Assembly (NCBI GenBank): GCA_012295275.1 | Contig: CM022670.1 | Span: 39,990,001 to 40,054,000, forward strand | Length of the DNA stretch: 64,000 nt | Direction of reading: 5' to 3' | Source: Chrysomallon squamiferum | Lineage: Eukaryota; Animalia; Mollusca | In this document: positions 1-64,000 of the stretch, piece by piece | How the letters are laid out: the number at the start of each line of letters is the position of its first letter | Numbering within the stretch: the first letter of the stretch is position 1 | Translations under genes and position numbers: made by a program | The notes under the pieces: model-generated | The model's input: the letters and a program-made list of their open reading frames with translations, nothing else | What the model was told of the DNA's origin: nothing | Database searches by the model: none

Positions 1-588
1 ACAAACAGTCATACATACACACATACGTACACAGAAACACACACCAGCTTCCTGACACTTAATTTGATTTCAGTTGACAACATTCGGTGTAACGTTAACT
101 TTCTTATATAAAAGGAGTGCTACCTTTTGTTGTTAACATGGATTCTAGTTATGAAGTAAAAAAAAGATTTAAAAAGAAAAAAAAAAAAAAAACCTCTTTG
201 AAATAGAATTATTTTTTTTCATCCGTACACATTATCACCCAAACTCCCTTTTCAATACACAACTTTCTGATGTAATAAAATGCAAAAATATCGATTGTAA
301 TTCCAGCTGATGTACATTTCCATTCATTTATAAACACATTGTCTTGCTACAGCAATATGTTACATTCATATAGCTCAATTCTGCTTTATGCATTAATAAT
401 GTAAAACAACAGAAGGATTGTAGCAGCATTTTATTTAATGACTCACTCGACACATTTGTAATGTAAGATGAGAGATACGCGAAATCTGTTCATTCAGTTT
501 CAATCAAATGTAAACTACTCGTTCTTTGAGCCTAGTTTTTAAAATAAACTAGTAAAATAATCTTTGTTGTGTTTATTTTCTGTTTCAG

Positions 589-745
589 ATTTTTTGTATC
601 AGCTTTGTTGTGGCTCAACAAAACGCGAGCACACCAGGTAAGTTTGTGAATGTTCCAGCAAAAAACTCATTTAATAACTGTTACTATTGTTTGTTTGTTT
701 GAAGTTTAGTTATTTAATACTTTGTTTGTTTGTTTGTTTGTTTGT

Positions 746-811
<66 letters not shown>

Positions 812-1542
812 TATTTTTGTATTTATTTTATTTAATAAAATTTAATTTAATTTAAATTATTTATTTACATTACTTACTTAAATACTTATTTATTTTTATT
901 ATTAAACATTCAATTGTTGTTGTTGTTATAATCTTTTTTTGAAAAAGCATTGACCAAATACAGTTATTCAAACAGTCAACTGTTGATCCTTTACAAAAAT
1001 AATGATCGTAACGATTCTGAACTGGGATTAATGTGATTTAACGAGATAAAAAAAAAACGATCAAGTTTAATTTCTCTGCAGAGTGCGTATTAAATAGTTC
1101 TTCGTATTATTAACACGACTTGGTAAATGATTTCAGATCTACGCGAAGGTGCATGCAGATACAATTCATTTTCTGGTATCTTATGGTAACTTACGGAATT
1201 GCTTTCTCACGTCATTATTATCTAAATCTCTAACAACCATATTTGCTTTTTCCAGAAACTTCTGCTGAACAGTTTGAATGCAGCTTCAACGAAACGTGCA
1301 AAAGCGTGAATGGCAGCCTCACCGTCATCAACGGCAAAGTAATTTGTTGTTTGAATGGTCGGGTTCCGCTGGTAAACGTAATTAATGGCACCATGTCCTG
1401 CACGTGCGATCCGAAAATGACGATGACGGCAAAAGAAGCCTCGATTTTCCTTAGAATAATGATCGAGACTGAGGCGCGACGCATTGAAAACGAGATACAA
1501 GACTCGATTAGAAATATGGAACGTTTGATGAATTCTTTTTAA
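589..1542 (+). CDS. Small secreted cysteine-rich protein (5'-incomplete; family unknown)
   Basis: Phase-compatible exons with canonical splice sites: 589-637 (IFCISFVVAQQNASTP, resembles the end of a signal peptide), 1137-1175 (DLREGACRYNSFS) and 1256-1542 (ETSAEQFECSFNETCKSVNGSLTVINGKVICCLNGRVPLVNVINGTMSCTCDPK...ERLMNSF*). Several N-x-S/T sequons. AATAAA at ~1571. Start exon not identified. Confidence 0.55.
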
Positions 1543-2099
1543 AAAAAAACCAGAACACAAAACAAAAATAATAAAGCTTAGCAGTTACAAATGTTTATTA
1601 ATTATTTTTCTGTAGTAGTAGTAGTAGTAATGTCACGATGACTAGTCTGAGTGGTATTACTACCTAAAATTAGGGTAGCAGACTATAACAGCGTCACGTG
1701 ACACGGTGTTAATTATCTGAGACAGCTTAAACTACTAAATGACTATTCTGTATCCACTAGAGAACAACAACACAGACACGAATTCAGTATGGACAATTGG
1801 TATATATATATGTATGTATGTATGTATTTAGTTTACACAAATCAACCCGAAAGAGTCATATATAGTTATATAGTTAAATCTTACGGTTCGACGATATGTT
1901 ATGAAAGCAAACAGTGTTGACAAATAATACAAAACCAATTCAGCCCAGTTGATTACTTGATCTTTCTAGATACTCTTTTTAATTATTAAAATACATTAAC
2001 CTCGTATTATAAATTTAAGTACGTACGACAGAATAACACCATAAAAATTCAAAAGTAATAGATTAAGTTATCTTAAATAATTCAGTATGTATGTTACAT

Positions 2100-2103
<4 letters not shown>

Positions 2104-2160
<57 letters not shown>
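2104..2160. repeat. (AG)n microsatellite
   Basis: Perfect dinucleotide run. Similar runs at 2925-3013 and 62653-62730. Confidence 0.95.
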
Positions 2161-2163
<3 letters not shown>

Positions 2164-2337
2164 CAAGTCATTTGACTCCTATCAGAATACATAAAGTCTA
2201 GAAGAATATTCAGTCATTTTAGAAATTACAGTGTTTTGTCAACGGATTCTCTAGCGATAATTCAAGTCTGTGTAAGAAATGGAAACTGAGTATACTCCAA
2301 ACTTCTGACAGTTGGAAAGTTTTTTTTTTTTTTTCTT

Positions 2338-2918
2338 TTAGAAAAGTAATTCTGCAAATTTTGCAATTACATAAAAATATTTCCTTTCTTCTAAGGAAAG
2401 ATGATTGGCAACCTGCTTTTCCGGGACGAAGAAATTGTGAACTACGAGTTCTCCAGAAAGCATCGTCTGTACTGCTCTTAATACGTATTTTCTACAATTG
2501 CGAATGTTCTCCTTATTCCAGAACTCGTCACTCTTATTTGGACCGTTATACCAGATACTCCACATTAATGACCGTAGGTCGTAGGTAGAAAATCGGACAG
2601 ATTTTAACTTTGAAGGGCCAGTTTGTCCTTCGATTGGAAAATACTGTCGTGTTATTCCGGTGAACCGATGCAACTGTCCTCCAATGAAAGTGGTTGGAGC
2701 GTGGGAATTCAGATCTTCTTTTGCAATATCAAAAATCATTTTTACTGTCCGCAGAATCTGCTTTCGACAAGTGTCTCCGGTGGAATCAGCAAATTTTGTT
2801 ATTTCTTTTTCGGCATTATTAAACGCCAGTCTCCATAGAAGATCTTTTTTAACATGCTCTACAATTTTCAAAACAGCAGAATGTTATTTGTTTCATAGAA
2901 AAGAAACAGAGGAAAGTA

Positions 2919-3002
<84 letters not shown>

Positions 3003-4393
3003 GAGAGAGAGAGACAGATGCACGCAAACACAAACAAACAAACCTTTCTTGTAAGCTTTCGCCACAACATGATGACCTTTGTTTTTAATCTCGACAGGGA
3101 TTTTGCTGTTTATTTCATGAGATTGTGGCCAAAGTTCTAAGTGCAGGGCTGGAACTAAGTCAACATCAATGCCAGCGAATGACACTGGAACTGTTGGCGC
3201 ACCTTCATAGCTTCGTTCACCTGTTTAACGTTGTATACAAAACCATATAATCCAACTGCAGTTAATAAAGTATGTCTAGATATCATTTAACAAATTGTTC
3301 GTTATTTTTCATACCCACAGAGAAGATGAAAGTCAACTAGCACGAAGAATGTGGTTATTAATATGAAGATTGTGAATATAAATGTAGAAATAATACATAT
3401 TTATTTTAGTTCTTGTTATTTTCTATCTTTAGAATAATATAATTTGCATATAAATCAGTGATAAAACGTATTTCAGATGCTAAATAATAATTGTTATGAT
3501 ATTATTTTTTATTGTATGGGACTTTCGTTTATGTTGTTTCAATGGTGGAAACTAACTTCTCTCCTTCTTTTGCTGCGTAATCTACTGGAAGACATGACTA
3601 GGACTAGCGACAGTATGAGTGTTATGATAATAGCAGTGGTGGGAGTAGTCAGAGTAGAAACGTTTTTGTAAAAAGGTTTATATATTAAAACAAAGAAACA
3701 TTATAAATAAATAAGTGAGTGAGTAAGTAAGTAAATAATAAAAACGATAACTTACATTGCCATTTTTCTTGAGATTTAATAATATCCTCCAATTTACTTT
3801 TGAAATGATTTCGCCATTTCTTTGCATTGAGGAATCCATTTTCGCAGACAAGAATGAAACAGAACCCAGGAGGTGCGTCGTCAAACTCTGCTTCAATTGA
3901 TCCGCTTCGCAAATCAGGGACGAAAAGACAATCAAATTCGTCTGGCTCATAAACCTGTGAATTTGATTAAAAGGAGAAGCGAGTATGTGCATTACACTAT
4001 TTCTTCACTCAACTTCACTCACATAAAACTGATTTCGAAGATTCTGTAATAAAAACATAATCTGTTTTCTTCGTGTTGTTTATTTTTTAACGTGGGTTAA
4101 TGAAAGGTATAAATAATAATGGAACATACCTTAGTATTATCAAACATGGAACCTGAGTTGAAATACTCCCACTTCCATTCTGTGTTTGAACTGAGCTTTT
4201 CTATGATATATTGTCTTAGATCTATATATTCGTTTCTTGCAAAGCTGATTTGCTGTTGAACCAGGGTCACTTCTTCATGAAAAAATTTGTTCCATTCTGA
4301 TTCAAGCACATCTAGAGGGAAATTCGCTGATTTCGTACGACTTTGTATGAAATCGTCAAGAAAAGAGGTATCTATGAGTTTCGAGCAAGACAT
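2338..4393 (-). CDS. cGAS-like receptor (cGLR) / Mab-21 family nucleotidyltransferase, ~386 aa
   Basis: Exons 4393-4130, 3954-3756, 3220-3044 and 2858-2338, all GT-AG, phases 0/1/1, 1161 nt open. The spliced protein has NSGSMFDNTK|VYEPDEFDCLF (GS motif plus E-x-D), IDVDLVPAL (third Asp), WRLAFNNAEKEI, CRKQILRTVK, FSTYDLR and HNFFVPE, in the motif order of cGAS/Mab-21 enzymes. Confidence 0.9.
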
Positions 4394-4575
4394 TTTTAGA
4401 CGAAAATTTCCAACAAATATATTAAGTTAAATATCCTGAAAAAAAAAAGAATACAAAATAGAAAGAAAAACAATAATAATTTTAGTATAATATTTTCTTT
4501 ATTTAGGTTTATAAACATTAAAACAATACAATATAATAAAATCAAATAAATAATGGAATGAACTATTATGAAATA

Positions 4576-4606
<31 letters not shown>

Positions 4607-4663
4607 GACACGAAAAAACTAAACTGCTGATGAAAAGAACGATAAAGTTAACATTTTATTTTT

Positions 4664-5227
4664 GTGTCATGGCGTGTCAAATCACCCCCCACCCCAAAAC
4701 AAAAATTTAAACCCGAGCGTCTCAGGTTTTTATGAAACTTGGTATACTTGTTGACTGGGATCCCATAGCACCAAATGTGAAATTTTAGGCCAATCGGACC
4801 AGTAACCAAAAATATTACACCCAGGATACTTTTTTATGTTTTAGTTAACATGTGGGAGATTAAATTTCAATAAAGGTCATCTCAAAGTCACGTGATCCAG
4901 AAGGTCAATTTAAGATCATAGCAAAGGTCAAAAGGTCAGTGTGCCCCAAAATTGGAATCCTTGTCATATTGCCTTTTCAACAATACCAATTTTATGAAGA
5001 TTGGCTCAGTAGTTCCTGGGATATGATTGTTCAAAAGTTGGAGGTCAATCCCATTTTTGCCAAAAATCTCAAAATTCGGGGGACCATATCTCCCACACCA
5101 CTGATCCGATTGGGCTAATATTTCAGATTTGGTGCTGTGGGATCCCAGTCAACAAGTATACCAAGTTTTATAAAAAATCTGAGACGGTCGGGTTTAACCC
5201 ATTGGGTGATTTGACACGGAATGAACC
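4664..5227. mobile_element. Non-autonomous DNA transposon (MITE), ~560 bp, with ~130-bp imperfect terminal inverted repeats
   Basis: The left arm (gtcatggcgtgtcaaatcaccc...aaacttggtatacttgttgactgggatcccatagcaccaaat...ccaatcggaccagt) is the reverse complement of the right arm (actgatccgattggg...atttggtgctgtgggatcccagtcaacaagtataccaagttt...gggtgatttgacacggaatgaacc). TTTT flanks both ends. No ORF. Confidence 0.85.
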
Positions 5228-5434
5228 TTTTCTATTTATAATTGTTAGGCTTAAATAAAATACACAGAATTGTATTACCAGTGCTAAAGTGTGGTCAGTA
5301 TGTTATAAATCACGAATACTGTTTAAAATAAATGATTAACTCTAATTTGTTGATGTTTGAAAACACTTACAATGGTGCATAAGAAAAAAAAAAATAATAA
5401 TAATAATCACACATACACTATTCGCCTTTTTTTT

Positions 5435-5635
5435 AGTTAACATTTTATTTACCTATTTACATTTGTTACACGTAAAATACACAAAATGTTGTTACATACT
5501 TAACTACATTTACCACTGCTAAAGTGTGATGTCTGTCAGTATGTTATATGTCTGTCAATATGAGTACTATTTAAAATAAATAATTAAGTGTAATCATATA
5601 AGGTATAATTTGTTGACGTTGAAAAACATTTATAA
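5435..5635. repeat. ~200-bp local duplication unit (other copies at ~4640-5370, interrupted by the MITE, and ~6775-6980)
   Basis: All three copies share aaaatacac..aa, ctaaagtgtg..tcagtatgttat and tac.(a/g)tttaaaataaat.attaa blocks. Confidence 0.7.
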
Positions 5636-5640
5636 GGGAT

Positions 5641-5674
<34 letters not shown>

Positions 5675-5749
5675 TGTTTACATATTTATGACAAGATGTT
5701 ATGAAAATGACTCATTCGCGATTTTCTAATCATTCATTATCTTTGCCGT

Positions 5750-6512
5750 CTGGCGCCCTTTTCATTTTACTGGGGAAAAAAATCAATAATTCATGGAAAC
5801 ACATAAAAAGTTTACTTGGTTATGTGAAAAATTCTTACATTGTGTTAGATGAGTGAATGCCACATAAACAGAAACATCTATTTTAAGTAGTGAAATAGCG
5901 ACAAAGAAGGAATTTAACTGTCTCTTCTGCACCAGCTGACCTATATAATAACCTTATAGTGAAAGCAGTTAGAAAATAACCACAGGGATTAAATATAATA
6001 AAATTATTTGAAAATATCTGGCAGACACAAAGTAGTCAAATGAAACAACTGAAACATATTTTAGTATACAGATAATCATACAGAAAACATCGATTAATAT
6101 TTTGAAATATATATAAATTGGCGCGCTTTTCATTATAATAAATTGGCGCGCTTTTCATTATACTGAAAAAAGACTAATAATTCGTGGAAACACTAAAGCT
6201 GCATAAAAAGTTTACTTGGTTATGTGAAAAATTCTCACATGTGTTAGATGTGTGAATGCCACATCAACAAAAACATCTATTAAATAGTGAAATAGCGACA
6301 AAGAAGAATTTACCTGTCTCTTCTGCGCCAGCTTACCTGTGTACTAACCTTATGCACATGCGCAGTTTAAAAAAAAAGAAAAGTGAAAAAAAAAAAAGAA
6401 AAAAAAAAAAAAAAAAAACTTATTAGAAAATATGTGGGAGACACAGAAAGTAATCAAATGCAATAACCGAAACTGATTTTAGTGTATTGATAATCATACG
6501 GAAAATTTCGAA
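5750..6512. repeat. Tandem duplication of a ~390-bp unit upstream of the cGLR
   Basis: Copies at ~5750-6110 and ~6143-6512 share cataaaaagtttacttggttatgtgaaaaattc, gaatgccacat, tagtgaaatagcgacaaagaag and ctgtctcttctgc. A 26-bp micro-duplication (taaattggcgcgcttttcattata x2) lies at the junction. Confidence 0.8.
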
Positions 6513-6554
6513 GAATCCATTTATCTGTACTGTAAGTCGTATCTGACTTCTAGG

Positions 6555-6613
6555 TCACGAAAGTAAACCGGAATCTGTTCAAATTTTTAAATCGAAATTA
6601 CCGGGGATTTTCC
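6555..6613. promoter_or_regulatory. Candidate immune-inducible element: NF-kB site with adjacent IRF-like and ETS motifs
   Basis: GGGGATTTTCC at 6603-6613 matches the kB consensus. GAAAGTAAAC (IRF-E-like) runs into CCGGAA (ETS core) at ~6559-6573. The cluster is ~2.2 kb 5' of the cGLR ATG. Confidence 0.45.
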
Positions 6614-6978
6614 ATTGATTCTGACATAACATTTTCGGTATGTAGATTTCTAAACATTAAAACAATAAGATATAATAAAGTTAATTAAAATAATATGGAA
6701 TAGTATAAATTATAAAAATAATAAATAAACAAATGATAATTACTGGCACAAAAAAGCCTAAACAGCAGATGAAATGATAAAGTTAAGATTTTATTTCTCT
6801 ATTTTAGTATTTATAATTGTTAGACTTTCCTAAAATACACAGAATTTTATTACATACTTAACTACATTTATCAGTGCTAAAGTGTGGTGTATGTCAATAT
6901 GTTATAATCATGAGTACTATTTAAAATAAATGATTAAGTAATCAGATACGGTGTAATTTGTTTAACTTTGAACACACT

Positions 6979-7047
<69 letters not shown>

Positions 7048-7149
7048 TAAATAAATAAATAAATAAATAAATATAATAAACAACCTGAATGCACAAAGTA
7101 TATATAAATAGAACAACCAATCTGGTAAATCAGTCATTTTTTTTATTTA

Positions 7150-7355
7150 CAGAAACTGGTTGATCACTCATTTTGTTTAAATATAAATACACAATTTGGT
7201 TGATCATTCATTTTGTTTAAATATAAATACACAATTTGGTTGATCATTCATTTTGTTTGAATGTAAATACACAAACTGGTTGATCTCTCATTTTGTTTAA
7301 ATAAAATACACAATTTGGTTGATCATTCATTTTGTTTAAATCAAAATACACAAAA
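7150..7355. repeat. 39-bp minisatellite, ~5 copies, in the 3' region of the ERICH1-like gene
   Basis: Repeated unit aaatacacaatttggttgatcattcattttgtttaaatat. Confidence 0.9.
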
Positions 7356-7384
7356 CTTATCAGTCACTTTATTCACAAAGTATC

Positions 7385-8637
7385 TTAGGTACTGTTTGAA
7401 CCTAAATACACAAATTCTGATTTGCTGCTACACTGTTCCATTTGTTTGTTTTTATCTTTCCTTCTTTTCTTTTTCAGTTTTCTTTTTTGGTTTCTTGTCA
7501 GTTCTGGATTTGCTTTTATTTTTAAATCACAACTTTTCTCCTTTAAGTTAACAAGTACGGAATTATCTTCGCTTTGTTTCTTTTGTTTTCGTCTTCTTTT
7601 CCTTTTGCGAGAACCAATCTCCTCATCAGGAGAATCTAAGAAACAAAATAAAATAAAACAAAATTAATAATAATAATAATAATAATAATACTTTAAAATT
7701 TGGAATTAAACTTTATTAAACAGTATTAAAAATACATTCTGTATGTTTTTTACATATATAATGTATTTATGTAACATCTATGAACGTTTTTAAGACTTGA
7801 AATATTGTGTATGTAGGCTAATTTGTATGAATGTATGAATGTATCTAATGTTCTTAAGAACGAATTTTTTAAGACTTGAAATATTGAATGAATGTATGAA
7901 TGTATGTATGTATGTATGTATGTATGTATGTATGTATGAATGTATGTATCTCTTAATGTTCTTAAGACTTGAAAGCACGCGTGTGTGTGTGTGTGAAGAA
8001 AATCATGCTAATCACATTTTATGTTTGTAAAATAAAACCTTCAGTTGATGAACTTGATTTTTGTAAGTTTTCTTCCGAATTGTCAACACTTTCACTGACG
8101 TTTGACGGTGGCCATTTTTCTGGAAGTGCTGCACTGTAGATTTTTCTGGTTCGTGATGAGTTGGAGGTTTCAGCTGGACATTTTATTGTTTCAATCTCGC
8201 TGTGTATATCACTATCTTCTGAATCAGAACAGCCTTTTGTTCCATATAAACGACTGAGAAGCTTGTTCTTGAACACTAAGAGAGACACACAGAGAGAAAA
8301 ACACAACATTAAACGTTTTCTTCAATTACAAAATAAGTATATGTACACTACAGTTATTGCGTACGTTATTAAACGCAGATTAAAATGAACCACACTACCA
8401 GGAAATCAAACTCTTGATTTACAACGCATCTTTAATCTTAGAGCAAGACCGTAATTAATTTTCTGGAGGTGCAGTTATTTTACCAAACTAAAGGCTAAAA
8501 CAGATTTTATGTTCAGAAAAACCTATTTCGACATTTATTAACACACTCACACATGCTCATGCACACCCGCGACTAGGATTCTTAGCTTAAAGACGTTTCG
8601 TCAGTTGATGCAAACCTTCCGTTTTATCCGTTTCCAT
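7385..8637 (-). CDS. ERICH1: ERICH1-like (N-terminal region) Lys/Arg-rich nuclear protein, ~169 aa
   Basis: Exons 8637-8616 (METDKTE), 8275-8039 (VFKNKLLSRLY...RKIYSAALP) and 7635-7385 (DSPDEEIGSRKRKRRRKQKK...LTRNQKRKLKKKRRK...EFVYLGSNST*), phases 1/1, 510 nt open. The motifs recall vertebrate ERICH1 (VFVEKVLQRLF, RRLYTASGPP, SKNKKRKLKKK). Confidence 0.65.
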
Positions 8638-8908
8638 ATTTGCACAGCGTAATAGGTTCCACCAGCACTATTCTGTCATGGAGAAAGTTAAAACAGAAAA
8701 CATAAAGTCCACTGTTCTTGTATCTTGTGCTGGAATTATCGTCATATTTCCCGGGAACAAATGAAATTGAACTTATTTACCGTTTTACAAAAAATTATGA
8801 AGGGAAATAACTCTAACTAGCGATCCCTAAGAGTTAAATCTTTTCTTGTATAAAAAGTCATGCCCACCTGAGCTCTATATGTAGAGTTGTATTTGCAATA
8901 AAAGAATT

Positions 8909-8968
<60 letters not shown>

Positions 8969-9395
8969 AAAAATAATAAATAAAATAATAAAAAAATCAT
9001 ATTCCCGGGAAAGTAAATAATATTTTATTATGCTAAATTCTGATATCATCCAAATAAAGCAAATTGCAAAATTAACAAGAGTAAATGTTAACGATGTTCA
9101 TGTATACACACTTACTCTTCTTATTATTATCAATGATATTATCATTATAATATTATTTATAATTTAATTATTTAATAATAGCAAAATATCAGAGTAAGCT
9201 ACTTCTTTACAAAATCCAAAGTACACTTACTTCTATACTTTTTATTATTATTTTTGTTATTTATGTTTTTTTGTTTTTTTTTTGTTTAATTGTTTTATCT
9301 TTTAATACAATTTTATATGTAATAATATTTTCAAAAATATTTATATCTAGTAATTGGAACTAATATATTTGTAGTCGTTATTGTAGACTCGATTG

Positions 9396-9428
<33 letters not shown>

Positions 9429-9980
9429 TTATGCCCACACATAAAATAATAAAAATACGAGAGAAAATGAAAAAATAAATCAACAAGGATTTATAAACGT
9501 GCCTATACATATATTATTATTTGTAATCACATTTCTTATATTGATAATATTTGTTTGTACTATATGCATATATGTTGATTTGAACTTCTGTAAAAGTGAT
9601 GATTATTATAATTACATTAATTACTGTTTCTAAATTAATATTATTCATCGCTACCTGGAAGCATATTCCTTTGGTTGTTTGTAAAAATATAAGCGTACAG
9701 GACTGGTTTTAAATTAAACAGTTGTGAATTCTACTCATAATGTGAACACATCTCACCATAAGAGTTAAGATCTGCAGTTTTGAGTCAAACCATCTATTTT
9801 CTTGACTAGTGTTGAAAGTATCACAGAGAGAGAGAGAAAAAGAGACATTTTCAAATAACAGAATAATTATCGACACTTCAGTATTCTGTATTTTAACAGA
9901 GGCGTTTATAATACTCCGACAAACTTGTATTAAATTAAACAACGGCAGTTCTTTAAAAAGCACAACCAGCTGATGAAAAA

Positions 9981-11026
9981 ATGGTTGCTGGAGAGAAGGT
10001 GAAGCGTTGCACATTATGTCGTAAGTTATGCCGAACACCGCCATGCAATCCATCGAAGAGAAGAAAATTTGCTAACCTAATGGTATGTGATAACGTTTTT
10101 GGCATTTCTCCAAAAGTGGTTGTAAATTCAAGATTCTGTTCTCCGTCTGCTACTAAACCGACCTATTCATCTATTAAGTCACCGAACGTTCCCCATCTAC
10201 GCAAAAAGACGTGCAGCTGGGGGCCTTGCTGGGGTCGGGCGGGTTTGGTTCGGTGTTTCGGGGAATATACAGAAAACAAGCCGTGGCAGTGAAGATTTTG
10301 CACAAAATCAAGAAAAACAAGAAGGCTCAGTTTCAGAGTTACAAGGCTGAATTAAGAATTCTGTATTTTAAAAATCCATACGTTGTGAGATCGCTAAACG
10401 CTACGCCGTTAGATCAGTACCATGATGGTCCTTGGATTGTAATGGAACTTGTTGGACCTAAGAATATGCAGCAGGTACTAAATGATGCCAACGAACATCT
10501 GGCTCAAAGCAGACGAACGAAATACGCACTGCAAATTGCACGTGCACTGCATTACGCTCACACAAACTGTGTCGTCCATCTTGATCTGAAACCCGCAAAT
10601 ATATTTGTTACGGAAAATGACGATGTCAAAGTTGGCGATTTCGGATGCTGCCAGCAGATCGATCATGAAACGGGCATTCCAAGTCTGCTGGATGAAAGAT
10701 CAGATCTGACAGGTACATTCGCTTACAGGGCACCTGAATTACTGAAGGGTGATGCTCCTACCGTTCAAGCAGACATTTATTCGTACGGTATTACCCTATG
10801 GCAAATGCTTTCCAGAGAAAACCCCTATGGTGACCAGAATCAACACATGGTGATTTTCTGTGTTGTTTCTCAGAATCTGAGGCCATATTTACCCGACACT
10901 GGCAATGACCCATTTGAGGAGCTTTATCAGAATTTGTACGTACAGTGTTGGAGTGCAGTACCAGAGAAAAGACCCACATCTGCAGACTTGATAAATATCC
11001 TGAAGTTGTGGAAACAGTATGTGTAA
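9981..11026 (+). CDS. MOS: Mos proto-oncogene Ser/Thr kinase (oocyte MAPKKK), intronless, with a -1 frame break at ~10203-10208
   Basis: The kinase ORF 10211-11026 has LGSGGFGSV, VAVK, HLDLKPANI, GDFGCCQ, GTFAYRAPELLKG and ADIYSYGITLWQM, which are Mos-type signatures. The N-terminal ORF from ATG 9981 is in another frame. One extra A in CGCAAAAAGAC joins them into ~348 aa, the typical Mos length. Confidence 0.92.
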
Positions 11027-11610
11027 TAATAAACACCTCCAAGTGCTAATCAAAAAACAAATAAACTGATTTCTTTTTTCGTGTCAGCACAGCAGCAAGT
11101 TGGTGTTTGTGAGAATGTCTGGATGTGTTTCTTGCTCCAAAAAAAAAAAAAAAAAAAAATTTAAGTGCTAAAAGAATTATCATTTTGCTTGCTTACTGTA
11201 TAATTTTGTTCATTCTATATATACTACTTTACATTTTTGTATATTGCACCTTTTGCACCTTCGTTTTTATTTACAAATTATATCGGTCATTTTGACTAAT
11301 ATATGTATATATGTTTATTCACAGAAATATTTATGTACATATTTGTTATTGTTATATACATAAAAAAAAAAAAAAAAAAAAAATAAAAAAACAAAAAAAA
11401 AAAAAAAATTAAAAAAATTAAAATGAATAAATAATCAAAATATAGATATAATAAAAATGTAAATAATATAATTAAATAGATCATTTTAATTTCTTTTTAT
11501 AATTTTTTTACCTTTTTTCAAACAATAACAAAAACTGCACTATTTGTTTTTGTCAACATAATTATGATACAAAAAAACACATTATTTTCAATTAACTAAA
11601 CAAATAAACT
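11027..11610 (+). promoter_or_regulatory. Mos 3' UTR with candidate CPE, Pumilio and poly(A) elements
   Basis: TTTTTAT at 11264-11270 and ~11494-11500. TGTANATA at 11304-11311 and 11334-11341. AATAAA at 11425-11430 and 11603-11608. The AT-rich background lowers specificity. Confidence 0.4.
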
Positions 11611-12104
11611 AGTAACATTAAACCCAGTGTTTGTTCTTAATGCAGTATCTGCAGATAATTATTGATTATCAAAGACCAAAATGTATTTAAGATTCAGTAA
11701 ATTCTACATTTTTTTTATTCTTTTTTTCTTAATCAACATATTCATAATTATTTTCTGCAAATGACTAATTTTCAATATACATATAATCTATAGCGTAGAT
11801 CATAGATATTTGCAAATGTATAATTTGGTAATATTTAAAAATGACAATTGATGTAAAACATTTAACTAATTCAGAATCCTACACAAAATCATCCACTGTC
11901 AAAAAAAAAAAAAAAAAAAAAAAAATGAAAAAAAAAAAAAAAAAAAAAAAATTCCACACCATAACAGTGAATTATAATTTCAAAACCGTTTAGTAAATTT
12001 GGGTTAAAATATTTGTTTTGCAGTCATTATTTCATTTTCAAACAAGGGTTTATGTGGGGTTTTTTGTATTTTTTTAATCAGATTTATTTCTTTCAATTAT
12101 CATG

Positions 12105-14819
12105 CTATCTCAGTTCATCTTGGGTGGGAAGTTCAATCTTGTAATTGGCATCTTTCTGTGGTGGTCGTTGAAGAGGATGAGCCAGAAGCTGTGCCATGTA
12201 GTTGTATATCTTGGTCTGGTTCTTGGCAGTGTCAAAAATGTACGAGAGACCTTTGACGTCAAGTTCACACAACGTGTTGAAAATGTCCTGTAAAAACACA
12301 AAGGAATTCTACTTTTTGATTTTGATTTGTTATAATTTTATAATTTTCAAAAAAATATATATATAAAATAATTACGTTTGGAGATGTGTTTCTTTCTTCT
12401 TTTTTTTTTTTTTTTTTAATTTGACGATAACAGGAGTAACTAATAAAAATAAAATTATAAAAATTGAAAATAAACCATTAGGTAAAAACCTTAAGATTAT
12501 TAAGATTAGCCAAAATGCATTTGCAGCAACAAGAAAATTCTGTTAACATTACATTGGATAATTTTTGCTTAAATACAATATATATATATAATTTATAACG
12601 GTTTCATTTTAAGTAGAGAGAGAAAACGCACTTCACATTTGTTTTCTTCTGAAACTGGTTCATGCACATAAAGTGTGTCCACAAAGAAATAAGGAGAACA
12701 CTCAAGCAGTTTCTGACTCTGAAAGTAATTTTTAAATATTATAAACAAATGATATAACAGTAAAACAGCTAGGCAGCTGACAGAATAACAGATTCAGAAA
12801 TGAGAAGATCTGATACAGCAATTTTCAGGTTCTTGATATGCAGAACTGAAACTAGATACACGACATTTAATAATAACCACTTCTCTCAAACAGACATACT
12901 GCTGGACATAACACACAGAGTGAGAGAGAAAGATAAAGGGGGAGACAGAGAGAGCATGAGAGAATGAGGGAAAGAGGCACAGAGGTAAATGGAAATATGG
13001 ACAGATAAATATACAGAGTGAGAGAGAATGGAGAACAAAAGAGGTACAAATCTCTCCACTGATTAACTCCACTAATTGCAAACGTTCACCTCTTTCTCAG
13101 AGAAGTATGGACAGCACAGTGAACGTCCATACATAATGATGACTCGTACAGAGTAAGGGGGAGGCAGCACACTCTGATCACCCTTGACAACTGGAATTGT
13201 GACATGGTTTCTTCTGTAACGAAAACGTTTTCCAGTGAGTTAACTACTTCTGCAATTTCAAGCCAACATGGAAGCATGTATGACATAGGAAATATAATGA
13301 AAAAAAGAAAAGAGAAAGGATTTTGTACTTAAAGCCCTTTTAAGATAACCTTTTCATGTGTTAATTATTAATATTCATTAGAATAAAAAATTACTGAAAA
13401 CTAATTATTAATCTTTCTCTAGAGTCTGTGTAGTATTGAAACTGTTTAGATCTAGACTGTTTGATACCCAGCAGGTAATGATTTTTCAGTGTTGTTTTGT
13501 AAGAATTTATTTATATGTTAAATATTTCAGCCAGCTATTATTAATTCATAAATCTGTATAACTGTTACATATAATACACATATTAAAATGTGTACATGTG
13601 TTTGTGTATATTTTAAATTTTACTGTACATACACAGTTTGAAAAACTGCTGCTAAATCGAAACTTTCATAATCTGTAAAATTATCCATTTCATCCAGTGC
13701 ATTTAAAATTTCTTTTGGATGTCTGGTAAAATCATGTACCTGCAAAACAACAATAATAATAATAAAGTTAACAATAATTAAAAATCTAATTATGAAACAG
13801 AAAAGAATAATAATTTTATAAAATGTACTAATTAATAATTTTAAAAAAAACCCCAAAACATAATAATGTTGGAGATCTTTATATTATTGATGGTCATACA
13901 TATTTAAAAGATATATTATCACAGTATGCTGAAGACTGATTGACTCATATGATAGTAGATTTATAAAAGTTTAAATATTTATCTTATATATTTTATCAGA
14001 AGACATATCATTCACTTTAACACATACTTCACTGGCAATGTCTTATAAAATGAGCACAATTCTTATGTAGATGTAGATATAAACAAATATACAGGGGAGC
14101 TAAGATATCATCACTGAATACACAATTTTGTAGGATCTAACAAAAATAATATTAACTGTTAACATGAGAGACTAACCCACTGAGCATCCTCGTGCAGAAT
14201 GACCAGCGCAAACTCATGTTTCTGATCCAGTCTAAGTTTACTCTGCATGAAGAGATGGACAGCTTTTTTCACCAAGTGTAGTGCACAATATTTGTCACTG
14301 AAATGATAAACAGATATATATTTTCATTTTAACAGAGACTGACAGAGAAACCCCAAAAACCACACACACACATGCTTACCTCTAGATGAACAAAGTTCAA
14401 AAACTAATATATGTCCACACACCCACACACTCAGGCTTCACCGAACATATTCAGATATATGTGACAAAGTTTAAATGTAAAATCTGTATCATTTCAAACA
14501 TTTCTCAATAATTAAGTTATAACATACCCAGCTTTGGATCGGAAAATAGTATTGTTCATTTCTGCACTAAGATCCAGACACAAAACCTGAAAATAGAAAG
14601 ACACCAACCATATTCATACACAATTTAAATTACATTCAGTAAACACAAGTAAGCTACACTGTTAATCACAACTGAAACACTTCTAATTCTACAAGAGTGT
14701 TTTACCTCCATTGTTAAAGTCAGAACTGAGATACATTTGTAACATTATAGACAATTTTCTTTTTAGCCTCCCCTTTCGATTGACTAACATGAAGAAGAAG
14801 AAGAAAAACAACAACAGTT

Positions 14820-14851
<32 letters not shown>

Positions 14852-15080
14852 AAAATAATTTTAATAAATAAATATAATCAAAAATATATTTAATTACAAT
14901 TTTTTCGGGACAGTTAACTCTTGGACATGGTAGCTCATAAATAACTTCATCGTCTGCACCATCTTCTTCGTCAGCAGTACTTGTTATATTCCTGTCATTA
15001 TAATGTTTCGATTTCTTGACCTCATAATTATAATCCTGTTCATCATCAACTGCCTCGTACGGCATGCTCTGCGAAGCCAT
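12105..15080 (-). CDS. BABAM1: BRISC and BRCA1-A complex member 1 (MERIT40/NBA1), ~287 aa
   Basis: Exons 15080-14898, 14586-14528, 14297-14177, 13739-13633, 13213-13090, 12718-12632 and 12287-12105, all GT-AG, 864 nt open. Motifs PRVNCPEKIVLCLDLS, KHEFALVIL, LPPPYSVRVIIMYGR, PYFFVD and MAQLLAHPLQRP match the MERIT40 vWA-like domain. Confidence 0.93.
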
Positions 15081-15272
15081 GTCCTCGTTTTGTTTATGTA
15101 ACAATTTTATATTAACTATTATTTGTATTAAGAATTTAAGTGCTTCTTGAAATCAACATCCATTAAGTTATTAACAGAAACTATTGCCTGTGATTCATTC
15201 ACATAACCATTTAGTAGTTCACAAGTTTTATACAATATTATTAATATATATATATATAAAAATAATAATAAA

Positions 15273-15319
<47 letters not shown>

Positions 15320-15329
15320 CAACAATAAT

Positions 15330-15660
15330 AATAAAACTATAATGAAAGTAATATTATTTGGTGTCCGGAAGCTATTAATGAATTATCGGCCCATGAAAAT
15401 ATTATTCTTAAAATAAATCGTTATTAGTTTGTCAAAATTATTTGCTAAAGTATTGAAACATATTATCAGAATTTCCAACCCATACTTTAATTTGATTAGT
15501 TAAATTTAAATTTCTGTTGCTATTAATATAAAAATAAATTTATGGTATTTAAACAACGTAACGATTTATTACAGATTATTTGTTAAAATGGCTTCTCGTA
15601 TGTGTTAAAACAGATGTTAAATAGTAATAATTGGATCACATAATCTGTCATTCTGCGTAA
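15330..15660. promoter_or_regulatory. Putative bidirectional promoter between BABAM1 and membralin
   Basis: The genes are head-to-head. ETS motif CCGGAAG at 15365 and YY1-like AAAATGGC at ~15585. A + strand donor GTAAGT at 15657 and exon-like 15966-16124 suggest 5' UTR exons of membralin. Confidence 0.45.
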
Positions 15661-16731
15661 GTTAGATTTTAATATTTTGCTTTTATTAAGTTTTGGGGTC
15701 TTTTTTCTTTTTGTATTGTCACCCCGAGGAAATTAATTATCTGTTGTTCAGATGAAAATCAGAAAACAAACGGAAAAAAAAAAAGAGTATATGATATTAT
15801 CATCTACATCAGTATATGATTTTTCCCCTTCCAACAATTACGAATTAATAAATTCAGTCACTCGTTGATTTAATGATAATCATCATAATGTGATAGTGAT
15901 ATTTTTATTATCTAAAAATCACAGTAAACTTCATTTGTCAGTGAGGTACCTTAACTTGTTTACAGGAGTCTGAGGAGATGGCTGGGAAAGTCATGGCCTT
16001 GAGTTAGTTGATAGTGTCTAAGACACTACACTGTAGTGTAGACATTAACTGAGTAAGACTAAGAGTTATTGAAAAAGTCTACATAACTAACAAACACTGA
16101 ATCACAATTTCAGTTTGACACAATGTAAGTGATTCATGTAAAACTAAAAATCATTTTTATGATGCTTAGAATAGTTTTATTTTCAAATAATATACTTGTA
16201 TCAATATTATTCTGGCATCTTTGTATAATAGCCTATACTATACTATAGGTAGTACTAGTTGAGTGGCAGTTGCAGATTGTACATACTCATAATGATAAGT
16301 AATTTCTAAATTTATACTCTTTTTGTTTTAGGTATTTTAAGTCAGGATCTTATTTTTGCACCTTATTAGTATTACTTGGTGTTTAGGTGTGGATTTTGTT
16401 TTTATTTTTATTTTGTAACACTAATAATGTGTGAACACCATCAAGGAAATTAAGATATAAAAATAATAATAAAATAATAACCCCCTCCAAAAAAAAAAAG
16501 AGATTTTATAATAATATTATTTCTGAATTTTGTCAGTTTAATGAATCATATATCTAAATAATTTTCTAAATTTTAATATAAAATGTTTGAAACAGAATCA
16601 TTAATATTGATAATTTACTACTAATAAAAAAATGATATATTCTGGTATTAATAATAACAACAAAGTATTTTAACCATGTGATATATCAAATTTTAATTTA
16701 TGTTTTTCAGTTTGTTATCAAAGGAGGAATC

Positions 16732-23010
<6,279 letters not shown>

Positions 23011-24154
23011 CACCATCACAGGATACAATCAATCTCTCACCATCTCAGGATGTAATCAATCAGTCATCTTTACAGGATGCAGTTAACTGTTCTTCATCAA
23101 CTGAGGTGACTGACAGATCGACACCTTTAAGAGATTTGCATGGTCAGTGTTCAGCAAGTAGTGGCCAGTCTATCAGAACTGTTATTGAACAGTCAACAAC
23201 AGATGCTAACACTGACCAGTCAGCACTCACAGATACAACTGACCAGTCATCATCTGTTGACCCTGTTGATCATTCGTCAGCCGTTGATGCTGTTTGTCAG
23301 TCATCTTTATCTGGAAGCACTGGGGAGACAAGTTCTATGCAGTATTATTCTGAAAATGTGAATATAGATCATTTGCATTGTCAGCTCTCATTAACTGACA
23401 ACAAACAGTGTTGTAGTCATCAAAGCAAGGAAGATATGTCTGGAGATTATAAAATGAATGATGATGACCAAAGAATGCAGACAGCGAATGGTGATTTCAG
23501 ACTGTCAAACCAGACTTTAAGAACAGATGATAGAAGTTATAAGACTGTAACTGAAACCTCAGTAGATTCAGTCTCTGGTGAAAGTGGAGTTAGGGATTCA
23601 GTTGTTGTGTCTTCTGTGAACATTTCTTCTGATGATGAAACTTCTCTGAAATCTGTGCATGCAAATTTAACAAGTTCTTCAGATTGTGTTTCTCAAGAGA
23701 GTTGTGATACACATGCCTTTTCTGAACTTTGATTTTCCAAGTGCAATTGTCAGTGAATTAGAAAGTGAGACAAAACCTTTATTTATAAAAATATTTTTTA
23801 CAACAGGGAAGCTTGAGGGATATTAAATACAGACATTTTATTGTTATAATGCTAGTAATTATGTATTATCAGTGTATTATGTATATAACTGACAAACAAA
23901 TTTAGAAATTTGGTCCTTGGTTTATTTATTAGTGACATCTCATGTTCAGCTTGTTTATTAATGTCAAAATTTATATTGTTTGTTTATATTAACAGGCGCA
24001 GGTGAACATAATGTTCCAAAATAACATGATACGTTGGAAGCAGCAAACAGATGAATATAAACAAAATACAAAGGCTCTGCATTTCAGCATTATTGACTTT
24101 CTTTACTGGGATTGTTAGTTTTAACAAATGTATGTGTAATAAAATCATGATTGT

Positions 24155-24470
24155 CCTTTGAAGTAAATTTATACATTTCGTTTTTCACAAAGAGATATTG
24201 AAAAGGAGAATTTATATATTGAATTTTTTTTTTATTAAGAGATGAAGAACAGTAAACTGCATACATTTCAGTTTTTTTAATTAAAACTATAAAAGATATT
24301 GAGAAGTAAAATTTATATATTTCATTTTCCTTTAAGAAATATAATGTTGAAAAGTAACATTTATACATTTCATTTTCCTCTAAGGAATATAATGCTGAAA
24401 AGTAAAATTTATACCTATCATTTTTCATTAAAAAATATAATGCTGAAAAGTAGAATGAACTATTTTCATG
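24155..24470. repeat. ~48-bp degenerate minisatellite in the membralin 3' region
   Basis: Recurring gaaaagtaaaatttatacatttcattttcct.taaga.atataatg(c/t)t, ~6 copies. It explains the periodic ORF at 24090-24503. Confidence 0.75.
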
Positions 24471-25589
24471 TCTGATTTCAGAGAAAATGTAATCATTTTG
24501 CATGTCGACCTACAGACATAATTATCTGTCTATCTTACTGTCTGGGTTTTATTTTGTACTAATTTTTTACTGGATAGATTATCTCTGATAATTTAACGTT
24601 ATGTGTAAATTTTACAAATTATGTTACAGTGTTAATGATGATGTGGTGAATAACATATTACAATCGTAACTCATCTGATCAAACGAGTTAATTTGCTTTG
24701 TATTGTAGCACATTTGATTATGTATCACTGTAACAACAAATAACTGTATTGTGATGTTCATTCCATAGTCATCTGTGATGTTAATTATTGCTTGATGCTG
24801 GTAAGTGGTTGTTAACACTAACTGTAATAACAGGATTGCTCTGAAGGTACATATTTCATGACTTTTAAGTTTATTGTTACCATCATCAATATTATTTTTA
24901 TTAATTTTCAAATTTATTATTATTTGTATTCTTATGTCTGTTAATGTATATACATTTTTCTTCTTTCTTTTTTTTTTTTTTTTTTCAATTTGAATAAACA
25001 GATGTCAGTTGGTAATTTTGTGTCTTTAGGATACATTAAACAGCTACATATTTTAACAAATAATGCATAAAATAAATTACTTCAAAAAAGAAACAGATTC
25101 CAATTATTATTTTTCTTATAGTAATTTTTAAAATTTGTTTTGCTAATTTAAGTTTATTAGTGGAGTACAGCATAACAGTAGTATTTATATATATTCAGTT
25201 TATATTATTTTTCTATATTTTTACTTTTCTATTTGCTCTTATTGTTTTGTATGTCATATGCTCGATATAAACACACTTTAATGAAATTATGGAATCTTCT
25301 AAATAATACATGGTATTAACTATTACTTCTCTGACATCTTTCTTCTTCCAAATCCTAAAATATGTGACATTTCCTGAGAAAGGACAAACAAAAAAAAAAA
25401 AAAAAAAAAAATATTCATATATACAACGCACACATACTCCATGAATGTTTGTGACAAGTTGTAAATAATTTGTCAGCATAGTAAACCTTTGTCTTTCAAA
25501 TGTTTCTTTCTCTTGGTTTCAGTGTTAACAAATATTGAAATGATTTTGTAAAGGATAGAAAAAAAAATTATTTTATATTATTATTATTA

Positions 25590-25642
<53 letters not shown>

Positions 25643-28475
25643 TTATAAAAAAAAAAAAAAATATTTATTTATTTTCTTTAATGAAATATATATGTATATA
25701 GTCTGTATTATGCCTTTTGTTTTTCTTGGGAAATATATTTCCAGTCAGAGCAAGGAATGATATTCAAGATACTTCTTATTTGTAAATAAAATATGAAAGA
25801 AATCACCAATTGGTTTTTTTATTTATTTATTTATTTATTATTTGTTGTTTTAAAAACCATTGTACAGATACGTAAAGCAATACATGTAATTCTAAATACC
25901 CGAAGCTCTGATTTTGGAATATTTTTAAAGTAAACATTTCCAGAAATGTAGAAAACCAACTGAACTTCAAAAACAAGAATTACAACCATACACATTTTTT
26001 ATATGATTATGTGAGATCATTCCTGAGTAAGAGTTGTCCTTCGTGAACAGATACTTCACTTCTGCAGACGACACTGTAAGAGTTGTCGTTCCTAAAGGCT
26101 TTTCATGAATGCGACACTACCGCATCTCTTCAAACAGTAAATACGGCGGTTGTTTGTCAAACACAAAATACAGTTTGAAATAAGATAAATCTAAATCTTC
26201 CATTTAAATAATCTATTATTTTTCGTTTATTCGATTTTTTTCTAACATTCAGTTTCCAATTCCCCCCCATTTCCTTGTTACGGTTTATTTTCAGATTTTC
26301 AATTGCGTCTTTTTAAAGAAATTTCTCCTAACAAACATTTGATCTCATTCTGCTTTTAAACATATAGTAAATCCACGTAACATTCTGAGGTTGGAAATTC
26401 TGAATACAGATAACTATTCTAAAAGGATAACTAATGATGATAAATGGTAACGAAAGACAAGGTCTATACTTAATCATTCTCGATTGTGCAGTCATCAACT
26501 TTAAAATAATCAGAGCATTACTATATTCTGACATAGCAAAATGTGTATCTCTAGTTCGCATTTTTGTAACGACTATTCCCAAACTACAGCGAATGATTAT
26601 ATACTCAATTAAAACGTAACAAAACTTAATGAATTCGTGATAAATGGTCGTTATTTATATCCCAAAACTTAATTAATTTAAAACAAACAATTTGCAAATA
26701 ATTATATATAATTTATTCATTTTACGATAGAACCGATTAATGTCAACACAGAATGCTATAATGGTAGATAAGATCATAGTAAAATAAATAACACAAAATA
26801 TACATAATTGTATCAGAAATAATAATGAACAAATAAGCATCCATCCACACAACAAATATACGTAACATTAAAAAAAAAAAAACAGCAGAGAATTAGCCAC
26901 TGTGCTAAACGAATAGAAATATCAAAAACCATAACGAAAGACTGTACGTTTTCACAGTTTATAAACCCTTACCATTTTTTAATTATTTACTTACATTCCG
27001 TTTCATTTAATTAAAAGAATTTATGAATTAAATAAAACATACATTGAGAAACAGTCTTCTGTATCTTCTCTAAAACAGTGCATAAATGTTCTCATATGGT
27101 ACACGATAAGTAAAATATCCAAACTCAGGGTAATTATTACAGATATTTTCGATACGAATAAATAAATAAATAAATAAATAATAAAAATTAAAAATAATAA
27201 ATAAATAAAAAATTCCCAAACAACCTAGCAAATTCTTAGGATTGAACAGAACGTAAAAGAGAAAAAAAGCAGAATAAAGCCCGTAATGTCCGCATGGGGA
27301 TTGGTTTGAGCAAATGGGGGGTGGGGGAGGAGTGGAAAGAGAGAAGAAAAATGATGCCTGGGTTAATTTTAAAGAGAAGTAAGAGGAAGAGAAATATAAC
27401 AGAGGTAGTAATATTTCTGTGCTTGCTCGAGCTTTAAGAAAGAAAGGTGTAAAAGAAGGCAGTAAAACATTTTCCAAAATATAAAAATAATTTAATGGTC
27501 TGTTTTCATCAATCCGATACATATTGAATATTTACTCAGATCAGTTTTGATTCAGGCGGAAAATCGGTATCATATACAATTATCTAGACGTAGACACAAT
27601 GCTGTACATAACAGCAAATAATCCGATATGCAGTGTAAACAATTTAGGTTGCTTTATTCTAAAAACTACAACCCGATAACAATCAAATCCTCCTGATCAT
27701 TCCTGATCATAAATATTTTATTCCCTTGTTTAGCAGTACATTGAATAATAATAAAAAATAAATAAATCCATTCTATGACACTTTCACAGCAAATTACAAA
27801 TCCAACAAACCAGTTATAAAATATTCCATTAGTTGCTGTTGTACAATAAAACCGCATATATTTTGAATATTTTAAATCTTTTGATTTCTGGCCGGTCTAT
27901 ATCTATTATTTACAAATAATAAAAAGCATAGAAGGGAGTTTTTTAAAGTTAAGACTATTTCGAGAGTGATTTAATGAAAAAAAAAAAAAAAAAAAAATAA
28001 ATAAAAAAAATAATAAAAAATAAAATAAATAAATATATAAAACAAAGAAAAAGAAGAAACTATTATTGTAATAAAATTTACTATTTGCATACTGTTTCTG
28101 AATATGAGCATAATATATTCAGTGTAAATGTCTGCTGACTACTTTGGGCACATTTAACTAAATAAAGGAATTAAAATCTTACAGTCTGTTTCCAAGAATT
28201 GCTTAACACTAGCATCAGTCTTAAGAAATCGGTCAGATTTTGTCTGTCAGCTGTAATTTTCGAATGATCAACATTCGCACCAGAGGAAAAAGACGATAAA
28301 AAATATGTGCTAGCGTGCTGTTGTATGTTGAAAACAGTAAGTACTACTGTATGATGTAATAAAATCCTTGAGAATGTACCAGACAGGAAGATTGTTATAA
28401 AAACTGTAGACGTTTTAAGGAAAACCGTCTGCACTTTAGTCAACGTCTGAATGTAGCTGGAGTTGTACTGATGAC

Positions 28476-31400
28476 TTACTTACTATCGGAAGACTTATCG
28501 GATGATTTGTCTGAAAATTTGTCCCAGTTCTTGTCGACACTTTTATCTTTGTCTTTCTTCGAAAATATACCTTTTCTGAAAATGGAATGCTTTTCCGATT
28601 TGCCACTAGTAGTACTGCCATTGGTTTCTGGCGGAGAATATTGAATGATGTAGTTGAAAACATTTGGGGAAGACTTGTCCTCGCTTTTGTCTTTTCTGGC
28701 ATAAAGAGACAACATGTAGTTACCGTGTTTCGTGAGTTTCACAAAGAATTTCACCGTCTTGGAGTTTTGTGGCTCGCGTACCATGTTCACGTAATCTTTG
28801 GTGTCCTCGTTTGGCTCGCGCAGAAACTGATACGATATAGTCACGTTTTCCGGGACATTTAGCTCCAGCGTGCACTGATTGGAGTCTTGAAGTTTGATAA
28901 CAGGATCCTTATGCGACACCAGCCGCAATCCGTATTCTTCAAAAGACGCAGTCGGTCCCCATTTGCTCCTGGAGACACTGATCTTAGGGATATCCACTAC
29001 CTGGCTAACTTTCCCGCAGTTAATCAAGTATTTACAAGCATGCGACAACGTGTTGGATTCCGATCCTCCCTTAGGTCGTGCAAAAAGGTCGAGGCCGTAC
29101 TGGCCTGGCTGTGGTAGAACGACAGAGATTTTCAGGATTTTCGAGTCTGTGGATAAGTGCACGAAGGGGTCCAGAACGTGATCCTCCACCATGCTCATTC
29201 GCAGTTTGGCTACGAACTGCAGAGGACGCGGGATGTTGAACTTCAGTTCAAACTTGTCGTCCACCGTCAGAATGCCGGCTTTGGCAGTCTCGGCATTGTC
29301 GTTCGGATCACCGGGAACAACTTCCAGAGGGACGGCAGAAAGCCCAAAATGTCGGAAGGCCTTCTTGGGTCCCCACTCCCCTGCAGCGCAGTTGGGAAGA
29401 GGATGCATCTTCCCGACGAGCGACGAGCACTTCACCTTGAATTTGCAGGCGCATTTCAAACGGAAAAGGTGCAAAATTGGCGTTGGATTCTTCAAGGCAT
29501 CGATTGGACTCGTCGATTTTGTTTGCAAATATTTCGAAGAAGTAGTCAGCAGTGACAGGCACGTGGATGCTGAACGTGACAGTGTTCTCCACCATCGTCT
29601 GGAACACGAACCTCTCAAGGCTGGCTCCTTTGTAAGACATCTCGTGTTTTCTTTCCTTGTCGGCGAACCGAAGCTGGTAGAAGAAGACCAAGTCGTTTTC
29701 TAACTGCTCCGGTATCTTGATGCTCACTTTGACTCCTCCCTTGTCGTCTGTCTCCAGAACGGACAGTCTGCTCTGTTCGAAGCGCATCCCGTAGTGGAAG
29801 AACACAGAACGCACGAATGGAAGAGCTTCGAACTCCTCTCGCGTTATAGGGTTTTCCAGCAGCTGCCACTTTTTGTCTAACGGCCAGAACTCCTGGATGA
29901 ATTCGTCTGGGTCGGTGAGGAAGTAATGCTCGTCGTACTGGTAGCGGATCTGATCGCGTTTCTTTGGTTTGTCCTTTTCCTTGTCTTTGTTCAGAACAAG
30001 ATGTCTGAAATAAAACATGTACACCCATTAGGAAACCAGTTCTAAAACAGTTCTCAAGTTTTTAAAATATTCTTTCTTTCATTTGTCTGTTCCGTTTCAT
30101 CCATTCGTTCATCATCCATCAACCGTACAGACGTGCAACAATCCATCCATTTAACTATCATTTCAATCAGTCATTCCCTTTAATATATCTTATTAACAAA
30201 GAAAAAAACAATAATATAATATAACAAATTAAATTAAATAAATAAAATAAAATAAATAAAAATAAATAAAATAAAAATAAATAAAAATAAATAAAATTAA
30301 TAAAATAGATAAATAAATAAATCAGACGCAGTTATATCGAGATTCCCTAAAAATAAATTGGTTGCAGCTTTTAATCGACTCGCTAAAGCGTGTTGATTTG
30401 TTTAGATTTTGAAGATTTGTTAAAAATAAAATGTATTAACTCACTGCATTCGGCGTGAGCTATGAGAATACATTCCAAACAAATCATTTATAAAATTTAG
30501 AATAAACTGAAGAACGAATCAAATCATTAGGATACAGTTTAAACCATCATGAAACCGTCACAAGCAACAGTTGAAAATTAAACATGTATATATAAACATT
30601 TATTTACACAAACATAAAAATAGGCCAAACAGATAAATGACAAAACCATAACGTTTCATATTCTAAGAAAAAATGCACCTAGTAATTTTATTTAATTTTT
30701 TTTTATTTTCTGTACAAATTTAAAACAGCCAACAAAACCAAACCAAGGCTGCTGAGATATTAACACACCTGGCTCCCCAGTTACACTGAATCAACCTCCA
30801 GTCTCCGTCGATAAGTACGGCATTCCACGTGTTTTGAAAAGTGTCGTCTGTAATCTTCATACCCGGCTCATAGCCCACACTCTTAGAGTGACCCTTGATC
30901 TCCAGACAGTGCAGACCACAGTAACTGTCAACAAATAAAATAAATAAGTCACAAGTCATTCAGTAAATTAATAAAAAAAAAAAACAGTAAGTAACATACT
31001 TTTTTTGCGTCATCATCGTTTCATGATCATAGCTGCAATAACGATCTTGATACTGTTAAACAGTTCATAAAGTGTACTAATAAATTTTAATGAGGATCAA
31101 ATTGATTTGTTTTTTTTACCTGCACAGTCGCATGAAAAGAACGTGATAGGTTTCCGTGCCGTACTTGATACCCCTCAGTAATCCCATGGGCGTGTCTTCA
31201 TCAATATCATCGTCAAACTCGATCACATTGAGATCTTTCACCGTTATCCATCGATATATCGCTCTAGAACAAGAACAATTGTAAAAAAAAAAATGTCTGT
31301 TATTACATTTTTTAATTTTTTTTTTTTTTTTTTTTGTTAAATGTTTGTTAAGTGTGAGATGATATCAAAATATATTTTGTTAATTCTTATTTTAGTCATT

Positions 31401-31651
31401 TAATTTAAAAAAAAAAAATGTTTAAAGAGTATTTGTTATTGTTTTTGTCAGATATTTGAAAAATCTAATTGTATCAACACTGAAAACCAATATATCAGCA
31501 CGTTGCAGAATATTCAACTTGACGAATGAATATTGGCAAAACAACAGCGAAACCATTGATATTATAAAAAGAAAGCCAGAGATAGGGAGAGAGAATATGA
31601 GAGGGTGTGAGGAAGAGAGAGACACAAAGGAATACAGACACAGACACAGAC

Positions 31652-31729
<78 letters not shown>

Positions 31730-33783
31730 CGTCCGTCATTTAATTTTTATAAATTCGTACATGTTTTCCAAGAATCATTATATTAGTATCCTCACCCCCA
31801 CCTCTCTGTCAACACAATTTACATATAAGCAAAATGAATCACCTGGCTTTTTCAAGGTCAGTGACCAAGTTCTCCGTCAGCTGTCTCACGAGATCTGTGT
31901 AGGTCAACTGGTCATTTTCGGCCACCTGTTAAAACAAACACGTAATTAGTTGAAACAACTTTCGTTTGCGTAGAATCCATTTCGTAATTCAACATGTTTT
32001 ATCATCCATCATCTTGTCATACGTGTTATAACTGATACTATAGTTGTATTAAATTTTGTATAAATGTATCCTCATATGGTTGAGTGTAAATATAGTTCAG
32101 TCCTGTCAGTCAATGATTGCAGGTAAAAATGAGTAAAAATTTCATTTTAGTGTAATTTAGTGATTTCAGTTTACTGCTGTTTGAACAACTCGGTTTGTAA
32201 TTTGTGCGCCATTGTTCTTTGGGTGATGTCAGGATTTAAAAAGGTTCAACAACAACAACAAAAATTCATTAACTTGCATAATTCTGATATTTTTTTTTAA
32301 AATAAATTTAACATAATTATGGTACTTAGGACTCTGTATTATGCTTACTTTTGGCTGTAATTTGAAATATTTAAAAAATAATAAATAACACACACACACA
32401 TGTATGTATGTATGTATGTATGTATGAATGAATGAATGTATGCATTTAAAAGAAAACGGTGTTATAATATTCTTTTGACAGATAATTGTTATAAAATTTA
32501 AATAATGAGAAAAACGTAGAAAGTACACAATGACGTGCTTCCTCGTTTCAACAACTTTTCTGCTAATCAGTAACAGACAACGTCAGCGGGTTTCTTTTCA
32601 AATATCATTACTTTAAGCGAAATCGTATAACACCTGATTAACGCCAATATCGAGGTAGTGATCCGTTTGCGAACATTCCAAGATTTCAAGAAAACAGTTT
32701 CGGAAAATAAATATTTTCCTTAATCAAAAATCACTGACAACACTTCTGCTAAAAACCGCCTCATGGTGATTAAAGTCTTACGAATTTCAAACACAGCTTA
32801 TGGCGACTGCAGTATTTGTTCGTACCAAATGTGCAAAATCTAAACACAGGAGCAAATTTTAAGCTGGACGATTAACAAACGGCAGACGTTTGTTCACAGA
32901 TACATGATCGCAAAACAAAAGCAGCCATGTTTAGTCGTGTGTTAAATTTTAAAATCTTTGAATAAATCAGCACACATTGCTCGTCACATGTGCACACAGT
33001 TTAAGACTGGGTTTGAGTAATTTGGGCAAAGAGTGCCATGTGTTCTTTTAACTTTTACTTTTTTTAAAAACATTCTTGTTGTTTCTTTTCTCTTGTTCAT
33101 TTGAAATTCCCACATCATGTTTAAAAACCTGTGTATTTACCAGTTCGTTTTTTGTACATTCGTAATTCGTTTTCAAGTTATCCTATCTTAAAGTGACTCT
33201 ATGGAAACGTACCATGGCCGGACAGATAACCAACCGACAAACACTGAACCGACAGACATTTGGCCTAATGGGGCAATGGACTAATCGGAAAATCAACATA
33301 ACACTGTTCATTAAATGCTTCAAACATAAGTGATAAGCGACCAGGAATACCGCATCGTGGAAACTTTGGGCGCCGCCATTTTCCTTAAATGTCAATATCA
33401 ACGTGACCCGTTTAACCCTGAAACAAACCCTGTGAGAAGTACGTACACTGATAACTTGGTCGTCAATGTCGCTGAAGATGCTGACGTCGGCGTACAAGTC
33501 TCGTTTACGACACGACGGCGGGTGAGGTGACGGAGGCTGGACAACGGCGGGGGCTTTCAAAACCTCCAGCAGCTCCTCCATCTGAACAGTCTCTGGCTCC
33601 TCAGTCCCGTTCTCTTTCACTTCTGTCGCACTCTGCTCTTTGTTTTTCTGTGGCAAAATTGAACAATACGTTAAATATTATTATTACTATTATTATTATT
33701 ATTATATTATATTTATTATTATTATTATTACATTTATTATTATTATTATTATTTATATTTATTATTATTATTATTATTATTAC

Positions 33784-33845
<62 letters not shown>

Positions 33846-36403
33846 TATTTAGTATTATGATCTACGAAACAAAGTCATTATATATCGGAAAAATACAAAT
33901 GTTTAAGGTGCATTAAAAGGACTTTGTTTTTCATTTCTAAAATAATGTCTAACAGTTACAAAGAAGATGATATACTGTGATATACAGTGATACAATTATT
34001 TGTTTCCTAACATTATTAAACTGACTCACAGCCTTGCAAAGCGATGGTGTGTGTTTCAAGATAACTGAGCGTGTTGTATTAACTCTTTTATTTGAAATTA
34101 CTGTAATTCATATAGATAATTACAGAGTGGTTACAAACATACTCCAACGCTTAACGTAAAACGCATAAATAAAAACATCACTGCTTTGTTTATCAACCTC
34201 GTCTTTCGATGTGCTTTTCATGCTGCTGTCGTTTGCATTCATTTATGCAACAATTGTAGAATAAAGATTGACGACACCACCAGCTCATATGATACTTTTT
34301 GGGTGTCAACAAAAGTATTACATTACCAGAAACGTAAACACTTAAACACAAAGGAAACAAGCATGGAAGTTGTATCATATTCATTTAGGGCGGATCGAGA
34401 ATTTTAAAAAGAGGAAGTATTATTCAATATACTAGTTTTAAATTGTAATTAAAAAAAAAAAAAAAAAAAAAAAAAATAAAACCCCCACAAACCCCCACGC
34501 AAAACAAAACAAAACAAAGATACATACATAACATAATAACAGAAAAATGTAGTTATATGAATAAGATAAGATAAAATAAAACAAAAGACGACAAACAGAC
34601 AAAAAAAAAACAACAATAAAACAAAAAACAACAACCACTGATTGGTCAAACATGGGGCTGGGTCGTCTAATAAACTAGCACCTTCTCAATCCCAGAATGC
34701 ACTACCTGCATTTCCAGTTCCTTCTGCAGTTCTCGTTCGATGTCTCGCTTCAGTTCCTCCTTGTTTCACGGCCAGCAGTCGCAGCATCTCCCGGCTTTGC
34801 TTCGTCACGAGGGCTGACGTGGCCGACTGCTCCTTCTCACGCAGACGAACTGTCATCGACTTCTTTTTCTTTTCCCGCTTCAAAGTCATCGTCTGCTCGA
34901 GGTCTTTCTTTTCGTTCTCAAACTGGACCGTCATCATCTGATCACGAAAGAGAATGAAAATATTAACGTCTTTTGCCATAAACTACTAAAACAGTTCTTT
35001 TTTTTTTACGTAAGTAAGAAACAAAAAGTATTTTCTAACTAAATGTATGTTTGAACTTTTTATTATTTTTATTATTATTATTATTTTAAGAACATTAAAA
35101 TGCTCATTCAGTGTATAGCTAACCCATTATTTTCCTCTTGAATATGTCTTGTTCATAATTATTTATGATTATGATAAAAGTGATTTCTTATAAAAATCTA
35201 TCCTTTAACTAAAATTTAAAAAAAAAAAAAAAATTATATTGGTAATGCATATAGTGACATAATCACCATTTCATTTTGTTTATTGTTAGTTTATTTATTA
35301 ACTTTTTTACATCATAAAATCTGTTTATTTGCCTTTGAAATCGTATTCTTTTCGTAATGCATACAGTTGTATAATCACTCTTAACTTTCAGATATTTTAT
35401 TTGTTCATTTTATTTATTTATTTAATTTTTTAAAGTGATTATTCTATTGAAACGTTGTCTTTGAAATTGTATTCTTTTAGTGCAATCACTCGAAAATTTC
35501 TGTAAATCCTGTTTACGGGTTATTTTGTACTCTGTTTATGTACAATGTTGATTTAGATATAATCATTGGTATTTAAATATTCTTTGAAACTAGTTCATAT
35601 GCATTCAGAGATAAAAATAGAACTATTAATCAAATGTCTGAACAAAATAAAATTTTGATAAAACTTTCGTCGAACCATACTGATTATTTTTAATATTGAC
35701 TTAGATAAGCTGTCTGTCGAAAGAGCACCATTATTTCGTCTTGTAAACAAGTATTTAAACAACAAAAACGAAAACTATTCATTGTTCAGAAAAATTAATT
35801 ATTTGTCGATGTACGATCTGTTTTTATTATAATCATTTCCTTTTCTCAAATATTTTTATTTTTAATAAACATTTCTTATAATTGAGGGAAAGCTAATACT
35901 ACTTGTTTTCATTCAAATAAATCTGGCACAATAACGATGGAAAAAAAGCGATTAAAGAAAACATTATTCTAACGCGATGTCATTCCTTAACAAGAAAACG
36001 TATTCTTCTGAAGACCTAAAATAATCTCTATATGCCAGTTCGTCTGCTCTGTGTCCTAACACTATGCGCCATTTGTATCCTTGCTTGTCCTGCGTATACA
36101 TTTAAAAGATCCCTGGTGAATGTTCAAGTGTGTAACAACGAAATGTTTTGAACAGGCTGATTGCGCTCAACACTAAAGATTTATACTCGAAATATTACAC
36201 GACTGGTTCGCGTGAACTTGGGCTGTGTTGACTGTTACAACTGTATCTACACGTACACGTGTGTGTCTTAGCTGAACTGTTTGTTGCTGTGGCATTATCC
36301 ATGTTGTCAAATAAAGTGACAGAAAGACAGCTTTTACTGAATGTTTATATATATATATGTTTATGTAATAATTTATTTCATATAACTGATAATAATATTG
36401 AAG

Positions 36404-36491
<88 letters not shown>

Positions 36492-37648
36492 AAAGCCTAT
36501 CTCATTTTTAAATATTTGTTTAAAAAGTGTTCATTAAAACTTTTCGTTAACATTATAATTAATATTTTTTTTTTTACAAATGTAATTAATGGTACAATCT
36601 TAATATATTATTAAATTTCTTACATAATATTATGAATTTAAATTTTATAGTCTTACAAAATCATTTACGAAACAATAATACTTACACTGAAAATTAAAGA
36701 TATAATAATTATATATGCATTATACACAAATGTACCGTTATTAACCGATAATGAAAATATAAATATTATACTATAAAGTAACATGCTATAGAGAAAACAG
36801 AATTATTAATAGGTTATAATATGAAAAAACAAACAAAAACACAACAAAAACATGCATTGACGTAATCAGAAGTAATCTTTGTTAGGTAACTTCAAACAAA
36901 AATCTCATTAAAAATTAGAAAATGGGAGAACTGTTAGGTATCAGAAACTGAAAAGTAAAAGGTAAGGTCAAATAAAGGGGATGTTAATACAATAGGCAGA
37001 AAGGTGCAGGAATAAATGTAATATAATTATATATACAGATAAAATAATTTGTATTACTGAAGTTATTGATAACATTTTTTTTTTTTTTTTTTTTTTTTTT
37101 TACATTTTAGCATCAGAAGTATTTTCAGTGACATGTGATTTATAGAGTATCATTTCCAAAACAGATTTCGATTCATATGTTAAAGACGTTATTTATGAGA
37201 TGTAATAAATAAATAAATGAATAAATAAATACATAAATTAATAAACAATCAAACAAACAAACAAATACAAAATTAAAATTAAAATTAAAATTGAAACAAA
37301 AATTAAAATTAAAATTGAAATTGAAACAAAAATTAAAATTAAAATTAAAATTGAAACTCAAATTAAAATTAAAATTAAAATATATATGCAGTTCCTGAAA
37401 CAAAACAAAAAACTCTCATTCGACCATCTATCCATTCATCCGTTCATTTTTCTTGATGGGCTATTTAATTTTGTTAACGGCGTGCAAAAAAAAACCCCGA
37501 AAATATTCAATTAATAACACATTCGTAAAGCAGACAAGTTACATGCTCTCATTTGCGTATTACTCTGACGAGTTTATATGTTCAATACTAGTAACAGTAC
37601 TAACACATACATGCCATTCATTCATCATTTTATTACAATTTGTCAGCG

Positions 37649-37698
<50 letters not shown>

Positions 37699-38476
37699 CA
37701 CACAACACAGCAAGACAAACAAAACACAAACACACCACGTATTATACATTCAGTTATCACGGGAATTCGGGTACTACTTGTTCATGCGTAGTTGGTGGTT
37801 ATTTTGAAAAGAGGATTGATGCATGCAAGGGAGGCAGAATGGACAGTTTAAATTCATACTTTTTTGTTGGATGGATGAAGTCTGTTGTCCAAGCTGATCG
37901 TCTTCGACTAGAAATAAATAAATCATAATATTTGCAATGTTAGATTACGTATTGTAGAAGCGAGTGTTTGAAGATAATGCTTCAGCTGCAAGAGTTGTTG
38001 TTAAAATGATAAAGAGATTGTGATGTTATTTGTCCTGTCTGTGTTAGTAAAATAAAAAAATAAAATTTGTTATTAATAAAAATAAAAAAATAGTTTTCAC
38101 ATGGGCATTAATCTTCTTTTTTTTTTTTTCTGAAAAGAAGGGTGTATTTACTTCCCGTGTTAGGTACTAGCAGATCGGCTAAAACAATGATAGATTTCAA
38201 TTATTGTCTATCTATCTGTGTTTATTTTTTTAATTTTTTAGAATGATGTGCATTGCTGTTGATTTGCAAACGTCATCAAAAATAATATCATTTTCTGACA
38301 GGTGACAACAGAAGAGTTTCATTATTAGTTTCCAAATAGCTGAAACTGTTTTGTTTTTATCATTTTGATTTAGATTTAATCTTTTCGTTACGTTTTTATC
38401 GGCTCCATATGAAAGAAATTTTAATGACTAAAAAAAATCAACGGAGCCCTCATAATAAAGTTTATTTCCTATTTTC

Positions 38477-38509
<33 letters not shown>

Positions 38510-39857
38510 TTTAATGATAATAATAGAAAAAGAAAAGAAAAGAAAAGAAAAGAAAAGAAAAATGAAAAAAGTGAATTTCTTTTTTCTTTCATCTTTTTAT
38601 GGTTAACTTTAAAATAAACGAAACCAAATGAAGACCTAAGTTCAGAAAGCACACTATTGCCCACAGACGCAGTGTACCTATATATGTCAGCACTTCCATA
38701 AAGCTCTAATGTTATATAAGAAACATATCAAAACATATAATGATAATGATAATGATGATGATGATGATAATATACACAGACTGAGGGTTCCTGGCTACAT
38801 TAGAACTAGCATACTTTTATATGGGTTTCTACGGCAATAAAACGTCCGGGCATCACTGTTATAACTGTTAAGAAATTTTGATTGATAAAACATTGCGTGA
38901 GTCACTGAGAAGAATAATAGTTTATGTCATAGCATCTGACAAGTCATTTTTCATTAAACGTATTTTACTGCAAATAGGTCTTTTATTTATATTTTTATAT
39001 TTTAATACCTTGTTTTTTTTTGTTTTTTTTATGACATTAGAACAATAATGGGTTTAACAATACATCAGGAATCGATAATGCCTAGAGATCGAACAATGGC
39101 AAAATATAACAACAGCAGAATAATGCATAAATTGAGTTTTTTTAAAAGAAATACTTGATAACGATTTAGATAAGAAAAAAAAAAAAAAAGATCGGTTTCA
39201 AAAGAGATCGCAAGTTTTGTGTTTAATCGAAATGTCATGTCGTCCTGCAGAAACGTTTTATTTGCAAAGCATCACCCATGAATTCTTTGTACCACGTGCT
39301 GTTTTATGTTTCTATTAAAATATAGATCCGTTCCGCTCGGATGGATCGAAATGAATTGTTTATACACGAAGAGCTCGTTCAGTCGTTGTGCCAGTTTAAA
39401 TTCCTCAGCTATTAGATTTGTTATCTTCTTCTGCATTAAAAAGTTTGACGAGGGACGCGGTAATCTGGAATCTCTGATGAATCGTATGAATGGGAGGAGT
39501 TCCGACTTTCTTATTGATTGTTGCTATCTAAAGATTGAGCAAATAATTGCTTAATAAGTCAATGAAAATAAAGAAGACGAGTAAGGAATTCATTTCCTGT
39601 CGACACGGTTGAGGACGTGGGTAAAATTAAAAATAAGGAGGTAAAAAAAAAAAAAAAAGGAAAAAGTATTATATGAGAAAAATGGTATAAAAATGTGTTT
39701 TGTCTTGTAGACTTGGTTGAAACGGTTAACTTTGTCTGCTGTTGGAAAAGAAAAAAAACAAATATGTTTCTTTATGATTACAGAAACGAGTATTGTAATG
39801 TTAGTTCCAATGTAAGAATGAAATTCCTTGTTATACGAGGATCGTATTTTTTGATTA

Positions 39858-39892
<35 letters not shown>

Positions 39893-40408
39893 TTTTAGAC
39901 ATTACAGAAGAAGAATTTACTGAAGAAATGTTAACGCCATAAAATGTTCAAAATAATTTAACTGAACAAAATAATAATTATAACAACAATAACAACATTA
40001 GCATTAATAACAGTCAAAATAATATGGTAATAAACTAATAAAAAGATGATGATGATGATGATGATGATAATGATGATGGTGATAATTACGACAATAATGA
40101 TAAAACAACAACAGTAACAAAAAGAACAATGACGATATTTATCAGCTGATAACAAAAACAAAAAAATAATAATAATAAAATAAAAATATTCGTCTAACAG
40201 ACTTCGAATTTAAACCATAAAGAAAAAAAATACTGAGATATTGAGGAACTCCTCCCGGTACCGGATCCAACACAGCACTAACCAAGGAAGTTCATAACAA
40301 CTACACTAACTCTTAGCTATTCTTCTAACACACTAAAAACAGACAATTCAGCCTTCTGGACTGAATGCTTAGAAAGAAAAACATATCAAATAACACGTAC
40401 AACGAAAT

Positions 40409-40449
<41 letters not shown>

Positions 40450-40994
40450 ACCTTTCGATCCATTTCTTTCTTCTTCTTGACTTGTAAAGATTTCTCATAC
40501 TTGTCCGTCAGCTCTTTCAGCTTGATTTCCCACTCCTTGTTGATCTCCTGTGACAGCTTGGCGTTCTCCTGTTTCCTCGCGTTCTGGAAAGTCTTGAACA
40601 TCTCATCTTCCTCCTTGCGCAGTCGTTCTTCCAGTTCCTTCTGTGCATTGAACAGCTGCTCTCGCTTCTTCGCCTGAAAAGATAACACGACGTGCATTTT
40701 AATGTTAGGAAATGCTGGATGTCAAAGAGTCTGTGACTCTCCAATGGACTCCTTCAGAAAAAAAAAAAAAAAAAAAAAAAAGAAAAGGAAAATGGAAGAT
40801 CTACAGAAACGAAGAGAAAAAAGCTGGACGCTGCTGGAAGAACTGGCAGAAGACAAGCCGAGACAACGATCTCTGGTTACAGCCTAATGTACTTCTTAGC
40901 ATTAAGGGGTTAAGTAAGTAGGTAAGTAAGTTAGTAAATAAGATGTCTGCAACAAAAATGACACATTTAATGTAAAGGTTCTTAAATGTTTCAT

Positions 40995-41030
<36 letters not shown>

Positions 41031-43319
41031 CCCTTTTTAATATAAAAGTTTATTATCTGAAATAAATGTATCTTTCTCTTCTCTTCAATTTATTTTATAA
41101 CTTATTTTAGTAGTTGTTTAAGAGTGTGTGTAGATGTATATTTATATGTGTGAGGCCGAGTGTGTGTGTGTGTTTTTTATGATTTGCGAAAGGGCGGGGT
41201 ATCCATTGCTGTCACTATTGGCAAGAATTGCACAAACCACAGCCTTGAATAAATCAGCAGTGGGCTGGAATGGGAAATAAGCCAACAAATGACAATTATG
41301 GTTTTTCTATGACAATAACAATAATAATAATAACAGATGAAGCAAATTTAATAATATCCTTTAAAAAAATGTCAAAAATTTAAATTAAGAAGAATGATTC
41401 AGAAAAAAATGGGTAATAAGTGTCAAAATCATAATTTATTACAATAATCATCTAGAACAGAAAATTATTACTTCCAGTCTGTTTGTGAATCTTAAACAGC
41501 GAGTGGTAGTTTTATGTGCAAGTGTAAAATAATGGTTCTTTGATGGGAATTGTGGATAAGCTAAAAGTAATGGGTTCCATAAAAAATAAGCAAAAGAAAT
41601 TAAATGAACTGAGGTAAACAAGAATTTTTTTTTTTTTTAAAAAGAACTTATTGTAGGAGATGATTAAGCATTTAACAGATTTTTCTTTTGGGTAAATTGA
41701 TCGGATGTTTCATTATTCTGTGAAGAAAATTTGTTATTTAAATCTGAGGAGAATTTCCATTAATTAACGTTTAAAAATACAAATAAAAATAAAAATACTC
41801 GTAGAACAGTTTTTTTATAAAACGATCTTCAAAATTACATAATTATATCCCATTATATTCAGATTTAGAGATAATGGCTACTACAAACATAGCAGAAATG
41901 TACGTAAAAAAGAAATTATACACTTCTTCATTCTTCTTTTTTCAGAAAAAAACATGTTCAATAAAGAAAGGGTTTGTAATACTGATCATGCATAATTTGT
42001 TTCGTGAACCTTGCTGTTGGAAAATCAAATAATATACAACGCAATATTCTGAAATTATTATGCATTCTTAAAAGGTAAAAAAAGAAGAAAATATTGCTAA
42101 TCATAATAATAAAAAATAAAAATAAAAATAGTTTACTTATGGTTTTTCTGTACCAATAAATATTTTAACATTTTTTTTTTTTTAATGAACATTTTTTTTC
42201 ATTTATTTATTTATTTATTTATTTTAATAGATATCTTCTTCTCAGTCCGTCCGCCATTTTGTGTCGTCTGCTTCATAAACTCGTGTCGTCTTTTACAAAC
42301 TGTGTTTGCTAGGAGAAATACCGCTATCTAAACGTTATGCATTAATAACCAAGTCATAAAATCGCCCAACATCAACATGTCAGCTTCACGTTACGTCTGG
42401 CGACATTCATTTTGCCGTTGTCGTCGTAAAAGTCGACGCGGGACGAGAAACAGAACGAGCGTTTGGACGACAGGTTGACATCCGCCTCCGGACTCAGTCA
42501 GTTTACAAGTCAAGGTTTTGTTTGCGTTGAGCGGAAGAAAATGTAAACAGTTTGATGACACCTCGCTGTAAAATGCAAGTGCCAACATCACCGGACAGCT
42601 TCCTGCACGTTCACATTATTAGTATACGAAGACGAAATCTCGGGTACGTGGGAGCTGCCTTTCTTCTTAACAACGTAGCAGTCCACGACAAAAGACGACA
42701 GAGTCGCCATGTTTGACTAGGGTGATGATGTTCGGTGACCAAAAACTCGCCGCGATTGAAGCAGATGATGTAGTGATGACCAGAAGCAGTGGTCAAGGAG
42801 AAAGAAATAATTGGTCGTTTTTTTTTTTTTTTTTTTTTAAATTAATAAAACAACTTACCATTTCATTGTCTTTCACCGATTTATAAAACATGTTTCAACA
42901 GCAATCACACAGGTACCCTGTATTCAGTGACTCATTTCAACGGGCGTGTTAACAATCGCTATGGGTCCTCCCATACCCGTAAATAAAATTCTCTTTTAAT
43001 GCATTTTAAATTATTATTATTGTTCTCAAACAGGATACAGATTTTTATACAGGCCGTCCGAAATCGTGATCGGGATGAACAAGAAGTGTGGGATGACAAT
43101 AAGTTAATAACGAGAACGTCTAAAAGTAGGAAATTACACATACAAGAAAATATTCATATACCCGAGATTTCGTCTTCATATACTAATAAAGTGAACGTGG
43201 AGGGAAGCTGTTCGTGATGCTGGTCATGAAACTGAAGTAGAAAATGACACATACAAGAAAATATTCATATTTCTGGCGCGTGAACAAAACACGTAGCTCG
43301 CCAGTCGAGGTTAACGAGA

Positions 43320-43354
<35 letters not shown>

Positions 43355-46207
43355 GCGATCCGCGTGGCGGGCACCAGTGTACCAAACTTACACACCACAT
43401 TAAAAAGAAAAACAGTTTATTTGAACAAATGGCCCTGAAAGGACTTGATATGGCCCAGCCAGTGTGTATGTGTCATTCAGAGATTTTAGTATTCAGTCCA
43501 TTCAATACACCTGGTACAGGATATAACAGTGTGCCTATAAATAATTGAATAAATTAGATGTATGTATTTGATGTGATCGACAAGTTGTAGATGTGTCGAG
43601 ACATTTTTATAAGCTGGTACGTGATATAAGTATAAAACTACAAATATGCATTTCTGTGTTCTTTTCTCTACATCACATACTTTTATATAATTATGTAATA
43701 TAAGTACGTAAGCTATTTATACTTTATTACATATTTACATGTCTGCTTTTCTGTACATATCTGCAGCACCAGCTGGTGTAATATATGAAAACAATATATA
43801 TACATGTAGATGTTACATAACCGAATGACTTTCTTTACATATCGTTTAAAACAAAACACTGCATATAATATGTATGTTACTGTTGTGTATTATGTATTTA
43901 TCATTTCCAAATCCATTACCACAACTCCTTTGATACCTTTAAGCCTGGTATTAACATGTAACTGTCTTATATATTTACCAAGTTGTCTTTACATGTCTTT
44001 AAACACTGCATAGTACGTGGTTATATAAACGGTGTCCATAAATATCATTACGTATTTACCAAGTTTGCTTTTCTCCACTTTACAAATCCTTAAATACAGA
44101 GTTACCAGCATCTCTCACCATAAACTTGTGAACAAAAATAAACAGTGTCGGCTATAAATAAAGTGTTAGAATATTTTAAATACTTCATATCTGTATTCAG
44201 TTCAGTTACAGCAGCTTCAGATTAAAGCATCTAAAGGTATTCTAGTTAGAAGGTTTGTTTGTTCTCACAAATTAGGATTATCCTGTTAAAATTTGTTATT
44301 AGCACAAAGAGAGGATCAAGTACTTAGTTAACTAATTTCGTGCATGGTACATGACTGCCGTGTGTGTGTGCGTGCTTATTATGTGTGCGTGCGTGTGTAT
44401 GAAGTGTTAGTGTGTGTGTATATGATAATAATGGTTTAGATATAAGATCAGTGTGAGAGAGACTAACAGCAAAATATGGATTAGTAATATAATATAAATT
44501 AAGAAGACAAAATCCGACTGTTGAAAACATTCATTTTTGATAAATATTCCTGTTTCAAGTGCTACCCAGTTTTAAATTTGATCTACATCAACCATAAGAA
44601 GAGGAAGGAGATATAAAAAAAAAAAAAAAAAAACGATATCAGATTTCCAAACTGTATTAATATCTGTTAGTTAAAATCTCGGTGGATTTTTCTTCTTATT
44701 ATTATTGTTTATTTGTGTATCAAATTTTCACTAGTTTGTCGATAAGATGACCTACAGCAAAGTAGAACAGGATTCAAAACTGATATGGTTTCAGAGGGAT
44801 TTTGACATATGCTTTGTATAACTAAATTCCGTTCTGCTTGAAAGAAAGAACCACAACAATACCGGCTTCTTCGTTTTCCTGAAATAAAAGACCCGAACGT
44901 TAAAGTTCGCGCTATTGTTGACAGGTTACAAAAGACCGCACTTTAAAACATCTTCCTGGATTTTACCGTATGGTCACATTTAAGATTACAACCCGTCTAC
45001 CCGGAATAAAGTATTACAAGAGCAAAGAAACGAGTGTTACCATTGGCGTATTAGGTATAATGGATAACGATATTTATGTTCTAGTTACTGAGGTATCTTC
45101 TCAGTTAGCATAAATATGCAAGTTACGTGACAGTTATGCAATAACATCTTTGTGAGGATAATATGCTATTTACATACGTTATATAAATGATCCGTGTTCA
45201 AAACTGTTCTTTGATTTAACAAGGAAACACTTATCAAAATGACTAGTGGAACGACTTGCTATGAAATAAATATATAATTATATTTTAATTTCAACCACCT
45301 TTCATCTCAAGGAAATAACATGCAGCAAATCCTGTCTCTTGTGTTAAATGTTTTATACATGTTTATGTACTTGTATTACCTTATATTTTATTTTATTTTC
45401 TTATCTTTTTTCTCCTCTTCTTCTTTTTTTTTTTTAACGACCTTTGGCTATTAGCAAAATATTCATTAAATTTAGATTCCATGTAAATCAATGAATGTAA
45501 ATATTTCCACATATGTAATATTTCCTGTATGTAAATTTAGATTTCAAAGATTTACGTAAGAAAAATATTTTAGGAGATTCATATAGTGAACATTATGTTG
45601 AAGAAATTCTTCTAATAATTCAATAATTAACAATGACATTAACAGTAAAAAAAAAAAAAAATAATAATAATAATAAAAAATAATAATAATTAATAAATAA
45701 TAAAAAAAAAATAATAATAAATAAAAAATATATAAAAAATAAAATAAAAATCAGAAATAAATAAAAAAAAAAGAATAAAAAAAAAGAAAGAAATCTGAAA
45801 AATAAAGACAAGCAGTTCAATGTAGATCTTGTGACTGTCAGTATTTGAAGAAACTTCAAACGAGTGAATAGTACTAATTAAATACAAGACATTCTTCTCT
45901 TTTTCTTTGCAACAGATGTTGTTCAGTGGATTATTACTGTGGACAGCGCGACAACTTCGGTGTTGATAAACTTCTGACATTACAGGAAAGTGTATTTATC
46001 TTACAAAGGGTAAAGTTAGAATTTATAAAACTATTAGCGTTTGTGACTGCATGGACCAACATCTGGGTGATTAGAAGCTTACTAATGTCCAAAGAGTTCG
46101 GTGTGTCAAGAAATACCAGTTCATTCTTGTTTGTTGTTTGGTACGAACGTACTTTATTTGTTTCTTAACGACGTCTTCAATTTCTTCATAAACTGGCGCT
46201 TTAATTC

Positions 46208-46266
<59 letters not shown>

Positions 46267-46943
46267 TTTTTTCCGGTTTCAGTAACATTAGAACTTCAAA
46301 TTTTGAATTTTACCTAACAACCGGACTAGGAGAGTTAGAAAAAGAGATGGACACACACACAAAATTAAATAAACAAAAACCTAAACCTATGGACGTCATG
46401 ACAATTCATGAAGCTGCCTGTCAGCCGACAGGATACAACGTCGTCGTTTGAATGAACAGACCGCACTACGAGCGTTTCGCATGCCACGTAACGTCATTCG
46501 TGCTGTCTTCGACATGTTCCTGTTCCCGACACGCAAACACAGGAGACTTCATAACATATTTAAAGAGCTCGAATTTCCACTACTACATGCCTGGAACAGA
46601 ACACAAACAAGTGAAGATTCAGTTTTGAAATGTCTCGTTTGAAAAGTGGTACCGCTGAGATGTCAAGTGTGGTCGGCTTGGTGGGAAGTTCCCCGGAGAC
46701 TTCGCTCAGACATTCACGGCTGGAATTCGATGTGCGTTACAAGTTAGGTAAACCAACAAAAAACCCAGATGTTTCTCTGGGGATGTCGCGGATTAACACA
46801 ATATTGACGCATGATTAAAAAGTGTAAATGTGTTTACCACTCGAGTTACATTCAGTGATACGAGTACACGTATGTGCTAAGATAGGAATAATATCATGAA
46901 TGAGGCTCGAAACAATTTCTTTAAAGAAGCTTTAAGGTGAACC

Positions 46944-46981
<38 letters not shown>

Positions 46982-49900
46982 GTTAATAAAAGAAATCGTT
47001 GTTAAATTGTTTGAAACAATGCTAGATTCTGTCGTAACAGATTTGTTTAGACGTAGGAACCCCCAAAAAAAACAACAACAACAACAAAAAAAAACCCAGC
47101 CCAGCCTGCCAGACAAGAGCCATGAATTATGTTGTTAAAATTTAATTTTTTTTTTTTTTTTTTTTTTTAAACTTCATTAGTTTTATTTATTTAGAGCAGA
47201 TTACTAAAAACATACCATGAAAAATGTTTTACTGTATTTATTTAATTACTTTTAAAGATTTTCTTCAAACTAATAACAATAAAAAGATAATTAAAACAAA
47301 TAAATAAATAAAAATAAATAAAACCAATGAAACCAACATGCTGTCCGATTTATTACATTAGTTGAAATTTATTTACTTATTTATTACATTTTTAAATTCA
47401 TTTATTCTATTTAAAATGACTTGGCTTGTAAGTGTAAAAAAGAAACTGATATTTACTTACTGCCTAACATTAAACCTAGCTGGTGCGTCATCGGGTATAC
47501 GTACGTATTTACTTTATTACTAATATAATATCAATTTAAATATGTGTGTCACGTTATCATAAAAAAGAAAATTAATTCAGGTGGATCTTTTATTCATTGA
47601 CAAACGCGGCTACCCCGCATTAGACCAGTTTCGCTTCAATTGGTACAGTAAACGGGGTATGTCCTTTACACGCATGGGAACCTGTCCCGCACACAACCAG
47701 CGATCTTTCAGTGACTTCAGTGAGACACATCTATCAAGTGAACCAGCTAAACTCGGCTAAAGTCGTTAAACATTTCGACCTAAATAATAATTAAAAAATA
47801 AGCTTACTGGAAAAAAATAAAAAATAAAATAATCCAAAAAACCAAAACCAGCTAAAAAACAAAAAAAAAACACAACCAAACAAACAAAAAACACTCTTAA
47901 AAACTAACAATTGTTAAAAGTTTAGAGTTTGTGAAAATACAACATTCACTGTAATTTCGGCGATCCGTGATCGTTCATGTTTTACTGACTTCAGACAAGA
48001 AATTTATATTTACCGAAACTTTGACCCGTCCCCCCCCATCTTTCCGAAATCCTGGATCCGCCTCTGCAGTCTACCTGAGTTCGTTACGGTTCACTGAAAT
48101 TATTATTTTTATGAGAAGACGCGGATCTTTTTCAGATGATTATCTTGTGTTTGTAGTTTGAAACGTGTACAGTTTCTCCTACGTTAGACACAGCTGTTTA
48201 AAAGTCGTGTTTAGAAGCGTGTTTATCTTCTGTGTTTTGTCCATTAATTTGTTTATCTCTTTTTATGTTTTTCTTTTTTTCTTTTAAATCTGAAATGTTG
48301 AATTTACTTTTGGTATCTGCTATAGTTTGGTGTCATTTTTGTTAAAACGTTTTAACATTTTTACTGACATTACTGTAGTGTATTGTTAATTCATGTGGAA
48401 GGAGATGTCCTTTGTTTGTTTGTTGTTTGTTTTTTTAAGGTTTTTTTGGCAGGGGGATGGAATTTTTGTTTTTTTTTTTTTGATTTTTGTTGGTTTGGTG
48501 TTTTTGGTTTTGGTTTTTTAACGTTAGCTCTTTCTTTTAATCTTCAAAACAAACAACAACAACAAAAAAAAAAAAAAAAAAAAAAAACATACGGGCTGTT
48601 AAACAGACAAACAGATATATAAATAAATAAAAACAACATAGCTGTTATTGCGTTATAAACAATGGAAGTATCAAATCAGCCGTGACTGGCTTAACACGAA
48701 AGGCTAATTTCATCTCAACAACATTCGGCATTTCTTCGTCATCATTTCACCGATTCTCAAACGTTGGGCTGAACACGTATTTAATTATCATGTGACGTAC
48801 ACAACGTTTTGTAATCGACCCGAACAAGCTCGGTTAACTGAACAACAGAACTATTCCTCGCTTTATCTGAACTCCTATCTAACCTGTAGGCGACAATACC
48901 TGACTAAACATGGCGACGTTGCTAGCGAGGTAACTGGTGAAAACGAACATCTACGTCGCCATAAAGCGGATTATCCCTAAGGCGGTGTATCAACGTTCGA
49001 TCAGCGAGCTAAACGCAACATAATTTCTTCATTAGAAAATCAATTATTTTGCTGATCTCGTTAAGATGTTAACAAAGATCCGTTTCGCGAACGTTCTGTG
49101 TCGGACGTTAGGTTACGTTGTCAGTAGGCATAAAGGTGAATGAATATACACCTTTAAATAAACAACCCCCATTCATTTCAGTGGTGTTTTCCAAGTAATA
49201 TTATTTGTAGCTTCGCTTAGACGTGTCCATTATTAACGGCCCTGTGTTTGAAAGCGATCGTTGAAACCAAAAGAGAAGAGAATTATAATAAAATAAACAA
49301 AAAAGAAAGAAATCGGTTAATATTGCTGTTTCTTAATCATCTGCAGTTGATCTTGAATTTTTGTAAGCTGATCATTTTACCTTCATTAGATAATACACTA
49401 CAGTTCAAACTACACCATATTCTGCACTGCCTTTCACACATTTTACATCATCCATTATATAAAGAAACAGGTTAATGTAAAATAAAATGAATAGATAATT
49501 AGTAACGATTATTGGGGATCATATATATGGATTTTGGGGAATGCTAATGATATAAGAATGGAAATTCTCTATTGCCATCCAAAAGTTGATCTTTCGATAA
49601 ACCACGATATATATATATATATTTTTCTTTTTATATATATATATAAATATCCATTAAGCCCTACGAACAAAAAAAAATTATAAAAAAATAAATAAATGTA
49701 GTCGTGCTACTGATAATGGGACTGTTTGTATATATTTGTAAATAACATACACATTAATATAATATCTATTTAAGCGGCTTTGTGCAAAAGTGATGACTTG
49801 AAATTATTACTAAAAGGTCGAAGAAAAAAAAAGATGAAAATGAAGGAACAAACGTACAAAAAAAAAAAAAAAAAAAAAAAAGAAAAGAATGATAGAATAA

Positions 49901-52900
49901 TGATAAAAGATATTTACCGAATGGAAAATAAACGCTTAATAAGTAAAAAATATATAATAAAAATAGTCACAGTACGTTGTTATTGACATATCTAAACCTG
50001 GAGACATGAAAAACCTGTTTTCAATCCGTTGGTTTTTTTTTCTTTCTCTCACCAAGCTGTCAGCACAAATATGTCATAATAATTTCGATTTATGTGCTTT
50101 GCCTTTTTTTGTGTAACACAAGAGTTACGCCATTAGTTGGCTTTACTTTCTTCGGGGTGAATTCTGTTGACCTATTAATGTTTATGGATTACATACATTT
50201 CCATAATCGTGATATAGAAATAAAAAATAAACGATAGTTTCGACATGTGAAAAAAACAAACAAAAAAACAACATCATCTAAAAAACGAAATAATTTTGAA
50301 TACAAATAAAATAAAATAAAATAAAAATTAATGAAAATTAATAAAACAAACATGTCCTTTCTACAGATGTTAAGTTAACGGTTGATTTTTTTTGTTGGTT
50401 AACGTTGTTGCTATTGTCCACGTTCGTTTAATAAATCAGAGTATGAAAAGCACCGCTGGGGATGTTTTTAACCGTTCAAAAACTTTTCAACCCACGTTAA
50501 AAATATCTCATTTGTCATCTGTGCCGAGTTTGTAGTCAGAAGTTCGCCCTCAGAGACACGCAATCCTGCCTTTTCAGTGATTATTACGTATAGCCTCGTT
50601 ACCATCACGTTACTTCCGGTATGGAACCTGCATTAAACCCCAAGTTCAGTTTTATGTGCAGACAGAGCTAAAACTAGGCTTTTTGAAAATATAGCTGAAA
50701 AAGGAAACAGTAAGAAGAATTTTATAAAAAAACTTTTAAGAATGTTAGACTGACCTTGAAGTAGGCTATACTGAACTTTAATTTATGTAGGGTAATTTCA
50801 GAACAGTTGTAGCGCCTCGTTATGATCGAGTGCTTAGTACTGAATACCCTACCTCTGGTAAAGAGGATTAATTGTAAGTTAAATCAGAACTTAAAAATTA
50901 AAACCTATTCGTTCATTTTTTTTCAGCCGCATCAATGTTGTGTGTCTCTTTGTCTTCGAGAAGATTCGAACCTTAAACTCCGCAATTATCGAGTCGATAC
51001 TTAGATCACGTGAGATCACCGATGGATTATTTATTACGTGTCCAACTTTCTTCCATTAATTAACTTAACGTTGTTTTTGTTTTACGAGGCCAGGCCGGGG
51101 CGGGTCTGGCAGGGGCGGGTCTGGCCGGGGCAGCTTCGCGATTGTTAAACAAACCGTTCAGAGCGGCTTGCTTTGGTTTTCGGGTGTCACTCGGTTTGGG
51201 ACGGACAACAAGTGGGTGCTTCGGCTTTCGTAAGTGAAAATTAATTGGCGTGGAAGTCGAGGTGAAAAGGGAAAACACACACATTCCAAATGCTCCTAGA
51301 ACAGAGACCTTTGACACGTGCAAACACGGCGGCGAAATAAAGTATGTGTGTGGTTTGTTGAACCGCGAGAAACCAAATAAAGAGAGAGATGAAAGAAGAT
51401 GTGTGTATGTGTGTGTGTGTGTGTGTCTAGATGTTGCCTTGACGTAAGTGTGTATACTGTTTCAGTACGCGGAATTTATAATACGGATTTGATAGTTACT
51501 TTTCTGAAGGAGTTTAATAAATATTTATAAATTTAAAAAAATCAAACTAACGAGATTTTTTATTAATATTTTTTAAAAACAACAACAAAAAAAAAAAAAA
51601 CCTGCCTCTGTTTTAATAAATGGGCGAAAATAAATAAATAAATAAATAAATAAATAAAATATTTTGTAGCAGTTTCTCATCACCTTCACAGTTTGAAGTT
51701 CAGAAAAGCGTGTTTAGCAAAAATTTTGCTGCATTTATTATCGTCTCCTATTAATAAAAAATGCACACAAGAAAATACAGAAAATCTTATTTACATTTTC
51801 ATTAGCACTTATTTAAATAATTTGCTTGCATGTCTATGACGCTATTCTATGCATTATTAATGCATTCATTTTTCAAAACACATTTATACATTTGTTCACG
51901 ACTTTATTCACACACGTTCGCCTTGCTAATGTAGTCTACAGTTTTCTTCTTCCACTAACTCTTAAAATCCATATTCGTATTTGCCTGCGATATATCGTGC
52001 ACTTAACATTTTCCCTGTATCGTTGATGGGCACGCGATTGTGTTAGGTTTTCAGCGAATATTTCTTTCTTTGTTATCTTGTCGATGTTTGCCAACACGAC
52101 ACAGATCTGTGTGACATATTACTTTTCTTCTTAAGATATTATTCAGGTCATGAAACATTTCTCCGCTACCTACATTGTAAATACAGATGATGATATATAT
52201 TACATTTTTTTATAGCCGAAGGTGGAGATAATAATATGCAGCGTTGGCGTGTAATATGATAATTATGTAGCTGGAAAGAATGTTTAATTTTGCGTGATTT
52301 CAATATTAACAACACAATATACAGGTTGGAAATCCGTTATCCGAAAACTTCTGAAATCCGAAAACCTCTGAAATCCGAAACGTTCTCCGAGCAGCAGACA
52401 TAGCGATATTTCAAAGTTCTCGGATTGTTTTGCATTCACTAGCATTATTTTATGCTACAAAATTATATAAAAACAATAAATTATTCGTATAAGATGTATA
52501 TGAAATTTAAATGGAATCCGTGTTTAGATTTAAATCCTATTCTCGGGTTATTTTCTTATATTCCAAAATCCGAAACGTTCTGAAATCCGACACATTTCCG
52601 GTTCCGAGCATTTCGGATAAAGAATTCTGAGCTTGTGTCAGATTTTGTCGTTTATACAATTTTTTTTTTTCACAAAGTGAATATGTAAACAACCAGGATT
52701 CCGAAAGTAATATTACAAATCTTTCTTAAGAACGATCTCGCTCAGGGAACGTTAATAATGAGATTTTGATGAAACAGTTAATCGAGTTAACTTATAAATC
52801 ACCAGTTCTTTTGTTTTTTTGAAGCCGCTCTTGTGACTCATTGCTATTTAAAGGAAGTACTTCCTTCTCTGAACCGTGTATCAATCGAAACACCCGAACG

Positions 52901-55900
52901 GCTGGATTTTTATTCAACGTCGTCAGAAACGTTTGTGACAAAGAGTTTTTACTGTTCTGTAAACAAACACTAGCTAAAAAGCTACTATTACAAGATTTAT
53001 TCATAGACACAGGAGCAGACGTGAAAAGATCAATATGCTGTGTTATTGACATCCACTCCATTGACACAGTAATGATGAATACACGACTGCTTAGCAATAA
53101 AGCTGCTCCAGTAAGCCGTACGCCAATACCTTCCAGAAACGGGACAGTGAAAATGGCCGAGATGTGGGTTTTAACCCTTTTTAAATTCCCCCTGAAGCAC
53201 TCTCTCGTGAAAAGAAAAGAAGCCGCTCTGTGAGAATGGCATTGTTCATCGAAACACATATATTTTGGTTTCAGATACTTGTCCGAATTTTTTAACAATA
53301 GTCTAACTTATTGTAAAAAAAAAAAAACAGAACTAGTTCTTTTTATAGCTATCTAGATTAACTTCATTGTCGTCGCACCCAACGAAATGTACATTCAAAA
53401 CAGCCAGTGACATATGAAACCTTAATGCGTGCAGATACAGAATGTGTAAACTAAACGATAAAAAGGTCTAACCTGTTCAGTTACCTGGGTAAAACATTAT
53501 TTCCCCCCCACCTTACTTTAGAGCGAGGCTCAGTAACTTTGCCTTGGGGGGAACAGAACACATCCCGGATTGTGCCCTACGTTAACAGTGAATGAATGTG
53601 AAGATAGAAATCTAATGGAATGTGAGACTGCGGCTGTTTGCGTAACATTTTTTCTGTTAAAGTAAGCTGGTAATGGGAAACGATCCGAGAATGTATTAGC
53701 GACGAAGCCAGCGGCTTTAGAAGTGCGCGAACTATCAGTACCATCGCTCTACGATTGTCTAGGTGACTCAGAGCATGTCGACTCACACAAGCATGTTTGT
53801 GAAGAAATAAAACGCGTGGTAAGATAAATATAGGCATGAATGCATACATACGGTATGTATAAAATATGTACTATGTTGTGGAAGGTCATTATTGTGTTGG
53901 CTTTTATTAAATTACAAAATGTTTATGATTTGAGATTAACGAACACATACACACACATACACACACATACATATACAACAAATAAATATATATAAAAAAG
54001 AAAAAAAAAAAGGAAAGGAAAGGAAGAAAATAGAAAAGAAAGTGTCAATAGCTTATTTATATTTAATATATATATACACACACACCTAAAAGAATAAAAT
54101 GACAAAAACATAAAATGATGAACGTATTAAGCAAGCGTGGTAGCATTACTCAATCTTGTCCCATATATTCAAAAGATTTCTGAACAAACACTGAGGACAA
54201 ACTCGCAGTAGATCAGAGTAAATTTACACTTGTTGTGGGCCAGGCGTCAAACAAACGATGATGCCTGACCTCGATATTTCATTTCTCTGCACACCGAACC
54301 AGTCTCGTTTCCACACCCAAATAATCCACATTCCAGATACGTTGATCTCCAAGAAACTGAACGGAGACAAAAGTCGACGAAATTTCTTCTTGCAAACTCG
54401 TAAATTTAAATCGTCTCAGATAATCACAACGTCGCTACGTCAATGTTTGCAAGCTTTTACAAATTCACATTAAATCATCTCAACTGGTTCTGGTTTGTCC
54501 TGTTTCGCAAAGTCCTTCTGCGTCCATCTTTAACAAGAGAGAGTCTTGCAGGGACCAGGATGGATGACGTAAACGTCGACGAATTCAGCGAGGCGAAAAA
54601 TCGTAGTGTTTTAGTTTCGACAAGCAGGAGTAGTCGTACACAAAACAATTGCAGATGTAGAGATATTAAAATAACCGGTGATGACCTCTACAACCTCTCT
54701 GACCTCAATCTAACCCCGATAAAACTGTTTTTTTGTTATAAAGAGAATTTCTATCTGCAGATCTGCGGATATTTGATTACTTATTGTTCTCCGGCTCGCA
54801 CATACAGACATTATTATTATTTTTTTTTTTATCGTTAATTTATTCCTTAATATTCAAATGTCTGTCTGACAGAAAATTCAAGTAACAACATGATCATTTT
54901 GTACAAAAACAAAAGATTAAAAACAAAAACAAAAAAAACCCCTGAAAATAATGCAGATATGCAGTATTCGTTATGACATCGAGTTTGTTTTCTTTTTAAA
55001 CACCCATTTCTTTCGTTAATTCCTAATCTGAATAAACCATATACAAATCTGGTTTCATAACCTAAGCACAATAAGGCCACAAATAATAGGATTCAAAAGA
55101 TACTACTAGGCTGTAATTAAAATATCTGGCAGGAACGCACCTCAAGGTTTTCTTCCAGTTCTCGTACAGCATGTTAAGATCCATGTTTCACTTTCACTGG
55201 CAGCTGTTGCTGCAGTATTTACTGACAAACCGGCGTCATCTGTCACCACCGCTTACAGAGATCGATCAGAAATCTAAACTGCTTCTTTTACTTCAGCGAT
55301 TTACAAATGTTTGTAAGCGAGTTGATTTCTTCTGGGCTTCTTAAGAAAGAGTGTTTAAATAACTTATTGTACCAAACAATATTTGAATCGGGGAGCCAGG
55401 TCGCAAAAGCGTTCTTACATACATTTACACACATTTATACACACACATGCACACACCCATACACACACACAGACACACATAAATTTACAGTCATCTTTAT
55501 CACCTTGTTCTAAAACAATCTACTCATTTAAAATCAGAACACAACTTTAAGGTTATATATATACATTTTTTTTTTTTTTTTTTAAATAACAGCATTCTTT
55601 GTACGACTGAAAAGCTTCAACAGACACGACGAAAAAAAAAAAAAAAAAAAAAAAAATGACAGTTACTGCTAAATTTCATTTTGATGAATAGACGTATCCT
55701 GTCTGTTTTATTTCAGTCAAGTGCAAAGTAAATACCCCACCCTTTCCTTTGTCAGCAGAGGAATTTATAATTGCTATACATTATATCCACTGTCTATACA
55801 TTAATGTCACTATGTATACTTTAATATCACTGTGTAGACATTAATATCGCTGTGTAAACATTAATATTACTGTCTGTACATTATATCACTATCTATATAC

Positions 55901-58900
55901 TAATATCACTATATATAACATATACGTTAACATCACTGACTATACTTTAATAGCGCTGTCTAAACTTTATATCAGTGTTGATACATTGATATCACTATAT
56001 ACATTAATACACACACACACACAGACATATCACATTACATTACTGAATCATATGAAAACCACTTGTACATTTATTTAGTCAAAGGCTGTAGTTGATTTAA
56101 ATTTTTAAAAAGGGGCTAGATAAACATTAATATTAACAAATTTCAGTATTTCCTAATTTTTAATGAACAGTAAATAAAACAGTTTAAACGTTTATTAAAT
56201 TTTTAACATTTTTGGCGTTTCTGAAGTGTACTTTTAAATCTCAATTATACAGCTTAATAATTATTATTCTAAAATTATGTAAGCTTTTTAAAAAGGAACG
56301 CAGAAGATACAAGGGCGGGCCTTTGTGTTTTTATTTTTTTATTTTTACAATTGTCTTCCTGACTGGAACAGCTCCGAGACATATAGTGAAGCAAAGATGC
56401 TGTGGAGCATGTTCTATTTGTCTAGTTGTTCCGTTTATTTGGATGTCGATTGTTCAAACACTCAGAGGAGACAGAGGGAACAGATTCGGCTCCGTGGTGT
56501 TGACGCCATATTCATAAACTTCACTGCCCGTTTCAACTCGTTTAAACAGACTGCACCAGTTACCAATACAAAACATCAGTATGTTTGTGATTCTTCTATA
56601 ACTACAAGATCACTGTTACCAATAAAACATCAGTACGTTTGTGCTTATTCAGTAACTACAAAATCACTGTTATCGATACTGTCAGTTTGTCAGTTATGAA
56701 ACATCAGTACGTTTGTACGTCTTCAGTAACTACAAAATCATTGTTACCGATACTGTCAGTTTGTCAGTTATGAAACATCAGTACGTTTGTGCTTCTTCAA
56801 AAACTAGAAAATCACCGAAGCATTGAAGTATTTGGAATGGGTTTTTAACTGGGTTTTTTTTTTTTTTTTTATCACATTCTTACGAAACGAAGGAACCGAC
56901 AGAGAATATATATCAGTTTAACAAGTCATGTGTAAAATGTATCCGTTTATGAATCAGATATCCGTTTCAGTCTGTTATCGAATATACGTGTCACGTAGTG
57001 TCAGATTAAAAATCTGCCGAACCGGCAGAAGAATTCGTTATAAAGGAAAAGATAAACAATTGTTTACTCTTTCAGCTGAAATATGCGTCTTTGTTAGAAC
57101 CAGTTAAAGGACAGTTCCTTCTATTTTAACATTCGCTATTATTTTGTTTACATCTTTCTTTGAAAGATTTCAAGCACAATAAATTGCTTATTTTGGAAAC
57201 ACGTTCAAGTTCATTAAACTTGAACAACAACATAGACAACAAAACTAAAAACTAAAAAAAAACAACTAAAAACTAAAAAAAAAAAAAAAAAAAAAATACT
57301 GTTTTACGATTATTTGTGTGAATTTGTTAACTCTATACATTAAATGATTCATTAAAGCAGACTTTGAACAACACATTAAAGCCAGGAACAACGAAGAGAA
57401 ATAATTATTTAAAGAAGCATTATCCAGACTTTGAAACGATTCGCACTGCTGACTTAATGGCAAACCATTATGGTCTAATTCATTCCCTTCTTGTTACTAC
57501 TTAAGTGTGTCCGTATTGACCAGTCAAGTTGTGTCCGAGGGTGTCCACATTGTCCAGGCAAGGTGTGTCTGTTGTGTAAAACCGCCCAGCCTTATCAGAA
57601 GCACATATTACCGGGTGGATGCAGTGTTTTCAAACAGTAATAATGGGTGCGTTAGGCCTTATCCTAAGACTTATATTACACATTATGGCTTTTTCGTCTT
57701 ATCGTAAGCTACTTCAAGTTCTGTTTATAGTCTCCAAAAGAACTATAATTTTGGCTTTGCTGTGTGAAGTAATTCTTGTTATTAAACACCAATACTATTT
57801 TCTTTCGTAAATCTGTAGCTGTTATGATTCATAATCAGAAAATGGTAACAAATATATAAACACTGTGTGTGTGGTGTGCGAATGTGTATATGGTCATACC
57901 TAAGTATGTATACACATAATCATCTTTATCTTTATATATGTACGTATGTTTGAATAATATTCGTATTTATACATATACCTTTAATTGTGTGTGTGTGTGT
58001 GTGTGTGTGTGTGATTTTGTACATTTGTTTCTGTCAGAGGATAACAAATGGTTAATATATTTTTATTACGCGAGATGTCAACAGATAAACAGAAAGCAAA
58101 ATGTGCCCTTCCTCGTTTTAAACTTATTCAGACTGCTGTAACAATAAACTTGTTTCACTGTAGCTTCATAACATAGCACGATCCAACTTAGGTTTCTGGA
58201 TTGTTTATTAAGATGTTGTTTATAAGGATGCTGAAGACGTTTATTTTATATTTATAAGAAATGAAAGTTAAATCTTACAGAAAGACATTTTATCAGACTA
58301 TAATTAGGAAAGTTATGTATATAAACAAGTACCAAACCCTTTATCCGCCAAACTGGTTTTCGAACAGTCTTCTATATTGTGAACCAAGTTTCAATATAAA
58401 ACAAGCTACGAAGTAAAGAACTGAACTGTATTTGACATATTCAAATCAAAACAGTTCTACAGCCTGTTTTCTTGAAGCAGGATAAATGATCTGGTGGTAC
58501 CTGTATTATACTTACAATGACACAACCACCCACCCAAACATTACCTTTCCTTTCTATGTGTCATCTGATATAAAAACAGGTGAAAATATTTTAAATAAGC
58601 AACAAAATCAAACTGGTACTGAATAAATTTTCAGACGAGAACAGTCTAATATTGGGTAGATGGATAAGATAAGCTTTACTTACAATGTGCGGAGGGAAAT
58701 GATGCTTATCCAGTTTTCTTTGGTACCTTCTCTGAAGCAGCTGGGCCTCTATGGGTCCTTTGATGTGCAAAGCATCCACGTCGATTCCATGCACCTTGTG
58801 ATAGTTCGGGTCTTGGGCGTAGTTTGAAGACGGCACCGTGAACGCTCTTTTTATGTGCATAGCTTGGTAATCAAGCTGAGGTCCTGGCACATCGTCTGGC

Positions 58901-59277
58901 AGACGTCTTTCCTGGGTTTTGGAAGAATTATTCCTGAACTGGGACTGCATGCGAACTGCCCTTTTGATGTCCACCGACTGATCGTCGATCCGAGCCCCAC
59001 CGATCCTGGGCACATGCGTCTGACAGTAGATTTCGCGATCATTGGCATCCACCTGATTTGACCAGTAATTCTTCAGGGTCAGAAAGAGCCCGCACGCGTA
59101 GCAGCTGAAGCAGGTTTTGTGAAAGACGACGTCGTTCACGGGACAGAAACGTTCGCTTTGGTAAACGGTGTCCTGACACCTCTGACACTTCTGTGAATTC
59201 GCTCCGTAAGGTACGAAAAGTGAAGACAGACTTCGACCACCTCTTTCTATCGAAGCCTGGTCGTCCGTAGCGGCCAT
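28476..59277 (-). CDS. Hil: Hillarin (LIM + coiled-coil + transglutaminase-like/KY-Cyk3 domain), ~1050 aa; single extra bases in exons 3 and 8
   Basis: Exons 59277-58684 (CQRC...HKTCFSCYAC...IYCQTH LIM domain), 40673-40452 and 34937-34706 (coiled coil), 33647-33447, 31925-31843 (TDLEKAR), 31263-31120 (AIYRWIT...TPMGLLRGIKYGTETYHVLF), 30924-30769 (NTWNAVLIDGDWRLIQCNWGAR) and 30004-28476 (YDEHYFLTDPDEFIQEFWP...). All GT-AG and phase-consistent after removing 1 nt at ~34760 and 1 nt at ~29465. Confidence 0.9.
33676..33845. repeat. (TAT)n microsatellite
   Basis: Long imperfect TAT run. Other (AAT/TAT)n runs at 6980-7041, 8912-8955, 25577-25642 and 36405-36489. Confidence 0.95.
52322..52635. mobile_element. 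pogo/Tigger-type MITE resembling Tigger4 (Zombi/MER46)
   Basis: Left end TA|CAGGTTGGAAATCCGTTATCCGAAA; right end TTTCGGATAAAGAATTCTGAGCTTG|TG (degenerate 25-bp TIR, TA target site with the right copy mutated). Subterminal aaatccgaaa repeats at both ends. Confidence 0.8.
55775..56010. repeat. ~22-bp minisatellite
   Basis: About 10 degenerate copies of tacattaatatcactgtcta. Confidence 0.8.
56560..56815. repeat. ~53-75-bp tandem repeat, 4 copies
   Basis: Repeated aaacatcagtacgtttgtg...cagtaactacaaaatcactgttaccgatactgtcagtttgtcagttatg. Confidence 0.85.
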
Positions 59278-61847
59278 TTGTCCGAAAGAAGTCAAACTTC
59301 AAAACAAAAACAAAATTAAAAAACTTCTTCTCCAAGACGACGACACAACAGTCGCGAACTCCGTGCTCCTCTCTCTACCTTACCTGTGTCTCGCTCTCAA
59401 CAGCGACTGCCAGAACAAGATCGACGTTTACAGAACTCGGAACTGAAAACATTCATTCTCGGCACGCCGCAATCCCTGGTGAAATTATGACGATGAAAAT
59501 AGTTTGTGCGGACGGGTCTCGTTACCTGGTCACTCTCGCTAAGTGTCCGGCATGTCCGCGGAAAGAATCTGATTTGTTGTTAAAACCACGGAACGTTCGT
59601 TCTCAACTCCTAGTTAACTGCTGAACTCCCTTCCATACGCACCACTAATCAACGATCCGCTTCGAATCATAATTCTGCACGAGTGTCTTTCCTTCTTTAG
59701 GTTATATTCTCACCTGAATAAACGTCGGACGAGTTTAAGTGTGATAAAAAAGGGGTGACAGGATGCCTACGTCTGACAATCTTTATCGCGGGTCTATTGA
59801 CTCATATTTTAAGTTTGAGGCGGCCCTGAGAAACAATCGATTTCTTTTTTATTTTTCCTGTTTTTTTTTTTTTTTTTTTTTTCCCTATGATATTTTCGCT
59901 TCAAACGTAATTAACTCTACATTTTATATCAGAATGTCTATTTCTATGCATCACGTGAATTAGTTGACAGATATGCGGGTCCCAACTGAAGGGAAAAAAG
60001 TGGTCGTATTTTATGTCGTCATAACAACAAGAGTAATGATCTGTATCTTTTAAAACATGTATCTTTGATGTGTAACGTTGAAACAATTAATATTCAGTAA
60101 CAGTCGACAGTGTTCCTAATATAGTAAATATTAAATATACATTTCTAAACAATATGTTACCGTACATTTTTAGTTCGGGATGTTGTTACTGATTTAATTT
60201 TAACATTCTGAAACACATCTGTCGCAGCAATTACATATGTGGAATATTTATGATTCACTTCACATATGCATTATTGGATTCTAGTACTGATTACACGGAA
60301 AGAAACTCAGTTTTAGTTATTACTAATTTCATATATTATTTTAATCTGGAAATGAATGTGTAAAAAGGAATATAGACTGGTATATATATATATATATAGA
60401 TCAATCCCTCTGTCTGTCTATCTACCTTTCTGTCTACCTGTCTTAGCTATCTCCTTGCTTACCACCCCGTACCTATCTACCTGTCTATCAATATCAACAA
60501 TGATCTTTGCCTATTTTGGTCCGTTTGTCGGTTTTTCTGACTGTCGTTTTTATTTGATCACTCGAGAGAACTTGATGCGCAACAAAGACTATGACGAAGG
60601 ACGATTAAGCTGTGAACTATTTTGCAAACATTACTAAATTTTAACACAATATTGTTTTTCCGGATTTCAGTTTATTCTAAGATTGACTTGTGGCGCATCA
60701 CGCATCTGTTTATTACGTCTGTGAACCAGTCTTATTTGACGAGGCGTTCTAGAAAATTCTGAAACTATTTGTAAAATTCGGAATCTGAAGGACTTAAACT
60801 GAACTGAAAAGAGATTTACAATGCATTTTTGTTTCTTAAAAAATGCTATTTACAGATGGAAAAAAAAATAATAATAATAAAAAATAAATAAATAAATAAA
60901 TAAAATAAAATAAAAAATAAAAAATAAATAAAAAATAAATAAAATAAAATAATAAAAAAATAAATAAAGGAAATAAAGAATATTTAATTTCAAGGAAAAA
61001 AACGTTTCTAATTATAGATTATTTGCAAACTTAGCTAATCAAAAATAGTCAAGAAATAAGTTATAAATCAAGGCAAAATGTTTACCGATGTGTTTTTGAT
61101 GAGAATAACAATTACTAAGTGAAGTCAGTAAACTAATACTGTTTTACACTTTGCTACAATGTGTATTTTACTTTTAATTAACAGCGCTTTAATGCAATAC
61201 AAGATTAACAAGTACGTTTTATTTAATTCTAAATTTTGCTACCTAGCTGTCCTCTATTGTTATCAGAATGTTATCTGTGTAATGATATCATCTAGTATCT
61301 ATATTAAATTTAACATTAGCCCTTTTTAATTTTACATAGTGTAATACTCTATTTATAGCACAGCTATATTCTAATGTGTATAGAATCATATATTACAGGT
61401 GCTGTAATATATTGTGACATTTACTTCCAGGATTTAATCTTAACATTTTATTCAATATTACGTACACTATATTAATTCGTGAAGTACCCGATTTTCATAT
61501 CTGTGACATACTGTTGTAATTATTTCAGCGTATCGGTATAATTGTTATACAGTATTAATCCTTGTGTAATATTATGTTTACTACACTGGTCTGCACTATT
61601 GGGTATTGATATACGTAAACTGTTCATTATTCCCACCAGGGTTATTGACCCTGTCATTTAATGTGAAGCAATATTTATGCGTTCTTACATGATCTTACTT
61701 AGATTATCATAAACTTAGTGTATGATTTCATTTCTGATCATCTCTCAGAACATACAATAAAATTTGGTTCAGCTGACTGTAGCTCTTTGGCTAGATTTAA
61801 GCTCTGGGCGTAATAGGTCTCAGGTAATATATAATCATATATGTGTG

Positions 61848-61852
<5 letters not shown>

Positions 61853-61906
<54 letters not shown>
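61853..61906. repeat. (TG)n microsatellite
   Basis: Perfect dinucleotide run. (CA)n runs also at 18843-18915 and 37653-37697. Confidence 0.95.
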
Positions 61907-61907
<1 letters not shown>

Positions 61908-62354
61908 TATCTATCTATGAAACAGAAATGACAAACACATAAATAAACAATAATATTTAAATCCCTTACAAACAATTTTTTTTTATGCAACATGTTAATT
62001 ATATATGTGTGTATATGTGTATATATGTATGTATGTATGTATGTATATATGTGTGTGTGAGTGTGTGCCTATATGTAAGTGTCCGACTGTCTGTCTGTAT
62101 GTATGTATGTAATTGAAATATTAAAATAAAATTAAAAGGAAAAGGAAATATACACATAATGAGGCAAATGCGAATGATGACGGGAAGATAACTATGAAAT
62201 CAAAATCAGAAAGTAAGAAAAAGAATTATGCAGCCATGTTATGCTGAAAAGGCGACAGAAATTAAAAAAATAAATAAAAAATAAATAAATAATTCAATTA
62301 ATTCAATTAAATTAAATTAAAAAAAAAAAAAATAATAATAATAAACCGGCCTTG

Positions 62355-62390
<36 letters not shown>

Positions 62391-62648
62391 TATATATATA
62401 TATATATATATATATAGGCTGAGGAATAACAATTTTTATATATCCTTGGCATACAAAATAATGTAAAAATATTTTTGAAATATATCGAGCAAAATATTTT
62501 AACTTAAATTCCCACCTCGGTGTTGAATTTATAAACTGCAGTCACCAAATGCTTCGGTTGTGAATATTTTATTTGTGTCACTGTCACAGTTTACTCACAG
62601 TTATCGCTAAATTCCCAAGTGAAACCAGGCCATGATCCTATAACAGTT

Positions 62649-62734
<86 letters not shown>

Positions 62735-62920
62735 CTGTGATGATTCTTCATAAACAAAACAAATTCAGAACTAAATAAAAAAAAAGATACATACACATAC
62801 AAATGTAATAATATATATTTATGAAAACAATAATCATAATTATCATTCATTCATTCATTAATAAAATAATAATAATAATAATAATTTTAAGTTAATACGA
62901 CTTATATATTATTTTTAAAT

Positions 62921-62960
<40 letters not shown>

Positions 62961-63159
62961 AATCGATACTACGGAAAAGTTGAAACATTCACGACACGAT
63001 GAGAAATTTGAGAAAACAAATTCGTTTTGAAATGTCAAATTAATGTCATTTTAACATAAAATATCGATAAACCATCTTCCTGTGACAGCAGACAAATGAA
63101 CCCCTTCAACCTTCGAATTTAATATTGATAAAATAATGTGAATAACATTTGACCATGAC

Positions 63160-63200
<41 letters not shown>

Positions 63201-64000
63201 CACTTATGCATACTTGTCTACTTTAATGTCAAAATGTACCTTCTGGTGACAAAAAAATGTTTTAAAAGTATTGGTTCTGCTTGTATCTGGGGATATGTCA
63301 CTCATGAATAATACCACATGAAGTCGTGTATAAAGTATTACATAAATAAACAATTTTGGTGTTTCGTTACTTCATGTTATATTACTGAATAGAACTTCTT
63401 AAATTATCATTCAACCTGGAATATTTAACACACGCATGTAAATTTCCGTACATTTCCGTACGTTTTCGTTAATTTTCGTCTTCCTCTTTCTCTGACTGCG
63501 TTCATCCCCAAATTGTTTTACTGACTACTGTGCGGGACCATTCACAAGGTTAAAAACTCCTGATTTAAAATATTTTTAACAAATATTATGTTGCAAAATC
63601 GGTTGCGAAGTTTGACGTACGTATTTCGCAGTCATTTTGTTTTCCTTGTCCTTTGAAGTTAACATGACAGAGATGCGTTGTTCAAGTGGTGAAAATCCTA
63701 CCACAGATTATATTCAATATTAAATTAATACTTAACCAATACAGAAAGTTTATTATCTCTAATTCCAACAACAACAAAAAAAAAAAAAAAATTAAAAATT
63801 AAAAATTAAAAAAATTAAAAATAAATAAAAATTAAAAAATTAAAAAATTAAATAAAAACCGTAATTTTGTTTAATATATTATATTTACATTTAGCTTGTG
63901 CCTTTAGATGGAAGCTAAATAATTTATTCATTGTACAAATAATGGACCTGAAGTCATGTGAATACATGCAATAAAATAATAAAAAATAATAAATAAATAA

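What the first reader, a model, noticed from the sequence alone, without database searches (positions are those of the whole stretch)
2338..4393. Intact invertebrate cGAS-like receptor with unusual architecture
Seen: a complete spliced 386-aa ORF that the ORF track shows only as fragments, keeping the GS motif and the E-x-D...D metal-binding triad. It has no Cys/His Zn ribbon between WRLAF..EKEI and CRK (only FADSTGDT). A 39-aa stretch (NSHAPTTF...KLKSVR) lies before the F-S-x-Y motif, where cGAS has under 10 aa. The SSYHxK motif reads STYDLR. Known: animal cGLRs are expanded in molluscs and cnidarians, sense dsRNA or dsDNA, and make diverse cyclic dinucleotides for STING. Inference: this is an active sensor whose ligand or second messenger may be new.
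Basis: partly seen in the sequence, partly recalled or inferred. Interest (0 to 1): 0.8.

Follow-up and report, generated by a model that had tools for sequence, protein, structure and literature searches.

The report
Fast-evolving snail-type cGAS-like immune receptor
This is a real, spliced gene for a cGAS-like receptor that belongs with a group of snail and abalone proteins; it likely senses foreign DNA and makes a small alarm nucleotide, and its copies differ in the exons but hardly in the introns, which likely reflects an arms race with pathogens.

Summary
The gene is real: four coding exons on the minus strand, 386 aa, with G81-S82 and E94/D96/D175. It has three coding introns, not four. 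RNA contigs show introns 2 and 3 and the donor of intron 1. It is a cGLR that groups with gastropod proteins (27-36% identity); its nearest solved relative is oyster Cv-cGLR1 (dsDNA, 2'3'-cUA). The three 'unusual' features are not peculiar to it. A missing Zn ribbon is normal outside vertebrate-type cGAS. The insertion (a predicted helix) is in 19 of 19 relatives, and STYDLR is the group's variant of the motif. Six members are already in the published cGLR catalogue; none of the six is in its screen table. This copy is near-neutral (pI 6.4). It has Ala/Asn where all 19 relatives have Ser and Ser/Thr in the nucleotide pocket. It lacks 9 residues that another sample's copy has. Another sample differs at 12 of 369 exon bases and 0 of 394 intron bases (10 change the protein), with changes clustered in the insertion. 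Verdict: new member of a known kind, from an untested subgroup; activity unproven.

The parts
4130..4393 (-). Coding exon 1 (aa 1-88): N-terminal helices, spine helix (about aa 35-70, inferred from the relative's model), G81-S82 loop at 4148-4153
   Evidence: an RNA contig fits 4128-4263 and then leaves the genome
3955..4129 (-). Intron 1, 175 nt, GT-AG, phase 0
   Evidence: donor supported by RNA; acceptor supported only by homology
3756..3954 (-). Coding exon 2 (aa 89-155): E94 (3937-3939), D96 (3931-3933); lacks 27 nt at 3845 relative to DNA run X4
3221..3755 (-). Intron 2, 535 nt, GT-AG
   Evidence: RNA joint in X3, matching loose ends in X1 and X2
3044..3220 (-). Coding exon 3 (aa 155-214): third catalytic acid D175 (3159-3161)
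   Evidence: (Mab-21 E 3e-4)
2859..3043 (-). Intron 3, 185 nt, GT-AG, holds a GA microsatellite
   Evidence: RNA contigs of X1 and X2 skip it (table 8)
2338..2858 (-). Coding exon 4 (aa 214-386 + stop): R223, A225, N227, K231, K253, Y306, R309 and the C-terminal helical lobe; no Zn ribbon
2593..2709 (-). Subgroup-wide insertion (aa 264-302) with a predicted 16-residue helix (aa 271-286); hot spot of amino-acid differences between copies
4394..4437 (-). Likely 5' UTR of exon 1 with an in-frame stop (4427-4429) and a T-rich CAG acceptor ending at 4436; upstream exon not located
   Evidence: an RNA contig fits 4204-4437 and then runs on for 488 nt elsewhere

Best explanation
The gene encodes a single-domain cGAS-like receptor of a gastropod-type subgroup that likely rests inactive in the cytosol, is likely switched on by long double-stranded nucleic acid (dsDNA most likely), and is predicted to make a 2'3'-linked cyclic dinucleotide for STING. 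Shown here: the spliced, transcribed gene; the GS loop and E94/D96/D175 triad; grouping with gastropod cGLRs; a cGAS-type fold for exon 4 and for a full-length relative; no Zn ribbon; a helical insertion; exon-limited variation between copies. Inferred: the ligand binds along the spine helix, two metals on the triad join two NTPs, Y306 and R223 hold the bases, and K253 and R309 the phosphates (by alignment to cGAS; roles partly recalled). My single best guess for the product is 2'3'-cUA, as in Cv-cGLR1 (about 1 in 3), with 2'3'-cGAMP next. The insertion replaces the loop that carries human K427/K428 (DNA site C), so it likely remodels a secondary ligand or protein surface, not the active site. 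The excess of exon differences likely reflects diversifying selection by pathogens or their antagonists.
For: 8GJW = Cv-cGLR1 is the best PDB sequence hit for exons 2, 3 and 4 (E 0.009, 0.15, 6e-6). It is also best for the subgroup profile (E 1e-54, against 4e-29 for the next) and for the model of relative P0007 (Z 33.6, rmsd 2.7, 338 aligned; mouse cGAS Z 31.3). Cv-cGLR1 and Cg-cGLR1 are dsDNA-activated and make 2'3'-cUA (PMC9980059 Results; identity of 8GJW). The exon 4 model matches cGAS at Z 13.0. The triad is complete in the window and in 17 of 19 relatives. Pomacea, H. rufescens and Batillaria, which carry this subgroup, each have one STING; three gastropods with no cGLR have none (Table S5 rows). 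K427/K428 are site C (PMC9896928 passages). Within two single DNA contigs, 12 of 369 exon bases and 0 of 394 intron bases differ (Fisher p 1.5e-4), and 10 of the 12 change the protein.
Against: pI is 6.44 and net charge -3.6, whereas the published nucleic-acid sensors exceed pI 8.5 (different calculators), and the spine region has 4 basic to 5 acidic residues. The window copy lacks 9 residues and a basic residue (L123) next to the core. A225 and N227 depart from Ser and Ser/Thr in 19 of 19 relatives; S378 is named among the cGAMP-contacting residues in human cGAS (PMC10855445 passage). Only 15 of 140 screened cGLRs were taken forward as active, and many appeared inactive. Overall pN/pS of the listed differences is 1.1-1.4, not significantly above 1. 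Cv-cGLR1 could not be placed in my tree, so nearest kinship rests on scores. STING in this genome could not be searched.
Confidence: 0.55

Rival explanations
1. An active cGLR that senses something other than nucleic acid (for example a pathogen protein or a basic ligand) through its near-neutral groove and variable inserted helix, and may make a different messenger because of its changed pocket.
For: pI 6.44; acidic cGLRs were proposed to sense non-nucleic-acid ligands (PMC9980059). Nine of 10 listed protein-changing differences in one RNA contig fall in the insertion, which is 117 of 280 covered bases (p 0.002; worst case 0.04 given 3 unlisted differences). A225/N227 are seen in none of 19 relatives.
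Against: 14 of 19 relatives with the same insertion have core pI of 8.5 or more, so the insertion does not go with loss of charge. The nearest tested relatives sense dsDNA. The insertion itself is basic (4 K/R, 1 D/E).
Confidence: 0.2
2. The window's copy is a weakened or dead allele (or carries an assembly error) of an otherwise working gene, because of the 9-residue deletion and pocket changes.
For: Run X4 shows only the longer form at 3845 (depth 150 of 150). The segment is 8 residues against 18-32 in 19 of 19 relatives. The window has the longest end branch inside the subgroup (1.45).
Against: The deletion is in frame, and there are no stops or broken splice sites. The catalytic triad is unchanged in all listed variants. 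Relaxed selection would not make exons diverge more than introns. One X4 contig over 2762-2913 is identical to the window, so A225/N227 are not private to the window.
Confidence: 0.17
3. The exon-only divergence comes from gene conversion with a near-identical paralogue or a cDNA copy, or from mixed haplotypes in the assembly or in the contigs, not from selection.
For: Synonymous sites also exceed introns (2 of 79 against 0 of 394, p 0.03). X4 holds contigs at several depths (40, 57, 75), so more than two versions are present. All evidence is from contigs, and the tables were cut.
Against: Exon and intron were compared inside the same single contigs (X4 records 18 and 20). No second copy lies in the 64-kb window. 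RNA contigs of another study share many of the X4 differences.
Confidence: 0.25

Closest known systems
Cv-cGLR1 (Crassostrea virginica, XP_022304999.1, PDB 8GJW) and Cg-cGLR1 (C. gigas)
   Same: Best sequence and fold match among solved structures; SGS loop, DEFD, PPG-x-C, IDVDLVPA and DLLWR blocks; no Zn ribbon.
   Different: They lack the insertion (profile 526-554 against chain 270-272) and have Ser/Thr where the window has A225/N227. They are shown to be dsDNA-activated and to make 2'3'-cUA; the window protein is untested.
Gastropod cGLR subgroup (Haliotis, Nucella, Babylonia, Batillaria, Pomacea; e.g. XP_067678631.1, XP_046353511.1, KAG5700644.1)
   Same: 27-36% identity over the whole length, same insertion (44-51 residues against 52), same T/S-[YF]-x-x-R motif and C-terminal ERxY/F helix. 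Six members are in Table S1 of PMC9980059.
   Different: Many carry long N-terminal extensions with repeated CxxC...H..C units, which the window copy lacks. The window copy is more acidic than 18 of 19, has the Ala/Asn pocket and the 9-aa deletion, and sits on a long branch with unresolved position.
Vertebrate cGAS
   Same: Fold, GS loop, triad, R376/K384/K414/Y436 equivalents (numbering partly recalled).
   Different: cGAS has the Zn ribbon and a 19-residue link where this gene has 52; 22% identity to a fish cGAS.
Insect cGLRs (Tc-cGLR 7LT2, Drosophila cGLR1) and coral Sp-cGLR1 (8GJY)
   Same: No Zn ribbon, same fold (Z 27 for relative P0007).
   Different: Lower scores than Cv-cGLR1; they sense dsRNA and make other products.

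Membership tests
cGLR (criteria of PMC9980059) | Active-site motif h[QT]GS X8-20 [DE]h[DE]h X50-90 h[DE]h | tested here: met
   G81-S82, 11 residues, E94-F-D96, 78 residues, V-D175-L. The residue before GS is Ser, not Q/T, as in Cv-cGLR1 and other catalogued members, so the written motif is met with that accepted variant.
cGLR (criteria of PMC9980059) | Homology over both the NTase core and the C-terminal helical bundle | tested here: met
   27-36% identity over 340-376 columns to 19 relatives; 10 of 10 relatives scanned pass the Mab-21 cut-off and 8 of 10 also hit Mab-21_C; the spliced protein scores 303.8 bits on their profile.
cGLR (criteria of PMC9980059) | Predicted structural homology to cGLR/CD-NTase enzymes | tested here: met
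   Exon 4 model matches cGAS at Z 13.0, rmsd 3.6, 138 aligned (Foldseek E only 0.02). The full-length test used relative P0007: Z 33.6 to 8GJW. The whole window protein was not folded.
cGLR (functional sense) | Ligand-activated synthesis of a cyclic dinucleotide read by STING | not testable with these tools
   Needs biochemistry; no genome was held to look for STING.
Vertebrate-type cGAS | Zn ribbon between the EK helix and CRK | tested here: not met
   14 residues with 1 Cys and no His, against 4 Cys and 2 His in a fish cGAS.
Oyster Cv-/Cg-cGLR1 type (dsDNA, 2'3'-cUA) | Orthology or one clade with Cv-cGLR1 | tested here: inconclusive
   Best by profile and fold score, but Cv-cGLR1 was not available as a stored protein and is not in the tree.
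Nucleic-acid-sensing cGLRs | High pI (>8.5) and a basic ligand groove | tested here: not met
   pI 6.44, charge -3.6 (another calculator than the paper's); surface charge was not mapped on a model. This is a published trend, not a strict rule.
Developmental MAB21L1/2 | High sequence conservation with MAB21L1 | tested here: not met
   The subgroup profile scores E 2e-7 on MAB21L1 against 1e-54 on Cv-cGLR1.

The most novel reading that the evidence does not exclude
Gastropods have their own cGLR branch in which the cGAS site-C loop became a helix that serves as a pathogen-contact surface. This member, with a near-neutral groove, an Ala/Asn nucleotide pocket and strongly diverged alleles, detects a non-nucleic-acid ligand or makes a messenger not yet seen in animals. 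It may signal without STING, since Haliotis rubra keeps this subgroup while reportedly lacking STING (PMC11103948 passages).
Probability: 0.15. Interest if true: 0.75.

Novelty: new member of a known kind. Interest (0 to 1): 0.33.

Why it matters
More than 3,000 cGLRs are catalogued, so one more is ordinary. The value is narrower. It points to a gastropod subgroup with an extra helix absent from the solved cGLR and cGAS structures aligned here, and with no tested member that I found. It also supplies natural alleles that differ in the spine helix, the insertion and a 9-residue segment, so the rules for ligand and product choice can be tested with few constructs. It bears on antiviral immunity in farmed abalone and other snails, where STING is reported to be patchy.

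Tried and rejected
Word-index search with exon 4 among longer proteins found nothing among 106 candidates; the exhaustive search then found 14. The ESM Atlas gave CDC45-type clusters at low recognition, which I rejected as noise against all other evidence. Exon 1 alone had no Pfam or PDB hit. Two profile searches did not return the oyster proteins, so the tree has no bivalve rows and only two distant outgroups; I draw no order of events from it. No genome was held: copy number and STING are unknown; only one copy lies in the window. The upstream exon was not found in 4100-10300. RNA contigs at 88% likeness did not bridge intron 1. A paper search for the KKH loop found nothing. Two searches for a paper tying the S378/S380 positions to uridine choice gave no direct support, so that link to CdnE is recalled only and not used. 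Three look-ups in earlier scan findings returned nothing. Rejected readings: chance ORF, MAB21L developmental gene, and Zn-ribbon loss as a novelty.

Full report
Observation. The region holds a minus-strand gene with coding exons 4393-4130, 3954-3756, 3220-3044 and 2858-2338, giving 386 aa and a stop, with three GT-AG introns. An open frame is weak evidence, since 1060 nearby GT-AG combinations are open, so I tested the model two ways. Against a profile built from 19 relatives only, it ranks 1 of 1060 (303.8 bits, median 218), with the next few within about 1 bit. In RNA contigs from three samples of one study, intron 3 is skipped in X1 and X2, and intron 2 is joined in X3 with matching loose ends in X1 and X2. 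An X1 contig leaves the genome at the intron 1 donor and runs on for 225 nt; that acceptor was not seen directly. These contigs are about 89-97% identical to the window, so they come from other alleles or close copies. A fourth is likely in the 5' UTR: an RNA contig stops at a T-rich CAG ending at 4436, upstream of an in-frame stop.

What it is. Single exons give weak Pfam hits below cut-off (Mab-21 E 3e-4, Mab-21_C E 0.05). An exhaustive search with exon 4 found 14 proteins, and further searches added more. I aligned 19 near full-length relatives. Sixteen are named, all from gastropods (Haliotis, Nucella, Babylonia, Batillaria); two are unnamed and one was not looked up. Left out were four fragments and P0024; P0026 and P0027 entered only the tree. 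Identity to the window protein is 27-36%. In a 23-row tree the window groups with these proteins (97/98) on a long branch of unresolved position, with only two distant outgroups. The host is therefore likely a gastropod mollusc; this is inference. Among solved structures, 8GJW is the best hit for three of four exons, for the subgroup profile (E 1e-54, next 4e-29) and for a model of relative P0007 (pLDDT 85; Z 33.6). 8GJW is Cv-cGLR1, which with Cg-cGLR1 is dsDNA-activated and makes 2'3'-cUA (PMC9980059, Results parts 1-2 read).

The three claimed oddities. The Zn ribbon is absent in insect cGLRs and MB21D2 (PMC8410604, passages), in Cv-cGLR1 and in 19 of 19 relatives, so it is not unusual. The insertion is real: 52 residues between K253 and Y306, against 19 in a fish cGAS and a matching gap in Cv-cGLR1. 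But 19 of 19 relatives have 44-51 residues there, and both models place one amphipathic-looking helix in it (aa 271-286 of the window; 301-315 of P0007). By position it replaces the loop holding human K427/K428, DNA site C (PMC9896928, passages; the numbering of the flanking residues is partly recalled). STYDLR keeps the aromatic residue (Y in 12, F in 7 relatives) and the basic residue (R in 19 of 19); the middle position varies. Six subgroup members from Haliotis, Pomacea and Batillaria are in the published catalogue (Table S1 rows). None of those six accessions and none of eight gastropod genus names searched is in the preprint's screen table. I saw only the preprint; the journal version screened somewhat more proteins (recalled), and one large supplementary PDF could not be read. 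Paper searches for molluscan or gastropod cGLRs (listings) showed no biochemical study of this subgroup.

First, the protein is near-neutral (pI 6.44, charge -3.6), while 14 of 19 relatives reach 8.5 or more and published nucleic-acid sensors exceed 8.5. Second, A225 and N227 replace Ser (19 of 19) and Ser/Thr (19 of 19) in the strand after R223; S378, the first of these in human cGAS, is listed as a cGAMP contact (PMC10855445, passage). Third, DNA run X4 carries 27 more bases at 3845, in frame and without a stop by my hand reading, at full depth; the window has 8 residues in that segment against 18-32 in relatives. The window copy may thus be a short allele or an assembly error. Fourth, variation is confined to exons. 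In two single X4 contigs that span exon and intron, 12 of 369 exon bases and 0 of 394 intron bases differ (p 1.5e-4), and 10 of 12 change the protein. Neighbouring transcribed stretches differ by about 1-2% in X1 and X2, against 11% in exon 1. Changes cluster in the spine region (aa 57-77) and the insertion (9 of 10 listed protein-changing differences in one contig; p 0.002, worst case 0.04). Against this, the difference tables were cut (40 of 88 and 40 of 79 rows shown), pN/pS of the listed differences is 1.1-1.4 and not above neutral, synonymous sites also exceed introns (p 0.03), and a paralogue or gene conversion cannot be excluded.

Mechanism. Most likely it works like Cv-cGLR1 and cGAS: inactive until long double-stranded nucleic acid binds along the spine helix, then making a 2'3'-linked cyclic dinucleotide with two metals on E94/D96/D175 for STING (confidence 0.55; product uncertain, 2'3'-cUA the best single guess). 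All steps after gene structure, motifs and fold are inferred. STING accompanies this subgroup in three gastropods of the published table, but is reported missing in H. rubra, H. midae and H. laevigata from protein-database searches (PMC11103948, passages); H. rubra keeps the subgroup. That may be an annotation gap. Rivals are a sensor of a non-nucleic-acid ligand (0.2) and a weakened allele (0.17); the rival on gene conversion (0.25) concerns only the cause of the variation.

Verdict. A new member of a known family, in a catalogued but apparently untested gastropod subgroup. The changed pocket, low charge and exon-limited diversity make it a fair candidate for a biochemical screen. Interest 0.33; novel case probability 0.15, worth 0.75 if true.

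Noticed in passing
P0002, P0015, P0016, P0017, P0019, P0020 (relatives): Many gastropod members carry N-terminal tandem repeats of a CPxC...L..H.KC unit, up to about ten copies, with Pfam zinc-finger or zinc-ribbon hits. These could be extra nucleic-acid-binding or protein-binding modules; the window copy lacks them.
   Followed up: no
window 589-638 and 1256-1542 (+): Two likely exons of a small gene lying tail to tail with the cGLR: a hydrophobic, signal-like start and a Cys-rich, Asn-rich domain with no Pfam hit of note.
   Followed up: partly
window 4667-5224: A 560-nt element with long inverted arms (77 nt at 92%, plus 25- and 21-nt pairs) just upstream of the gene and highly repeated in contigs; it looks like a MITE.
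   Followed up: partly
window 10178-11023 (+): Intronless protein kinase ORF (Pkinase E 9e-47); it resembles Mos (recalled).
   Followed up: partly
window 16636-23729 (+): Exons of a membralin gene (PF09746 on 17504-17890).
   Followed up: partly
window 28479-30027 and 58594-59298 (-): KY-like Ig domains in two overlapping frames and a LIM domain, possibly one long hillarin-like gene (name recalled); the frame change near 29500-29700 was not examined.
   Followed up: partly
window 2341-2883, run X4: Run X4 holds versions of the gene at depths near 40, 57 and 75, so more than two haplotypes or a close paralogue are present in that sample.
   Followed up: partly
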